Assembly (NCBI GenBank): GCA_013824015.1 | Contig: PNNC01000058.1 | Span: 5,341-69,340, forward strand | Length of the DNA stretch: 64,000 bases | From: Polaromonas sp. | GTDB lineage: Bacteria > Pseudomonadota > Gammaproteobacteria > Burkholderiales > Burkholderiaceae_C | Direction: 5' to 3' | Shown: positions 1-64,000 of the stretch, piece after piece | Position numbering within the stretch: position 1 is the stretch's first letter | How the letters are laid out: each line of letters begins with the position of its first letter | Program-made: the position numbers and the translations under genes | Notes under the pieces: model-generated | What the model saw: the letters and a program-made list of their open reading frames with translations, nothing else | Told to the model about the DNA's origin: nothing | The model's database searches: none

Positions 1-990
1 GCCCGTCTCGGCGCCGAGGTGATCGAAGGTTGCCGCGTCAAGGGCGTTGAATTTGCGCGCGACGGCAGCGGCGCCACGGTGCGGGCGCAGAACGACGATG
101 GCAGCAGTGCCGGCTGGCGCGCGCGTTTTGTGGTCGACGCCTCCGGGCGCGACACCGTGCTGGGCAAGCAGTTCGACATCAAGCACCGCAATCCCAAACA
201 CAACAGCTCGGCGCTGTATGGGCATTTCACCGGCGCCACGCGGCACCCCGGGCAGGCCGAGGGCAACATCACGATTTTCTGGTTTGACCACGGCTGGTTC
301 TGGTTCATTCCGCTGGCCGACGGCTGCACCAGCGTCGGTGCGGTGGTCTGGCCGTATTACCTGAAAAGCCGGACAAAGCCGGTCCGGGAGTTTTTCCTCG
401 ACACGATTGCCATGTGCCCGGCACTTTCTGAACGGCTGGCCGGCGCCACGCTGTCGTCGGACGTGGAAGCCACCGGCAATTTTTCCTATGCCTGCGAGCG
501 CACGCATGGCCCTGGCTACGTGATGATTGGCGACGCCTTCACCTTCATCGACCCGGTGTTTTCATCGGGCGTGATGCTGGCCATGCAGGGTGGCTTTGTC
601 GGCGCCGAGACGGTGGACACCTGCCTGCGCGAGCCCGCAAAAGCGGCCGCGGCGCTGGCGCATTTCGACCGCCAGGTGCGCAAGGGGCCGAAGGAGTTTT
701 CGTGGTTCATCTACCGCGTGACCAACCCGACCATGCGCGACCTGTTCATGGCGCCGCGAAATGACTGGCGCGTCAAGGAAGCGCTGCTGTCCATGCTGGC
801 CGGCGACATTTTTGGCAAGACGCCGATCTGGCGTTCGCTGCGGGTGCTCAAGGGTATCTTCTACATCTCGTCGGCCCTGAATTTCAAACGCTCCTGGCAG
901 GCGATGCGCCGGCGCAAGGCCAATATCCGTGTGGTTGATGCGATGGACCCGGCCGAGACCGCTGTCCACGGTGCGCCACTGACACATTGA
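1..990 (+). CDS. FAD-dependent oxidoreductase/halogenase family protein (5' truncated), aryl polyene cluster
   Basis: Frame open from base 1; VVDASGR, WFWFIPL (WxWxIP halogenase motif), IGDAFTFIDPVFSSGV. Confidence 0.85.
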   Translation, partial: ARLGAEVIEGCRVKGVEFARDGSGATVRAQNDDGSSAGWRARFVVDASGRDTVLGKQFDIKHRNPKHNSSALYGHFTGATRHPGQAEGNITIFWFDHGWFWFIPLADGCTSVGAVVWPYYLKSRTKPVREFFLDTIAMCPALSERLAGATLSSDVEATGNFSYACERTHGPGYVMIGDAFTFIDPVFSSGVMLAMQGGFVGAETVDTCLREPAKAAAALAHFDRQVRKGPKEFSWFIYRVTNPTMRDLFMAPRNDWRVKEALLSMLAGDIFGKTPIWRSLRVLKGIFYISSALNFKRSWQAMRRRKANIRVVDAMDPAETAVHGAPLTH

Positions 991-993
991 GTC

Positions 994-1809
994 ATGGACT
1001 ACAAGCCGCACGCCTTGCTCGAGGAACCCCTGAAGATTCACGTCAGGCCCACGCACCTGCACGAGAGCCTTCGCATGTACCTGGGTTACCTGGTGCTCGG
1101 CCTGATCTGCCTGAGCGTGACGCTGCTGGCGTTTCCGATGCGCGGGCTGTTGCCGCGCGCGCTCAGCAAACGCCTGGGCCGCCGGCTGGTGACCCACACC
1201 ACGCGCGCCTACCTGCATTTCCTGACCCGGATGGGCGCCTGCCGCTTTGACCTGTCGGCGCTGGACGTGCTCAGGGACGGCCCCGCCATGGTGATCGCCC
1301 CCAACCATCCCTGCCTGCTCGATGCCGTGATGATCCTGTCGCGCCTGCCGGGCGCTGCCTGCATCATGAAGGCGGAACTGGTCAACAGCGTCTTCTTCGG
1401 CGCCGGTGCGCGGCTGGCCGGGTATATCCGCAACACACCGCTGCGCACCATGGTGCAACTGGGGGTGGACGATCTGACCCATGGCAGTCACCTGCTGCTG
1501 TTTCCCGAGGGCACACGCACCACACGCTTCCCGGTGGGGGCGATGCAGGGCACCACCGGCCTGATTGCCAAAAAGGCCGGTGTGCCGGTGCAGACGGTGT
1601 TTATCGAAACCGATTCGGGCTTTCTCGGCAAGGGCTGGTCGCTGCTGTGGACACCGAGGATGCCGATCACCTACCGCGTGCGTTTGGGCAAACGCTTCGA
1701 TCCACCGCGTGACACGGCACAATTCGTCTGCGAACTTGAACACTACTTCCAGTCCGAGCTGGCGCATGCGCAGGTGCCGGATTTTCCTGTCAAGGCGCCG
1801 CCGGCCTGA
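994..1809 (+). CDS. Lysophospholipid (PlsC-type) acyltransferase
   Basis: NHPCLLD (NHxxxxD) and FPEGTRT motifs; N-terminal TM segment. Confidence 0.9.
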   Translation: MDYKPHALLEEPLKIHVRPTHLHESLRMYLGYLVLGLICLSVTLLAFPMRGLLPRALSKRLGRRLVTHTTRAYLHFLTRMGACRFDLSALDVLRDGPAMVIAPNHPCLLDAVMILSRLPGAACIMKAELVNSVFFGAGARLAGYIRNTPLRTMVQLGVDDLTHGSHLLLFPEGTRTTRFPVGAMQGTTGLIAKKAGVPVQTVFIETDSGFLGKGWSLLWTPRMPITYRVRLGKRFDPPRDTAQFVCELEHYFQSELAHAQVPDFPVKAPPA

Positions 1810-1843
1810 GCCGCAGCTTCCTGACGTCCACCGTTCCTCGTTG

Positions 1844-2638
1844 ATGCCGATGACTGTCTCTTTACCCAGCACCCCGTCCCGCAGCGCCTCGCCTTCCCAC
1901 CTCGTCCTGATCCCCAGCTACAACCCCGGCCCCAAGGTCTACGACACCGTGCGCTCGGCGCGCGCGCAATGGACGCCGGTGTGGGTGGTGGTGGACGGCA
2001 GCACCGACGACAGTGCCGCCGGCCTGCAGGCCATGGCCGCGCAGGACCCGGGTTTGCATGTGATCGTGCTGCCGCACAACGTGGGCAAGGGCGCTGCCGT
2101 GCTGCACGGCATCGACCAGGCTGCGGCCCAGGGCTTCACCCATGTGCTGACGATGGACTCGGACGGCCAGCATCCGGCGCCGCTGATTCCGGAGTTCATG
2201 GCGCTGTCCGCCGCGCAGCCGGCTGTGATGGTGCTGGGGGTGCCGGTATTTGCCGCAGACGCGCCGCGCCTGCGCGTCAATGGCCGCAAGGTGTCCAACG
2301 GCTGGGCCAACCTGGAAACCCTGTGGGCGGGCATTGGCGATTCGCTGTTCGGTTTCCGGGTGTATCCGATAGCGCCGCTGCGGCGCGTGATGCACGGTCA
2401 GCGCTGGATGCGCCGCTTCGATTTTGACCCCGAGGCGGTGGTGCGCATGTGCTGGCTCGGCGTCAAGCCCGTCAACGTGCCCGCCACCGTCAGGTACTTC
2501 CGCCCCGACGAGGGCGGCGTGTCGCACTTCAACTATTTGCGCGACAACCTGCTGCTGAGCTGGATGCACTCACGGCTGTTCCTGGGTTTTCTCGTGCGCC
2601 TGCCGCTGCTGCTGTGGCGGCGCATCACCGCCGCATAA
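1844..2638 (+). CDS. Glycosyltransferase family 2
   Basis: LIPSYN, VVDGSTD, HNVGKGAA, MDSDGQH; start re-picked at ATG 1844 (1850 possible). Confidence 0.88.
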   Translation: MPMTVSLPSTPSRSASPSHLVLIPSYNPGPKVYDTVRSARAQWTPVWVVVDGSTDDSAAGLQAMAAQDPGLHVIVLPHNVGKGAAVLHGIDQAAAQGFTHVLTMDSDGQHPAPLIPEFMALSAAQPAVMVLGVPVFAADAPRLRVNGRKVSNGWANLETLWAGIGDSLFGFRVYPIAPLRRVMHGQRWMRRFDFDPEAVVRMCWLGVKPVNVPATVRYFRPDEGGVSHFNYLRDNLLLSWMHSRLFLGFLVRLPLLLWRRITAA

Positions 2639-2640
2639 CG

Positions 2641-2701
2641 GCCCGCGGCCCCCAGGGGGCATGTCAGAACGAGCGTGACATCAGCGAGCGGACGTGGGGG
2701 C
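2641..2701 (+). repeat. Family-2 GC-rich intergenic repeat (variant copy)
   Basis: gcccccaggggGCA...gagcggacgtgggggc resembles the copies at 16503 and 19700; lies between convergent genes. Confidence 0.6.
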
Positions 2702-2702
2702 T

Positions 2703-3434
2703 TTAAATCATCCCGCCATTGATCGAGATGATCTGGCCGCTGATGTAAGCGGCCTGTTCCGATGCGAGAAAACCCACCAGGTCGGCCACTTCTTCGGCCT
2801 TGCCCGCGCGTTTCATCGGCACCATCTGGTTGATCAGCTCGGCGCTGAAGCTGCCCTCGGTCATGGCGGTATTGATGATGCCGGGCGCCACCGCATTGAC
2901 GGTGATGCCCCGGCTGGCCACTTCCAGCGCCAGTGATTTGGTGGCGGCATGCAGGGCGCCCTTGGCGGCCGAATAATTGACCTGGCCGCGGTTGCCGGCC
3001 ACGGCGGCAACCGAGGTGATGGTGATGATGCGGCCCCAGCGCGTGCGGATCATCGGCATGGTCAGCGGCTGCGTCACATGGAAGAAGCCATTGAGCGACA
3101 CATCAAGAACACGCTGCCACTGCGCCAGCTGCATGCCGGGAAAGACGGCGTCGTCGTGAATGCCGGCATTGTTGACCAGCACCTGGATGGGGCCATGCTC
3201 CAGCAAGGCCTCGAGTGCGGCCGCCGTGGCCGCCGCATCGGTCACATCGAAGGCCACGGCCTGGGCCTGGCCGCCCCCGGCGGTGATGTCCGCCGCCACC
3301 GCCTGCGCCTTCTCGAGGTTGCCGTTGGCGTGGACGATGACGCTGTAGCCGTCCGCGGCCAGGCGCCGGCAGATGGCTGAGCCGATGCCGCCGCTGCCGC
3401 CGGTGACAAGTGCGCGTCTGGATGAGGTGGTCAT
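2703..3434 (-). CDS. fabG: 3-oxoacyl-ACP reductase (aryl polyene cluster)
   Basis: TGGSGGIG, NNAG, YSAAK SDR motifs. Confidence 0.9.
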   Translation of the reverse strand: MTTSSRRALVTGGSGGIGSAICRRLAADGYSVIVHANGNLEKAQAVAADITAGGGQAQAVAFDVTDAAATAAALEALLEHGPIQVLVNNAGIHDDAVFPGMQLAQWQRVLDVSLNGFFHVTQPLTMPMIRTRWGRIITITSVAAVAGNRGQVNYSAAKGALHAATKSLALEVASRGITVNAVAPGIINTAMTEGSFSAELINQMVPMKRAGKAEEVADLVGFLASEQAAYISGQIISINGGMI

Positions 3435-3458
3435 GGGTGTTCTCCTGGGGGCAAGGGG

Positions 3459-3953
3459 TCAGGCGGGCGTGCGGGCTGGCAAGGCGAGCGCGGAGGCGTC
3501 AAGCACCACCACCGCCCGCCCGCTGAGCAGCGCTGTGTCGCCCGCGGTCAAGGAAAAGCTGTACAGCACGGTGTGCTGGTCACCGGTGATGCGTTCGGCG
3601 CTGATCAGCAGCGGCGCGGCAAGGGTGTCCAGCCGGTCCACATGCAGGGTCACGCTGCGAATGCTGGCCAGGTAGCCGGCACGCGGGGCCGTGCCGGCAG
3701 CGCCGTCACCGGCCAGGCGCTCGCCCACCAGTGCGCCGTGTACAGCCATGGCCTGCGCCGCATATTCGACGCCGCAGGCCGCGCCCAGCCGGCCGTGCGC
3801 GCGCAGCGGGTTGTCCGCGGCGCGATGGCTGGTGGCCTGGCACTGGATCTGCGTGTCGTCCCAGGCGATGACTTCGTCCAGCAGGCACATGTCGCCCTGG
3901 TGCGGGATGCGGCGGGCAATCTCGTCATGCCCGAGGGTGCGCGGCAGGGTCAT
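3459..3953 (-). CDS. Hotdog-fold 3-hydroxyacyl-ACP dehydratase
   Basis: IPHQGDMCLLD, VEYAAQAMAVHG; start re-picked at ATG 3953 overlapping the upstream stop. Confidence 0.82.
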   Translation of the reverse strand: MTLPRTLGHDEIARRIPHQGDMCLLDEVIAWDDTQIQCQATSHRAADNPLRAHGRLGAACGVEYAAQAMAVHGALVGERLAGDGAAGTAPRAGYLASIRSVTLHVDRLDTLAAPLLISAERITGDQHTVLYSFSLTAGDTALLSGRAVVVLDASALALPARTPA

Positions 3954-4786
3954 GGCTGCGACACGTCCAGCGCCAGGTGCATGTCGTCGAGATAGTCCAG
4001 CGCCACGGTGGCCGTCTGCTGCCGGGCGATGCATTGCAGCAGGGGCAGGGCGCGCGCAGCCGGTATGGTCTGGCGCAGGAACTCCAGGCCGGGATCGCTC
4101 AGGGTGTCCACCGGCGCGCGGCTCAGGCAGTCGGCCCCCGACAGCGTGATGCGGGCCAGGCTGCGTTCGCTGCGCTGCGGGCTCAGGACCAGCGCGACAC
4201 CGAGGGTGTCGGGCACGGGCCGCTTGCTGTTCAGCGGTTCGGGGTAGTGGGTGTCATAGGCCACCAGCAGCACCGGGGTGTTGTCCACGGCGGCCTGGGT
4301 GACCGCTTCCAGCAGTCCTGCAGAAAAGCTTCCGTCGTGGGCGCACAGCACCGACGAGGTCGGCGTGGCGCCGGTGGAAATGCTCCAGTAGCCCGAGGCG
4401 GCGTTGTGCACCGAGTTGTGAAACCGGGTTGGCGAGATCAGCCGGTCGCTGGAAGCCAGCGTCGAGCAGATGTCATGGCAGTTCACGCCGTCGCCACCGG
4501 ACGAGGTGAAGACCGACGGCAGGTCGGCGGCGCGCAGCCCGGCAGCGTTGACGGCCTCGTGGCCGACCGCCAGCGACACCTTGATGACGGCGCCGGCCCG
4601 GCGGCGCTCGGCCGCCGGCAGCGACATCGGTGGCGGCAACACGGTGGGTGCCGACACATAGGGCGACTGGCCCCGCAGTTTGTCCCGGACGTCGTCCCAG
4701 CTGGACAGGCCGGGGCCGACCAGGCCGATGCCTTCGACAAACACGGTGAGACCGGGTGGCGTGGTGGCGGGGATGGGTGTGCTCAT
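3950..4786 (-). CDS. Beta-ketoacyl synthase chain-length factor
   Basis: SPTRFHNSVHNAASGYWSI; short KS-like protein next to a full KS. Confidence 0.85.
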   Translation of the reverse strand: MSTPIPATTPPGLTVFVEGIGLVGPGLSSWDDVRDKLRGQSPYVSAPTVLPPPMSLPAAERRRAGAVIKVSLAVGHEAVNAAGLRAADLPSVFTSSGGDGVNCHDICSTLASSDRLISPTRFHNSVHNAASGYWSISTGATPTSSVLCAHDGSFSAGLLEAVTQAAVDNTPVLLVAYDTHYPEPLNSKRPVPDTLGVALVLSPQRSERSLARITLSGADCLSRAPVDTLSDPGLEFLRQTIPAARALPLLQCIARQQTATVALDYLDDMHLALDVSQP

Positions 4787-4795
4787 GTCCGTTCC

Positions 4796-6025
4796 TCAGG
4801 CCGCACGGCCGAAAACAAGGCTGCAGTTGGTGCCGCCAAAACCAAAGGAGTTGCTCAGCACATGCTGCAGCGCCTGCTCGCGGTTGTGCAGCAGGTAGTC
4901 CACCGGCAGATTGGGATCCGGGTTTTGCGTATTCACACCGCCCGGCATGAAGCCCTGCTGCAGGGCCAGTGCGCTGATGACGGCCTCCAGGCCACCGGCT
5001 GCGCCCAGGGTGTGGCCGGTGGCGCCCTTGGTGGAGCTGCCGGGCAGCGCGTAGTCGCCGAAGACCGAGGCCACGGCCTTGCCCTCGACGGCGTCATTCG
5101 ACGGCGTGGCCGTGCCGTGCAGGTTGATGTAGTCGATCTGGCCGGGCTGCAGTCCTGCGCTGGCCAGCGCCTGGCGCATCGCGGCGATGGCGCCCAGGCC
5201 CTCGGGGTGCGGCGCCGACATGTGGTGGGCATCGCTGGATTCGCCGATCCCGCGCAGCAGGATCGCATTCGCGTCCAGGTTGTCAGGCAGTTGCTCGAGC
5301 AGCACAAAGGCGGCGCCTTCGCCAATCGATATTCCCTTGCGCGCTGCGTCAAAGGGCTGGCAGGGCTGGCGTGACAGCAGGTCCAGCGAGTTGAAGCCGT
5401 ACAGCGTGGTCAGGCACAGCGAGTCCACGCCACCGACCACCGCCGCATCGATCAGGCCGGCGGCCATCATGCGGCGCGCCGAGGCAAACACCTTGGCGCT
5501 GGAGGAGCAGGCGGACGAAACCGTCACGGCCGGGCCTTCCAGGCCGAAGTAGTCGCGCACAAAAGCCGTCACCGAAAAGGGGTTGTGGCTGCCGGCGTAA
5601 ACCAGCGAAGCCGGCAGGGCGCCGGTGACCGGGTCCAGCGCCCGGTAGGCGAGTTCGGTCTCGAGGATGCCCGAGGTGCTGGTCCCCAGAAACACGCCGA
5701 TGCGCCGTTTGCCCAGCCGGCCGGCCGCCGCCAGCACCGCCTGCTCGAAACCGTCCTGGCGCAGCGCGAGCTGGGCCAGGCGGTTGTTGCGGCAGTCAAA
5801 GGCGCGCAGGTCGGGGCGCATCACTTCGAGGTCCACTGCGGGCACATCCCCGGTCCAGGTGGCGAGGTCGACCGAATCGAAATCGCAGGGTTTGAGGCCG
5901 CTGCGTTCTGCGCGCAGTGACGCCAGGGTGGCGTCCAGGCCGACGCCGATACAGCTGGCGGCGGTGAAATGCGACAGCCGCAATGCCTGCATGGCGGCCG
6001 GTGAAGGGAGGGAGGCGGGGTTCAT
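4796..6025 (-). CDS. Beta-ketoacyl-ACP synthase (aryl polyene KS)
   Basis: SSACSSS catalytic Cys, HGTAT, KGATGHTLGAAG, NSFGFGG; start re-picked at ATG 6025. Confidence 0.92.
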   Translation of the reverse strand: MNPASLPSPAAMQALRLSHFTAASCIGVGLDATLASLRAERSGLKPCDFDSVDLATWTGDVPAVDLEVMRPDLRAFDCRNNRLAQLALRQDGFEQAVLAAAGRLGKRRIGVFLGTSTSGILETELAYRALDPVTGALPASLVYAGSHNPFSVTAFVRDYFGLEGPAVTVSSACSSSAKVFASARRMMAAGLIDAAVVGGVDSLCLTTLYGFNSLDLLSRQPCQPFDAARKGISIGEGAAFVLLEQLPDNLDANAILLRGIGESSDAHHMSAPHPEGLGAIAAMRQALASAGLQPGQIDYINLHGTATPSNDAVEGKAVASVFGDYALPGSSTKGATGHTLGAAGGLEAVISALALQQGFMPGGVNTQNPDPNLPVDYLLHNREQALQHVLSNSFGFGGTNCSLVFGRAA

Positions 6026-6041
6026 CGGGTCCTCGGTGTGA

Positions 6042-6785
6042 TCATGAATCAGCGGGCAGGCGGGCCACCAGCAGCACATTGGCAAACGGCGTGCCTTCGC
6101 TCATGGACTGCGCCTCCACCACAAAGCCCAGCCGGGTCAGCGTGTCCTGCCAGGCCGCCAGCGGCCGGCAATACAGGGTGCCCAGACGGTGGCCACGCAA
6201 GGTGGTGACCACGTGGTCCACCCAGTTGCTGATGGCAAATCGCAGGCCGCCAGCCGCATCGCCCACGCGCAGCAACAACACACCGCCGGGCGGCAGGCTG
6301 CGGCGCACGCGCGCCAGCACCTGGTCCTGCGCGGCCAGCGGAACGTAGTGCAGCACATCCAGGATCACCACCGCATCAGCAGCGCCGAACTCGGCATGGC
6401 ACATGTCGGCCTGGACAAAACTCGCGCGGCCGGCGCTGACCGCGGGCGCCAGCGCGCTGTCGGCCCGCGCCACGTCATGGGCCATCAGTTCGATGCCGCG
6501 CACATGATCGGGCTGCGGTGCGGCAGGCCAGGTTTCAGGCCAGCGTCCAGCTTGGCCGGCTGCCTGCGCTGACAGCAGCCAGGACGTCAGCAGGCCCTGG
6601 CCGCAACCAATGTCGAGAATGCGCCGGCGTCCGCTCAGCAGCCCGGCAGACAGCAAGTGGGCAAAGACCGGATCACCACCGAGTTTGCCGCGCGCAAAAA
6701 ACCAGGCATACAAGCCAGCGGCCCGGTAGGGCGCGGCTGCTTCGCCAATCAGGCGCTGGATGAAGGAAGAATGTCTGGAGCTCAT
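6042..6785 (-). CDS. Class I SAM-dependent methyltransferase
   Basis: ILDIGCGQG motif I, ILDVLHY. Confidence 0.87.
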   Translation of the reverse strand: MSSRHSSFIQRLIGEAAAPYRAAGLYAWFFARGKLGGDPVFAHLLSAGLLSGRRRILDIGCGQGLLTSWLLSAQAAGQAGRWPETWPAAPQPDHVRGIELMAHDVARADSALAPAVSAGRASFVQADMCHAEFGAADAVVILDVLHYVPLAAQDQVLARVRRSLPPGGVLLLRVGDAAGGLRFAISNWVDHVVTTLRGHRLGTLYCRPLAAWQDTLTRLGFVVEAQSMSEGTPFANVLLVARLPADS

Positions 6786-7609
6786 GTCAGGGCTTCGCGA
6801 AGGGTAACGGGTCGCAGGCCGGCCTGCCCGATGGCCTGCAGCAGTGCGGGCAGGACTTCCAGGATCACCGGCACACCCCGGGGCGTGAGTGCCGCATGGC
6901 GGTCGTGCAGCAGCAGGATGTCGCCGGCCCGCAGCGAACGGCAGAGCTTGCGCAGCACGATGGCGGGATCACCTTCGCGCGTGTCATAAGCGCGGCGTGT
7001 CCAGCTCGCCAGCCGCAGGCCGCTGCGCTGCAGCGCCGGGTCGAGGAAAGGATTGCGCAAACCGGCGGGCGCGCGAAAAAACTGCGGCCGGTCGCCGGTG
7101 ATCGCCGTCAGCGTGGCCTGGGCCGCTTCGAGCTCGCGCCGGAACCCGGCCGGCCCGAGCAATGAAAAATTGTGCCGGTGCAGCTGGCTGTGGTTTTCGA
7201 TGCGGTGGCCGCGCCTGAGGATGTCGCGGCAAATCTCGGGATGCAGCGCAGCCTGGCGTCCCACGCAGAAAAAGGTGGCCTTGGCGCCATGCCGGTCCAG
7301 CAGATCGAGCACGGCGGGGGTGACCACCGGGTCGGGGCCGTCGTCGATGGTCAGGGCGACCTCGCCGCGCGCCGCGGCGGCAGCCGGCAACCGCGTCCAG
7401 TTGGCGCCCAGCCAGTGACTGCGCGGCAGCAGGCCGACCGTTGCCAGCAGCGCATGATTGAGCGCCAGCACCGCCAGCGCCCAGGGCCAGACCGACGGAA
7501 ACGCCAGCACCGCGACGGCGGCCGCCGCGTGGATGCCCAGCGACAGGACCACCAGGGCGGGCAGTTGCCGGCGCTGCCGCATCGGGACGGAGGTCAGCGG
7601 TGTGTTCAT
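6782..7609 (-). CDS. Polysaccharide deacetylase family protein (NodB-type), membrane anchored
   Basis: LTIDDGP, ENHSQLH, FRAPAG, ILLLHD. Confidence 0.88.
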   Translation of the reverse strand: MNTPLTSVPMRQRRQLPALVVLSLGIHAAAAVAVLAFPSVWPWALAVLALNHALLATVGLLPRSHWLGANWTRLPAAAAARGEVALTIDDGPDPVVTPAVLDLLDRHGAKATFFCVGRQAALHPEICRDILRRGHRIENHSQLHRHNFSLLGPAGFRRELEAAQATLTAITGDRPQFFRAPAGLRNPFLDPALQRSGLRLASWTRRAYDTREGDPAIVLRKLCRSLRAGDILLLHDRHAALTPRGVPVILEVLPALLQAIGQAGLRPVTLREALT

Positions 7610-10089
7610 GCAGTCCCGCCGGCTGGCGTCGCCGCTGTGGCGGCATCGGCGCGCCCGGCAAAAATCGCTGAAAACAGCAGCACCAGCACCGAGCCGGGTC
7701 CGACCGTCAGGCCGATGGCCTGGAACACCGGCACGCTCGAAATCGCCAGCACGCCGAAACCGGCCACCGTCGTGAGGTTGGCAAACAGCAGGGACGCCAG
7801 CGTGCGCGGCGTGATGCCGGAGGTTTCACTGTCCGCACGCGCGGCCGCGTCGTCGGGGGCGGGCGCCGGCGCAGCGCTGTTGAAGAACAGCGCGTAATTG
7901 GAGCCTACCGCCACCACCAGCAGCAGGCCGATCAGATGAAGAATGGTCAGCCGGTGGCCTGCCAGCGCCAGGCTGCCCAGCACCACCACGATGGCCGCTG
8001 CAGGCGGGATCAATACCCGCAGGGTCCGGCCGGGCGAGCGCAAGGCCACCAGCAACAGCGCGGCGACGGCGGCGACGCCGGCGAGTGACAGCAGGATCGC
8101 CTCGCGCAGGTAGCCGCTGTAAAGCCGGTCCGCTTCGCCCTTGAGGTCGACGAACAGGGCGTTGCCGCCGGCCGCGGTCGCAGGCGCCGCTGCCAGCGCC
8201 TGGCGAACGGCGCCGGCATCGATGATGCCGCTGGCCGGCGCGTGTAATGGCAGCAGTGCGCTCCAGCCGGCCGGCCGGGAGGGTGTGGCGCTGTACTGCA
8301 GCAGCATGCCGTCCACGGCGACCGCGAGTGTGGTGCCCTCGAGATCGGCACGTTGCAGTGGCCGGCTCTTGCGCGCGGCTTCTGCATCGGCCAGGAAAGG
8401 GGCCAGCCGGTCCGCCTGGATCGGCAATCCGGAGACGGCCTGCCGCAGGCGGGGGGCGAGTTCGGACGGCGCCGGCAGGCTCGCGAGCCGGGCCTGCTGG
8501 GTGGCCATGCTGGGCAGGAAACGCGTGGGCGTGTCGATGCCGGTGATCACCTGCTGCGTCATCAGGCCCTGCAGGGCCGCCACGGTGGCTTCCGATGCCT
8601 GGAGCACCTCCTCCTGGCTGGGGGCGCTGACCACCACCAGGTAGCGGACGTCGGGCGCACCCAGGTCGGCCCGCAATTCGGTGTCCAGCATCTGGTCAGC
8701 CATGGACACCGGGCTCAGCGCTGACAGCTCGTGGTTCCACAACTGGTCGCGATGGATGGCCAGCGGAATGCAGGCCAGCACCAGCAGCGCCAGCGCCAGC
8801 CCTTTGAGGCGCGGCGCGAACGCCACCCAGCCCTGCAGCCTGCGGCCCAGCGGTGACACATCACGCACCCGAAAGCCTGCCGGCATCAGGTGCGGCATCA
8901 CAAAACGCGTGACGGCGGCGGCGGTCAGCAGGCCGGCGATCGAATACAGACCGAGCTGCGCCAGTCCGGGAAACCCCGAGAACAGCAGCGAGGCAAAACC
9001 GGCGACCGAGGTCAGCACACCGAGACGGATGGTCGGCCAGAAGCGGCGTACCCAGTCGGTTCTGGAATGGGCCGTGCGTTCGGACTGCACGAACAGGTAA
9101 ATCGAATAGTCCACCGCCTCGCCGATCAGGGTGGTGCCGAAACCCAGCGTCAGGCCGTGCACCTCGCCGAAGCCGAGGCTGACGGCGACGATGCCGGCGA
9201 CCGTGCCGGACACAACCGGCACCATGCCGAGGGCCAGCGTGGTGAAGGACCGGTAGATGATGATCAGCAGCGTGAACATCAGCGCCATGCTGATGACCGA
9301 GGTGCGGGTGACTTCGCGCTTGATGGTGTCGCGGGCCTGCACCGCAAACACGCCCGGGCCGGAGACCACCAGTTTCATGGCCGCTGCGGCCGCGCCGGGA
9401 CGGGCCTGCTGCGCCTGCGCAAAGGCAGCGCGCACGGCCTGGATGGCGTCTTCCTGCGCGTCGGTGTCGGAACCCGGTGCGACGGTTTGCGCCAGCAGCA
9501 GCGCGCGCTGGCCGTCGCGCGAGGCCCAGACGCCGCCGGCGCTGTTGGGCCGGTTGGCGCCGCTGCTGCCATCACCCGCGAATTCCTCGAGCAGCAGCGG
9601 AATCTCGCCGGTCGGGTCGCGTGGCAACAGCGCCTTGGTCAGCAGGCCGGCGGGTGAGGCCAGCAGGTCCAGCGTTTCGGCGATGGCCGACTGCAGTCCG
9701 GCGGCGGTGAAACGCTCCGGTGTCACCGCCGGGCTCAACAGGTAGCGGTGTTCAAACAGAAAGGCCTGGTCGCGCTGCGCGCCGCCGGACTCGCCGTTGC
9801 TGATGGTGGTGAAACGTTTGTCGGCGCGCAGTTGGGTGGCCATGGCGCCGGAGACGGCAGCGCGGGCCGGCAGGTCGCCGCCCTCGATGCCGACCAGGAT
9901 CAGGCGCGAGACCAGGCCGTCGCGCAGCTGGTCCACCAGCAGTTGTTGTTCGGGCGTGGGCGAGCGCGGCAGGAAGGCCGACATGTCGGCGGTGAACTGG
10001 GTGCGCGCAACCAGCACGCCGCACAGCAGCAGGGCCGCCAGCCAGATCCACACCGGCAGCAGTTGCCGCCGGAAAAAACCTCGCATCAT
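7606..10089 (-). CDS. MMPL/RND-family exporter of aryl polyene cluster
   Basis: 827 aa, two TM bundles separated by large loops, GEAVDYSIY. Confidence 0.85.
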   Translation of the reverse strand: MMRGFFRRQLLPVWIWLAALLLCGVLVARTQFTADMSAFLPRSPTPEQQLLVDQLRDGLVSRLILVGIEGGDLPARAAVSGAMATQLRADKRFTTISNGESGGAQRDQAFLFEHRYLLSPAVTPERFTAAGLQSAIAETLDLLASPAGLLTKALLPRDPTGEIPLLLEEFAGDGSSGANRPNSAGGVWASRDGQRALLLAQTVAPGSDTDAQEDAIQAVRAAFAQAQQARPGAAAAAMKLVVSGPGVFAVQARDTIKREVTRTSVISMALMFTLLIIIYRSFTTLALGMVPVVSGTVAGIVAVSLGFGEVHGLTLGFGTTLIGEAVDYSIYLFVQSERTAHSRTDWVRRFWPTIRLGVLTSVAGFASLLFSGFPGLAQLGLYSIAGLLTAAAVTRFVMPHLMPAGFRVRDVSPLGRRLQGWVAFAPRLKGLALALLVLACIPLAIHRDQLWNHELSALSPVSMADQMLDTELRADLGAPDVRYLVVVSAPSQEEVLQASEATVAALQGLMTQQVITGIDTPTRFLPSMATQQARLASLPAPSELAPRLRQAVSGLPIQADRLAPFLADAEAARKSRPLQRADLEGTTLAVAVDGMLLQYSATPSRPAGWSALLPLHAPASGIIDAGAVRQALAAAPATAAGGNALFVDLKGEADRLYSGYLREAILLSLAGVAAVAALLLVALRSPGRTLRVLIPPAAAIVVVLGSLALAGHRLTILHLIGLLLVVAVGSNYALFFNSAAPAPAPDDAAARADSETSGITPRTLASLLFANLTTVAGFGVLAISSVPVFQAIGLTVGPGSVLVLLFSAIFAGRADAATAATPAGGTA

Positions 10090-10688
10090 GGGGCCAGCGG
10101 AGCGATGACCATGACCGATCGGTCCTTGTCCGTCTGCTCGATTTCGATGGTCTTGACCTCGGCGCGGCTGCCGCCGATGCGGATGCGCTGCACCACATCC
10201 AGCATCCTGGTTTCGACCGGGCGCAGTACCAGCGTCCAGCGCTCCTCGTTGCCCTCGAGATCGAGGTTGTAGATGCGCCTGAGCGCGGCAACATCACCGG
10301 CCAGCGTGCCGCGTATGCTTTCGGTGAAGGCCACCAGCTCGGGGTAGTCCTGCAGCCGCAGCGTCATGCGGCGCTTGTTGCGCTCCACCGTCAGCGTGCC
10401 GCTTTCAATCAACATCGATTCCGGCCGCGGCTTGAATGTGCGTTTTTCCAGCCGGTCGGGCGCGGTGTACAGCAGCTCACCCGAGGACTCGACCGGTTTG
10501 TCGAGCAGCGCAATGTATTTTTTCTCGACAAAACTGGCGCGGCCTGACTTGTTCTGTGCCAGGCCCTGCATCAGCTGCGTGATGTCCCAGGCGGCCATGG
10601 CCGGCGTGCCCAGCAGGGCCAGCAGCAAGCCGGCGCCGGCCAGCAGGCCAGAAAAGCGGGAGGACAGGGGGGGTCGTGCGTCATGCAT
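10086..10688 (-). CDS. LolA-like outer-membrane lipoprotein carrier family protein
   Basis: Signal peptide, FVEKKYIALLDKPVESSGELLY; start re-picked at ATG 10688. Confidence 0.8.
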   Translation of the reverse strand: MHDARPPLSSRFSGLLAGAGLLLALLGTPAMAAWDITQLMQGLAQNKSGRASFVEKKYIALLDKPVESSGELLYTAPDRLEKRTFKPRPESMLIESGTLTVERNKRRMTLRLQDYPELVAFTESIRGTLAGDVAALRRIYNLDLEGNEERWTLVLRPVETRMLDVVQRIRIGGSRAEVKTIEIEQTDKDRSVMVIAPLAP

Positions 10689-11640
10689 GGGGAGGTACCG
10701 GGTTGGCCTTCGGCGCGGGGCTGGCCGCCTGCCAGAAGTCGAAAAAATTGAACCAGTTGTAGGGCGCCGCGCGGCAGTGCGCATCGAGCAACTGGGCGTA
10801 ACGCGCCATCGCGGCCTGCACCGCGGCTTCGCGGGCACCGGCCGGTATCGTGGAAAAGTCGGCCAGCGTTTCGAAGTGGATATCGTAGCGGTTGCCGCCG
10901 CCATACAGGCCGACCATGAACAGCACCGGCCGGCGCAGGATGGCCGCCATGCGGAACGGGCCGACCGGAAACTCGGCCGGTTCACCGAGGAAAGGCGCGG
11001 GCCGGGTGCTGTCGTGGTTCAGGCAGCGGTCGGCCAGCATGCCGACCACGCTGCCGCCTTCAATCAGTTCATGCACCTTCAGCATGGAGTCGGCATGGCC
11101 CAGCGCCACAATGTCCTGCTGCGCCGCGGGATTGATCGCACTGAGGGCCGCATTGATCTTGCGGGCGTTTTCCTCGAACATCACCATCGCCACACGCATG
11201 CCCGGCCTGCGCCGCCCGATGGAGCGCAGCACTTCGAAGCTGCCCATGTGTGCACCCATCAGGAACACACCTTTCCTGTCGGCAGTCAGCTCCGCGATCA
11301 GGTGCTCCTGGTGGATATGGATGTCGAACAGGTTGAAGCGGTCGTTGATCAGGTAGACCCGGTCGTGCACGCAGGAGGCAAAACTCAGGAAGTGCCGGAA
11401 GATGTGGCGCCAGCCGACCCGCGGCAGGTCCAGCGCGCGCTGCAGGTAGGCGCGGGACGCGCGCCGCGCGGCAGCGTTGGCCAGCAGGAAATAGGCCGCA
11501 ATGCCATACAGCACGCAGCGGCCGGCGGCGCGGCCCAGGCGCAGCGATATCCAGGTCATGATCCGCAGCATCAGCATGTTGCTGCGTTCCGGCCGCTGCC
11601 GCCAGCTGGCCTGCGCAGGCCGTGTTTCAGCGTCGCTCAT
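10681..11640 (-). CDS. LpxL/LpxP-like acyltransferase (aryl polyene cluster)
   Basis: WRQRPERS N-terminus, GAHMGSFE, MLADR, PYNWFNFFDFW. Confidence 0.85.
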   Translation of the reverse strand: MSDAETRPAQASWRQRPERSNMLMLRIMTWISLRLGRAAGRCVLYGIAAYFLLANAAARRASRAYLQRALDLPRVGWRHIFRHFLSFASCVHDRVYLINDRFNLFDIHIHQEHLIAELTADRKGVFLMGAHMGSFEVLRSIGRRRPGMRVAMVMFEENARKINAALSAINPAAQQDIVALGHADSMLKVHELIEGGSVVGMLADRCLNHDSTRPAPFLGEPAEFPVGPFRMAAILRRPVLFMVGLYGGGNRYDIHFETLADFSTIPAGAREAAVQAAMARYAQLLDAHCRAAPYNWFNFFDFWQAASPAPKANPVPPHA

Positions 11641-11951
11641 GCCGGACCGGCGAAGCCAAGAACGCCGGTCGCCACCTGGCGGCCGGGACCGGCGATGCCA
11701 AACCGGACCTGCCCGGTGCCGCTCTCGCTCCAGGACAGCTGCAGGGTTTCGCCGGGGGCCACCGGGCTCAGGAACTTGGCGGACTGGACCTGGCAGGTGG
11801 GGGTGCTGACACCGCCCGCCGCCAGGGCCTGTTGCACTGCGTACACCGCCGCGTCCAGCAGCAGCACGCCCGGCACGATCGGCTGGCCCGGGAAGTGGCC
11901 GGCAAATGCCGGGTGGTCGGCGGCAAAGCCCAGGCTGGTTTCACCCTGCAT
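11637..11951 (-). CDS. FabA/FabZ-like dehydratase
   Basis: DHPAFAGHFPGQPIVPGVLLLD, KFLSPV; start re-picked at ATG 11951. Confidence 0.85.
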   Translation of the reverse strand: MQGETSLGFAADHPAFAGHFPGQPIVPGVLLLDAAVYAVQQALAAGGVSTPTCQVQSAKFLSPVAPGETLQLSWSESGTGQVRFGIAGPGRQVATGVLGFAGPA

Positions 11952-13335
11952 GTGGATGGCCTTTCTGGTGCGCCCGTGCCAGCGCCTCCAGCGCCTCACG
12001 CGGCAGCTTGCCGGTGCTGTTGCGCGGCAGCGCATCAAGCAGGACCAGCGGACGCGGCAGGAAGGTGGTGTCAATGCGTTTTTTCAGCGCCGCATGCAAC
12101 TCGGCCTGGGTCATCCCCGGTGCCACCGCAAACGCCATCAGGCGCACGACGGCCGCGTGGTCGCTGTCGTCGGGCATGAAAAAAGCGCCGTCCTGCACGC
12201 CCTCGATGCTGAGCAACTGGTGGTTCAGGTAGTCCAGCGAATTGCGTTTGCCGGCGATGTTGATCAGGTCGTTCAGTCGCCCATGCAGGAAAAATCGGTG
12301 GGCGTCGATCGGTTCGAGCACGTCGTTCATCGGCACGACCCGCTCGACATGGCCGCCGCAGGCCCACATGCGCTCGTCGTGCGGCGTCAGCGTGACCAGC
12401 GGAAACAACTCCCACTGGTCGGTTTGTGCGCTGCGCCGTGACGCAATCTGCCCGGTTTCGGTGGAGCCGTAGATCTCGAACAGGGGGGCGGCAAACCGCG
12501 ACTCGCACTGCCGCGCCAGCGCCGGCAGCATCGGCGCGGTGGCCGATACCACCAGGTCCAGCGCCGGCAGCTCGACACCCGACGACAGCAGCACCCGCAA
12601 GTGCACCGGTGTGGTCACCAGCACCCGCGGCCGCGGCGCGGACTGCAGCGCGCTGACAATATCGGCCGGGTAAAAGGGCTGGCCGGCGTGGACGGCCGCG
12701 CCGCTTTGCAAGGGCATCAGCACCGTCGATTCAAAGCCGAACATGTGTTGCGGCGGCACCGTGCCCACTGCGCTGTAGGGCCGGTTTTTGCCGGGTTCCG
12801 TCGACGGCGCCAGGCCCAGCCGCTGGGCCTCGGCGCGCGCGCTGTGCACCAGCGACCCCCAGGTTTTGCGGTGCGGCTGCGGCAGGCCGGTGGAGCCCGA
12901 GGTGAACACATCGGCCACCGGCTGGTTGCCCGGGATCAACGGGATGTCGAAGGCTTCAGTGGGGTCCGCATCGGCGTCGGCCGGCGCGGACGCAAACGCG
13001 TCCTGGTAGACAAAACCGGGCAGGTCGATCGCGTGGGGTGCATCGGCCAGGCAAAAAACGTCGGGCGCCAGCACCTGCAACTGCCGGATCATTTCCGGCG
13101 TGTGGGTGGGTGGCAGCAGGCTGATTTTTCGCGTCAGCAGCGCCGCGCCCAGGCCGACGGTGAAATGGTAGCGGTCGCTGCAGGCATTGAGCATGTGGTG
13201 GCCGGCGGGCAAGGCCGCAGCCAGGTGCCGCACGTCGGCAAGGTAGCGGCGCACGGTGATGCTTTCGCCGTAACGGCGGGCCACGACATCGTCGCCGCGC
13301 TCGTGGGAAACCAGGGCATAGTGGGTAACAGGCAT
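11941..13335 (-). CDS. AMP-dependent ligase (XanA2-like aryl-acid starter ligase)
   Basis: FTSGSTGLP, YGSTETG, LPRNSTGK; start re-picked at ATG 13335. Confidence 0.88.
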   Translation of the reverse strand: MPVTHYALVSHERGDDVVARRYGESITVRRYLADVRHLAAALPAGHHMLNACSDRYHFTVGLGAALLTRKISLLPPTHTPEMIRQLQVLAPDVFCLADAPHAIDLPGFVYQDAFASAPADADADPTEAFDIPLIPGNQPVADVFTSGSTGLPQPHRKTWGSLVHSARAEAQRLGLAPSTEPGKNRPYSAVGTVPPQHMFGFESTVLMPLQSGAAVHAGQPFYPADIVSALQSAPRPRVLVTTPVHLRVLLSSGVELPALDLVVSATAPMLPALARQCESRFAAPLFEIYGSTETGQIASRRSAQTDQWELFPLVTLTPHDERMWACGGHVERVVPMNDVLEPIDAHRFFLHGRLNDLINIAGKRNSLDYLNHQLLSIEGVQDGAFFMPDDSDHAAVVRLMAFAVAPGMTQAELHAALKKRIDTTFLPRPLVLLDALPRNSTGKLPREALEALARAHQKGHPHAG

Positions 13336-13342
13336 GGCGGGC

Positions 13343-14014
13343 TCAGGTGGGCGGTGGCGTGGCGCCCGTGCCGGCTTGCCGCCAGGCGCGTATCGCCTCC
13401 AGCGGGCCGGACCGGTCGGACGCGGGAAGCAGGACCACACGCGCGCCGTACTCTGCGGCAAACATCAGGATCAGCAGCGGCAGGTTCAGCAGGTTGGCAA
13501 ACACCGACCAGACCGTCACCGGCGCCAGCCAGAACAGCAGCAGCGACAGGCTGGTCATCAGCGCGAAATAAAGCGTCCAGGCCCAGGTCACCTGGCGGGT
13601 ATAACGTTCCAGCGCCGGTGACAGGCTGCCATGGATCACCGCCGCAAAACGCGACACCATGGGCACCTGGCCGGCGCGAAGGCTGCGGCCGAAGGCCAGC
13701 CCCAGCAGGCCCTGCATGCCGGCGTGCTGCAGCAGGAAGACCCAGTTGAAATGCTGCACCAGCCAGTGGCGCGATCCGTACAGGGCGGCGCACACGGCCA
13801 GACACAGCAGCAGCATCCAGAACCGGTGCACTGAGCGCCAGGCCAGCACGGCGCCCAGGGCCAGCGGCGGCGCCATGGCGACGGCGGCGTCGAAAAGATC
13901 AGGGTTGGGATCGGCTGCGGCGAAATGGGACAGCACCGAATAACCGATGCCCAAGCCGGCAATGGCTGCCCAGCGGATGCCGCGCAGCAGGTTTGCCGTC
14001 AAGCCCGGTTTCAC
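13343..14014 (-). CDS. Membrane protein typical of aryl polyene/xanthomonadin clusters
   Basis: Multiple TM helices, YTRQVTWAW, WSVFAN, FAAEY. Confidence 0.75.
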   Translation of the reverse strand: MKPGLTANLLRGIRWAAIAGLGIGYSVLSHFAAADPNPDLFDAAVAMAPPLALGAVLAWRSVHRFWMLLLCLAVCAALYGSRHWLVQHFNWVFLLQHAGMQGLLGLAFGRSLRAGQVPMVSRFAAVIHGSLSPALERYTRQVTWAWTLYFALMTSLSLLLFWLAPVTVWSVFANLLNLPLLILMFAAEYGARVVLLPASDRSGPLEAIRAWRQAGTGATPPPT

Positions 14015-14319
14015 TTCGTTCTTTGCAGCGCGATGTGGTTGCTCAGGCTGCGCAGCGACTGGAAGATCACGGTGTTGTCTTCATGGTCGGCGCGCAGTTG
14101 CAGGCCATACCGTTTGGAGACCACCAGCGCGATTTCGAGGATGTCGATCGAGTCCAGGCCCAGGCCGTCACCGTACAGCGGACCGTCGGGCTGGATGTCG
14201 GCGGCGGCGGTTTCGAGGTTGAGCGAAGAAACCACCAGCTCGGCGACTTCACGCATCAGCGCCGAGTCGGCGACCGCTGGCGTCGAGGTGGATGGGGAGG
14301 AGTCTGGCATCGTGGACAT
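14011..14319 (-). CDS. Acyl carrier protein
   Basis: GLGLDSIDILE phosphopantetheine Ser motif. Confidence 0.92.
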   Translation of the reverse strand: MSTMPDSSPSTSTPAVADSALMREVAELVVSSLNLETAAADIQPDGPLYGDGLGLDSIDILEIALVVSKRYGLQLRADHEDNTVIFQSLRSLSNHIALQRTK

Positions 14320-14540
14320 GAACGTTGTTTTTCAGGAATTTGGGGGGGGCCTGCAGGCTGCAGTCAGCCCCGGTGTCAGTGATGTTTTGATGGTAACTGA
14401 CAATGTTTATGTAAAGCGGTGCCTGTGTAGGCGCACAGCCCAGCGGCACGTCAGCGGCTGACGAAACAAGGTGTAAATAGTGCGCGCCGGCCGCGCGCGG
14501 GCCCAGCGCCAACCGTGTCCCGCCTGCCGTCGGAATGCGC

Positions 14541-14597
14541 ATCAAATGGCCAGCCGGCCCATGCCGGTTGTGCGCCGGAAGCTATGGTTTTGATAGC
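14541..14597 (-). repeat. Family-1 palindromic repeat, intergenic copy (downstream of suhB)
   Basis: aaatggcc..gcccatgccgg..gctatggttttgatagc; GCTAT-N7-ATAGC terminal palindrome. Confidence 0.75.
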
Positions 14598-14611
14598 GGA
14601 AACCGCGCCCC

Positions 14612-15607
14612 TCAAAAGGGCGCGTCCGGCGGGCTCCCGGGGGGGGTGGCCGCTGGCCGGACATCGCCGGCCTTGATGCGTTTGGACTTGAGGGTGGTTT
14701 TTTCCGGCGTCGGGGTCGCGGCCTCCGCGCCGGCCGGGGCGCTGCCATCCGCGGCGGCGTCCAGCGCCGCCTGGCGCACCGTGGCCTTGTCGCCGGCACC
14801 GGCGAACTTGCTGTACTTGCCCAGCGTGCCGACCAGCGCGCCATAGATGCGCGGGTTGCCGGCCACACATTCGCCGTGGTCCATGAAGTCGGCCTCGCCG
14901 GTGAAGTTGCCGATCAGGCCGCCGGCTTCGGTCACCAGGAGGGAGCCTGCCGCGACGTCCCAGGGCTTGAGGTTGGCTTCGAAGAAGCCGTCGCTGTAGC
15001 CGGCCGCCACATAGGCCAGGTCCAGCGCGGCGGCGCCGGGTCGGCGCACGCCGGCGGTCTGGCTCATGACGTCGCCGAGCATGTTCAGGTAGGTCTTGAG
15101 CTTGTCGCCGGGACGGTAGGGAAAGCCGGTCGAGATCAGGCACTCCTGCAGGCGGGTGCGTTTGGCCACGCGGATGCGGCGGTCATTCTGGTAAGCGCCG
15201 CGGCCCTTGGTGGCGCAGAAGATGTCGTTGCGGGTCGGGTCGTAGACCACCGCCTGCTCGACCTTGCCCTTGACCGCCAGCGCGATGCTGACGCAATAAA
15301 CGGGGAAGCCGTGGATGAAGTTGGTGGTGCCGTCCAGCGGGTCGATGATCCACACGAAGTCGGAGTCTTTGGCGCCGTGTTCGCTGCCCGATTCCTCGGC
15401 CAGGATGCCGTGGCCGGGATAGGCGGTCAGCAGGGTTTCGATGATGGCGGCTTCGGCGGCCTGGTCGATTTCGGTGACGAAGTCGTTGGTCTGCTTGACC
15501 GAGACCCGGACCGATTCCACGTCAAGTGCGGCGCGGTTGATGATGGCGCCGGCGGCGCGCGCAGCCTTGATGGCCACATTGAGCATGGGGTGGAGATTGC
15601 TGGACAT
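14612..15607 (-). CDS. suhB: Inositol monophosphatase family protein
   Basis: [19 protein letters not shown]; Ala/Pro-rich C-terminal tail. Confidence 0.93.
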
Positions 15608-15706
15608 ATAGGACTAAGAAAGAGCACAAGGGCTGCGGGCCGGTAACCGGGGCAGGCGACAATAACGCCATTTTACCGGCTCGCACGGCTGCTTCCCCTT
15701 TTATCC

Positions 15707-16612
15707 ATGAAAACGCGCTTTGTCCTGATCAACACCAGCCATGCCGGCAATGTCGGCGCCACCGCGCGGGCCATGAAAGTGATGGGTTTTGGCGACCTGG
15801 TGCTGGTGGCGCCGCGCTGGGCCAATGTGCTTCGGCGTGAGGAAACCATACAGCGCGCCAGCGGTGCGCTGGACGTGCTGAACAAGGCCCGCATCGTGGC
15901 CACGCTGGACGAGGCGCTGGACGGCATGACGCACCTGTGCGCCACCGCGATGACGCCGCGTGACTTCGGCCCGCCGACACGTGCGCCGCGCGAGCATTTC
16001 GCGGCGCTGCTGGCGAACCCGGGTCTGCTATCAAAAAAAGAGCTGTCGGCCCATGCCGGACATGGGCTGGAGGCCGATTTGGCTTCAAAACCCGAGGGTG
16101 TGGCGTTTTTGTTCGGGTCGGAACGTTTTGGCATGCAGAACGAGGACGTCTACCGCTGCCATGTGGCGCTGAGCATCCCGACCGACCCGGCCTTCGGCTC
16201 GCTGAACCTCGCGGCGGCGGTGCAGCTGATTGCCTACGACTGGCGCCAGGCGCTCGGCGGTTTTGCGGTGCAGCCGGCGACGGCCGAGCCGCAGCTGGCC
16301 GACGCGGCCGCGGTGGCCGGCATGCTGGGGCACTGGGAGCAGGCGCTGGCCGAGATCGGCTTTCTGGATCCGGCTTCGCCGAAAAAACTGATGCCGCGGC
16401 TGAACCAGCTGTTCAACCGCGCCGGACTGAGCCCCGAGGAAATCCACATCCTGCGCGGGATTGCCAAGGCCATGTCGCAGGCGGCGGCCGCGCCGGAGCG
16501 CAGGGCCGCCCCAAGCGAGGCGAGCCCCCTCGGGGGGCAGCGAAGTACAGGCACTGACGAGCGTGGGGGCTCCGAAACCAGCGCCCAAGCGCAGAGTTCG
16601 GCCGACAAGTAG
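15707..16612 (+). CDS. trmJ: tRNA (C/U32-2'-O)-methyltransferase TrmJ family, carrying two repeat-derived inserts
   Basis: GNVGATARAMK, FGSERFG, SLNLAAAV, EIHILRGI; suhB-trmJ-cysE synteny. Confidence 0.9.
   Translation: MKTRFVLINTSHAGNVGATARAMKVMGFGDLVLVAPRWANVLRREETIQRASGALDVLNKARIVATLDEALDGMTHLCATAMTPRDFGPPTRAPREHFAALLANPGLLSKKELSAHAGHGLEADLASKPEGVAFLFGSERFGMQNEDVYRCHVALSIPTDPAFGSLNLAAAVQLIAYDWRQALGGFAVQPATAEPQLADAAAVAGMLGHWEQALAEIGFLDPASPKKLMPRLNQLFNRAGLSPEEIHILRGIAKAMSQAAAAPERRAAPSEASPLGGQRSTGTDERGGSETSAQAQSSADK
16026..16090 (+). repeat. Family-1 palindromic repeat inside trmJ
   Basis: tgctatcaaaaaaagagc..gcccatgccggacatgggctggaggccgatttgg. Confidence 0.85.
16503..16570 (+). repeat. Family-2 repeat inside 3' end of trmJ
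   Basis: gggccgccccaag..ccccctcggggggcagcg..gagcgtgggggc matches the 19700 copy. Confidence 0.8.
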
Positions 16613-16621
16613 ACTCGGGCC

Positions 16622-17398
16622 ATGTTTTCCCGCCTCCGCTCCGACATCCAGTGCATCCTCGACCGCGACCCGGCCGCGCGCAGCGGCTGGGAAGTGCTGA
16701 CCTGTTACCCCGGCCTGCATGCCATCCTGCTGCACCGGCTGGCGCATGCCTGCTGGACCGGCGGCTTCAAGTGGCTGGGGCGCTTCATCTCGCACATCGC
16801 GCGCTGGCTGACCGGCATCGAGATCCATCCCGGCGCCATCATCGGCGAGCGCGTGTTTTTCGACCATGCCATGGGCGTGGTGGTCGGTGAAACGGCCGAG
16901 ATCGGCGACGGCTGCACGATTTACCAGGGCGTGACCCTGGGCGGCACCTCGCTCTACAAAGGCACCAAGCGCCACCCGACGCTGGGCAAAAACGTGGTGG
17001 TCAGCGCCGGCGCCAAGGTGCTGGGTGGCTTCGAGGTCGGCGACGGCGCCAAGATCGGCAGCAACGCGGTGGTGATCAAGCCGGTGCCCGCCGGCGCCAC
17101 CGCGGTCGGCATCCCGGCCCGCATCATCCCGTCCAAAACCGGCGAAAGCGCCGACGTGACCCCGGCGCAGAGCAAGTTCTCGGCCTATGGCATCACGCTG
17201 GACGACGACCCGGTGTCGCAGGCCATGAAAGGCCTGATCGACAACGCCTCCTCGCAGGAACACCAGATCGCGCTGCTCTGGCAGGCGATCGAAAAACTAT
17301 CAGGCAGCGGCCACACCCATCGCGACTGCGTGCCCGACGATGCGGCCCGGCAGGAGACGTTTGAGGCTGACAAGCTCAACCAGTTGATGGGGAAGTAA
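16622..17398 (+). CDS. cysE: Serine O-acetyltransferase
   Basis: [23 protein letters not shown] hexapeptide repeats. Confidence 0.95.
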
Positions 17399-17419
17399 CT
17401 TCGGGCGCTTGTTGTTGCA

Positions 17420-17895
17420 AAGCATCCCGGACTGGATCCGGGTTCCAGTTGACTTCTTCGTGCTTTGAGGTCTGCCCGCACCTGTTGGCCGGGGGTTGCC
17501 CGGCGGCAACTCACTTTCTTTTGCGTCGCCAAAAGAAAGTAAGCAAAGAAAAAGCGACCCGATGGTCTGGGTCCCCTGCGCTGCGCTTCGGGGCAACCTG
17601 TGGTGCTCGCCGAAAACGGGGTCGAGCTCGAACTCGCCTTCGGCTCAGACAATCGCTCGCCCTGATCCGTTTTCAGCTCCGCTCCTCGGCCCAGCCCGAC
17701 GGGTGGGGGAGAAAAAGGCAGAAGACAAATACCAATACGGAACTCAAATCCGGAGTCCTTGAAGCGCAAAGCGCTTCAAGGACGGGAATCCCCACAGACC
17801 ATCATGTTTGCACGCGAGCGCAGCGCACGCGGCCAAATGAGGCTCCCTTCTCTCGCCCAGCGGGGCGAGGGAAGGGCGGGGGGTTGGGAGTGGGG
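17420..17895. repeat. Composite intergenic region of stacked hairpins / REP- or MITE-like elements
   Basis: Stems at 17495-17510, 17513-17540 (11 bp perfect), 17612-17674, 17755-17783 (13 bp perfect), 17845-17876. Confidence 0.65.
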
Positions 17896-17946
17896 AGTCA
17901 GACCCTGCGAAACCGGGCGGGCCAGGACGCAGCGTGTGAGGTGCGG

Positions 17947-18966
17947 CTAGACAGACGCCCAAAAAACCGCAAACCATTCTTTGGGATCGGTCCAGTAATT
18001 GATCTGCGTGAAGCCGGCCTGCCGCAGCAGGGCCGACATCGACGCCAGCGTGTACTTGTAGGAGCTTTCGGTGTGGATGCGTTCGCCGCCGCGGAAGTTG
18101 CGTTCGCCGCCGGGCCAGCGCACCGTCAGGTTTTTTTGCGCCTGCAGGTGCATCTCGATGCGCGATTCGGCCTCATTGAACAGCGCCAGGTGCCGCCACT
18201 GGCGCTCGTCGAAGTCCGACCCGAGCAGGCGGTTGACATGGCGCAGCAGGTTTTTGTTGAAGGCCGCGGTCACGCCCAGCGCATCGTCGTAGGCTGCCTC
18301 CAGCGTGGCCTTGTCCTTGACCAGGTCGATGCCCAGCAGCAGGCCGCGCGCGCCGCCCTGGGCCGGTTCGGTGATGCGCTGCAAAAACGCCAGCGCCTGG
18401 TCCGGCGAAAAGTTGCCGAGGCTGGAGCCCGGATAGAAATACACCCGGTCGCCGGCCTGCACCTCGGGCGGCAGCTGCAGCCCGGCTGAAAAATCCATGC
18501 CGACACCGACAATGTCCAGCGCAGGAAAGGTCGCCTGCACCTGTTCAGCCGCATCGCGCAGGAAGTCCACCGAGATGTCCACCGGCACATATTGCTGCGG
18601 TTGCAGGTGCGGAATCAGGCTGCTGGCCTTGGCACAGTTGCCGGCCCCCAGGTCAATCAGGCAGGGGCGGCGAATGCCGGCGCTGGCCAGCGCGCTGGCC
18701 ATCTGTGCATGGGCGGCCTCGAAAATGCCGGCCTCGGTGCGGGTCGGGTAGTACTCGTCGAGCCGGGTGATGGCTTCAAACAGCTTGGAGCCGGGCGCGT
18801 CGTAAAAATACTTGGGCGAGACGCTGGCGGCGACCTCGTTCAGGCCGTCGGCGAGCTCCTGCGCGGCGCTGCGCGGCAGCCCGCCCGGCGTTTCGCTGTA
18901 GCGGTCGATGAACCGGGGGGAGGCGGGCGCCAGCGCCAGGCCGGGGAGCTTGAGGGGTAAATTCAA
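17947..18966 (-). CDS. egtD: L-histidine N(alpha)-methyltransferase (ergothioneine)
   Basis: PKYFYD, EYYPTRTE, DLGAG, AYDDALGVTAAFNKN, RIEMHL, IHTESSYKY; start uncertain (TTG 18966). Confidence 0.92.
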   Translation of the reverse strand: MNLPLKLPGLALAPASPRFIDRYSETPGGLPRSAAQELADGLNEVAASVSPKYFYDAPGSKLFEAITRLDEYYPTRTEAGIFEAAHAQMASALASAGIRRPCLIDLGAGNCAKASSLIPHLQPQQYVPVDISVDFLRDAAEQVQATFPALDIVGVGMDFSAGLQLPPEVQAGDRVYFYPGSSLGNFSPDQALAFLQRITEPAQGGARGLLLGIDLVKDKATLEAAYDDALGVTAAFNKNLLRHVNRLLGSDFDERQWRHLALFNEAESRIEMHLQAQKNLTVRWPGGERNFRGGERIHTESSYKYTLASMSALLRQAGFTQINYWTDPKEWFAVFWASV

Positions 18967-19122
18967 AATGAATGCTTCAAAAGGGATGGGTGACTGTAAA
19001 AGAAACCGCTTGCCCGTGGGTGTAGGACTGTTTCGCTTTGGGCCAACTCGCCTGTGGCCCCCTGGGGACAAAGACCCGCGCCTGCTGCGGCGACGCCCTC
19101 CCTGCTAAGCTTGGTCGCAAGC

Positions 19123-19674
19123 ATGGCCTCATTCTTTCATCCGTTTCCAGCCCGTCGCCACCTGCTGCAGGGCGCCGTGGCGGCTGCAGGCGCTGCGCTG
19201 CTGGGCCGCCCGGTGCAGGCGGCGCCGGAACCCGCCTACACCGTCTCGGCCTGGCAGGGGTCCACCCCGCCGTTGCAGGCGCTGGACACCCAGGGCAAGA
19301 GCTGGCGTCTGGACACGCTCAGGGGCCGGGCGGTGCTGGTCAATTTCTGGGCCAGCTGGTGCGAGCCCTGCCGCGCCGAGATGCCGACGCTGCAGCAGAT
19401 CGCCGACCTGTATGGCCCCGACCGGCTGCTGGTGCTGGCGCTGAACTTCAAGGAACACCCGAACCGGGCCATTCAGTTTGCGTCGGCCACCGGGCTGAGC
19501 CTGCCGGTGCTGCTCGATCCCCAGGGCCAGACGGCCCGGGCCTGGGGCGTCAAGGTGTTTCCGACCACGGTGCTGATCGACCGCCAGGGCCGCGCGCGCC
19601 AGCGCGTGCAGGGCGAGGTGGACTGGACCGGCGCGCCCGCCGCCCGGATGATTGACGTGCTGCTGAAAAGTTGA
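19123..19674 (+). CDS. TlpA-family thiol:disulfide oxidoreductase with twin-Arg-like leader
   Basis: NFWASWCEPCRAEMP, FPTT; ARRHLL followed by Ala-rich hydrophobic stretch. Confidence 0.88.
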   Translation: MASFFHPFPARRHLLQGAVAAAGAALLGRPVQAAPEPAYTVSAWQGSTPPLQALDTQGKSWRLDTLRGRAVLVNFWASWCEPCRAEMPTLQQIADLYGPDRLLVLALNFKEHPNRAIQFASATGLSLPVLLDPQGQTARAWGVKVFPTTVLIDRQGRARQRVQGEVDWTGAPAARMIDVLLKS

Positions 19675-19699
19675 GCAAGTGCAGGGCTGTTTTTCCGCC

Positions 19700-19769
19700 G
19701 GGCCGCCCCAAGGAAAAATGCGCCCCTTCGGGGGGCAGAGAGCTACACGAAGTGAGCGAACGTGGGGGC
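19700..19769 (+). repeat. Family-2 intergenic repeat
   Basis: gggccgccccaagg..ccccttcggggggcag..gaacgtgggggc between convergent genes. Confidence 0.8.
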
Positions 19770-19770
19770 C

Positions 19771-20916
19771 TTACTGGGCGGGAAGCGTGATGTCCGTGGT
19801 TCCGGGGTGTACCCAGCGTGCAAACTCGCGCGTGGTGTCCAGGCAGCCGCCGTCCCGATACACGCCGCGTGCTTCGCGGTAGCGCTGCATCCGCGCCTGG
19901 ATGCGCCCGCTTTCCGCCGCGTCCAGCGAGGTCGCGGCCACCAGCGTTTCAACCCGGGCTTCGTCCATGCGCGCATCGCCGCCCGCGTCGAGGTAGGTGG
20001 CGTGGCGCCAGTGGAAAATTTCCAGGCACTTGTCGGCCAGCGTGTAGGGCTGGTCCTGTTTCCAGAAGTTGGTGAACAGGCCCTCCCCCAGGTAAATCAC
20101 CCAGGAGCCCTCATAACCCGAGGCCTCGGCCGAAGCCTCGTCGGGATTGCGAAACCAGACCCGGTCGCCCGGCACGAAGTAATGCGGCGGCAGCGGCGCC
20201 TCCATGCTGCCCTGCTCACGCAGGAAGACCTCGTGGAACTCCCCCGACATGATGGGTCGCCGGGTCCACAGCGCCTCGAGCTGGTGATAAAGCGCCGGGT
20301 TGCAGTGGGCGAGTTCCTCGGCAATACCCAGCAGCATCACGTATTCGGTGGCCCGGTAACAGGAAAACGCATACAGCGTGCCGGATACCTCGGGCTGGGT
20401 CGCCTTGGCCAGCGCCGCCGTCAGGGACACGCCGGGCAGGATCACAAAGCCGCAATCCTTTTTGTAAATCCAGCAGTCGGCCGGGCGTTCCGCCTGGCTG
20501 GTGTGGAAGGACAGCGTGGTCTTGCGTGCGGCCTGCACGATGTTGCGCCGGATGTGCACCGCGGACACCAGTTCGTCCAGGCCGGGAAACACGGCGTCCA
20601 CCGGTGCCACCAGCAGCGCCAGCACGATTTCACGCACCAGATCGGCCGGTTCATGCGCGGGGTCCAGGCGCAGCGCGCGGGACAGCCCCAGCGTGTCGTG
20701 GCCGGGCGCCCACTCGGCAGCCTGTTCCGCAGCCAGGCTGAAACGCAGCCAGCGTCCCTCGGCATCCGCGCCTTCGCTGACGACCACCGATGCGGCGAGC
20801 TCCTGGGCGTCAAGGCGAGCCAGCAGGGCCTGCAGCGCCTGCGCAGCGCTGCAGCCTGCGGTCTGCCGCAGCACGATGCCGCCGGCCGGTCCGGCGGGTT
20901 TGCCCGATTGCTTCAT
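19771..20916 (-). CDS. Tgl-like (protein-glutamine gamma-glutamyltransferase-like) hypothetical protein
   Basis: Colinear blocks IRRNIVQAAR, YAFSC, FVPGDRVWFRNPD, GSWVIYLG resemble Bacillus Tgl as recalled. Confidence 0.7.
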   Translation of the reverse strand: MKQSGKPAGPAGGIVLRQTAGCSAAQALQALLARLDAQELAASVVVSEGADAEGRWLRFSLAAEQAAEWAPGHDTLGLSRALRLDPAHEPADLVREIVLALLVAPVDAVFPGLDELVSAVHIRRNIVQAARKTTLSFHTSQAERPADCWIYKKDCGFVILPGVSLTAALAKATQPEVSGTLYAFSCYRATEYVMLLGIAEELAHCNPALYHQLEALWTRRPIMSGEFHEVFLREQGSMEAPLPPHYFVPGDRVWFRNPDEASAEASGYEGSWVIYLGEGLFTNFWKQDQPYTLADKCLEIFHWRHATYLDAGGDARMDEARVETLVAATSLDAAESGRIQARMQRYREARGVYRDGGCLDTTREFARWVHPGTTDITLPAQ

Positions 20917-21185
20917 GCGCCCGATCTCCTCCGGCCGGTTCTGCCGTTGTTTGCAAGGTCTGCGGCAGCTCCTCCTGCCTCGTCGCGGCCAATATACCCC
21001 AGGCTTTTTGTCTAGGGGCTAACCCCGAGGTGTGGCGACGGCGGTCCGGACCGCGCTGTGCGTTGGCCGCGCCATTGCGGCGATAATTGGCGGCAGCCCG
21101 CGATTTTTCCGTCGCTGCATCGACATCCCGGCGCACCTTCACATGCCCGGTCACGCCGACCCCACCACCTCCCGGAGATCCTTTC

Positions 21186-22295
21186 ATGACCACCGTACGC
21201 CGCACGTTTCTCAAAAATGCCGCCGCCGCCTCCCTGGCTGCCGCATTCCCCGCCGTCAACTTCGCGCAGGCGCCCGCCCGCAGCCAGTTCGCGCCCCAAA
21301 GCGGCGCCTGGCGCACCTTCGACGTCACCACCCGGGTGGACATCCTGAAGTCCCAGGGCGTGACCAGGGTCTGGCTGCCGATCCCGTCGGTCAACAGCGA
21401 CTACCAGCGTTCGCAGGGCAACAGCTTTTCCGGCAACGGCGCGACCGACCTGACCGACGACGGCACGGACGGCGCGAAGATGCTTTATGCGGAATTTCCT
21501 GCCGGCCTCGCGCAGCCTTTTGTCGAGCTGACCAGCCGGGTGCAGACCCAGGGCCGTGCCATCGACTGGTCGCAGAAAACCGCGACGCGTGAAGATGCCG
21601 ACACCCTGCGCCACTTCACGCGGCCGACAAAGTTTTTGCCCACCGACGGCATCGTCCGTGCGACCGCGCAAAAAGCCATCGCAGGCGCAAAAACCGACGT
21701 CGAAAAAACCCGGAAGCTGTACGACTGGATCGTGGCCAACACCTACCGCGACCCCAAGGTGCGCGGCTGCGGCGAAGGCGACATCAAGACCATGCTGGAA
21801 ACCGGCAACCTGGGCGGCAAGTGCGCCGACCTGAATGCGCTGTTTGTGGGCCTGTGCCGCTCGGTCGGCATTCCTGCACGCGACGTGTACGGCATCCGCC
21901 TGGTGCCTTCGGCCTTCGGCTACAAGGAGCTCAGCGGCAACCCGGCCAGCCTCAAGGGCGCGCAGCACTGCCGCTCGGAAGTGTTCCTCAAGGGTTATGG
22001 CTGGGTGGCGATGGACCCGGCCGACGTGGCCAAGGTGATGCGCCTGGAAACGGCCGACTGGATCAAGAACACCACCGACCCGGTGGTGGCACCGGTGAAC
22101 AAGGCGCTGTTCGGCGGCTGGGAAGGCAACTGGATGGCCTACAACACCGCGCACGATATCGCCCTGCCGCATTCGAAACTCGAGAAGCTGGGCTTTTTCA
22201 TGTACCCGGTGGCAGAAGACGCGGGCGGGCGCTTCGACTCCTACGCGCCGGACGACTTCAAGTACCAGATCACGGCCAAAGAAATCAAAGCTTGA
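21186..22295 (+). CDS. Tat-exported transglutaminase-like domain protein
   Basis: TVRRTFLK Tat motif; GKCADLN, QHCRSE, MDPAD Cys-His-Asp triad; ggaga RBS before ATG 21186. Confidence 0.88.
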   Translation: MTTVRRTFLKNAAAASLAAAFPAVNFAQAPARSQFAPQSGAWRTFDVTTRVDILKSQGVTRVWLPIPSVNSDYQRSQGNSFSGNGATDLTDDGTDGAKMLYAEFPAGLAQPFVELTSRVQTQGRAIDWSQKTATREDADTLRHFTRPTKFLPTDGIVRATAQKAIAGAKTDVEKTRKLYDWIVANTYRDPKVRGCGEGDIKTMLETGNLGGKCADLNALFVGLCRSVGIPARDVYGIRLVPSAFGYKELSGNPASLKGAQHCRSEVFLKGYGWVAMDPADVAKVMRLETADWIKNTTDPVVAPVNKALFGGWEGNWMAYNTAHDIALPHSKLEKLGFFMYPVAEDAGGRFDSYAPDDFKYQITAKEIKA

Positions 22296-22313
22296 AGAAG
22301 GTGTGAATGTCTG

Positions 22314-22346
22314 AAAGATGCGCCTCGATGGCGCATTTTTTTTTTG
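22314..22346 (+). terminator. Intrinsic terminator
   Basis: atgcgcc-tcgat-ggcgcat followed by a long T run. Confidence 0.85.
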
Positions 22347-22384
22347 TACGACGAAAAATCCAGGCTGCCCGGCGCAAGCCATGC

Positions 22385-23296
22385 TCAGGGAAACACCAGC
22401 CGCTGCTTGCTGCGGAACTGCCGGCGCTGGCCGGTGAAGGGGTCGTCGAAACTGATGGCCTGCGCCAGCAGTTGCAGCGGAAAGCGGTAGTCGTCGTCGG
22501 GCGTCGGGTCCAGCGGCGGGTAGACGCGGTCATTGAGGATGGGCAGGCCCAGTGCATCCATGTGCACGCGCAGCTGGTGTTTTTTGCCGGTGACCGGGCG
22601 CAGGCCATAACGTGCCAGCGGGCCGCGGGTTTCCAGCAGTTCGATGGCGGTTTCGCTGTTCGGTGGCCCGTCCACCTCGGCCTGGCGGAAGAAGGGCTGG
22701 CCTTCAACGATGCGGCTGCGGCGCACGCGCGGAAATTCGATGTCGGCGCGCCAGGGCGCAATCGCCTCGTAATACTTGTCCACCGTGCGTTGCCGGAACA
22801 AGTCCTGGTAGGCGGCGCGTTCTTGCGGCTGCACTGAAAACAGCACGATGCCGGCGGTTTCGCGGTCGATGCGGTGGATCGGGCTCAGGCCGTCCAGGCC
22901 GAGACGGTTTTTCAGGCGCACCAGCAACGTCTGCTGCAGGTAGTGGCCCGAGGGGGTGACCGGCAAAAAGTGCGGCTTGTCGACCACCACCAGGTGTTGA
23001 TCCTGGAACAGCAGCTCCTCGTCGAAGGGGATGCGGGTTTCCGGAGGCAGCGCGCGGTAGTAATACAGCCGCAGGTGGCCGCGGTAGGCGCGCTGGGGTG
23101 TGACGGCCTCGCCGAACTCGTCAACAACTTCTGCGGCCGCCATGCGCTGCAGCCAGACTTCGCGTGAAATGTCGGGAAAACGCTGGACCAGGAAATCGGT
23201 GAAGCTCGGCCAGTCGCCGCCGGGCAGGCTCACACAGCTGGGGCTCACGCCGTCGCGGACCGGCAAACCGCCGAGCGCGATGCGCTGCTTTTTCAC
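22385..23296 (-). CDS. RluA-family pseudouridine synthase
   Basis: [25 protein letters not shown]. Confidence 0.9.
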
Positions 23297-24033
23297 ACGT
23301 GCTCGAACACCAGGTCCCAGACGCCGTGCCCGAGCTTGATGCCGCGGTTTTCAAACTTGGTCAGGGGCCGGTAATGCGGCTTGGGCGCGTAGCCGCCGTC
23401 GCTGCTGCCGGCGGTGTTTTTCAGCAGCGGTTCGGCCGCCAGCACCTCGAGGATCTGCTCGGCATACGGCTGCCAGTCGGTCGCGCAGTGAAGATAGCCG
23501 CCGGGTTTGATCCGTGTCACCAGCTGCGCAATCAGCGGCGGCTGGATCAGCCGGCGCTTGTTGTGTTTTTTCTTGTGCCAGGGATCGGGGAAAAAAATGT
23601 GCACGCCGTCCAGGCTCTGCGGCGCCAGCATGTGCTGCAGCACTTCGACCGCGTCGTGCTGGATGATGCGGATATTGCCGAGGCCCTGCTCGCTGATGCG
23701 TTTGAGCAGCGCCCCCACGCCGGGCGTGTGCACCTCGCAGCAGAGAAAGTTTTTTTCCGGCATCAGCGCGGCGATGTGGGCGGTGGCTTCGCCCATGCCA
23801 AAGCCGATTTCAAGAACCGTGGGCGCCGTGCGCCCATACACCGCCGCAAAGTCCAGCGGTTCGGGGGCATAGGGCAGCAGGTAGGCCGGGCCGACGTCTT
23901 CGAAAGCCTTGGCCTGGCCGACCGTGGTGCGGCCGGTGCGGCGCACAAAGCTGCGGATGCTGCGGTGGTGGGCGGTATCGGCCGTCTCTGGCATGGGAGG
24001 GGCGGTGTCGCCGGGGGAAGTTGTTTCAGTCAC
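23293..24033 (-). CDS. trmB: tRNA (guanine-N7)-methyltransferase
   Basis: [31 protein letters not shown]; start approximate. Confidence 0.95.
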
Positions 24034-24998
24034 GGGACTGATTTTACGGGCGTGTACAGCTCGGCCCATTGCTGCACCGCCTGCGCCAGCCAGTCGGCCA
24101 GGCTTTCGGCCGCGGCCACCTGCAGGCCCAGCACCTGTGCCGCTGAATTCAGGGCGGCCAATGGCGCACCCACGTCCAGCGCTTGCGCGCCGTTCTGCTT
24201 GGACAGTTTGTCGCCGTCTTCGCCAAGCACCAGCGGCAGATGCAGGTAGCGTGGCGTGGGCAGGCCCAGCGCGCGCTGCAGCAGGATCTGGCGCGCGGTG
24301 TTGTCGGCCAGGTCCTCGCCGCGCACGATGTCGGTGATGCCCTGGGCGCCGTCATCGACCACCACGGCGAGCTGGTAGGCCCAGAGGCCGTCAGCGCGCT
24401 TGAGCACGAAGTCGCCCACCGCCCGGGTGACGTTTTGTTGCTGCGCCCCGAGCCGCCGGTCCAGCCATCGCACGTTTTCGTTCGCTATCAAATCAATAGC
24501 TGTATCCCCATGCCCGACATGGGCTGGAGGCTGATTTTGTTCAGTATCCTGGGTCAGGAAACGCCAGGCGCGCGCCGGGCGGCCGTGCAGCCCGTGACGG
24601 CAGGTGCCGGGGTAAACCAGCTCGCCATGGCGGGGTTTGGGCTGTCCGGCCTGAGCCAGCGCCTGCGCAATGTCCTGTCGCGTGCAGGCGCAGGGGTAGG
24701 CGAGCTGCCGGCCGATCAGCGCATCAAGCGCAGCCTGGTAGGCCGCACCGCGCTGTGACTGGTACAGCGGCGGCGCATCGGGTCGCAACCCGCAGGCAGC
24801 CAGCTGCTGCAGGATCAGGGTGTCGGCGCCCGGAACGCAGCGCGGCGTGTCGATGTCCTCGATGCGCACCAGCCAGCGGCCGTCGTGCGCCCGCGCATCG
24901 AGCCAGCTTGCCAGTGCCGCGACCAGTGAGCCGGCATGCAGCGGCCCGGTGGGTGAGGGCGCGAACCGGCCCATATAGCTGGCCCCCCCGCTTGTCAC
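24030..24998 (-). CDS. gluQ: Glutamyl-Q tRNA(Asp) synthetase with repeat-derived insert
   Basis: [36 protein letters not shown]. Confidence 0.93.
24484..24546 (+). repeat. Family-1 palindromic repeat inside gluQ (antisense to gene)
   Basis: gctatcaaatcaatagc..cccatgcccgacatgggctggaggctgattttg. Confidence 0.85.
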
Positions 24999-25049
24999 GT
25001 CATGGGTCCGTTGGTCCTGAGCCTGTCGAAGCAGGGTGGCCCGCCAGAC

Positions 25050-26144
25050 TCAACAGACCGCCAACGCCATTTCCAGCCCGGAGAGAAAGCCGTCCTCAAC
25101 CCGGTGGCCGGTGCACCAGTCGCCGCAGGCGCCGATGCGGGATTTGGCGTCCCACAAAAAGGGCTTGCCCAGCACCTCGGTGGTCTGGGCGTAACGCCAG
25201 CGGTGCACCGCGGCATGTGGTGGTTGGGCACGGATGCCGGTGACTTCGGTGAAGGCTTTCAGCAGTTTGGCCTTGACCCGTTCGTCGTCGTCCTCGAGGT
25301 GGCGCTCCGACCATTCGGGGCTGGCCTGCACGGTCCAGCGCTCGATGGCGCTGCGGCCGGGCTTGGAGGATTCGCGGGCCAGCCAGGCAATGCGGTGGTG
25401 GGTGCTGCGCGCGGCGTTCCACTGCGGGCCCAGGTGCGGCAGGGTCGGTTGAAGGGCCTGCGGAAAGGCCAGCATCAGGGTCCAGCAGGGCGCGATGCTG
25501 ACGTCGGCCAGCGCCGGCATCAAGGCCTTGCCCTGTTGCGAGCTCAGCAGCAGCGCATGCGCCTGCGGCGAGGGAATGGCGAGGATCACCGCATCAAAGC
25601 CCGAATACACCAGGCTGCGCGCGCCCGGCCCTTCGGTCTGCAACTGCCAGCGCTCGGGGTGCAGCTTGTCCGCTTCCATCCGGATCACCTGGGTTTCCAG
25701 CACCAGCGCATCGGCAGCCGCCAGCGGCTGGGCCCATTGCTTGACCAGCGCATTCATGCCCGGTGTCGGCACCCAGTGCGCCTCCTTGGGCGGCAGGGAC
25801 GAGGCCACGACGCGGCCGGCCTCGTCCAGAATGCGCACGGTGTTGGCGCTCCAGGGACGCACCAGGCCGGCACTGGTGGCCAGCGCTTTTTCGAAACGCG
25901 CATCGCGCACCGTGAAGTACTGCGTGCCGTGGTCGAAGTCGCCGAACTCGGTGTGGCGCGTCGCCATGCGGCCGCCGGGACTGCGGCTTTTTTCAAACAC
26001 CGTGACGCGGTGGCCGGCCTGCACCAGCGTCCGTGCGCAACTGATGCCGGCGATGCCGGCGCCCACCACGGCGTAGTGCCGGGGGACGGACGGGGCCGCA
26101 GGAGGTTTGGAGGGTTTTTTGCCGGGTTTTGTTTTTGCTGTCAT
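25050..26144 (-). CDS. Renalase-like NAD(P)/FAD-dependent oxidoreductase
   Basis: GAGIAG, EKSRSPGGRMATR, FDHGTQYFT, HRWRYA, CGDW. Confidence 0.88.
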   Translation of the reverse strand: MTAKTKPGKKPSKPPAAPSVPRHYAVVGAGIAGISCARTLVQAGHRVTVFEKSRSPGGRMATRHTEFGDFDHGTQYFTVRDARFEKALATSAGLVRPWSANTVRILDEAGRVVASSLPPKEAHWVPTPGMNALVKQWAQPLAAADALVLETQVIRMEADKLHPERWQLQTEGPGARSLVYSGFDAVILAIPSPQAHALLLSSQQGKALMPALADVSIAPCWTLMLAFPQALQPTLPHLGPQWNAARSTHHRIAWLARESSKPGRSAIERWTVQASPEWSERHLEDDDERVKAKLLKAFTEVTGIRAQPPHAAVHRWRYAQTTEVLGKPFLWDAKSRIGACGDWCTGHRVEDGFLSGLEMALAVC

Positions 26145-26153
26145 GGCTGCACT

Positions 26154-27143
26154 CTACACGCTGTGGTGACGCTCCAGCAATGCCAGTTGCGTCAGCGGGC
26201 TGGCCAGCTGCGTCAGCCACCAGCTCAGGGCCCGGCCCGGCGTGCCCGTCAACGCCGCCGGGGCCGCTGCCTTGCCGCCCCTTTTGATGGCCGCGGGGGT
26301 CGCGCCGCGCCAGGCGTAACTCATGGCCACCGGGCTGCGCGGCCGGTCCACGGTCTTGACCACCAGCCGCCCGGCCGCGATGTAGGGACGGGCCAGGCAC
26401 TCGGGCAGAAAGCCGCAACCCATGCCGCGCAATTGCGCCTCCAGCTTGTGCTGCATGGTCGGCACAGTCAGCACGTCCTGGCCGCCCAGCAATCCGATGC
26501 TCAGGCCGTTGCCGCGCAAGGTGGTGTCGGCGACGGCGACGGCGCGGTATTGCTGCAGCAGCTCATCGCTGATGCTGCCCTGGACACCGGCCAGCGGGTG
26601 GTGTGGCGCCACCACATACACAAAGGCCAGTTGCCCCATGGGCCGGTTCAGGATGCCGCGCGATTGCGAAACTTCCACCACGCAGCCGATGGCCAGGTCG
26701 GCCTGCCCCGACACCAGGGTTTCCCAGGTGCCCGACAGGGTCTCGGAGCGGATGCGCAGCCGCGTCGGCGGATTCAGCGCATAAAAGGCCTCGCAGAGCT
26801 CAAACAGCGTGGTGCTGGAGACCACGCCATCGGCGGTGATGGTCAGTTGCGGCTCCCAGCCAGTGGCCACGCGGCGCACGCGGTGGGCCACCGCGTCGAG
26901 TTCGATCAGCAGGCGGTTGCCCTCGCGCAGCAGCTCGTGGCCGGCTTCGGTCAGACGTGCCTGGCGCGAGGAGCGGTCAAACAGCAGCACATCCAGCGCG
27001 TCCTCCATCTGCCGCACGCGGTAGGTCAGCGCACTGGGCACCACGCCGAGTTCGCGCGCTGCGGCGGCGAGGCTGCCGGTGCGGTGCACGGCCTCGATCA
27101 GGCCCAGGGCTTCAGGAGTGAGGACATCGCGGACGCTGGACAT
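26154..27143 (-). CDS. LysR-family regulator (YhaJ-like)
   Basis: N-terminal HTH GSLAAAAREL..PSALTYRVRQME..LFDRS; divergent from pirin. Confidence 0.9.
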   Translation of the reverse strand: MSSVRDVLTPEALGLIEAVHRTGSLAAAARELGVVPSALTYRVRQMEDALDVLLFDRSSRQARLTEAGHELLREGNRLLIELDAVAHRVRRVATGWEPQLTITADGVVSSTTLFELCEAFYALNPPTRLRIRSETLSGTWETLVSGQADLAIGCVVEVSQSRGILNRPMGQLAFVYVVAPHHPLAGVQGSISDELLQQYRAVAVADTTLRGNGLSIGLLGGQDVLTVPTMQHKLEAQLRGMGCGFLPECLARPYIAAGRLVVKTVDRPRSPVAMSYAWRGATPAAIKRGGKAAAPAALTGTPGRALSWWLTQLASPLTQLALLERHHSV

Positions 27144-27172
27144 GGGCAAAGGGCTGTTCGGTGAAAGGCTGA

Positions 27173-27189
27173 ATTCAAATAATTTGAAT
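27173..27189. promoter_or_regulatory. Putative LysR operator
   Basis: Perfect inverted repeat attcaaat-a-atttgaat containing T-N11-A in the LysR/pirin intergenic region. Confidence 0.7.
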
Positions 27190-27280
27190 GATGCCATCAA
27201 ACAACAACAACTGCCAGGCGCTGGTGTCCGCCTACATTGGAGCTACCGGGAACACACCACACCCCTGAAAGGACCTTCAC

Positions 27281-27982
27281 ATGATCACCCTGAGAAAATC
27301 CGCCGAACGCGGTTATGCCGACCACGGCTGGCTCAAGTCCTACCACTCGTTTTCATTTGCCGGTTATTACGATCCTGCGCACATGGGGTTTGGCAACCTG
27401 CGCGTGATCAACGAAGACCGCATCGCGCCGGGCACCGGCTTCGGCACGCACGGCCACCGCGACATGGAAATCATCAGTTATGTGATGAGCGGCGCGATCG
27501 GGCACAAGGACAGCATCGGCAACGGCGCTTCCATCCCGCCCGGCGACGTGCAGCGCATGAGCGCCGGCCGTGGCATCCAGCACAGCGAGTTCAACCACGC
27601 CGCCGATGCCACCACGCATTTCCTGCAGATCTGGATCGAACCCAATGTCACAGGTATTGCGCCCGGCTACGAGCAGAAAACCTTTGCCACTGCCGAAAAA
27701 CGCGGCAAGCTGCGCCTGGTGGCGTCGAACGACGGCGCCCAGGGATCGGTGACCATCCACGCCGATGCCAGGCTGCACGCCGGACTGTTTGACGGCGACG
27801 AGCAGGCCGAACTGGTGCTGGATCCGCAGCGCAAGGCGTATGTGCAACTGGTGCGCGGTCAATTGCAGGTCAACGGCCAGACGCTGTCGGCCGGTGACGC
27901 CGCGAAGCTGGAGGACGAAAGCCGCCTTCAGCTGTCAGGCGGCAAGGATGCGGAGGTGCTGGTGTTCGATCTGGCACCATGA
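27281..27982 (+). CDS. Pirin family protein (YhhW/YhaK-like)
   Basis: HSFSFAGYYDP, GFGTHGHRDMEI, MSAGRGIQHSE. Confidence 0.93.
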   Translation: MITLRKSAERGYADHGWLKSYHSFSFAGYYDPAHMGFGNLRVINEDRIAPGTGFGTHGHRDMEIISYVMSGAIGHKDSIGNGASIPPGDVQRMSAGRGIQHSEFNHAADATTHFLQIWIEPNVTGIAPGYEQKTFATAEKRGKLRLVASNDGAQGSVTIHADARLHAGLFDGDEQAELVLDPQRKAYVQLVRGQLQVNGQTLSAGDAAKLEDESRLQLSGGKDAEVLVFDLAP

Positions 27983-28083
27983 TCACGCGGAACTTTATTC
28001 GCACAGGTGCACACTGACTTGCGCGCCACGGCGCTTAAGTTCATTATTTTTCTTTCTTCATAACTTATCAAAGAGGGCTCACC

Positions 28084-28494
28084 ATGCTTAACTCACTGCA
28101 AAACCCGTTTTCCCTGCTCGGCCGCGCGCTGATCGCCTTGCTGTTCATTCCTGCAGGCTTCGCAAAAATTGCCGGTTTCGCCGGCACCGCCGGCTACATC
28201 GCCTCCAAGGGGGTGCCGCTTCCTGAAGTCGCTGCGGCCATCGCGATCGCGGTTGAACTCGGTCTCGGATTGCTGCTGCTGGTGGGCTTCCAGGCTCGCT
28301 GGGCGGCGCTGGGTATTGCCATCTTCACCGCAGTGATCACCTTCATCTTCCATGCCTACTGGAATGTGCCGGTCGAGCAGGTCATGATGCAAAAGCAGGC
28401 CTTCTTCAAGAACATCGCCGTGGTCGGTGGTCTGCTGACCATTGTTGCCTGGGGTCCCGGTGCCTGGAGCGTGGACGCCAAGCTCAAGGGCTGA
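28084..28494 (+). CDS. DoxX family membrane protein
   Basis: GRALIALLF..K, ELGLG, FHAYW, FFKNIAVVGGLL. Confidence 0.88.
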   Translation: MLNSLQNPFSLLGRALIALLFIPAGFAKIAGFAGTAGYIASKGVPLPEVAAAIAIAVELGLGLLLLVGFQARWAALGIAIFTAVITFIFHAYWNVPVEQVMMQKQAFFKNIAVVGGLLTIVAWGPGAWSVDAKLKG

Positions 28495-28518
28495 TCCCCG
28501 GTCGGACGGTTGAACCCC

Positions 28519-28555
28519 CAGGCCAGTCCGTGACGACTGGCCTGTTTGTTTTTTT
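28519..28555 (+). terminator. Terminator-like hairpin inside the operon
   Basis: caggccagtc-cgtgac-gactggcctg followed by tttgttttttt. Confidence 0.65.
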
Positions 28556-28570
28556 AGCAAGGACAAGACT

Positions 28571-29125
28571 ATGACAACAGTTGTGGTGCTTTACCACTCC
28601 GGCTACGGCCACACCCAGCGCATGGCGCAGGCGGTGGCCGAAGGCGCGGGCGCCGACCTGCTGGCCATCGATGCCGATGGCAACTTGCCGGAAGGCGGCT
28701 GGGAGGCCCTGGCCGCGGCCGATGCCATCATCATGGGCTCACCCACCTACATGGGCAGCGTGAGCTGGCAGTTCAAGAAGTTTGCCGATGCTTCGTCCAG
28801 GGTCTGGTACACCCAGGGCTGGAAGGACAAGCTGTTCGCGGGCTTCACCCACAGCGCGGCGATGAACGGCGACAAGGCATCGACACTGAATTACCTGTTC
28901 ACGCTGGCGATGCAACACGGCGGCCTGTGGGTCAGCCAGGGCGTGATGCCCAGCAACAGCAAGGCCTCGCAACGCAACGACCCGAACTACCTCGGCTCCT
29001 ACAGCGGCGCGATCGGCCAGGCCCCGGCAGATGCCGGCGCCGGCGACATGCCGCCTGGCGACCTGGCGTCGGCACGCGCCTTTGGCGAACGCGTCGCCGC
29101 CGTCAGCGCGCGTTTCAAATCCTGA
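28571..29125 (+). CDS. Flavodoxin/WrbA-like NAD(P)H:quinone oxidoreductase
   Basis: YHSGYGHT, GSPTYMG. Confidence 0.9.
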   Translation: MTTVVVLYHSGYGHTQRMAQAVAEGAGADLLAIDADGNLPEGGWEALAAADAIIMGSPTYMGSVSWQFKKFADASSRVWYTQGWKDKLFAGFTHSAAMNGDKASTLNYLFTLAMQHGGLWVSQGVMPSNSKASQRNDPNYLGSYSGAIGQAPADAGAGDMPPGDLASARAFGERVAAVSARFKS

Positions 29126-29166
29126 GCGACACTGCTGCAATACTGTCACGCATTCAAGGAGTCCCC

Positions 29167-29574
29167 ATGTCTGTTGAGTTGACCCGCGACAAAAGCCACG
29201 ACCTCGCGCAAAGCCTCGTGATCGGCCGTCATTCACTGCCCGCCGATGCCACGCTGGCGGAGGGCGGCGACGATGCCGGCCCGAGTCCGCATGACCTGTA
29301 CGACGCCGCACTGGGCGCCTGCAAGGCCATCACGGTACTGTGGTACGCCCGCAAGAAGGGCATCCCGGTGGACGATGTCAACACGGTGGTGACGCGCGAC
29401 GATTCGCAAGAACGTGCCGGCATCTACAAACTGAGCGCTACGCTGCAGATCCGCGGCGCGCTCAGTGATGCCCAGTTGCAGGAGCTCGAAGCGGTCGCCA
29501 AAAAGTGCCCGGTGCACAAACTGATGGCAACCGTCACCACCGAGATCGCCACCCAGGTGCAGAGGCTGCCATGA
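29167..29574 (+). CDS. OsmC family protein
   Basis: GPSPHDL..ALGAC, KCPVHK; aggag RBS before ATG 29167. Confidence 0.9.
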   Translation: MSVELTRDKSHDLAQSLVIGRHSLPADATLAEGGDDAGPSPHDLYDAALGACKAITVLWYARKKGIPVDDVNTVVTRDDSQERAGIYKLSATLQIRGALSDAQLQELEAVAKKCPVHKLMATVTTEIATQVQRLP

Positions 29575-30455
29575 GTGTGCTGATGACCCTGGGCGGCCAT
29601 GACAAGGATCTGGGGGGCGGCTTCACCGTGCGGCGCCTGCTGCCTGCGGCGCAGCGGCAGGCGGTCGGCCCCTTCCTGTTTTTCGACCACTTCGGTCCGG
29701 TCACGATTTCCCCCGGCGGCTCGCATGATGTGCGGCCGCACCCGCACATCGGCCTGGCCACGGTGACCTATCTGTTTGACGGCGCCATCATGCATCGCGA
29801 CAGCCTCGGCTTCGAGCAGCGCATCGCGCCCGGCGCGATCAACTGGATGACGGCAGGGCGCGGCATTGTGCATTCGGAGCGCGGGCCGCTGGACCTCAAA
29901 ACCAGCAGTTATGTGAACCACGGCATCCAGCTCTGGGCCGCGCTGCCGCGCGAGTTTGAAGAGGTGGCGCCCGACTTCGAACACACGCCCGCCGAGGCGA
30001 TTCCTTCCCTGATGCGGGACGGAACGCAGCTGCGTGTGCTGATCGGCGAGGCTTTTGGGCAGAAGTCGCCGGTCCGCACCTTTGCACCCACCGTGTACCT
30101 CGATGTGCAACTGGCCGCTGGTGTCGCCTTCGAGTTGCCGCCGCTGGCGCAGGAACTGGCGGTGTATGCGGTGGACGGTGACGTCACGATCGATGAAGAG
30201 AAGCTGCCGGCACACCGGCTCGCCGTGCTGGCGCCGGGTGTCACGGTGAGCCTGCTCGCCGGCCAGGCCACGCGGCTGATGGTGATTGGCGGCGATGCGC
30301 TCGACGGTCACCGCTTCATGTGGTGGAATTTTGTGTCCAGCCGCAAGGAGCGCATTGTGCAGGCCTCGCGCGACTGGGAGGCCCAGACGATGGGACAGGT
30401 GCCGGGCGACCCGGAGCTGATTCCGCTGCCCGAGCGCCGCTTCAGCGCGGACTGA
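29571..30455 (+). CDS. Pirin family protein (long type)
   Basis: GPFLFFDH, PHPHIGLATVTY, WMTAGRGIVHSE, WWNFVSS. Confidence 0.92.
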   Translation: MSVLMTLGGHDKDLGGGFTVRRLLPAAQRQAVGPFLFFDHFGPVTISPGGSHDVRPHPHIGLATVTYLFDGAIMHRDSLGFEQRIAPGAINWMTAGRGIVHSERGPLDLKTSSYVNHGIQLWAALPREFEEVAPDFEHTPAEAIPSLMRDGTQLRVLIGEAFGQKSPVRTFAPTVYLDVQLAAGVAFELPPLAQELAVYAVDGDVTIDEEKLPAHRLAVLAPGVTVSLLAGQATRLMVIGGDALDGHRFMWWNFVSSRKERIVQASRDWEAQTMGQVPGDPELIPLPERRFSAD

Positions 30456-30464
30456 GCCCGGAAC

Positions 30465-31781
30465 TCAGGCGATATCCCGTGCCAGCCGGAGCCCGCTGAA
30501 CTGCCACTGCGCCTCCGGCGGAAAAAAGTTGCGGTAACTTGCGCGGATGTGGCTTTGCGGCGTGGCGCAGGAGCCACCGCGCAGCACAAACTGGTTGCAC
30601 ATGAACTTGCCGTTGTACTCGCCGACCAGTCCTTCCCACGGCCTGTAGCCGGGGTAGGGGTTGTAGTTGGACTGGGTCCATTCCCAGACATCGCCAAACA
30701 TCTGCGCCGGCCCTGGGTGTTGTTGTTGCTGCGGAATCGGGTGATAGGCCGCACTTTCGACAAAGTTTCCCTGTGCCAGCTGTTGGGCCGGCACACTGCG
30801 CGCCGCGAGTTCCCATTCGAATTCGGTCGGCAACCGGGCGCCGGCCCAGCGGGCGTAGGCATCGGCTTCGAAATAACTGAGGTGACACACCGGCGTGTGC
30901 GCGTCCACCTGCACCAATCCCTGCAGCGTGAAGTTCTGGTAAGCGCCGGCGTCGGTGCGCGCCTGCCAGTACAGCGGCATGGTCGCGCCTGTGGCCTGCA
31001 CCCAGTCCCAGCCCATGGACAGCCACAACTCGGGGCGGCGGTAGCCACCGTCCTCGATGAAGGCCATCATTTCGCCGTTGCTGACCAGCCGGCTGCCGAT
31101 CTCGAAGGGCGTGACATACACCTTGTGGCGCGGGGTTTCGTTGTCGAAGGCGAAGTCGCCGTCACGACCGGGGTCAAAGCCGTGCTCCCCCAAACCGCCC
31201 TCGAAACCCACCCAGCGCAGCGGCTGGGGGCTGATGCCGGCCAATGGCCACTGGCGTGCATACGCCGGGCGCGAGGGGTTGAAGGACAGCGCGTGTTTGA
31301 TGTCGGTCAGCAGCAATTCCTGGTGCTGCTGTTCGTGGTGCAGGCCCAGCGTGATCAGCTGTCCCAGCGCTGCATCGTGTGGATGCCGGGCCAGCACGGT
31401 CAGGATGCGCTCATCCACCTGTGCGCGGTAGGCCATCACCTCGTCGAGCCCGGGGCGGCTGATCAGCCCGCGTTGGGGCCGCGGGTATTTGTCACCCACA
31501 CCGTTGTAATAACTGTTGAACAGCACCCGGAAACCGGCGTCGAAGGGCTGGAAGTCAGCCTCGAAACGCTCGAGGATGAAGGTCTCGAAAAACCAGGTCA
31601 GGTGCGCCAGATGCCATTTGGCGGGGCTGGCGTCGGGCATGGACTGCAGCTGGCAATCTTCGGCACTCAGTGGTGCGGTCAGCGCGACCGAGTGTCCGCG
31701 TACCTGTTCAAAGCGGCGGGCCTGGCTGGCCAGGCATGCGTCGACCGGCGGCTGCTTCGAGAGGTGTTGGGGCAAAGGCAT
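30465..31781 (-). CDS. egtB: Ergothioneine biosynthesis sulfoxide synthase
   Basis: SPAKWHLAH, HHEQQHQELL, GEYNGKFM, RASYRNFF. Confidence 0.93.
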   Translation of the reverse strand: MPLPQHLSKQPPVDACLASQARRFEQVRGHSVALTAPLSAEDCQLQSMPDASPAKWHLAHLTWFFETFILERFEADFQPFDAGFRVLFNSYYNGVGDKYPRPQRGLISRPGLDEVMAYRAQVDERILTVLARHPHDAALGQLITLGLHHEQQHQELLLTDIKHALSFNPSRPAYARQWPLAGISPQPLRWVGFEGGLGEHGFDPGRDGDFAFDNETPRHKVYVTPFEIGSRLVSNGEMMAFIEDGGYRRPELWLSMGWDWVQATGATMPLYWQARTDAGAYQNFTLQGLVQVDAHTPVCHLSYFEADAYARWAGARLPTEFEWELAARSVPAQQLAQGNFVESAAYHPIPQQQQHPGPAQMFGDVWEWTQSNYNPYPGYRPWEGLVGEYNGKFMCNQFVLRGGSCATPQSHIRASYRNFFPPEAQWQFSGLRLARDIA

Positions 31782-31813
31782 GGTGTGTCCTGCGGCGGGA
31801 ATCGATCGAACCC

Positions 31814-32593
31814 TCAGCTTTTCACGGTTTGCGTGCGCTGGCTGTCGGACAAGGCGCCGATATCGACTTTGGGCGCCAGCGCCGCATCAACGGCCCGGCG
31901 CTGGTCGAACACAAAACACTCGCCCTCAAAATGGGCGTGGCCGTTGTCCTCGAAATACTTCAGGATGCCACCGTCGAGCTGGAAGACGTTCTCGACACCG
32001 GCCTCGCGCATGAAAATCGCGGCTTTTTCGCAGCGTATGCCACCGGTGCAAAAACTCACGACGGTCTTGCCCTGCAATTCGTCGCGATGGTCCAGCAGTG
32101 CTTGCGGAAATTCAGTGAATTTGCGAATGCGCCAGTCGATCGCTCCCCGGAAGGTGCCGACATCGGATTCAAAGTCGTTGCGCGTATCCAGCGTGACAAG
32201 CGGCCGGCCCTGATCGTCGTGGCCGGCATCCAGCCAGCGCTTCAGGGTTGCCGCATCCACCGACGGCGCGCGGCCCGCCGCGGGCTGGATCGCCGGGTGG
32301 TCCATGCGAATGATCTCGGGCTTGATCTTGACCAGCAACTTGCGGAACGGCTGGGCGGTGGACCAGCTTTGCTTGACGTCCAGGTCCGCCAGGCGGACAT
32401 CGCTGCGCAGCCATGCCAAAAAATCATGAATGTCGCTGCTGCCGCCGGCCAGGAACAGGTTGATGCCTTCTTCGGCCAGCAGCACGGTGCCGCGCAGGGC
32501 GCGGCTTTGCGCCGCTTCGCGCACGGCGGTCTGCAGCCCGGGCAGGCGGTCCAGGGCGGTGAACTTGTAGGCTGCAATGTTCAGAATCTGCAT
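31814..32593 (-). CDS. Rhodanese-domain protein, TrhO/YceA (tRNA U34 hydroxylase) family
   Basis: AYKF, EEGIN, DTRN, FCTGGIRCEKA, LDGGIL, CFVFDQR. Confidence 0.85.
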   Translation of the reverse strand: MQILNIAAYKFTALDRLPGLQTAVREAAQSRALRGTVLLAEEGINLFLAGGSSDIHDFLAWLRSDVRLADLDVKQSWSTAQPFRKLLVKIKPEIIRMDHPAIQPAAGRAPSVDAATLKRWLDAGHDDQGRPLVTLDTRNDFESDVGTFRGAIDWRIRKFTEFPQALLDHRDELQGKTVVSFCTGGIRCEKAAIFMREAGVENVFQLDGGILKYFEDNGHAHFEGECFVFDQRRAVDAALAPKVDIGALSDSQRTQTVKS

Positions 32594-32678
32594 GATGCAG
32601 CTCATTGTAGGCAGGGCCAGCGCGACGAGCCGTGCTCTGACGCACAAGCCCCGGCGGGCTCGCCTCTAGAATGAAGCC

Positions 32679-35600
32679 ATGTTTGTCCATTTACGTCTTC
32701 ACACCGAGTTTTCCGTCGTTGACGGCACCAACCGCATCGACGAAATCGTGCAGGCCGCTGCGGCCGACGGCCAGCCGGCGCTGGCCATCACCGATCTGGG
32801 CAATCTGTTTGGCACGGTGAAGTTTTACAAGGAAAGCCGCGGTGCGGGTGTGAAGCCGCTGATCGGTGCGGACGTCTGGGTGCAGGTGCCCGGCAAGGAC
32901 GCCACCGCGCCACCGGCGCGCCTGCTGCTGCTGGTGCAGAACCGCCAGGGCTACCTGAATTTGTCGGAGCTTCTGACGCGGGCCTGGACCCGCGGCGTGG
33001 TGCGCGACCAGGCCGTCATCAGCCTGGCATGGCTGCAGGAACTCGGCGAAGGCCTGATCGCGCTGTCGGGCGCCCAGGGTGGCGCGGTGGGCCAGGCGCT
33101 GGTGCAGGGCGACGGCGCACGCGCGCTCGAATGTGCGCTGTATTTCGCGGGATTGTTTCCGCACCGTTTTTACATCGAGCTGCAACGCGCCCAGCGAGTG
33201 GACGACGAGCAGCATGTGGTGGCGGCGGTGCAGCTCGCGGCGCGGCTCAGGCTGCCGGTGGTGGCCACGCACCCGGTGCAGTTCCTCGGTTACGAAGATT
33301 ACGAGGCCCACGAAGCGCGGGTCTGTATCGCCGGCGGCGAGATCCTGGGCAATGCGCGCCGCGTGCGCAAGTTCACGCGCGAGCAGTATTTCAAGTCATC
33401 GGCGCAGATGGCCGAGCTGTTTGCCGACCTGCCGTCGGCACTGGCCAACACGCTGGAGATCGCCAAACGCTGCAACCTCAAGCTGGAACTCGGCAAGCCG
33501 ATGTTGCCCGAGTACCCGACGCCCGAGGTCAATGGCGTGCGCATGCCGCCGGACGAGTATTTCCGCTACGCGTCGTTTCAGGGGCTGGAAGAGCGGCTCG
33601 CGCACCTGTACCCCAACGAGAAGGTTCGCGATGAAAAGCGGCCGCAGTACGTCGAGCGGCTGGAGTTCGAGATCAACACCATCCTGAAGATGGGCTTCCC
33701 GGGCTACTTCCTGATTGTGGGCGACTTCATCAACTGGGCCAAGAACAATGGCTGTCCGGTCGGACCGGGCCGGGGTTCCGGCGCGGGTTCGCTGGTGGCC
33801 TACTCGCTGAAGATCACCGACCTGGACCCGCTGCAGTACAACCTGCTGTTCGAGCGTTTCCTCAATCCGGAGCGGGTGTCCATGCCCGACTTCGATATCG
33901 ACTTCTGCCAGACCAACCGCGACCGCGTGATCGACTATGTGAAAGACAAGTACGGCCACGCGGCGGTCAGCCAGATCGTGACCTTCGGCACCATGGCGGC
34001 GCGCGCGGCGATCCGTGACGTCGGCCGTGTGCTCGATTTTTCCTACGGCTTTTGCGACGGCATCTCCAAGCTGGTGCCGAACAAGCCCGGTCAGGCGGTG
34101 ACCCTGCAACTGGTGCCGGCCGAGCGCAAGAAAAACGACAAGATGGTTTATGCGCTGGAGGCCGAACCGGTGCTGGCCGAACGCGAGGCCAAGGAAGAAG
34201 ACGTGCGCACGCTGCTCGAGCTGGCGCGCAAGCTCGAGGGCCTGACGCGCAACGTCGGCATGCATGCCGGCGGTGTGCTGATTGCGCCGGGCAAACTCAC
34301 CGACTTCTGCCCGCTCTACCTGCAGCCCGGCAGCACCTCGGCCGTGAGCCAGTTCGACAAAAACGACGTCGAGGCCATTGGCCTCGTCAAGTTCGACTTT
34401 CTGGGCCTGGCGACACTGACCATTCTGGAGCTCGCGCGCGAGTTCATTGTCCAGCGCCATCCGGCGCAAAAGGACTTCAAGTTCGAGAACCTGCCGCTGG
34501 ACGACCAGCGGGTCTATGCGCTGTTTGCCGAGGGCAAGACCGAAGCCGTGTTCCAGTTTGAAAGTATCGGCATGCAGCGCATGCTCCGGGACGCGCGCCC
34601 GAACCGGCTGGAAGACCTGATCGCGATGAATGCGCTGTACCGGCCGGGTCCGATGGACCTGATCCCGACCTATATCGCGCGCAAGCAGGGCAAGGAAACC
34701 CCGGAGTACCCGGACCCGCGCGTCAAGCCCATCCTCGAAGAGACCTACGGCATCATGGTCTATCAGGAGCAGGTGATGCAGACCGCGCAGATCCTGGGCG
34801 GTTATTCGCTGGGCGGCGCCGACATGTTGCGCCGCGCCATGGGCAAGAAGGACGAGAAAGAGATGGCGTCGCAGCGGGAAATTTTCCGCAAGGGCGCCGG
34901 CGTCAATGGCCTGACGCAGGAAAAAGCCGACGAGGTCTTCGACCTGATGGAGAAGTTTGCCGGCTACGGCTTCAACAAGTCGCACTCGGCTGCCTATGCG
35001 CTGCTGGCCTACCACACGGCCTGGCTCAAGCGCCACTACACGGCCGAGTTTTTCTGCGCCAACATGACCGTCGAGATGGGCGACACCGACAAGCTGAAAA
35101 TCCTGTTCGGTGACGCACAGAAGATGGGCATCAGCTTCGAATCGCCGGACGTGAATCGCGGCCACTACCGCTTCGAGCCGATCAGCAATACCAGCATCCG
35201 TTATGGCCTGGGCGCCGTCAAGGGCACCGGCCAGCAGGCGATTGCGGCGATTGTGGCGGCGCGCGAGGCGGGCGGGCCCTTCACCTCGCTGTTTGACTTC
35301 TGCCTGCGTGTCGACAAGACCAAAATGAACAAACGCACGGTCGAGGCGCTGATCAAGGCCGGTGCCTTCGACAACCTGCAACTGAACCGTGCCTCGCTGC
35401 TGGCGTCGGTGGACCGGGCCTTTGAATTTGCGGCCCAGGCCGAGGCCAATGTGAACCAGGGCGGCCTGTTCGACATGGACTCGCACGCGGCCAGCACGCA
35501 GGAGCCGCCGCTGGTCGAGGCCGTGCCGTTTGGCGTGAAGGCGCGGCTGGTGCAGGAAAAAACCGCGATTGGCTTTTACCTGTCCGGGCATTTGTTCGAC

Positions 35601-36185
35601 GAGGTCGAGACCGAGGTGCGGCAGTTCGTCAAACGCAAGATCGACGACCTGATTGATTCCCGCGACCAGACCCTGCTGGCGGCGATTGTCAGTGATCTGC
35701 GCGTGATCAACGGCAACCGCGGCAAGCTGATCATCTTCAAGCTCGACGACAAGACCGACACGCTGGAAGCGTCGGTGGATGAAGCCACCTTCAACGCCAA
35801 CCGCAACCTGCTGAAGGACGACGAGCTGGTGATCGTGCAGGGCACGCTGCAACCGGCGTCCGAACGTTTTGGCCGGCGTTTCAAGGTGACGCAGGTCTGG
35901 AGCCTCGAGTCGGCGCGTTGCCGCTTCGGCAAGTACCTGCGTGTAGCCGTCAACGGCACCGCGCCCGATGTGCAGCGCATCGTGCGCGACTTCCCGCCGC
36001 GCAAGGAAATGTCCGAGCAGGGCGAAGTCAGTCGCGGCCTGCCGGTGCGCCTGAGCCTGAGGCGCAGCAGTGTGGTCGCCGAACTGCAGCTCGGCGAAGC
36101 CGCCAAATTCTTTCCGACCGACGCGGCGCTGGCGAGCTGGATGGCGCAGGCCGACCAGGGTTTGGCGCAGATTGTTTATGAGTGA
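32679..36185 (+). CDS. dnaE: DNA polymerase III alpha subunit
   Basis: PHP domain FVHLRLHTEFS, GRGSGAGS, MPDFDIDF, YGFNKSH. Confidence 0.97.
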   Translation: MFVHLRLHTEFSVVDGTNRIDEIVQAAAADGQPALAITDLGNLFGTVKFYKESRGAGVKPLIGADVWVQVPGKDATAPPARLLLLVQNRQGYLNLSELLTRAWTRGVVRDQAVISLAWLQELGEGLIALSGAQGGAVGQALVQGDGARALECALYFAGLFPHRFYIELQRAQRVDDEQHVVAAVQLAARLRLPVVATHPVQFLGYEDYEAHEARVCIAGGEILGNARRVRKFTREQYFKSSAQMAELFADLPSALANTLEIAKRCNLKLELGKPMLPEYPTPEVNGVRMPPDEYFRYASFQGLEERLAHLYPNEKVRDEKRPQYVERLEFEINTILKMGFPGYFLIVGDFINWAKNNGCPVGPGRGSGAGSLVAYSLKITDLDPLQYNLLFERFLNPERVSMPDFDIDFCQTNRDRVIDYVKDKYGHAAVSQIVTFGTMAARAAIRDVGRVLDFSYGFCDGISKLVPNKPGQAVTLQLVPAERKKNDKMVYALEAEPVLAEREAKEEDVRTLLELARKLEGLTRNVGMHAGGVLIAPGKLTDFCPLYLQPGSTSAVSQFDKNDVEAIGLVKFDFLGLATLTILELAREFIVQRHPAQKDFKFENLPLDDQRVYALFAEGKTEAVFQFESIGMQRMLRDARPNRLEDLIAMNALYRPGPMDLIPTYIARKQGKETPEYPDPRVKPILEETYGIMVYQEQVMQTAQILGGYSLGGADMLRRAMGKKDEKEMASQREIFRKGAGVNGLTQEKADEVFDLMEKFAGYGFNKSHSAAYALLAYHTAWLKRHYTAEFFCANMTVEMGDTDKLKILFGDAQKMGISFESPDVNRGHYRFEPISNTSIRYGLGAVKGTGQQAIAAIVAAREAGGPFTSLFDFCLRVDKTKMNKRTVEALIKAGAFDNLQLNRASLLASVDRAFEFAAQAEANVNQGGLFDMDSHAASTQEPPLVEAVPFGVKARLVQEKTAIGFYLSGHLFDEVETEVRQFVKRKIDDLIDSRDQTLLAAIVSDLRVINGNRGKLIIFKLDDKTDTLEASVDEATFNANRNLLKDDELVIVQGTLQPASERFGRRFKVTQVWSLESARCRFGKYLRVAVNGTAPDVQRIVRDFPPRKEMSEQGEVSRGLPVRLSLRRSSVVAELQLGEAAKFFPTDAALASWMAQADQGLAQIVYE

Positions 36186-36239
36186 AATCAGGCTTCAGCC
36201 CATGTCCGGCATGGGCTTGCAGCTATTAAATAAATAGCA
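36183..36239 (-). repeat. Family-1 palindromic repeat abutting the dnaE stop
   Basis: aaatcaggcttcagcccatgtccggcatgggct..gctattaaataaatagca. Confidence 0.85.
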
Positions 36240-36404
36240 TTCTGGGGTTTCGGCGTGGCGTCGGCTGGTTTTGGCCTGTCATCGCGGGTTTGACCTGCCC
36301 TCCCTGCGGAACCGTGCTGGCAGCTGCTGCTTCTGCGGCGGTGGATCCCGGATCCCCGGACCTGGACGGGCCCGGTGCTGCAACACAGTCAGCGGCGCCG
36401 GTCT

Positions 36405-37313
36405 TCAGTCTTTGGGACGGAATTCCAGAATCATCGGCGTCGGCACCCGCCCATCCACGTCTTTCGGCATGGTCTCGGTGCGGATGATGGCCTTGATCAC
36501 GGCCTCGTCCCAGGCCTTGTTGCCGCTGGGCTTGATCAGGCGCTGGCTCAGGATGGTGCCGTCCGGCGAGGTGCGGACCTCGACCTCGGCGGTCGGGTTG
36601 CCGGCAATGTCTTCGGTGAAGATGATGTTCGGTTTGACCCTGGCGCGCACCTTGCCGCCGTAGCTGGCGGAAGGGCCGCTGGCCTTGAGCGCCGTGCCTT
36701 TGGCATCGGCGCCACCGGTGGCGCCGGCCAGACCCAGCGCGCGTTTGATGTTGTCCTGGCGCAGTTTCTCGGCGGCGGCGTCCGCGAGTTTTTTCTTCTC
36801 CGCCTCTTTGGCGTCCTGTTTCTTGTCATCGGCCTTTTTGGCTTCGAGCTTCTTTGCTTCCTCGGCCTTGCGTTTGGCGAGATCTTCTTTTGCTTTCTGC
36901 TCTTTCTCCTTCTTGGCCTGAAGCTCCTTGAGTTTGTCCTGCTCGGCCTTGGCCTTGGCCAGTTCTGCTTCCTTCTTCTTCAGTTCCAGCTTGCGCTTTT
37001 TCTCGCGCTCGAGCGCGATGTCCACGTCCGGCGCGGGGGGCGGTGGCGGCGCCTTGACCACAGGCTCTGGTGGCGGCGGAGGAGGGGGCGGCGGCGCAGG
37101 GGGGGGCTCGACCAGCTTGGGCGCGGCCTCCTGCGGCACGCTGGACCAGAGCTCAGCCTCAAACGACAGATCCGGGTCGCTGTGTTTCCAGTTGATGCCC
37201 CAGGTCAGCGCGCCGATCAGCAGCGCATGGACCAGCAGCGCCAGGCCAAAAGACCGCAGCGCACCCGGGTCGGGTTGCGGTGCCAGGTCGAGGCGGTCGG
37301 CGGCGCTGGGCAT
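36405..37313 (-). CDS. tolA: Cell envelope integrity protein TolA
   Basis: TM anchor, Pro run, K/E/A-rich coil, SGNKAWDEAV C-terminal domain. Confidence 0.92.
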   Translation of the reverse strand: MPSAADRLDLAPQPDPGALRSFGLALLVHALLIGALTWGINWKHSDPDLSFEAELWSSVPQEAAPKLVEPPPAPPPPPPPPPEPVVKAPPPPPAPDVDIALEREKKRKLELKKKEAELAKAKAEQDKLKELQAKKEKEQKAKEDLAKRKAEEAKKLEAKKADDKKQDAKEAEKKKLADAAAEKLRQDNIKRALGLAGATGGADAKGTALKASGPSASYGGKVRARVKPNIIFTEDIAGNPTAEVEVRTSPDGTILSQRLIKPSGNKAWDEAVIKAIIRTETMPKDVDGRVPTPMILEFRPKD

Positions 37314-37327
37314 CGAGGGTGTGGGTC

Positions 37328-37759
37328 TCAGTTGCCGGTTTGCACCGACAGGCCGACACGGGCGACACCGGCTTTTTGCAGCGCGTCCATGACCTTGACC
37401 ACGGTTTCGTACTTGATGGATTTGTCGGCGCTGATCACCACCGGCGTCACCTGCTCGCCGGCCGGCACCGAGGGCTGCAGCCGCTTGACCGCCGCCCCGA
37501 CCTCGGCCAGCCGTGCCGGCACCGACTGTCCCTCGGACTTGATCTGGATGACCTCGTCCTTGCTGATCTCGATCTGGATCGGTTTGGGTGGCTGGCCCGG
37601 CGCCTTGCCGACCTTGGGCAAGGCAATCATGCTGGGCGTAATCAGCGGCGCCGTCACCATGAAGATGATCAGCAGCACCAGCATCACGTCGATGAAGGGC
37701 ACCATGTTGATTTCACTGATGGTGCGGCGGCCGCGGCCGCGGGATGAAACTGCTGGCAT
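37328..37759 (-). CDS. tolR: TolR
   Basis: EINMVPFIDVMLVLLIIFMVTAP. Confidence 0.92.
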   Translation of the reverse strand: MPAVSSRGRGRRTISEINMVPFIDVMLVLLIIFMVTAPLITPSMIALPKVGKAPGQPPKPIQIEISKDEVIQIKSEGQSVPARLAEVGAAVKRLQPSVPAGEQVTPVVISADKSIKYETVVKVMDALQKAGVARVGLSVQTGN

Positions 37760-37765
37760 GGCTGT

Positions 37766-38458
37766 CTAGTGACCCGATGGGGACGTCGCACCCAGGTTGC
37801 GCTGCAGGATGTTGGAGAACTCCTCGATGAAGGTCTCCAGCTTGTTGGCAACGCGGTCGATGTCGTGGGCAAAACGGTTGTAGGCGACCACCGCCGGGAT
37901 GGCGGCAAACAGCCCGATGGCGGTGGCCACCAGCGCCTCGGCGATGCCCGGCGCCACCGAGGACAGCGTGACCTGCTCGAGCGCGGCCAGGCCGGTGAAG
38001 GCGTGCATGATGCCCCAGACTGTGCCGAACAGGCCGACATAGGGCGAGACCGAGCCGACCGTGGCCAGGAAGGACAGGTTGGACTCGACCGCATCGACCT
38101 CGCGCTGGTAGCTGGCGCGCATGGCGCGGCGGGCGCCGTCCAGCAGGGTGCTGGGGTCGGCCATGCGGCGCTCGCGCAGCTTCTGGAACTCGCGCATGCC
38201 GCTGGCAAATATGCGTTCCATCGGACCGCTGGTCTTGGCGTTCTGGGTGGCCGCGGCGTACAGGTCGTTCAGGCTGGTGCCCGACCAGAACTCGCGATCG
38301 AACTCGTCGTTGAGCGACTGCACGCGTTTGAGCGAGATGATCTTGCGGAAGATCGCCGCCCAGCTCGCAATCGACACGCCGACCAGCAAGGCGACCACGC
38401 CCTGCACCACCCAGCTGGCGTTCAGGAGGAGGTTGACGATGGATAAATCCTGATTCAT
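37766..38458 (-). CDS. tolQ: TolQ
   Basis: SPYVGLFGTVWGIM, PGIAEALVATAIGL. Confidence 0.95.
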   Translation of the reverse strand: MNQDLSIVNLLLNASWVVQGVVALLVGVSIASWAAIFRKIISLKRVQSLNDEFDREFWSGTSLNDLYAAATQNAKTSGPMERIFASGMREFQKLRERRMADPSTLLDGARRAMRASYQREVDAVESNLSFLATVGSVSPYVGLFGTVWGIMHAFTGLAALEQVTLSSVAPGIAEALVATAIGLFAAIPAVVAYNRFAHDIDRVANKLETFIEEFSNILQRNLGATSPSGH

Positions 38459-38898
38459 GTTGTGGTTTCCAGACGGTCAAGGAGGTCAGCGGGAAGTCGT
38501 GCAGGTTTCAGGCCAGCGGCATCGACCCAGCCGATGCGTATCGTGCCCTGACACAGCAGAACCGGCCCATGCTCTGATTTTAATAGCGCACTTTGCCCGA
38601 TTATCAGGGACGCGCGGCCTTTTTCAATCAGACTGGCGGTAACAATCAGTTCATCATCAAGCCGCGCGGGACGGTGGTATCGAATGCTGGTTTCGGTGAC
38701 CACAAACATCCCGCCGGTGCGCTCGCGCAGGGCGTGCTGTTCGATGCCCAGTGATCTGAGCCACTCGGTGCGCGAACGTTCAAAAAATTTCAGGTAGTTG
38801 GCGTAGAACACGATGCCGCCGGCGTCGGTGTCTTCCCAATAGATCCGCAAGGGCCACTGGAAGGTGGTGGCCGCCACGGCACCGGTGGCCTCAGCCAA
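38455..38898 (-). CDS. ybgC: Tol-pal-associated acyl-CoA thioesterase
   Basis: RIYWEDTDAGGIVFYANYLKFFER, PARLDD; start approximate. Confidence 0.92.
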   Translation of the reverse strand: MAEATGAVAATTFQWPLRIYWEDTDAGGIVFYANYLKFFERSRTEWLRSLGIEQHALRERTGGMFVVTETSIRYHRPARLDDELIVTASLIEKGRASLIIGQSALLKSEHGPVLLCQGTIRIGWVDAAGLKPARLPADLLDRLETTT

Positions 38899-40096
38899 GG
38901 ACGGCCTCCAGCCTTGCGACGGCCTCTTTGAGTTGCGCCATCGAATTGGCGGTTGAGAAGCGCACATACTGCTCCGGCGCCATGGCACCGAAGTCACGCC
39001 CGGGCGTCACCGCCAGGTGGGCGCGTTTCATCAGTTCAAAAGAAAAGTCCCAGCTGCCGCTGACGCCCAGCCGGGCGGCGGCGTCCGTGCAATCCGCATA
39101 GGCGTAGAAGGCCCCGTCCGGCATCACCGGCACGGTCAGGCCCAGGCGGTTGAGTTCGGGAATGAAGTAGTCGCGCCTGGCCCGGAATTCGGCGCGGCGT
39201 CGTTCGTATTCGGCCAGGCTGTCGGGCTCGAAGCAGGCCAGCGCCGCGTGTTGGGCCACGGTGCTCGGGCAGATGAACAGGTTCTGCGCGATGCGCTCGA
39301 TCACCGGTGCGAGTTCTTCCGGCACCACCAGCCAGCCCAGGCGCCAGCCGGTCATGTTGAAGTATTTGCTGAAGCTGTTGATGCTGATGATGCTGTCACC
39401 CAGGCCATCACCCATGGCCAGCGCGGTGTGGCCGAACTGTTCTTCGTAGCTCAGGCCCAGGTAGATCTCGTCGATCAGCGTGATGCCGCCGCGGCTGTGC
39501 ACAAATTCATGGATCCGGCGCAGCTCGTCGGGCGCGATCGAGGTGCCGGTCGGATTCGATGGCGAGGCCAGCAGCACGCCGCGGGTTTTGGCTGTCCAGG
39601 CCGCCTGCACCTTGGCGCTGCTGAGCTGGAAGCGCTCTGCGGCCGTTGTCGGGACCAGCACCGCATTGCCTTCGGCGGCGCTGACAAAATGCCGGTTGCA
39701 GGGATAACTCGGGTCCGGCATCAGGATCTCGTCGCCGGCTTCGATCAGCGCCAGGCAGGCCAGTTGCAGCGCCGCCGAGGCGCCTGCGGTGATGATGATG
39801 CGGCCGGGCGCCACATCGGCGTTGAAGCGCGAGCCATACCAGTCGCTGATGCGTTCACGCAGTTCCTGCAGGCCGGTGGCCTGGGTGTACTGGGTGTTGC
39901 CATCGTGGATGGCGCGGGCTGCCGCCTGCTGCACCAGTGGCGGCGCGGTGAAGTCGGGCTCGCCGATGTTCAGGAAAATCATCGGGCGTGCGGTCTGCGC
40001 CACGTCCCTGGCCATGGCTGCCGCCGCCTTGGCGACCTCCATCACATAAAAAGGTTCAATGCGCTGCGCGCGCCGGGCAATCCGCAGGGACGTCAT
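38891..40096 (-). CDS. PLP-dependent class I/II aminotransferase
   Basis: IGEPDF, SPSNPTG, DEIY, SFSKYFNMTGWRLG. Confidence 0.92.
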   Translation of the reverse strand: MTSLRIARRAQRIEPFYVMEVAKAAAAMARDVAQTARPMIFLNIGEPDFTAPPLVQQAAARAIHDGNTQYTQATGLQELRERISDWYGSRFNADVAPGRIIITAGASAALQLACLALIEAGDEILMPDPSYPCNRHFVSAAEGNAVLVPTTAAERFQLSSAKVQAAWTAKTRGVLLASPSNPTGTSIAPDELRRIHEFVHSRGGITLIDEIYLGLSYEEQFGHTALAMGDGLGDSIISINSFSKYFNMTGWRLGWLVVPEELAPVIERIAQNLFICPSTVAQHAALACFEPDSLAEYERRRAEFRARRDYFIPELNRLGLTVPVMPDGAFYAYADCTDAAARLGVSGSWDFSFELMKRAHLAVTPGRDFGAMAPEQYVRFSTANSMAQLKEAVARLEAVLG

Positions 40097-40104
40097 CGGG
40101 CGTA

Positions 40105-40623
40105 TCAGGCTTTTTTGTCCGCAGCGACTTCAGCCGCCCGGAAGCCGGGCGCCAGCTTGTGCAGCACCCCGTTGACGTATTTGTGGCCGTCGGTGCCACC
40201 GAAGGCCTTGGCCAGCTCGATACATTCGTTGATGACCACGCGGTAGGGCACGTCCAGGCAGTGCTTGAATTCATAAGCGCCTATCCACAACACCGCGTGT
40301 TCGACCGGCGAGATCTCCGCCATCTTGCGGTCCAGCAGCGGCGTGAAACTCTCGTCGAGTGCAGCGGCTTCGCCGATGCAGCCGTGCAGCAGGGCGTCGT
40401 AGTGGGCAGAGTCGGCCTTGTGAAAGCCGACCAGGTCACGCGTGAAGGCGTCAATCGAGTCCGCCGCATTGCGGCCCACCAGATGCTGGTACAGCGCCTG
40501 CAGGGCGAACTCTCGCGCGCGCGTGCGGGCCGATTTGTCGGCGGCTTTTTTGACGCCGGTGTCGGTCAGGCCAGTGCGGGTTTGCGGCGGGCGTTTGGGT
40601 TTGAGGGGGGTGGTATCGGACAT
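40105..40623 (-). CDS. nusB: Transcription antitermination factor NusB
   Basis: [31 protein letters not shown]. Confidence 0.95.
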
Positions 40624-40650
40624 GCGCGCTTGTTGGGTGTTGCAGGGGGC

Positions 40651-41115
40651 TCAGGACAATTCGTTCAGCAGGTTGGCCATCTCGACGGCCACCCGCGCGG
40701 CATCGCGGCCCTTGTCCACCTGGCGGGCTTCAGCCTGGGCCACGTTTTCCACGGTCAGGATGGCGTTGGCGATCGGCAACTGGTAGTCCAGCGCCAGCCG
40801 GCTGACCGAAGCGCCGCTTTCATTGGCAACCAGTTCGAAGTGGTAGGTCTCGCCGCGGATGATGCAGCCCAGCGCGACCAGTGCATCGTACTGGTCACGC
40901 TCGGCCAGGGCCTGCAGCGCCGATGGAATCTCCAGCGCGCCAGGCACCTTGACGTGGTGGATGTTTTTTTCCTCAACGCCCAGCGCCAGCAACTCCTGCC
41001 AGCAGGCCTGGGCCAGGGCATTCGTGATGCTTTCGTTGAAGCGCGCCTGAACAATGCCTATCGACAGTTTTTTGCCGTTCAGGTGATCGGCTGAGCCTTT
41101 TTCTGCACCAAACAC
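40651..41115 (-). CDS. ribH: 6,7-dimethyl-8-ribityllumazine synthase
   Basis: [22 protein letters not shown]. Confidence 0.95.
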
Positions 41116-41119
41116 TTTT

Positions 41120-42232
41120 TTATTCCTTTTTGTGGGCGATATAGCCGGTGATTTCGAGCCCGTAACCGGTCATGCTGGGCATGCGGCGCGGGTTGCCCAT
41201 CAGTTCCATCTTGTGGACGCCGCACTCGCGCAGGATTTGCGCGCCGACGCCATAGGTGCGCAGGTCCATGCGGCCACGTTCCGGCGCCTGACTGGCGCGA
41301 GCCGTGCCTTCGAACTGCGCCAGCAACTGGGCCGCACTTTCACCACAATTGAGCAGCACCGCCACACCCTTGCCGGCTTTGGCCAGGTGCGCCAGACTCT
41401 GGTCCAGGCTCCAGGAGTGCATGGAGCGGCCGGTTTCCAGCGCGTCCAGCACCGACAGCGGCTCATGCACGCGCGCGGCCACGGTGTCGTCAGCGCCCCA
41501 TTGGCCCTTGACCAGCGCCAGATGCAGGCCCTGGCTCGGTTTGTCCCTGAACGCATGCACGGCAAATTCGCCGAACGCGGTCTGGATGGTGCGTTCGCCG
41601 ATTTTTTCAATCAGCGAGTCATGCCGGCTGCGGTGCTCGATCAGGTCGGCAATCGTGCCTATCTTCAGGCCGTGTTCGGCAGCGAATACCTGCAGGTCCG
41701 GCAGGCGCGCCATGGTGCCGTCGTCCTTCATGATTTCGCAGATCACGGCAGACGGGGAGCAGCCCGCCATGCCGGCCAGGTCGCAGCCGGCTTCGGTATG
41801 CCCGGCGCGCATCAGTACGCCGCCATCGACCGCCTGCAAGGGGAAAATATGTCCCGGCTGGACCAGGTCGGTGACTTTGGCGTCCCTGGCCACGGCGGCC
41901 TGCACTGTGCGCGCCCGGTCTGCCGCGGAGATCCCGGTGGTCACGCCCTCGGCGGCCTCGATGGACACGGTAAAGGCCGTTCCCATCTTGGTTCCGTTGC
42001 GCGCAACCATGGGGGGCAACTGCAGCCGTTCACAGCGCTCGCGTGTCAGCGTCAGGCAGATCAGGCCACGGCCGTAACGCGCCATGAAATTGATGGCTTC
42101 GGCGCTGACATGGTCGGCGGCCAGCACCAGGTCGCCTTCGTTTTCGCGGTCTTCTTCGTCGACCAGGATCACCATGCGGCCGGCCCGCATGTCGGCCACG
42201 ATGTCTTCAACAGGGGAGATGGCAATCGTCAT
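41120..42232 (-). CDS. ribB: DHBP synthase fused to a degenerate GTP cyclohydrolase II-like domain (RibBX type)
   Basis: DRENEGD, AFTVSI, PGHIFPL, GHTEA; C-domain has RVHEP in place of RVHSEC. Confidence 0.9.
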
Positions 42233-42236
42233 GGCT

Positions 42237-42872
42237 TCAGGTGTTCTTTCCGTTGTGGAGCATGCGTTCGACATAACGCGCAATGAGGTCGATTTCGAGG
42301 TTGACCCGCGACTGCTCGCGCAGGTGACCCAGGGCCGTGTTCTGCACGGTGTGGGCAATCAGGTTGATGCTGATTTCGCAGCCGGGCGTCGCGCCGTCGA
42401 GATCGGTCACCCGGTTGACCGTCAGGCTGACCCCGTTGACGGTGATGGAACCCTTGTAGGCCAGGTATTTGGCCAGCTCACGCGGCGCCAGGATGCGCAG
42501 CTCCCAGCTCTCGCCGACCTGCGCAAAATGGGTGACGGTGCCGACGCCATCGACATGGCCGGCGACGATATGGCCGCCGAGGCGGTCATGGGCGCGCAGG
42601 GCTTTTTCGAGGTTGATCGGTCCGGGTTCGGACAGGCCACTGGTTTTGTCCAGTGATTCGGCGGAGATCTCGATGGAAAATTGGCGGGTTTCGGGCGCCA
42701 GCGCCGTGACCGTCATGCAGGCGCCGTTCAGCGCGATGCTGTCGCCCAGGCCCACGTCGTCGAGATAGCCCGATGGCGCTTCGATGGTGAGTCGCTTGCC
42801 ATGGTCCAAAGAGCTGCCCAGGCTATGGATGGCGACGATGCGCCCCACGCCGGTGATGATTCCGGTAAACAT
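42237..42872 (-). CDS. ribE: Riboflavin synthase
   Basis: [29 protein letters not shown]. Confidence 0.95.
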
Positions 42873-42926
42873 CGGGGTATTTTCGCAGAGATTGGCGCGG
42901 CGCACGGCGCGCATGCCAATCGGGGG

Positions 42927-44015
42927 CTAAAACAGGTCGCGTCCGCGCACCCTGGCGACAATGCGCAGGTCGGGCCCGAGCCGGTCGGTGGACAGGAAGT
43001 CAAGCTCCACCGCCTGCGACAGCTCGGTGATCGGCCCAAAGCTGGCCATGCCGGCGCCCTGGCCTATCCATTTGGGCGCCAGGTAGACCACAAACTCGTC
43101 CACCAGGCCCTCGCGGACCAGGGAGCCATTGAGTTTGTGACCGGCTTCCACATGCAGTTCATTGACCTCGCGCAGCGCCAGATCACGCAGCATCGCCGCC
43201 AGATCCACCTTGCCATGGGCGCCAGGCTGGTAGATGACGGTGGCGCCGCGTGCCTCCAGCGCCGCCTTTCTGGCATCGTTTTGTCCGGCTGCATAGATGT
43301 ACAGGGTGCGGCCAGGAATAAAAATCCGGGCATCGAGGGGGGTTTCCAGCCGGCTGTCGACCACCACCAGGTGGGGCTGGCGCGGTGTCTCCACCAGTCG
43401 CACGTCCAGCCGCGGGTTGTCTTCCAGCACCGTGCCTATGCCGGTCAGGATGGCAGAGGCGCGGGCACGCCAGGCATGGCCGTCAGCGCGCGCGGCATCT
43501 GCGGTGATCCACTGGCTGGCGCCGTTGTCCAGCGCGGTCTTGCCGTCGAGCGAGGCCGCGACTTTCAGGCGCACCCAGGGTGTTTTCCGGATCATGCGGC
43601 TGAAAAAGCCGATATTGAGTTCCCGGGATTCGTCGGCCCCCGGGCCCACCTCGACCGCGATGCCTGCGGCGCGCAGGCGTTCAAAACCCTGCCCGGCGAC
43701 CAGCGGGTTGGGGTCCGCGATGGATGCGACCACCTTTTTGATGCCAGCGGCAATCAGCGCATCGCAGCAGGGACCGGTGCGGCCATGGTGGGAGCAGGGC
43801 TCCAGCGTCACCCAGGCGGTGGCGCCGGCCACCGAGTGGCCTTGTGCTGCCGCGTCGCGCAAGGCCATGATCTCGGCATGCGGGCCGCCAGCGCGCTGGG
43901 TGTGACCCCGACCCAGCAGATCACCCTCCGGGGAGACCAGGACGCAGCCCACGGCAGGGTTGGGCGAGGACAGGTCCCTCGCCTTGCTGGCAAATTCGAC
44001 TGCGAGTTTGATCAT
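42927..44015 (-). CDS. ribD: Riboflavin biosynthesis deaminase/reductase
   Basis: PNPAVG, HAE, TLEPCSHHGRTGPC, SLDGKTA. Confidence 0.95.
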   Translation of the reverse strand: MIKLAVEFASKARDLSSPNPAVGCVLVSPEGDLLGRGHTQRAGGPHAEIMALRDAAAQGHSVAGATAWVTLEPCSHHGRTGPCCDALIAAGIKKVVASIADPNPLVAGQGFERLRAAGIAVEVGPGADESRELNIGFFSRMIRKTPWVRLKVAASLDGKTALDNGASQWITADAARADGHAWRARASAILTGIGTVLEDNPRLDVRLVETPRQPHLVVVDSRLETPLDARIFIPGRTLYIYAAGQNDARKAALEARGATVIYQPGAHGKVDLAAMLRDLALREVNELHVEAGHKLNGSLVREGLVDEFVVYLAPKWIGQGAGMASFGPITELSQAVELDFLSTDRLGPDLRIVARVRGRDLF

Positions 44016-44135
44016 CAGGCGTCCGCAGGTTGGGAGGAAGGAGGCGGACAGGGAAGTTTACCGTCTGGCGGGCATGGTCAGCCGGACGTCGGTCAAACGC
44101 TGGGCGGTGTGACGTTCCGGAGTACGCTCACTTTC

Positions 44136-44675
44136 ATGAAGATACGTCAAGCGGGCTTTACGCTGATTGAATTGATGATCGTGGTCTCCCTGGTCGCGGT
44201 GCTGGCGTCTCTGGCGGTGCCCGGCTTCCGGAGTCTGCTTGTCAAGCGCACGGTTCAGTCCGCGGCTGACGCATTGATGACCGATCTGCGTTATGCACGT
44301 TCCGAAGCGGTCAAGCGATCTGCGCGCGTGTCGGTGTGTCAGTCCGCCAACGGAACCAGCTGTGCCACCGGAAGCAATTTGTGGGTCGGTGGCTGGATCG
44401 TGTTTATTGATGGGGACGGTGATGGGGCGGTGGATGCCGGGGATGAAATTGTCAGGGTGCAACAGGCCTTGACCTCCATGGCTTCGATCGCCAGTACCAA
44501 TCCTTCCGGCGATCGCCGATTTTTCACCTACCAGCCGACAGGCTGGGCGAAAAGCTCCAGCCAGACCTTCCTCTTCACGCCAGGCGGCGATGTGCCGCCC
44601 GGTTCGGTCCGGCTGGTGTGTATTTCCAACCAGGGACGGCCTGGACTCAAAGCGGCGGGAGCCACATCATGCTGA
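44136..44675 (+). CDS. fimT: FimT/GspH-family minor pilin
   Basis: G/FTLIELM prepilin motif, ARSEAVKR, GWIVF. Confidence 0.88.
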   Translation: MKIRQAGFTLIELMIVVSLVAVLASLAVPGFRSLLVKRTVQSAADALMTDLRYARSEAVKRSARVSVCQSANGTSCATGSNLWVGGWIVFIDGDGDGAVDAGDEIVRVQQALTSMASIASTNPSGDRRFFTYQPTGWAKSSSQTFLFTPGGDVPPGSVRLVCISNQGRPGLKAAGATSC

Positions 44676-45286
44676 GACCTCGCGTCATGAGCCACACCGG
44701 ACGGGGGCTCCCGCGTCGGCGTCACGCCCGAGGCGGCATGTTGATTGAGGTGCTGGTCTCCATCGTGATTTCAGCCATCGCATTGCTGGCGCTGGCCGGT
44801 GTGAATGCTTCGGCAGTGCGTTACACCAAAATGTCGCAGTACCGCGCCACGGCCACCTTGCTGGTCAGTGATCTGGGCGAAAGAATGCGGGCCAACAAGG
44901 GGGTGGCGGCCGACGGGGTCGTGGTCGCGACAGGTTTTTTTGCGGGTGTTTACGACTTCAACGCCACGGACTTTGCCGCGCAGGCCACCGCGCCTGCGAT
45001 GCCCACCCAGTTGTGCAATACCGCGGCGACGACCTGCACGCCCCAGCAGATCGCTGAACTCGACATGGCGCAATGGCGCTTGCTGGTCCGCACCCAGTTG
45101 CCCGAGGGATCGATATGGATTGCCCGGCAGGCGGGTCAAACCGCCGCGGACGTCTGGGTCGCCTGGCGCGACCCGGCTGTTGCCACCAGTGACGAAGCCC
45201 CCGCGCTTGCCACCGAGTGTCCGGATGGCCTGAACCTGGGGTCCGACTTGAGTGTGCGTTGCAGCTATTTCAGGATCAATCTATGA
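44669..45286 (+). CDS. pilV: Type IV pilus modification protein PilV
   Basis: G/MLIEVLV, ERMRAN, DMAQW..LPEG. Confidence 0.88.
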   Translation: MLRPRVMSHTGRGLPRRRHARGGMLIEVLVSIVISAIALLALAGVNASAVRYTKMSQYRATATLLVSDLGERMRANKGVAADGVVVATGFFAGVYDFNATDFAAQATAPAMPTQLCNTAATTCTPQQIAELDMAQWRLLVRTQLPEGSIWIARQAGQTAADVWVAWRDPAVATSDEAPALATECPDGLNLGSDLSVRCSYFRINL

Positions 45287-46161
45287 GGCGGCCTCCCCAC
45301 CTGCATTCCCGGTCTGGCCAGCGCGGCCTGTCCATCATCGAGGTTCTGGTGTCCCTGGTGATCGGCCTGGTGGTCGTGGGGGCCGTGTTGCTGAGCTACA
45401 TCACTTCCGGCCAGACCAACCGGCTGCAGGCTGCCTACAGCCAGATGAATGAGGAGGCGCAAATCGGCCTGGGGATTCTGTCGCGTGACCTGCTGCTGGC
45501 CGGTTACGCACGGCCCACCGGTTGGGATCCGGTGACTTTCAAATTCGGTCGAACCTATTCCGGTCACGCCGTTTTTGGCTGTGACACGGGATTTGTGGCG
45601 GCCAATGCGACCACGGCAGTGACTTGCGCCGCGACCGGCAGTTCACCGGCGATTGAGGTGGTGTACGAGGCGGACGTGACGAACACGGTGCCCCATTCTT
45701 CCGGTGCGCCATCGGATTGTCTTGGTGCCGCCTTGGTTGACCAGAGTGCCGGTCCCCCGGCGACGAGTATTTACATCGCCCGCAATCGCTACTACCTCGC
45801 GGTCAGCTCGCTGGGTCGGTCGGAGCTCCACTGCGCCGGCAACAATGCGCCGGCCACTGGCGGTGCTTTGGTGGACAACGTCGAAGGCATGCAGATCCTG
45901 TACGGAGAAGCCAATCCTGCCGATCCGCGCCAGATCACGCGTTATGTCAGCGCTGCCAACGTGAAGGATCTGGGAACCGATTTTGCCTATGTGGTGAGTG
46001 TCCGGGTGTGCCTGCTGATGCGAAGCGCCGAGCCGGTATTGACGGGCGAAGATCCCGCGACCTACAGCGACTGCGACTCTGTGACCCAGACATCGACCGA
46101 CGGGTTTGCACGGCGTGCGTATTTCACCACCACCGCCTTGCGCAACAAGATGAGCTTTTAG
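45283..46161 (+). CDS. pilW: PilW family protein
   Basis: G/LSIIEVLV, LVDNVEGMQILYG, VVSVRVCLLMRS, LRN end. Confidence 0.88.
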   Translation: MRRPPHLHSRSGQRGLSIIEVLVSLVIGLVVVGAVLLSYITSGQTNRLQAAYSQMNEEAQIGLGILSRDLLLAGYARPTGWDPVTFKFGRTYSGHAVFGCDTGFVAANATTAVTCAATGSSPAIEVVYEADVTNTVPHSSGAPSDCLGAALVDQSAGPPATSIYIARNRYYLAVSSLGRSELHCAGNNAPATGGALVDNVEGMQILYGEANPADPRQITRYVSAANVKDLGTDFAYVVSVRVCLLMRSAEPVLTGEDPATYSDCDSVTQTSTDGFARRAYFTTTALRNKMSF

Positions 46162-46162
46162 G

Positions 46163-46735
46163 ATGTCCATGAACGGTTTTTGCCTCTCCCCATCTGCGCC
46201 GCGCCGCGGCCGGCAGGGCGGTATCTCGCTGATCATCGTGCTCATCATGCTGGTGGTCATCGGCCTGACCTCGGCCGCAGCCATCCGCAATGCCACCTCG
46301 GACGAACGGGTGACCAACAATGTGCGCATGCAGAACCTGGCGCAGCAGTATGCCGACGCGGCCTTGCGTTATTGCGAGGCCGAGCTTTCCAAGGCGGACG
46401 CCGATCGGGTGACCACCTTGCAGGAAGCCAATCTGGTTCAAACCGCCTATCAGGCGACCCAGGCATGGGAAAACACCAGCACATGGATAGGCACCGGCGG
46501 CGCCTCCGCATCGCGCACCAATGTGCCGGAGCTGCAGATCAAATCCTCAGGCAGTTCCTTCCGGCCGACGACGCTGCCACAGTGTGTGGTCGAGAAGCAG
46601 GTGCTGGAAGACGCCAAGCTCGCTTACGTCGTCACCGCCCGGGGATTCAGCCCCGATTACACCGCGGATGCAGGCACAGGCGCCACCACGGGTGGCTCTG
46701 TGGTCTGGCTTCAGTCCACACTTGTTTTAAATTGA
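46163..46735 (+). CDS. pilX: PilX family protein
   Basis: G/ISLIIVL lacking Glu5, YVVTARGF, WLQS. Confidence 0.85.
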   Translation: MSMNGFCLSPSAPRRGRQGGISLIIVLIMLVVIGLTSAAAIRNATSDERVTNNVRMQNLAQQYADAALRYCEAELSKADADRVTTLQEANLVQTAYQATQAWENTSTWIGTGGASASRTNVPELQIKSSGSSFRPTTLPQCVVEKQVLEDAKLAYVVTARGFSPDYTADAGTGATTGGSVVWLQSTLVLN

Positions 46736-46746
46736 AGGGGTAAGCC

Positions 46747-49700
46747 ATGCTTTCCTTGCACCACCTGACACCCACCCGCCTGCTTGTTGCCACGGGGATG
46801 GCGGCCATCCTGAGTGCACAACTTGTGGCGGCCCAGCCTTCGCAAAAACCCCTGCTGAGCCGTGACGGGGGTGGCGTCAAGCCCAACATCATGCTGACGA
46901 TGGACGATTCGGGCTCGATGATGTTCCAGCACATGCCGGAGGACAACATCATTCTGGGCTCGCAGACGGTGGCCAGCCCGGTGGGCGGTGCCTCGGTGCG
47001 CATGGATCCGGGCGACAACGCGACGCTGGGCGGGCCGGGTTCCGCACAAGGCGTTGACAGCCAGTTCCTCGGGACGATCTCCGGCGATCCGGCGTCCACC
47101 AACTACCGGCAAAAGCTGATGCGTTCGCCGGATACCAATACCATTTACTACAACCCCGAGGTCAGGTACCAGCCCTGGCCGCTGGCGGCTGGCGGGCGCA
47201 TGGCCAACTCCCCGGTCGCTGCTGCCTTGCGAGACCCCATGAATGCCGGCGGCGGCACGATCAATCTGACGGACATCCGGTCGGTCACCAGCAACTCGCA
47301 TGTCTGGTGCTTCAGGCCGAGCGGCACGGCGGACAACTGCAGGGACAGCAACACCGACATTGACTACGATCCTGGCCTGTATTACCGCCTGAGAAAAAAT
47401 GCGTCGGGCCAGTACCTGGACGCGACGGTACAGGGCAACTACGACAGGTTCACGATCAATGCCACGTCGGGCACCACCTACACCAAATACGCGGCACGCA
47501 CCGATTGCACGGGCAGCTCCTGCACACGTGACCAGGAGCGCCAGAACTTTGCCAACTGGTTCACCTACTACCGCACACGGAACCTGCTGGCGCGTGGTGC
47601 CGTGGCCGAGGCGTTTTCAGAGTCGACCGATACCTTCCGCGTCGGCTACGGGCGCATCAACAAGGGCTCGACCAGCATTGACAACGTGAACACCCGGGTG
47701 ATCGAGGCCGGGGTTCGTGACTTCACGGCGACCCGCAAGTCAGCGCTTTTTGACTATCTCTATTCGCTGCCGGCCGAGGGTGGCACGCCCTTGCGTCTGG
47801 CGATGCAGGAGGTCGGCAACTATTATTCGCGGGCTGACAACAGGGGGCCGTGGTCCGAGGTGCCGGGATCGGTGAACACCGCGGCGGACAAGAGCTGCCG
47901 CCGGTCCTATCACCTGCTGGTGACGGACGGCTACTGGAGTGACACGGTGGGAAGCGGCGGGCTGGTTGCTGTCGGCAATGAAGACAATACCAACGGCGCC
48001 AACATCACCGGCCCCGGACAATCCTTCCAGTACCTGGCTCCTCGGCCTTACCGCGACGGCTCATCCGACACGCTGGCCGACTATGCGATGAAGTACTGGA
48101 AGAACGACCTGCGCAGCACGCTGGACAACAAGGTGGTCGCTTCCATCGAAAATCCCGCCTTCTGGCAGCACATGGTCAACTTCACCGTGGGGCTGGGTGT
48201 GCGGGGGCCGCTGGATCCATCGACCGACCTGCCGTTCCTGACGGCCGGCACCAAGTCCTGGGGCTCCGACAAGATTGATGATCTCTGGCATGCAGCGGTC
48301 AACAGCCGCGGCGAGTTTTTCAGCGCCAAGGATCCCAATGAGATGGCCAGCGCGATCCGGAATTCGATTGGGCAGACCCTGCAGCGCGAATTGCGGGAAG
48401 CTGGTGTGGCCACCGCTGCCACCACCCTGCAGGATGGCAACCGCAAGTATGTGCCGCTGTACAAAACCGGCGCATGGAGCGGGGATGTCCAGGCCTTCGC
48501 GCTGGACGCCAATGGCCAGGCGGGCGTCCAGCTGTGGACCGCCGAAGCCAAGGTGCCGGCGCCGGCCAGCCGGCGGATATTTACATGGGATACGGGTCTG
48601 GCCACACCGGCAGGTGTTGAATTCACGCTGGCCGGCATGAGCACGGCGAACGAAACCGCGCTGGGCAGCGCAGGTGCACCGAGCCAGGCGACGTTTGTCA
48701 ACTTCCTGCGTGGCGACCGGAGTCAGGAAGGCTCCGAACTGCTGTTCCGCCGGCGCGGCGGGGTGCTGGGGGATTTCATCAACTCCAACCCGGTGCTGGT
48801 CAAGGCATCGGTCAATCTGGGCTATGGCACGTTGCCCACCATCGGCAGCAGTTATGCCACCTTTCTGACCCAAAAAGCCGCCAGGACGTCCGTGCTGTTT
48901 GCCGGCAGCAACGGCGGCATGCTGCACGGCTTCAAGGACACGGGCGGGCTTGTTCCTGCTGATGATGGCAAGGAAGTGTTTGCCTACGTGCCGCGGACGG
49001 TCTACCCCAATCTGGCCAAGCTGGCGGATCAGACCTATGGCACGGACCTGCTGTACCACCAGTTTTTTGTGGATGGCCCGTTGCTGGAGACCGATGCTTT
49101 TGTGCGTGCGCCCGGTGCGGCCGCTGCCAGCTGGCGCAACTACCTGCTGGGCGCGCTGGGTGCCGGCGGGCGCGCCATTTTTGCCCTGGACGTGACAGAC
49201 ACCGCCAACCTGGGTGCCTCCAGCATCCGCTGGGAGGTGTCCAGCAGCACCGACAGTGATATCGGCCATATCTATTCCCCGGTGCAGGCCGGTGTGCTGC
49301 CCAACGGGGAATGGGTGGCCATTTTCGGCAATGGACAGTTCAGCACCGCGGGCAAGGCGGTGCTGTTTGTCGCCAACCTCGAGACGGGCGCCCTGCAGAA
49401 ACTGGTGGTGGAAGCTGCGGGGTCCAATGGCTTGAGCGGCGTCTCCCTTCAGCGCAACAGCCTGGGACAGATCACCAACTTGTTTGCCGGCGACCTCAAG
49501 GGCAACCTGTGGAAGTTCAACTACAACGCTTCGGCGGCCAGCCGGTTCGAGGTCGCAGGTGGCACCGCCCTGTTCACTGCCGCCAGCAGTGGTGGCGTGG
49601 CGCAGCCCATCAGCCAGCCCCCCACGCTGTTTGACCATCCCGATGGCGGCAAGATGCTGATTTTCGGCACCGGTTTGCTGTCGACGGAAACCGATGCCAA

Positions 49701-50343
49701 CTCGACGGCGGTTCAGGCCCTCTATGGCGTGTGGGACAAGCCCTCGGACGTGGCATTTGCGCGACCCATGAACCGCAACTCGCTGTCAACACGCACGGTG
49801 ACATCGACGGCCGGTGTCGGCGGGGCCGTCCTGTATGACGTGGCTGGAACTGACGTGGACTTCACGACGCAGCGCGGATGGGTCATCGACCTGAGCATCA
49901 TCACGGGCCTGCGGTCGATCGCCCGGCCATTGCCCATCGGCAAGACCCTGGCCCTCGTCAGCACGCTGGCGCCGGCGCAGAACATCGTTGCCTGCGACGC
50001 TTCCACCGGTGTGGGCATCACGTTTGTGCTGCCGGTGCTGACCGGCGAAAACCCGACGTATCGCCTGTTCGACACCAATGGGGACAACACGGTGAACTCA
50101 TCGGACTCCACCAGTTCGGGCTACTTCACCACCAGCCCTGGCGGTGAGAAGGTGTACCTGCCCGGCAATGATCGCGGCACCGGCAGTGGCGATGGTGGAT
50201 CCTTCTGTCCACCTGGCTTCAAGCTGGGGGCTGCCGTGGAAACCACATCCGGCAACCGTCTGTGCGAACCCGAGGATCCGATACCCCCCCAGGCGATCAA
50301 GGACAGGGTCTGGCGCCGTATCATCAACCCACCGATCCGTTAA
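46747..50343 (+). CDS. pilY1: PilY1/PilC pilus tip adhesin
   Basis: PNIMLTMDDSGSM (MIDAS-like), NFANWFTYYRTR, GTPL, NGGMLHGF, GDLKGNLWKF, DTNGD Ca-loop. Confidence 0.92.
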   Translation: MLSLHHLTPTRLLVATGMAAILSAQLVAAQPSQKPLLSRDGGGVKPNIMLTMDDSGSMMFQHMPEDNIILGSQTVASPVGGASVRMDPGDNATLGGPGSAQGVDSQFLGTISGDPASTNYRQKLMRSPDTNTIYYNPEVRYQPWPLAAGGRMANSPVAAALRDPMNAGGGTINLTDIRSVTSNSHVWCFRPSGTADNCRDSNTDIDYDPGLYYRLRKNASGQYLDATVQGNYDRFTINATSGTTYTKYAARTDCTGSSCTRDQERQNFANWFTYYRTRNLLARGAVAEAFSESTDTFRVGYGRINKGSTSIDNVNTRVIEAGVRDFTATRKSALFDYLYSLPAEGGTPLRLAMQEVGNYYSRADNRGPWSEVPGSVNTAADKSCRRSYHLLVTDGYWSDTVGSGGLVAVGNEDNTNGANITGPGQSFQYLAPRPYRDGSSDTLADYAMKYWKNDLRSTLDNKVVASIENPAFWQHMVNFTVGLGVRGPLDPSTDLPFLTAGTKSWGSDKIDDLWHAAVNSRGEFFSAKDPNEMASAIRNSIGQTLQRELREAGVATAATTLQDGNRKYVPLYKTGAWSGDVQAFALDANGQAGVQLWTAEAKVPAPASRRIFTWDTGLATPAGVEFTLAGMSTANETALGSAGAPSQATFVNFLRGDRSQEGSELLFRRRGGVLGDFINSNPVLVKASVNLGYGTLPTIGSSYATFLTQKAARTSVLFAGSNGGMLHGFKDTGGLVPADDGKEVFAYVPRTVYPNLAKLADQTYGTDLLYHQFFVDGPLLETDAFVRAPGAAAASWRNYLLGALGAGGRAIFALDVTDTANLGASSIRWEVSSSTDSDIGHIYSPVQAGVLPNGEWVAIFGNGQFSTAGKAVLFVANLETGALQKLVVEAAGSNGLSGVSLQRNSLGQITNLFAGDLKGNLWKFNYNASAASRFEVAGGTALFTAASSGGVAQPISQPPTLFDHPDGGKMLIFGTGLLSTETDANSTAVQALYGVWDKPSDVAFARPMNRNSLSTRTVTSTAGVGGAVLYDVAGTDVDFTTQRGWVIDLSIITGLRSIARPLPIGKTLALVSTLAPAQNIVACDASTGVGITFVLPVLTGENPTYRLFDTNGDNTVNSSDSTSSGYFTTSPGGEKVYLPGNDRGTGSGDGGSFCPPGFKLGAAVETTSGNRLCEPEDPIPPQAIKDRVWRRIINPPIR

Positions 50344-50355
50344 GAAAGCACGCCA

Positions 50356-50811
50356 ATGCAAGCCGTTCATGTCTCCTTCCAGGGCCGTCCTGCGCGGCGC
50401 GCTTCAGGGTTCACCTTGATCGAACTCATGATCGTGGTGGCCATCATCGGCATTCTTTCTGCGGTTGCGTATCCCGCCTACACGGACTACATCCGGCGGG
50501 GTAACCGGTCCGAGGCGACGGCGGCCCTGCTGGAGGCTCAGCAGTTCATGGAGCGCTACTATGGCGCCAACAACCGGTACAGCACGGCGGCCAACGGCAA
50601 CCCTGCGCTGCCAACGCGGCTGCAGACCATCCCGGCCGGTGGTCCCACCCGCTACACCTTGAGTGTTGCCGCGACGGTCAACTCCTACACCCTGACGGCG
50701 ACACCCTCCGGCAGCATGTCGACCGACAAATGCGGATCGCTGACCGTGACCAACACGGGTGTGAAGGGGCGAAGTGCAACAGGCCCGACCGTGGCGGATT
50801 GCTGGCGTTAG
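50356..50811 (+). CDS. pilE: Type IV minor pilin PilE
   Basis: [27 protein letters not shown]. Confidence 0.92.
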
Positions 50812-50832
50812 CGCAGCGGCGAAGCGGGACGC

Positions 50833-51282
50833 CTAGCGCCGCACCTCGTCGACCAGCGTCTTGAACTCGTCGATGTCCTCGAAGCTGCGGTAAACGCTGG
50901 CAAAACGGACATAGGCCACCTTGTCGAGCTTTTTCAGCTCGCGCATCACCAGCTCGCCCAAGCGTGTGGAAGGCACTTCACGCAGGCCGAGGTTCAGCAG
51001 CTTTTCCTCGATCCGTTCGATCGCCGAATCCACCTGCTCGGTGCTGACCGGCCGCTTGCGCAAGGCGAGGTTCATGGACCCCAGGATCTTGCTGCGTTTG
51101 TACTCGATGCGGCGTCCGTCCTTTTTGACAATCGCCGGAAAGTTGACGTCTGGACGCTCGTAGGTGGTGAAGCGTTTTTCACAGGCGCCGCACTGGCGGC
51201 GGCGCCGTATGAAGTCTGCGTCCTCCGACACCCGGGTCTCCACCACCTGGGTCTCCAGATTGCCGCAGAACGGGCATTTCAT
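50833..51282 (-). CDS. nrdR: Transcriptional repressor NrdR
   Basis: [29 protein letters not shown]. Confidence 0.97.
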
Positions 51283-51302
51283 GCGAAATGGCCTGGAATG
51301 AT

Positions 51303-51361
51303 GAACATTATTGGCCGCCAGCCCATGTGAAACGGGCGCAAGCAGCTATCAAAACAGTAGC
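51303..51361 (-). repeat. Family-1 palindromic repeat, intergenic copy (glyA-nrdR)
   Basis: attggccgccagcccatg..gcagctatcaaaacagtagc. Confidence 0.78.
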
Positions 51362-51378
51362 GCCCGATGGCACCATGG

Positions 51379-52623
51379 TCAGCGGTAGACCGGGAAGCGG
51401 CTGGTCAGCGCATTGACCTTGGCGCGCACCGCCTCGATGTTGGCCGCATCACGCGGATTGTCGAGCACGTCGGCGATCAGGTTGGCGGTCAGACGCGCTT
51501 CCTCGTCCTTGAAGCCGCGGGTGGTCATCGCCGGGGTGCCGATACGCACGCCGCTGGTGACCATGGGCTTTTCCGGGTCGTTCGGGATCGCGTTTTTGTT
51601 GATTGTCATGTGGGCGCTGCCCAGCACCGCTTCGGCTTCCTTGCCGGTGATGTTCTTGGAACGCAGGTCGACCAGCATCACGTGGCTTTCGGTGCGGCCG
51701 CTGACGATGCGCAGGCCGCGCTGGGTCAGGGTGTCCGCAACGATCTGGGCGTTTTTGAGGACCTGCTGCTGGTAGGTCTTGAACTCGGGCGCCAGCGCTT
51801 CCTTGAAGGCAACCGCTTTGGCGGCGATCACATGCATCAGCGGTCCGCCCTGCAGGCCGGGGAAAATCGCGCTGTTGATGGCTTTCTCGTGTTCGGCCTT
51901 CATCAGGATGATGCCGCCGCGCGGGCCGCGCAGGCTTTTGTGGGTGGTCGAGGTCACCACGTCGGCGTGTGGCACCGGGTTGGGATACACACCCGCGGCG
52001 ACCAGGCCGGCGTAGTGGGCGATGTCCACCATGAAGATCGCGCCAACGGCCTTGGCCACTTTCGCGAAACGCTCGAAGTCGATACGCAGGCTGTAGGCCG
52101 AGGCACCGGCAATGATCAGTTTGGGTTTGGACTCGTGGGCCTTGCGCTCCATCGCGTCGTAATCGATCTCTTCCTTGTCGTTCAGGCCATAGGACACGAC
52201 GTTGAACCACTTGCCGCTCATGTTGAGCGCCATGCCGTGGGTCAGGTGGCCGCCTTCGGCCAGGCTCATGCCCATGATGGTGTCGCCGGGTTTCAGGAAC
52301 GCCAGGAACACGGCCTCATTGGCCGACGCGCCGCAATGCGGCTGCACGTTGGCGGCATCGGCGCCGAAGATCTGCTTGACACGGTCGATGGCCAGTTGCT
52401 CGGCCACGTCCACATGTTCGCAGCCGCCGTAGTAGCGGCGGCCCGGGTAGCCTTCGGCGTATTTGTTGGTGAGCTGTGAACCCTGCGCGGCCATCACGGC
52501 GGGCGAGGCGTAGTTTTCACTGGCGATCAGCTCGATGTGGTGCTCCTGGCGCGCGTTTTCAGCAACGATGGCAGCCCACAGTTCGGGATCGGTTTGTTCG
52601 ACGAGAATGTTTCGGTGATACAC
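51379..52623 (-). CDS. glyA: Serine hydroxymethyltransferase
   Basis: [27 protein letters not shown]; GTG start. Confidence 0.97.
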
Positions 52624-52680
52624 GGCAGTCCTTCAAGACGTGGTCCCTGTCCTGGCACGGAGGTGCATGAAACAAGGGCT

Positions 52681-52798
52681 GCCCAGGCGAACGGCTGAAC
52701 GCCGCTGTCACCGATGACAGCCGGCGGTGCGCTTCCCAGTGGTATCCCACGTCAGCCTTGCCCCGTGATCAGGGCAAGCCTATCGCCAGTCGCGCACC
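52681..52798 (-). ncRNA. ZMP/ZTP (pfl) riboswitch
   Basis: Minus strand reads ggtgcgcGACTGGCGA..GTGGGATACCACtGGGaAGCgcacc..GCCGttCGCCTGGGC upstream of glyA. Confidence 0.92.
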
Positions 52799-52849
52799 TG
52801 GCTAGTGTAACGGAGTCGCTGTCCGGCCGGGTTCGCCCCGGCCAGAACC

Positions 52850-53725
52850 TCAGGACATCGACAGGCTGGCGACCTTCTCGCTGGCTTTGGGCCCGGGCAT
52901 GTCGGGGCTGTCGCCGCCCAGCGGCAGCGATGCCGGGATCGCCAGCGGCGGCCGCACCGGCGCATACGCCGGCGCCCGACCATTGGCGACGGCCTGCAGC
53001 CGGGCGTGTTCGGCCATCACCTTGGCGGCGTAACCGCCATCGCTCTCAAGGTTGGCCGCGCCAACGTAGAACTTGAGGCCGGCTTCCAGCGAGCCGGCGC
53101 GGGCAATACATTCCTGCAGCACCTTGACGCCGACACGCAGGTTGGTCACCGGGTCGAAGGCGGCCAGCTTGCCACCGAAGTTTTCATACTTGTCGTGGTG
53201 GATCTTGGTCATGACCTGCATCAGGCCCTGCGCGCCGACCGGGCTTTGGGCGAACGGGTTGAAGCCCGATTCGATCGCCATGATGGCCAGGATCAGCGTG
53301 GGGTCGAGCTTGGCTTTCTGGCCGATTTCGAAGGCTTCGGCGACCAGCACGCTGAGCGGCTCAGGCGCGACGCCGTACTTGCGGCTCAGCCAGAAGGCCA
53401 CGGCAGCCTGCTGTTTGGGCAGGTCCTTGGGATTGGCGGCGGTGGCGCGGTCGATGGCATCCGGCTCGGTGTAACCGATGGCGGCTTCCTGGCGCTCCTG
53501 CAGCCAGCTCATCAGCCGCGACTCGCCGGCCTGACGCAAGTCGGGCCGGGCGGTGAGGGTGATCACGGCAAACACCACGGCCAGACCGACCAGGGCGAAG
53601 CTGTTGTGCGTGATTTCAAAAAAGCCCTGGGCGATGTCGTCTGCAATATTGGCCAGACTGGCGCCCACGTTTTTCTGGATTGCCCGCAAGGTGGATGCGG
53701 GGCTGGATTGTCCTAGCGCTGTCAT
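52850..53725 (-). CDS. Lytic transglycosylase (SLT domain)
   Basis: AIMAIESGFNP, GAQGLMQV; aggag RBS before ATG 53725. Confidence 0.9.
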   Translation of the reverse strand: MTALGQSSPASTLRAIQKNVGASLANIADDIAQGFFEITHNSFALVGLAVVFAVITLTARPDLRQAGESRLMSWLQERQEAAIGYTEPDAIDRATAANPKDLPKQQAAVAFWLSRKYGVAPEPLSVLVAEAFEIGQKAKLDPTLILAIMAIESGFNPFAQSPVGAQGLMQVMTKIHHDKYENFGGKLAAFDPVTNLRVGVKVLQECIARAGSLEAGLKFYVGAANLESDGGYAAKVMAEHARLQAVANGRAPAYAPVRPPLAIPASLPLGGDSPDMPGPKASEKVASLSMS

Positions 53726-54261
53726 AGCACTCCTTTCTACGTGCGGCGGCTTCTGCAAGCCGTCACACCTTGATTGGGTCGCCATCAAACCAGGGCCTTG
53801 GCCCCGGGGGTGTGGACCCCTTGTCTGACTTTGCCGGGTTCGGCAGCGGGTTCGGGTTGTCCCTTGGTTTCCTCGGGACGGCGAATTCTATGAGGGGTCT
53901 AAATAACTTGTCAATAATATCAAAGTGAATCGATATATCAATTTTTGGCATAAATAGCATAATTCAAGGCCAAAGCCCCGGTTTCTGGCGCTTCCGGGCT
54001 GTTTTGACCAAGCTCCCTAAGACGGCTTCCGTTGGCCGTGCAGCGGCCAATCAACTGTATGTTTTGCCAGTAAAGTCCAGCTACTTCAAGGCTTTGCAGC
54101 GTTCTTGGAGAAAACGCTGGAGCATTCGATCAAGCGTCATCTCGGGATACAGCGGCGGGATTTCCCGTGTGTCTGTAGGACAAATTCCCGACCTGTCGCG
54201 CATATGTAAAGCCGGCAAGAAAACCGCAATCGCCGGACATTTTTTGATTACAAATATTGGC

Positions 54262-54290
54262 TTGCGTGCCGGGCGCACGGCGGATAACCT
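54262..54290 (+). promoter_or_regulatory. Putative sigma70 promoter
   Basis: TTGCGT-17 bp-TAACCT preceded by an AT-rich tract. Confidence 0.55.
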
Positions 54291-54295
54291 GCAGT

Positions 54296-54460
54296 TGCTT
54301 GAGTACCTCAAGCATCACCGGTAACCAACCCGGCAACCTCGGGAGCAATCACTTGCTCTCATCGCACTGGAGACGAAACTTCTCTCCTTTGCGAAACCAG
54401 ACGGCATGGGCGTTATGCCCGCCGTCAGCCCCGGTCGGCCCAGCTGCCCGGGGTTTTTCA
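54296..54460 (+). ncRNA. Candidate small RNA (~165 nt)
   Basis: Upstream promoter, several hairpins, GC hairpin + T run at the end, no credible ORF. Confidence 0.55.
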
Positions 54461-54463
54461 TTT
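54429..54463 (+). terminator. Intrinsic terminator
   Basis: ccccgg...ccgggg followed by tttttcattt. Confidence 0.65.
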
Positions 54464-54529
54464 CTGCAGGCAGGCATCCGCGCAGAAATTCATTGACCTT
54501 TGCGTGCAGGCCCCCAAAACTCGGTGCTT

Positions 54530-57500
54530 ATGACAAGCAACGAGATGCGTGGCCGCTGGGCCCATATCTGGCGCGGCCTCCCGGCCCGGGCCAATTCAGT
54601 GATGCGATCCCCGCGCTGGCAGCGCCGGTTGGCCTGGGCTGCGGGCAGCCTGCTGATGGTCTGGTTGCTGGCCTGGGCCGCAGTGCCCGGCCTGCTCAAG
54701 TGGCAACTGGAGACCGCCGGATCGCAGAAGCTGGGGCGCCAGCTCACGGTGGGCAAGGTGGATTTCCGGCCCTGGTCGCTGGAGCTCACGCTGCACGACC
54801 TGGTGCTTGCGAAAGCCGGCGCTTCCCCGGCTGCGTCGCCTGAACTGGCCCAGGGATCTCCCCAGCTGAGCATCAAGCGTCTCTATGTAGATGCGGAGCT
54901 GCAATCGCTGCTGCGGCTGGCACCGGTGGTGGACGCCCTCCAGGTGGAAGATCCGGTGCTGTCGCTGACCCATCTCGGCCAGGGGCGCTACGACATCGAC
55001 GACATCGTGGCGCGCCTGAGGCCCGCGTCCGACGAGCCGGCCGGCAAGCCACCGCGTTTTGCGCTCTACAACCTGGTGCTGACCGGTGGCCGCGCCGACT
55101 TCAATGACCTGTCGGTGCGCAAGCTTCACGAGTTGCGCGAGCTGAAGCTGTCCGTCCCCTTTTTGAGCAACCTGCGTTCCCAGCGCGACATCCAGACAGC
55201 GCCACACCTGACCTTCGCGCTCAATGGCAGCCGGTTCGACACCGCTGCCGAAGGCACACCCTTTGCGCAGACCCGCAAGACCGACGCCACCTTCAGGCTC
55301 AACGCGCTGGACCTGCGGCCTTATCTCGGCTACCTGCCGGCCAGCCTGCCGCTGCGACTGCAGGGCGGGGTGCTCGATGCCGATATCCAGGTGGCTTTTG
55401 AACAGGCGCCCGACACCGTGGTCAGGATCTCCGGTTCGGTCACGGCCAGCCAGGTGCGCCTGCTCGGCGCCGCCGGCGCGCCGGCATCCGCCCCCGAGTT
55501 GCTGGGTTTCGAGCGCCTGCAGCTGGTGATGGACGAGGTCCGGCCGCTGGAGCAGCTGGTCCGGCTGTCGTCGGTGGTGCTCACGGCCCCCGTGCTCAAC
55601 CTTACGCGTGATCGCAGCGGGCGGCTGAACCTGCTGCCGGCCGGCCCCGCGATTGCTACAAAAAACATAGCTTCTGATGACCGTTCCATAAGGGCTGGCG
55701 GTAAAAATGCTGCACCAAGCCAGACGCCCACGGCAGCTGCGCCCGGGGCAGGCCGCGCCGCGCCCTGGAAAGTCCAGGTCGCCAGCCTCGCCGTGCGTGG
55801 CGGCATGGTCAACTGGCTGGACCAAAGCCTGGCCTCACCCGCGCAGATCCGCCTGAACGGGCTGGTGCTGGACGCGTCGGCGATCAGCTATCCCTTTTCG
55901 GCCGCCGCGCCGCTGCAGTTCAAGGGCGCCATCGCGCTGGACGCGGCGGCGGTGGCTGCCGCCGCGCCGCCCGCCGCCGCCCGCAGAAAAGCGGTCCAGG
56001 CCGGCATCGCCGCGCCGGCGCCGGCGGCCACACCCGCGCTGCTGAGCTTCAGCGGCAGCGCGACCGATGCGGCTGCCGATGTCAGGGCGACGCTGGCGGC
56101 CTGGCCGCTGGACATGGCCGCCAAGTACATCGGCCAGTTTCTGCTGCCGGCGCTCAATGGCCAGCTCGATGCGGAGCTCGGCATCCAGTGGCAGGCGGCG
56201 GCCGGCGACAAGGCGCAGCTGCTGACGGTCAGCTCGCCCCAGCTCGCGGTGCGCGACATCCTGCTGGCCGAAGGCAAAACATCGCTGGTGTCGGTGCAGC
56301 GGGTCGATGTCAGCGGCATGGACATCGACGTGGCCGGCCAGACCTTCAAGGCCGCCAGCATGCGCCTGACCCGGCCCCAGGTCCGGGTTGATCGTGATGC
56401 CAACAGCCGCTGGATGTACCAGCGCTGGATGGCGGCGCGTGGCCAGACCGCGCCGTCGCCCGCGTCGACAGCCGCGCCGGCCTGGGGTGTGGCCATCGCC
56501 GAGCTGTTGCTGGATGGCGGCGCCATGTCGTTTTCGGATCGCTCTGGCGCCAAGCCGGTGGCTTTTGAGGTCAGCAGTGTCAAGGCCCAGCTGCAGGGGC
56601 TGGTGCTCGATGAGCGGCCAGCGGCCCGGGCGCAGGCGGCGAAACCGATGCCGCTGAACGCATCGCTGCAACTGGCGAGCGGGCGTTTCGAGCCGGGCAA
56701 GCTGGATTTCAAGGGCAGCCTGGGGTTGGCGCCGCTGCAGGCCCAGGGCCAGCTGGTGCTGCAGCGTCTGCCGGTGCAGGCCTTCGAGCCCTATTTCGGT
56801 GAGCAGCTCAACATCGACCTGCTGCGGGCCGACGCCAGCTTCCGCGGCCGCGTCGCCTGGCGCCAGACGCCGGCCGGCCCGCAGGCGCAACTGGCCGGCG
56901 ACGTGGCGCTGGAGGAGTTCCGCTCCAACACGCTGGCGCCCAGCGAGGGCTTGCTGGCGTGGAAGGCGCTGAAACTGCGCGGCCTGCAGGTGGCGCTGGA
57001 GCCGGCGAAAGCCACCCGGGTGGACGTGCGCGAAACCGTGCTGAGCGACTTCTTTGCGCGTGTGATCGTCACGCCCGAAGGCCGCATCAACCTGCAGGAC
57101 CTGCTCAAGCCGCCGGCTTCCGGCGCCATCGATGCTACAAAATCAGGAGCGGCTGATGCAATGCAGACAGGGGCTGGAGGCCAAAATCGTGCAAAAACTG
57201 CAGCGCTGGCGACAGGCGCCCGATCAGCGCCGGCGCCGCTCATCAACGTCGGTCCGATGACACTCATCAACGGCCGGGTGCTGTTTTCCGACCGTTTTGT
57301 CAAACCCAACTACTCGGCCAACCTCAGCGAGCTCAGCGGCAAGCTCAGCGCCTTTTCATCGGCGCCCGCCGCCGGCGCGCCGGCGATGGCTGACCTGGAG
57401 CTGCGCGGCCGCGCCGAAGGCACGGCCTCGCTGGAGATCACCGGCAAACTCAACCCGCTGGCGCAACCGCTGGCGCTGGACATCCAGGGCAAGGTGCGTG

Positions 57501-58432
57501 ACCTGGAACTGCCGCCGTTGTCGCCTTATGCCATCAAGTACTCGGGTTACGGCATCAACCGCGGCAAACTCAGTGTCGACGTCAACTATGTGGTGCAGCC
57601 CGATGGCCAGCTCACCGCGAACAACAAGGTGGTGCTGAACCAGCTCAGCTTCGGCGACAAGGTCGAGGGCTCGACCGCCAGCCTGCCGGTCAAGCTGGCT
57701 GTGGCGCTGCTGGCCGACCGCAACGGTGTGATCGACATCGACCTGCCGATCAGTGGCTCGCTCAACGACCCGCAGTTCAGCCTCGGCCCGGTGATCGTCA
57801 AGGTGATCCTCAACGTCATCGTCAAGGCCATCACCGCGCCGTTCAGCCTGCTGGCCGGTGCCTTTGGTGGCGGCGGGGACGAGCTGGCCAGTGTCGGTTT
57901 TGCGCCGGGCAGCGCGCGGCTGGCGCCGGAGGCCACCGCCAGTCTCGACAAGGTGGCGAAGGCGCTGACCGATCGTCCTGCCTTGCAACTCACCGTCGTC
58001 GGTACCGCCAGTCTGGACGCCGAGCGCGAAGGCTACCGACGGGAACGGCTGGACCAGCTGCTGCGCGCCGAAAAACGCCGCGGCCTGGTGACCCAGGGCA
58101 GCACGGCCCTGAGCGGTGTCACCGTCAGCGCGGCCGAATACCCGGCGCTGCTCAAGGAGGTCTACCAGCGCGCCGACATCACCAAGCCGCGCAATCTGGT
58201 CGGCATGGCCAAAAACCTGCCGGCCGCCGAGATGGAAAAGTTGCTGCTGGCCGATATCGCGGTGACCGAGGACGCGATGCGCGAGCTGGCCCTCAGGCGC
58301 AGCGTGGCGGTCAGGGACTACCTGGCGGGCCGCGATCTGGCGCCGGCCAGGCTGTTCCTCGGCGCTGCCAAAACCGTGCCGCCGGACACCCAATGGACAC
58401 CCCGCGCGGAGCTGAATTTGGCGATGCCGTAA
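54530..58432 (+). CDS. DUF748 (AsmA-like) domain protein with C-terminal OmpA-like region; two repeat-derived inserts
   Basis: N-terminal TM, repeated beta-rich modules, LSPYAIKYSGY, IDLPISGSLNDPQFS, PFSLL. Confidence 0.82.
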   Translation: MTSNEMRGRWAHIWRGLPARANSVMRSPRWQRRLAWAAGSLLMVWLLAWAAVPGLLKWQLETAGSQKLGRQLTVGKVDFRPWSLELTLHDLVLAKAGASPAASPELAQGSPQLSIKRLYVDAELQSLLRLAPVVDALQVEDPVLSLTHLGQGRYDIDDIVARLRPASDEPAGKPPRFALYNLVLTGGRADFNDLSVRKLHELRELKLSVPFLSNLRSQRDIQTAPHLTFALNGSRFDTAAEGTPFAQTRKTDATFRLNALDLRPYLGYLPASLPLRLQGGVLDADIQVAFEQAPDTVVRISGSVTASQVRLLGAAGAPASAPELLGFERLQLVMDEVRPLEQLVRLSSVVLTAPVLNLTRDRSGRLNLLPAGPAIATKNIASDDRSIRAGGKNAAPSQTPTAAAPGAGRAAPWKVQVASLAVRGGMVNWLDQSLASPAQIRLNGLVLDASAISYPFSAAAPLQFKGAIALDAAAVAAAAPPAAARRKAVQAGIAAPAPAATPALLSFSGSATDAAADVRATLAAWPLDMAAKYIGQFLLPALNGQLDAELGIQWQAAAGDKAQLLTVSSPQLAVRDILLAEGKTSLVSVQRVDVSGMDIDVAGQTFKAASMRLTRPQVRVDRDANSRWMYQRWMAARGQTAPSPASTAAPAWGVAIAELLLDGGAMSFSDRSGAKPVAFEVSSVKAQLQGLVLDERPAARAQAAKPMPLNASLQLASGRFEPGKLDFKGSLGLAPLQAQGQLVLQRLPVQAFEPYFGEQLNIDLLRADASFRGRVAWRQTPAGPQAQLAGDVALEEFRSNTLAPSEGLLAWKALKLRGLQVALEPAKATRVDVRETVLSDFFARVIVTPEGRINLQDLLKPPASGAIDATKSGAADAMQTGAGGQNRAKTAALATGARSAPAPLINVGPMTLINGRVLFSDRFVKPNYSANLSELSGKLSAFSSAPAAGAPAMADLELRGRAEGTASLEITGKLNPLAQPLALDIQGKVRDLELPPLSPYAIKYSGYGINRGKLSVDVNYVVQPDGQLTANNKVVLNQLSFGDKVEGSTASLPVKLAVALLADRNGVIDIDLPISGSLNDPQFSLGPVIVKVILNVIVKAITAPFSLLAGAFGGGGDELASVGFAPGSARLAPEATASLDKVAKALTDRPALQLTVVGTASLDAEREGYRRERLDQLLRAEKRRGLVTQGSTALSGVTVSAAEYPALLKEVYQRADITKPRNLVGMAKNLPAAEMEKLLLADIAVTEDAMRELALRRSVAVRDYLAGRDLAPARLFLGAAKTVPPDTQWTPRAELNLAMP
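55654..55712 (+). repeat. Family-1 repeat (diverged) inside the DUF748 gene
   Basis: tgctacaaaaaacatagc..agggctggcggtaaaaatg; AT-rich island in a GC-rich ORF. Confidence 0.7.
57133..57197 (+). repeat. Family-1 repeat (diverged) inside the DUF748 gene, second copy
   Basis: tgctacaaaatcaggagc..ggggctggaggccaaaatcg. Confidence 0.72.
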
Positions 58433-58666
58433 AAACAGCGAAAATACCCGCTGTGCTTTATTTTTAAAGCGCGGGTATGTCCCGGCCTTGAGAGCCTTTT
58501 TGAGAGCCATGGCCCGTATGTTTCCCGCTCACTGATCCCTTCCCACCCGTCCGGACCGCCATCGCTGGCCGCGATGCAGCGCCGGGGCCTGACCCGCCCC
58601 CGCCGCATTCAGCCTGCAACTTATTTCCCGGCCAGGCCTTTTTAATTTTTATGCTGCGTTCCCCTC

Positions 58667-61483
58667 ATGTCCAAACCATCCAAGCCTGATACCTCTGCCG
58701 TGAAAACGCCGTCCAACCAACCGGGCGCCAGCCATCCGCTGGACGGCCTGACCGGTGGCGCCTTTTCGGCGCCGACCTCCGGCGAGCGCACCGCGCGCAT
58801 CCGCGAGTGGCTGGCCACCGAGCCCAGCGCCGAACAGATGGCCGAGGTCTACAAGGACCTCGCCAACCGTGACAAGGGCGCGGCCAAGCCGTTGAAGGAA
58901 AAAATCGACGAGGCCAAACGCGCCAGGAACCAGGAAAGCGTGGCCGCCGAGTGGGCTGAAAAAGGCCAGGCCCTGCTGGCGCTGAAAAAACTCAACCTCG
59001 CCGATGCCCTGGCCTGGCAGCGCGATGCGGCCAAGGCCGGTGCGCCGCTGTCGCGTGAACCGCTGGCCGGGCTGAAGGGTCAGCTCGCCGACCGCGTCAA
59101 GACCATCGAGGACCTGCAGCACCGCACCCAGGTGCAGCGCGAAGCCGCGGTGCTGATTGCCCAGCGCATCGAGGTGTTGTCGACCAAGCCCTGGCGCGAT
59201 GCGCAGTCCGCCTGGGACGCGCTGCGCGCCGACGTCACGCACTGGCAGGGCCAGGCCGACGAGATTGCGCAGGATGCCAACTGGGCCAGCGTGGACGCGA
59301 AGTTCCCGCCGCTGCTCGACGCCTCGCGCGGCCAGTTGCTGGCCGTGTGGGAAGCCTTCCAGGGCGCCTTGTCACTGGCCGTGGCCGCCGCTGAAGATGC
59401 AGCCGCACCGCTGCCCGCCGTGCCGGTCTGGGCCGACGAATTGCGCGCGGCCCGCGGCCAGCCGCGTGCCGCCGAGGGCGCGGCCGGCGAGCCCGCTGCG
59501 CGCGCGCCCAAGGCCAAAATCGATCCGGCCGTGCTCAAGGAGATGCGTGAAAAGTCGGCCGCCATCGTGCAGGCCGCGCTCGCCAAACTCGAGCATGAGG
59601 TCACCGAAGGCCACGGCAAGTCCACGCCCAAGGTCGCCGCCGAATTGCGCCAGGCGCTCAAGGACAACATCCGCAACATCGACAGCACGCTGGAGGCCGC
59701 GGCCCATGCGGCGCTGACCTCCGCCGGTGAACTCGAAGGCTGGCAGCGCTGGCGCGCCGACCAGATCCGCGAAGAGCTGGTCGCCAAGGCCGAGGCGCTG
59801 GTGGCCAAACCGCTGGGCGGGCGCAAGCAGCAGGAAGCGCTGCGTGCGATGCGTGAACTCTGGAAAACCAGCGACCAGGGCGGCACACCCAACCACGCGC
59901 TGTGGAAACGTTTTGACGATGCCTGCAACGAAGCCCACAAGGTGGTCGAGGTCTGGCTGGAAAAAGTCAAGGAGCAGACCGAAGCCGTCAAGGCCGAACG
60001 CCGCCTGCTGATTGACGAGGTGCTGGCCTGGGCCGCAGCCAACCAGGGCAACACCGACTGGAAACACCAGATCCGCAGCCTCAACGGTTTTGTCGAGAAG
60101 TGGACGGCAGCCGGCCACCTGAGCGAAAAAGCCTTTGCCGAGATCCAGCCGCAGTGGAAGGCCGCGATGGACCAGGCCGACGCGGCGCTCAAGGCCGCGC
60201 GCGCCGACAGCCTGGCGCGCCGCAAGGCCATGATCGAGGAAGCCCAGCTGCTGGGCGCCGAGCCGCAGCTGCGCATCGACGCCGTCAAGCAGTTGCAGCA
60301 GCGCTGGCAGCATGAGGCCCAGGGCGTGCCGATCGAGCGCAAGCAGGAGCAAAAACTCTGGGACGCCTTCCGCAAGCCGATCGACGACGCCTTCCAGCGC
60401 AAGACCGCCGAGCGCGAAAAAGCCGCGTCCACGCTGGGCGAACATGACCGCCGGGTGCTGGAGTTGTCGAAAGCACTGGATGCCGCCAATGCCAGCGGCG
60501 ACGTGCAAAAAATCCGCGTCGCGATGGCCGACCTCGAAGCCGGTTTGCGCGGCCAGTTCAAGCCGGCGGCCGCGCCGGCGCCCGCTGCCAGTGCACCGGC
60601 AGACCCGGCCGCAAGCCCGGTTGCTGAATCAAATCAGGCGCCAGCCCCTGATGCGCCTGAGCAAGTTGCTCCTGAAACCATAGCAGACGGTGCCGAGCCT
60701 GCTGAAGCGGCCAGCGCATCGGCAGAGCCTGCGGCGGAGGAGGACAGTTCCGCTCCGGCCGATGCCGCGCCTGCGCCAGCCGCCCCGCCGCCCAAACCGG
60801 CCAAACCGGTGGTCGCCATGCGCGGCGACGACCGCCCCGGCATGCGCAAGGCCGAGGCTGCGCCTGCGGGCCGCGGCGGCAAGTTCGGCGACCGCAAGGA
60901 TGCGCGCCCCGGTGGCGGCAAGCCCGACGGCCGCGGCAACCGTCCCGCCGACAACAAGTTCGAGCCCTACCGTCCCGAGCGCGAGGGCCGCTTCAACGAC
61001 CGGCCGGCGTATGAAGAACGCGGCCCGCGACTGGGCGACGCGGCCTTCCGCGCACAACGCGAAGCCTTCGAACATGCGCAACAGGCCTTGCGCAAGCTGT
61101 CTGAACAGGCGCATGGCGAAGTGCTGACCCACCTGCTGACGGCCTGGGAAAAACGCGACCCGGCGCTGCTGCCCGATGCCCAGGCGCTCGGCAAGCTGGT
61201 GACGCCGGCGACCCGCAGCGCATGGATGAAAGCGCTGTCGTCCGCGCCCAAGGGCGATGCCGCAGAAACCCTGCTGCGGCTGGAGATTGCCGCCGAGCTG
61301 CCAACCCCGGCCGAACACCTGAGCGCGCGCCGCATGCTGCAACTGGTGCTGTTGACCAAACGCAACGACCCGACGCCGGCGCAGACCTGGGGTGACGACA
61401 CCGCCAAGGTGCTGGCCGCGCCCTACGACGCGGCGCATGTGCGGCGGTTGCAGAATGTGCTGAAGGCCTTGCTGAAACGATGA
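58667..61483 (+). CDS. DUF349-type helical repeat protein
   Basis: Repeats such as LWKRFDDACN and LWDAFRKPID; coiled-coil, low-complexity linker. Confidence 0.78.
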   Translation: MSKPSKPDTSAVKTPSNQPGASHPLDGLTGGAFSAPTSGERTARIREWLATEPSAEQMAEVYKDLANRDKGAAKPLKEKIDEAKRARNQESVAAEWAEKGQALLALKKLNLADALAWQRDAAKAGAPLSREPLAGLKGQLADRVKTIEDLQHRTQVQREAAVLIAQRIEVLSTKPWRDAQSAWDALRADVTHWQGQADEIAQDANWASVDAKFPPLLDASRGQLLAVWEAFQGALSLAVAAAEDAAAPLPAVPVWADELRAARGQPRAAEGAAGEPAARAPKAKIDPAVLKEMREKSAAIVQAALAKLEHEVTEGHGKSTPKVAAELRQALKDNIRNIDSTLEAAAHAALTSAGELEGWQRWRADQIREELVAKAEALVAKPLGGRKQQEALRAMRELWKTSDQGGTPNHALWKRFDDACNEAHKVVEVWLEKVKEQTEAVKAERRLLIDEVLAWAAANQGNTDWKHQIRSLNGFVEKWTAAGHLSEKAFAEIQPQWKAAMDQADAALKAARADSLARRKAMIEEAQLLGAEPQLRIDAVKQLQQRWQHEAQGVPIERKQEQKLWDAFRKPIDDAFQRKTAEREKAASTLGEHDRRVLELSKALDAANASGDVQKIRVAMADLEAGLRGQFKPAAAPAPAASAPADPAASPVAESNQAPAPDAPEQVAPETIADGAEPAEAASASAEPAAEEDSSAPADAAPAPAAPPPKPAKPVVAMRGDDRPGMRKAEAAPAGRGGKFGDRKDARPGGGKPDGRGNRPADNKFEPYRPEREGRFNDRPAYEERGPRLGDAAFRAQREAFEHAQQALRKLSEQAHGEVLTHLLTAWEKRDPALLPDAQALGKLVTPATRSAWMKALSSAPKGDAAETLLRLEIAAELPTPAEHLSARRMLQLVLLTKRNDPTPAQTWGDDTAKVLAAPYDAAHVRRLQNVLKALLKR
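60626..60685 (-). repeat. Family-1 repeat (diverged) inside the DUF349 gene
   Basis: aaatcaggcgccagcccctg..gctcctgaaaccatagca. Confidence 0.7.
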
Positions 61484-62148
61484 ATGCGCTGGCGCAGCCT
61501 GTGCCTGCCGGGCAGGACAGGACGCAGGGCCTGGGCGAGGAAATCGCCAACAGCGTCAGTCACGGGCTGGCCCTGCTTGCGGTGCTCGTGGCAACACCTT
61601 TCCTGCTGGGGGCTGCCGTGCAGCGCGGCGATGCGGGCGCTGTGGTCGGTGCCAGCATCTTTGCCGCGGCGATGGTGCTGCTGTACAGCGCTTCCATGCT
61701 GTACCACGCGCTGCCGCCCAACCGGGCCAAGCGGGTGTTCCAGATTCTGGACCACGGCGCGATCTACCTGTTGATTGCCGGTACCTACACACCGTTCACG
61801 CTGGGCGTGTTGCGCGGCCCCTGGGGCTGGACGCTGTTCGGCCTGGTCTGGACCATGGCGCTGGCGGGCGTTGCGGTGAAGGCGGTAGCCGGCATCCGTT
61901 ATCCGCGCCTGTCCACCGCGCTGTACCTTGCGATGGGCTGGATTGCGCTGATCGCGGTCAAGCCGATGTGGGAACTGATCCCCGGCTGGGGCCTGTTCTG
62001 GCTGCTGGCCGGCGGGCTGGCGTACACGCTGGGGGTGGTTTTTTTCGTCAGCGACAGCCGCTGGCGTTACGGCCATTTTGTCTGGCACCTGTTTGTGGCG
62101 GCGGGCACGGCCTGCCATTTCATCGCGGTGCTTTACTACGCCGGATGA
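61480..62148 (+). CDS. Hemolysin III / PAQR family membrane protein
   Basis: EEIANSVSHG, SMLYH, LDHGAIYLLIAGTYTPF, HFVWHLFV. Confidence 0.92.
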   Translation: MNALAQPVPAGQDRTQGLGEEIANSVSHGLALLAVLVATPFLLGAAVQRGDAGAVVGASIFAAAMVLLYSASMLYHALPPNRAKRVFQILDHGAIYLLIAGTYTPFTLGVLRGPWGWTLFGLVWTMALAGVAVKAVAGIRYPRLSTALYLAMGWIALIAVKPMWELIPGWGLFWLLAGGLAYTLGVVFFVSDSRWRYGHFVWHLFVAAGTACHFIAVLYYAG

Positions 62149-62309
62149 CCACCGGCTGCGCCGCACGGCGCAGCGGTACACGCCCGGGGGTTTTGGGGTT
62201 GTGCTGGAGTTTCCTGATCGCCAGTGCCAGCTCCATATCGTCGCGCGCCACGCCGGAGGCGTGTGCCGGTGGAGCGTGCGGAATGGGCACTGGCGCCAGC
62301 TGGCGCGTG

Positions 62310-63095
62310 TCACCCCAGCGCTGGCGGCTGATCGGTCCTGAAAAACCGGTCGAACAGCGGGGTCAGCGCCGGAAAGTCTTCGTTAAAGCGCGACCGGTTC
62401 ACGAAGTAGGCCTCGCAGGCCACCGCAAAAAACTCGGCCGGTGCGGTGGCGCCATACGGGTCCAGCCAGGTCGGCTCGCCACCGAAACGTTCGGCGATGG
62501 TGACCTTCTCGCGAAAGCCGTCATACGCCGCCTGCATGGTGTCGTGCCAGATGCCGCGCGCCGCGCGCGAGGGCAGCGGCGGGCAACCGTCGGGCGTGCC
62601 GTCACGCATGTCGATCTTGTGGACGAACTCGTGGATCACCACGTTGTAGCCGTGGCCGGCCAGGTCTCCGGCGCTGGCCACGTCCTGCCAGCTCAGGGTC
62701 ACCGGCCCGCCTTCCATGGCTTCACCGGCCAATACCTCGCTGTAGCGGTGCACCACGCCGGCTTCGTCGGTCTGCTCGCGGCGCGCCAGCATCTGGCCCG
62801 GGTGCACCACGATGCCGACAAAATCGTCGTACCAGTCCAGGCCCAGCTGCAGCACCGGCAGGCAGGCCTGCGCGGCAATCGCCACCGCGATGGCATCGGT
62901 GATGACCAGGCCCTGCGCGCCGTGGAATTCCTTTTGCGCGAGAAAGCGCCCGCTCAGCGTGCGCAGCGCGTTGCGCTGGCTGTCGGGCAACTGCGCCAGG
63001 AAGGGGTAGTCGGCCAGCGTGGCCTGCCAGAGCGCGTCGGGGATGTCGCGCCCGGCCGGCTGGCCTTTGAGCAGTTTCACAAGCCGGTTCAGCAT
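62310..63095 (-). CDS. MtfA-like (M90) zinc-dependent peptidase
   Basis: IAAQACLP, NVVIHEFVHKID (HExxH), EFFAVACEAYF. Confidence 0.9.
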   Translation of the reverse strand: MLNRLVKLLKGQPAGRDIPDALWQATLADYPFLAQLPDSQRNALRTLSGRFLAQKEFHGAQGLVITDAIAVAIAAQACLPVLQLGLDWYDDFVGIVVHPGQMLARREQTDEAGVVHRYSEVLAGEAMEGGPVTLSWQDVASAGDLAGHGYNVVIHEFVHKIDMRDGTPDGCPPLPSRAARGIWHDTMQAAYDGFREKVTIAERFGGEPTWLDPYGATAPAEFFAVACEAYFVNRSRFNEDFPALTPLFDRFFRTDQPPALG

Positions 63096-63883
63096 CAGCT
63101 CAGGGCCATACGCTGCGGGCCTGCTGCAGTCAGGCGCAGCACTTCCAGCCGCGGTGGCGTGGCGGCCGCGTCCCAGTCGCTGAGCACCACGCGCTGCAGG
63201 CCGCCGCCCAGTTCATGGGTGGCCGGCTGGTGCGTATGGCCGTGGATCAGCACCGGCGCCTGCGCTGCCTGCAGCCACAGCCGTGCGGCATCCGCATTGA
63301 CGTCGATGTATGTTTCACCCGACAGGCGGCGCCTGTCGTGCTGCGCGCGGCTCTGCCGGCGCAGATCCTGTGCGATGGCCTGACGTTCGTCCAGCGCTTT
63401 GCCCAGGAAGGCGTGTTGCCAGGCCGCGCTGCGCACCTGCTCGCGAAAGCGCATGTAGTCCAGATCGTCCAGGCACAGCGCGTCGCCGTGGCTCAGCAAC
63501 CAGCGCTGCCCGGCGAAGTCCAGCAGCGTGGGGTCGTCCAGCAGGGTGCTGCGGCAACGCGTCATCAGGGCCGCGCCCACCAGGAAGTCGCGGTTGCCAT
63601 GCATGACAAACAGCGCCAGGCGTTCGCCGGCCTGTTGCAGCACCTGCGCGCAGGCCGCATCGAAGCCGGAGCGATCGCCATCCACCACATCGTCACCGAC
63701 CCAGACGTCGAACAGGTCGCCGAGAATGAACACGGCGTCGGCCGGCGTGCCTGCCATGTAGGCCTGCCAGGCGGCGAAGGTGGCCGGCTCACTGGCCTGC
63801 AAATGGATGTCGGAAATGAAATCGACCGTGCGCCAGGCCGCCGGAGCGGTCAGCTCGGCGATCCGGGGCACGGCCGTGGCCAT
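63095..63883 (-). CDS. lpxH: UDP-2,3-diacylglucosamine diphosphatase
   Basis: SDIHL, GDLFD, GNRDF, HGD, HGHTH, LSDW. Confidence 0.93.
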   Translation of the reverse strand: MATAVPRIAELTAPAAWRTVDFISDIHLQASEPATFAAWQAYMAGTPADAVFILGDLFDVWVGDDVVDGDRSGFDAACAQVLQQAGERLALFVMHGNRDFLVGAALMTRCRSTLLDDPTLLDFAGQRWLLSHGDALCLDDLDYMRFREQVRSAAWQHAFLGKALDERQAIAQDLRRQSRAQHDRRRLSGETYIDVNADAARLWLQAAQAPVLIHGHTHQPATHELGGGLQRVVLSDWDAAATPPRLEVLRLTAAGPQRMALS

Positions 63884-63908
63884 GGACACCTTGTCGGGCC
63901 GGGGCGGC

Positions 63909-64000
63909 TTAAAGCGCGACCGCTTTTTCGATCACGACGTCGGTCTGCGGCACATCGCTGTGGCCGCCCTTGCTGCCGGTCTTGACGGCTTCAATTTTGT
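63909..64000 (-). CDS. ppiB: Cyclophilin-type peptidyl-prolyl isomerase, 3' end only
   Basis: Minus strand reads KIEAVKTGSKGGHSDVPQTDVVIEKAVAL*; ppiB-lpxH synteny. Confidence 0.8.
   Translation of the reverse strand, partial: KIEAVKTGSKGGHSDVPQTDVVIEKAVAL

Follow-up and report, generated by a model that had tools for sequence, protein, structure and literature searches.

Genomic context of the element

The window, a 64,000-nt stretch of Polaromonas DNA, carries an RNA element between a divergently oriented SLT-domain transglycosylase gene (SLT) and a DUF748 gene (Table 1). A sequence-only reading had proposed an independent small RNA here. Its promoter, TTGCGT-N17-TAACCT, lies in the claimed place with a 17-bp spacer, and the hairpins that it listed (P1, P3, P4, and P5) are all present, with GGAGA (54369–54373) and TCTCC (54383–54387) confirmed as the arms of P4. 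The claimed terminator likewise stands before the DUF748 start codon, with CCCCGG at 54429–54434, CCGGGG at 54448–54453, and TTTTT at 54454–54458. Two features were absent from that listing, namely hairpin P2 and the inverted repeat upstream of the promoter.

Table 1. Coordinates of the RNA element, its predicted parts, and the flanking genes in the window
Feature	Position	Strand	Basis
SLT-domain transglycosylase gene, divergent neighbour	52850–53725	−	PF01464
Inverted-repeat operator CAATCG-N12-TGATTA, predicted activator site, centre −58.5	54227–54250	.	PWM
A/T-rich tract between operator and −35, putatively UP-element-like	54251–54261	+	base frequencies
−35 hexamer TTGCGT	54262–54267	+	T 0.98, T 0.73, G 0.95 (74 loci)
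−10 hexamer TAACCT, 17 bp past −35	54285–54290	+	T 0.95, A 0.98, T 0.98 (74 loci)
Predicted non-coding RNA, ∼162 nt	54297–54458	+	fold z −7.0; conserved G at predicted +1 (G54297)
P1, 5′ hairpin	54296–54314	+	two-sided changes in 6/7 pairs, 22 genus sequences
P2, short form of lineage-variable domain, loop UAACCAAC	54318–54333	+	homologue comparison
P3, 8-bp hairpin, near-invariant tip GCAAU-NNN-UUGC	54341–54360	+	columns 97–100%; lower stem covaries
P4, two-segment hairpin, conserved GAC...CUC tip	54362–54394	+	8/8 pairs change two-sidedly
P5, hairpin GAYGGC/GCCRUC, conserved bulged A	54400–54426	+	family alignment columns
Predicted intrinsic terminator CCCCGG/CCGGGG + U5	54427–54458	+	8/11 pairs change two-sidedly
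Promoter-like site TTGACC-17-AAAACT, assigned to DUF748, outside the RNA	54493–54521	+	sequence pattern
DUF748 gene, usual but dispensable 3′ neighbour	54530–58432	+	PF05359; ATG at 54530

Several further features lie nearby. The SLT 5′ leader (53725–53914, − strand) is itself conserved: a TTGACA-18-TAGAAT promoter is followed by an AGGG-N4-CCC palindrome, CGCTGCCGA, GATGGCG.ACCAATCCA, and a Shine-Dalgarno (SD) sequence. This leader was found in 97 of 137 loci, in some as just its 5′ part, and has no Rfam match; in Burkholderia thailandensis, a 5′-UTR sRNA named BTH_s13 is reported to precede an SLT gene (PMC4035088). Directly upstream of the SLT −35 stands an AT-rich inverted repeat, ATATC...GATAT (53915–53945), a possible SLT operator, and genomes of the genus that no longer have the RNA contain similar sequences. 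A ZMP/ZTP riboswitch (RF01750; 52674–52803, − strand; 52.9 bits), present in 11 of 20 homologue loci as well, precedes glyA and then nrdR. At 46747–50811 (+ strand) lies a large PilY1-like adhesin ORF and, after it, a type IV pilin-like ORF, both labelled from sequence features. DUF748 appears to be nearly leaderless, its predicted −10 ending 9 bases upstream of the ATG. At one homologous locus (L009), a P1-like stretch of the window type lies ∼55–75 bases past the terminator, after the downstream promoter and beside a decayed DUF748.

Fold and conserved architecture

The segment 54297–54461 is predicted to fold into six consecutive hairpins (MFE −79 kcal/mol, z −7.0) with identical MFE and centroid structures, and none of 200 shuffles was equally stable. 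The opposite strand gives a weaker fold (z −4.0) whose centroid is poorly defined. Homologues span about 150–235 nt across the family and follow one plan: P1 at the 5′ end, a variable P2 domain that is 40–60 nt longer in other genera, and a conserved core of P3, P4, P5, and terminator, in which P3 is the signature hairpin.

Columns conserved above 90% cluster in brief stretches at the tips and bulges of the stems: P3 contributes GG and GCAAU/UUGC, the tip of P4 contributes AC and CU, P5 contributes GGCA/GCC, and the stem of the terminator is conserved as well. Unpaired runs at this level do not exceed one base in the family alignment. In two divergent copies, the pair beneath the P3 tip is C-G instead of A-U; the P3 loop itself contains one invariant base and takes 15 different tetraloops among 172 sequences. 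The accessible segments of the RNA fall in the variable P2 region. P5 abuts the terminator, whose tail is most commonly UUUCUU in the family; five consecutive U, as in the window, occur in 18 of 100 homologue tails. Single-base indels occur in the RNA alignments, and no conserved reading frame was found, the P3 TTG frame being the one counted.

Rfam 15 gave no match near any gathering score in the window, and none to the models of 6S, SRP, tmRNA, or RNase P, four classes that the sequence-only reading had already discounted, or to those of tRNA. A scan of 20 divergent homologue loci (E ≤ 1) returned nothing but the adjacent ZMP/ZTP riboswitch.

Distribution and loss in Comamonadaceae

BLASTN placed the RNA in 22 of 36 same-genus genomes and in none of 24 genomes from other families. 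A covariance model built from the 22 genus sequences (R1) gave matches in 53 of the family's 150 sampled genera, of which two were spurious, and three weak R1 matches (L079–L081) were removed as non-homologous. A core model built from 68 sequences (R2) matched 62 of the 150 genera at E ≤ 0.01 and 60 at E < 1e-5, most of which were in the training set and one of which (G109) is doubtful. Within the genus, R2 detected the RNA in 55 of 80 genomes and in 33 of the 41 high-quality ones. The genome of the window has one copy; second matches elsewhere are weak, save in one MAG with two strong ones. Other families of the order yielded weak matches only (21–31 bits, in 15 of 147 genomes), and the two such alignments inspected were driven by the terminator, with the P3 tip absent. 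Searches of plasmids and of viral contigs for the RNA gave no match.

A pattern scan of GTDB returned at least 120 stretches from 13 of 64 parts, from which we estimate ∼640 in all. Record titles were mainly Polaromonas, Rhodoferax, Variovorax, Hydrogenophaga, and Acidovorax/Paracidovorax, together with Ramlibacter, Comamonas, Giesbergeria, Xenophilus, and Caenimonas; several MAG titles were generic or discordant. Named records with the RNA are mainly Comamonadaceae, with Polaromonas glacialis, Variovorax paradoxus, Rhodoferax ferrireducens, and Hydrogenophaga spp. among the cultured members, and the window's own P1 and P2 match records titled Polaromonas. Six records with Comamonadaceae-type RNA (L180, L187, L231, L234, L273, and L280) are titled Undibacterium, Synechococcus, Gammaproteobacteria, Egaibacter, or Phenylobacterium, and are probably mislabelled or mis-binned MAG contigs.

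Among five near-complete genus genomes without a match, the RNA is gone from the locus in four and persists as a decayed remnant in one. In many distant genera of the family, a gene that we take to be UbiD-like lies opposite SLT, and the RNA was not found there. Judged from these genome comparisons, the RNA is dispensable and has been lost in some lineages. One unpublished genome, G031 (locus L018), contributes one of the 22 rows of alignment A2 and one of the 68 rows of A5, enters the promoter profile, and adds one count to the BLASTN, neighbour, operator, and within-genus tallies; it is absent from the family alignment (A6), and no conclusion hinges on it.

Covariation and strand

The conservation check suggested in the sequence-only reading spoke in favour of its proposal: homologues across Comamonadaceae show two-sided pair changes. 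In the family alignment (99 distinct sequences), such changes occur in 29 of 36 pairs, a count that none of 500 shuffles reached, and 94% of cells pair, compared with 31–48% when partners are slid; this alignment was fitted to R2 and is hence biased towards the model. A genus alignment made with MAFFT has two-sided changes in 25 of 50 pairs, again matched by none of 500 shuffles, and parsimony on a tree counts 8–18 switches of pair type in each of 11 pairs. P3 contains 46 G-U against 2 A-C appositions among the family sequences, an excess that favours an RNA on the + strand over a DNA palindrome; in outer P4 and inner P5 the ratio is roughly even. These comparisons point to a structured RNA read from the + strand.

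Predicted promoter and upstream operator

Because a consensus scanner called neither the promoter of the RNA, which agrees with the consensus at just 6 of 12 letters, nor its terminator, both assignments rest on conservation. An iterated profile over 78 loci reads YTTG, a spacer of mostly 17, TANNNT, and then G (0.95) seven bases later. In the A/T-rich block, the first three columns have A at 0.85, 0.73, and 0.55.

The operator has the family consensus CAATSR-N12-YSATTG and scores above 10 with the PWM in 130 of 172 loci, compared with 2 of 172 shuffled controls, its profile having been trained on part of the scored loci. The 172 are the loci with a promoter call among 199, and named records and handles partly overlap in this set. 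The operator is centred at −58.5/−57.5 in 122 of the 130 scoring loci and at −78.5 or −79.5 in two Hydrogenophaga copies. Nine Variovorax loci (L196, L204, L220, L222, L244, L253, L276, L279, and L283) are without the CAAT operator and have GGG-W4-CCC-type palindromes at about −54 instead. Class I activators occupy a fixed site upstream of the −35 that shifts by whole helical turns. From the fixed place upstream of the −35, the two-turn shift, and the palindrome swap in Variovorax, we infer that the inverted repeat at −58 is an activator site.

A PWM scan of the window's genome gave no excess at spacer 12 (42 matches, compared with 11–58 at other spacers), and the top intergenic matches adjoin unrelated genes. 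Among five complete relatives, the RNA locus was the only place with exact operator matches in common (exact there in three of the five). The absence of a second shared site in these scans suggests that the activator has few other targets. Sites resembling GGG-W4-CCC occur at 28 intergenic places of G000, several of them preceding genes that we take to be transporter-like and, presumably, ftsH; these sites suggest a global regulator.

Several known regulators were considered for the operator. FlhC was not found in G000 or in the single-contig genome G177, both of which bear the operator, and FlhDC is thereby excluded. For NtrX, BphQ/AccR, and aromatic-metabolism regulators, the portions of the literature available to us contained no matching motif, and NtrX, NrdR, NikR, ModE, and Fur are not known to bind a matching motif.

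Alternative readings of the element

SLT flanks the RNA divergently in 69 of 73 loci. DUF748 lies 3′ of the RNA in 48 of the 73 and a DUF349 gene in 19, both being present in two. One alternative reading is a leader that acts in cis, as an attenuator or riboswitch, on DUF748 or another 3′ gene. The sequence-only reading had allowed for such an attenuator, and the frequency of DUF748 is in its favour, as are the similarity of the P2 arms to the terminator arms in this genus and the five genus genomes without the RNA that likewise have no intact DUF748 at the locus, the sole result for a link between the two. Against this, DUF748 is not 3′ of the RNA in 25 of 73 loci and stands without the RNA in eight, two RNA copies have relocated to unrelated loci, and the next gene is convergent in two. 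DUF748 also has a separate promoter-like site; the same pattern precedes it in 15 of 25 loci inspected, a count with no chance control. Mutual information within the core from P3 to the terminator (P1 and P2 are outside that alignment) revealed no pairing outside the stems. We consider a cis leader very unlikely; a conserved promoter and terminator, covarying pairs, and a location that does not depend on the downstream gene instead uphold, on comparative evidence, the independent small RNA first proposed. Lower still, and least probable of the readings weighed here, is that the element consists of DNA-level palindromes (operators or cruciforms) or of a small coding gene starting at the P3 UUG behind GGAGG. 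P3 does read GCAA-N4-TTGC at the DNA level, but this motif is no commoner in the genome than other spacings, the distance from +1 to P3 differs by tens of bases among homologues, and the G-U excess in P3 argues for RNA. Similarly, GGAGG lies 7 nt upstream of the invariant TTG, but the TTG frame crosses the terminator in 109 of 172 sequences and stops after 3–37 codons in the remainder. On these comparisons, both an attenuator and a peptide gene are unlikely.

A base-pairing sRNA deserves more weight, although we still hold it to be less likely than not: Hfq or an RNase cut would open P4 (or P3), and CUCC/CUUCC would then cover SD sequences. The CU-rich tract in which the sequence-only reading saw complementarity to SD sequences, cttctctccttt, is present at 54379–54390 (+ strand), and its UCUCCUU complements AAGGAGA, the most enriched SD-type 7-mer at the genome's start regions (47 compared with 7.6 expected). 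The C, U, and C of the P4 tip are conserved at 98, 97, and 85%, an Hfq gene occurs in 150 of 150 family genomes, and conservation lies mostly in the 3′ half of the RNA, where that of processed sRNAs is concentrated. The tract is, however, predicted to be paired with GGAGA inside P4, with an opening cost of about 12 kcal/mol and an unpaired probability of 0.04–0.11 for UCC. It also changes together with its partner, A-U replacing G-C in 21 and 12 of 99 sequences, and only 114 of 172 homologues retain CUCC. No conserved single-stranded seed of 6–8 nt was found in the family alignment and fold. The target prediction that the sequence-only reading had called for, corrected for accessibility and run on 2997 of 3025 crudely called start regions of the window's genome, went against a CU seed: 0.63% of the 2997 real and 0.92% of 1732 shuffled start regions reach −8 kcal/mol, and the best predicted sites use the non-conserved P2. 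Nor did 59 loci show any conserved pairing of the RNA with the SLT leader (mean z −0.03). Overall, the anti-SD seed is weakly supported. Pairing could also take place through a hairpin tip with another RNA (an sRNA or a processed fragment), for which the element would be a sponge or partner. The P3 tip varies hardly at all on either strand and the scan found no mRNA start-region target, as such a role would allow, but the single invariant base and the many tetraloops of the P3 loop speak against it, and we judge it improbable.

A candidate activator-induced, protein-binding sRNA

We tentatively favour an activator-induced, protein-binding sRNA over the base-pairing alternative. An activator would bind the inverted repeat at −58 and switch on the predicted sigma-70 promoter, and a stand-alone RNA of ∼162 nt would be transcribed from this promoter of its own and end at the predicted terminator. 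The RNA would likely act in trans by offering its conserved tips, chiefly that of P3, to a protein partner that binds RNA and would thereby be titrated or scaffolded. The logic would be that of a response regulator inducing an sRNA that sequesters a protein, as in UvrY–CsrB and CbrB–CrcZ, with other players. Here we infer transcription, the activating role of the operator, and the protein partner.

A conserved shape with few fixed letters at stem tips is the pattern of protein-recognition elements, and protein binding is preferred because selection on this RNA keeps shape plus a few stem-tip letters. The near-invariance of both P3 tip strands, the variability of the accessible segments, and the lack of a target excess also favour a protein over pairing. 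Against titration, the hairpin tips differ among themselves, unlike the repeated motif of classical sponges. A search for P3- or P5-like hairpins in the mRNA leaders of the window's genome gave none that was convincing (24 P3 pattern matches, no clear copy).

Two candidate partners were examined. CsrA is excluded, being present in 1 of 60 RNA-bearing genomes and 4 of 150 family genomes, and was not found in the window's genome (88.8% complete). ProQ was rejected as an obligatory partner: its domain was found in 47 of the 60 RNA-bearing genomes and not found in 13.

The transcript data are assembled contigs, which cannot show RNA ends. Two sequencing runs give even coverage across the entire region, as DNA from a relative would, and two others give no cover of the window's RNA; the four runs shared 4% of words. 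At the Acidovorax locus L238, four X4 contigs lie on P5 and the terminator at a depth of 15–77, compared with 2–10 in the flanks, but this run may be DNA and does not count as evidence of transcription.

The RNA could instead be a decoy for its own activator, since CAAUC in the P3 tip repeats CAATC, the half-site of the operator. The activator would then induce its own captor, an RNA that mimics a DNA operator, in negative feedback across the whole family. We regard this as quite improbable: P3 persists at loci without the operator, as in many Variovorax, two copies read CCAUC, the P3 and operator motifs do not vary together, and a shared 4–5-mer can arise by chance.

If the activator-induced, protein-binding reading holds, a mostly single-copy RNA of conserved structure with a dedicated operator in ∼60 genera would represent an undescribed circuit of activator, RNA, and partner, in a group mostly without CsrA. 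Freshwater, soil, roots, and wastewater commonly harbour Comamonadaceae, many of which degrade pollutants; our literature search found no characterised sRNA family for them. The 24-bp operator, the three conserved tips, and the natural loss and operator-swap lineages offer experimental handles. A protein partner other than CsrA, Hfq, or ProQ would make this a new RNA–protein regulatory pair.

Comparison with known systems

The predicted features of the RNA, namely its own promoter and intrinsic terminator, intergenic position, and independence from neighbours, agree with the general class of trans-encoded sRNAs. Riboswitches and attenuators form a poorer fit, as the genes downstream of the RNA are not uniformly co-oriented or of one function.

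CsrB-type RNAs carry repeated GGA loops, and CrcZ/CrcY carry several single-stranded AAnAAnAA motifs and a sigma-54 promoter. The RNA described here resembles CsrB/RsmY/RsmZ and CrcZ, as far as the sources available to us describe them, in being a stand-alone multi-hairpin RNA with a terminator and an activator site that seemingly serves little else. It differs from CsrB/RsmY/RsmZ in that GGA lies in the P3, P4, and P5 stems and not in loops, the tips are non-identical, CsrA is mostly missing from the family, and Rfam gives no match; it differs from CrcZ/CrcY in showing no A-rich Crc/Hfq repeats on inspection and in its sigma-70-like promoter. The activators of the known RNAs are CbrB for the crc RNAs (PMC6456745) and UvrY for csrB/C (PMC4682653).

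The best sRNA-type Rfam scores belong to anti-hemB (RF02837; 14.6 bits against a gathering score of 49.5) and sX11 (RF02230; 20 against 70), which have a similar CCCGG/CCGGG terminator; only this terminator end aligns. Structured sRNAs bound by ProQ/FinO proteins are highly paired, end in a short run of U, and have A's ahead of the terminator. The RNA shares these traits, and a ProQ-domain gene is present in the window's genome, but no ProQ domain was found in 13 of the 60 RNA-bearing genomes.

The closest parallel for the CU tract is offered by the double-hairpin toxic sRNAs of Burkholderia (RF02278: ncS03, ncS05, ncS27, and ncS62), which are 57–92 nt long with two hairpins, occur in 3–5 copies, and have an unpaired CU tract proposed to cover ribosome-binding sites (PMC5688073). 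Like the RNA described here, they are intergenic sRNAs of betaproteobacteria, contain a CU-rich stretch that could pair with ribosome-binding sites, and have an upstream motif in common (PMC5688073). The RNA described here differs in its length of ∼150–235 nt, its six helices, its mostly single copy, its paired CU tract, and the lack of an Rfam match.

A set of 118 ncRNA candidates from Acidovorax avenae is given by coordinate only (PMC4099980, Table S4). The RNA was not described in the literature searched, and subscription papers and supplements may hold an earlier mention. Taken on its sequence features, it would be a new RNA family of a known kind, set apart from CsrB/RsmZ, CrcZ, and RF02278 by the features that define them.
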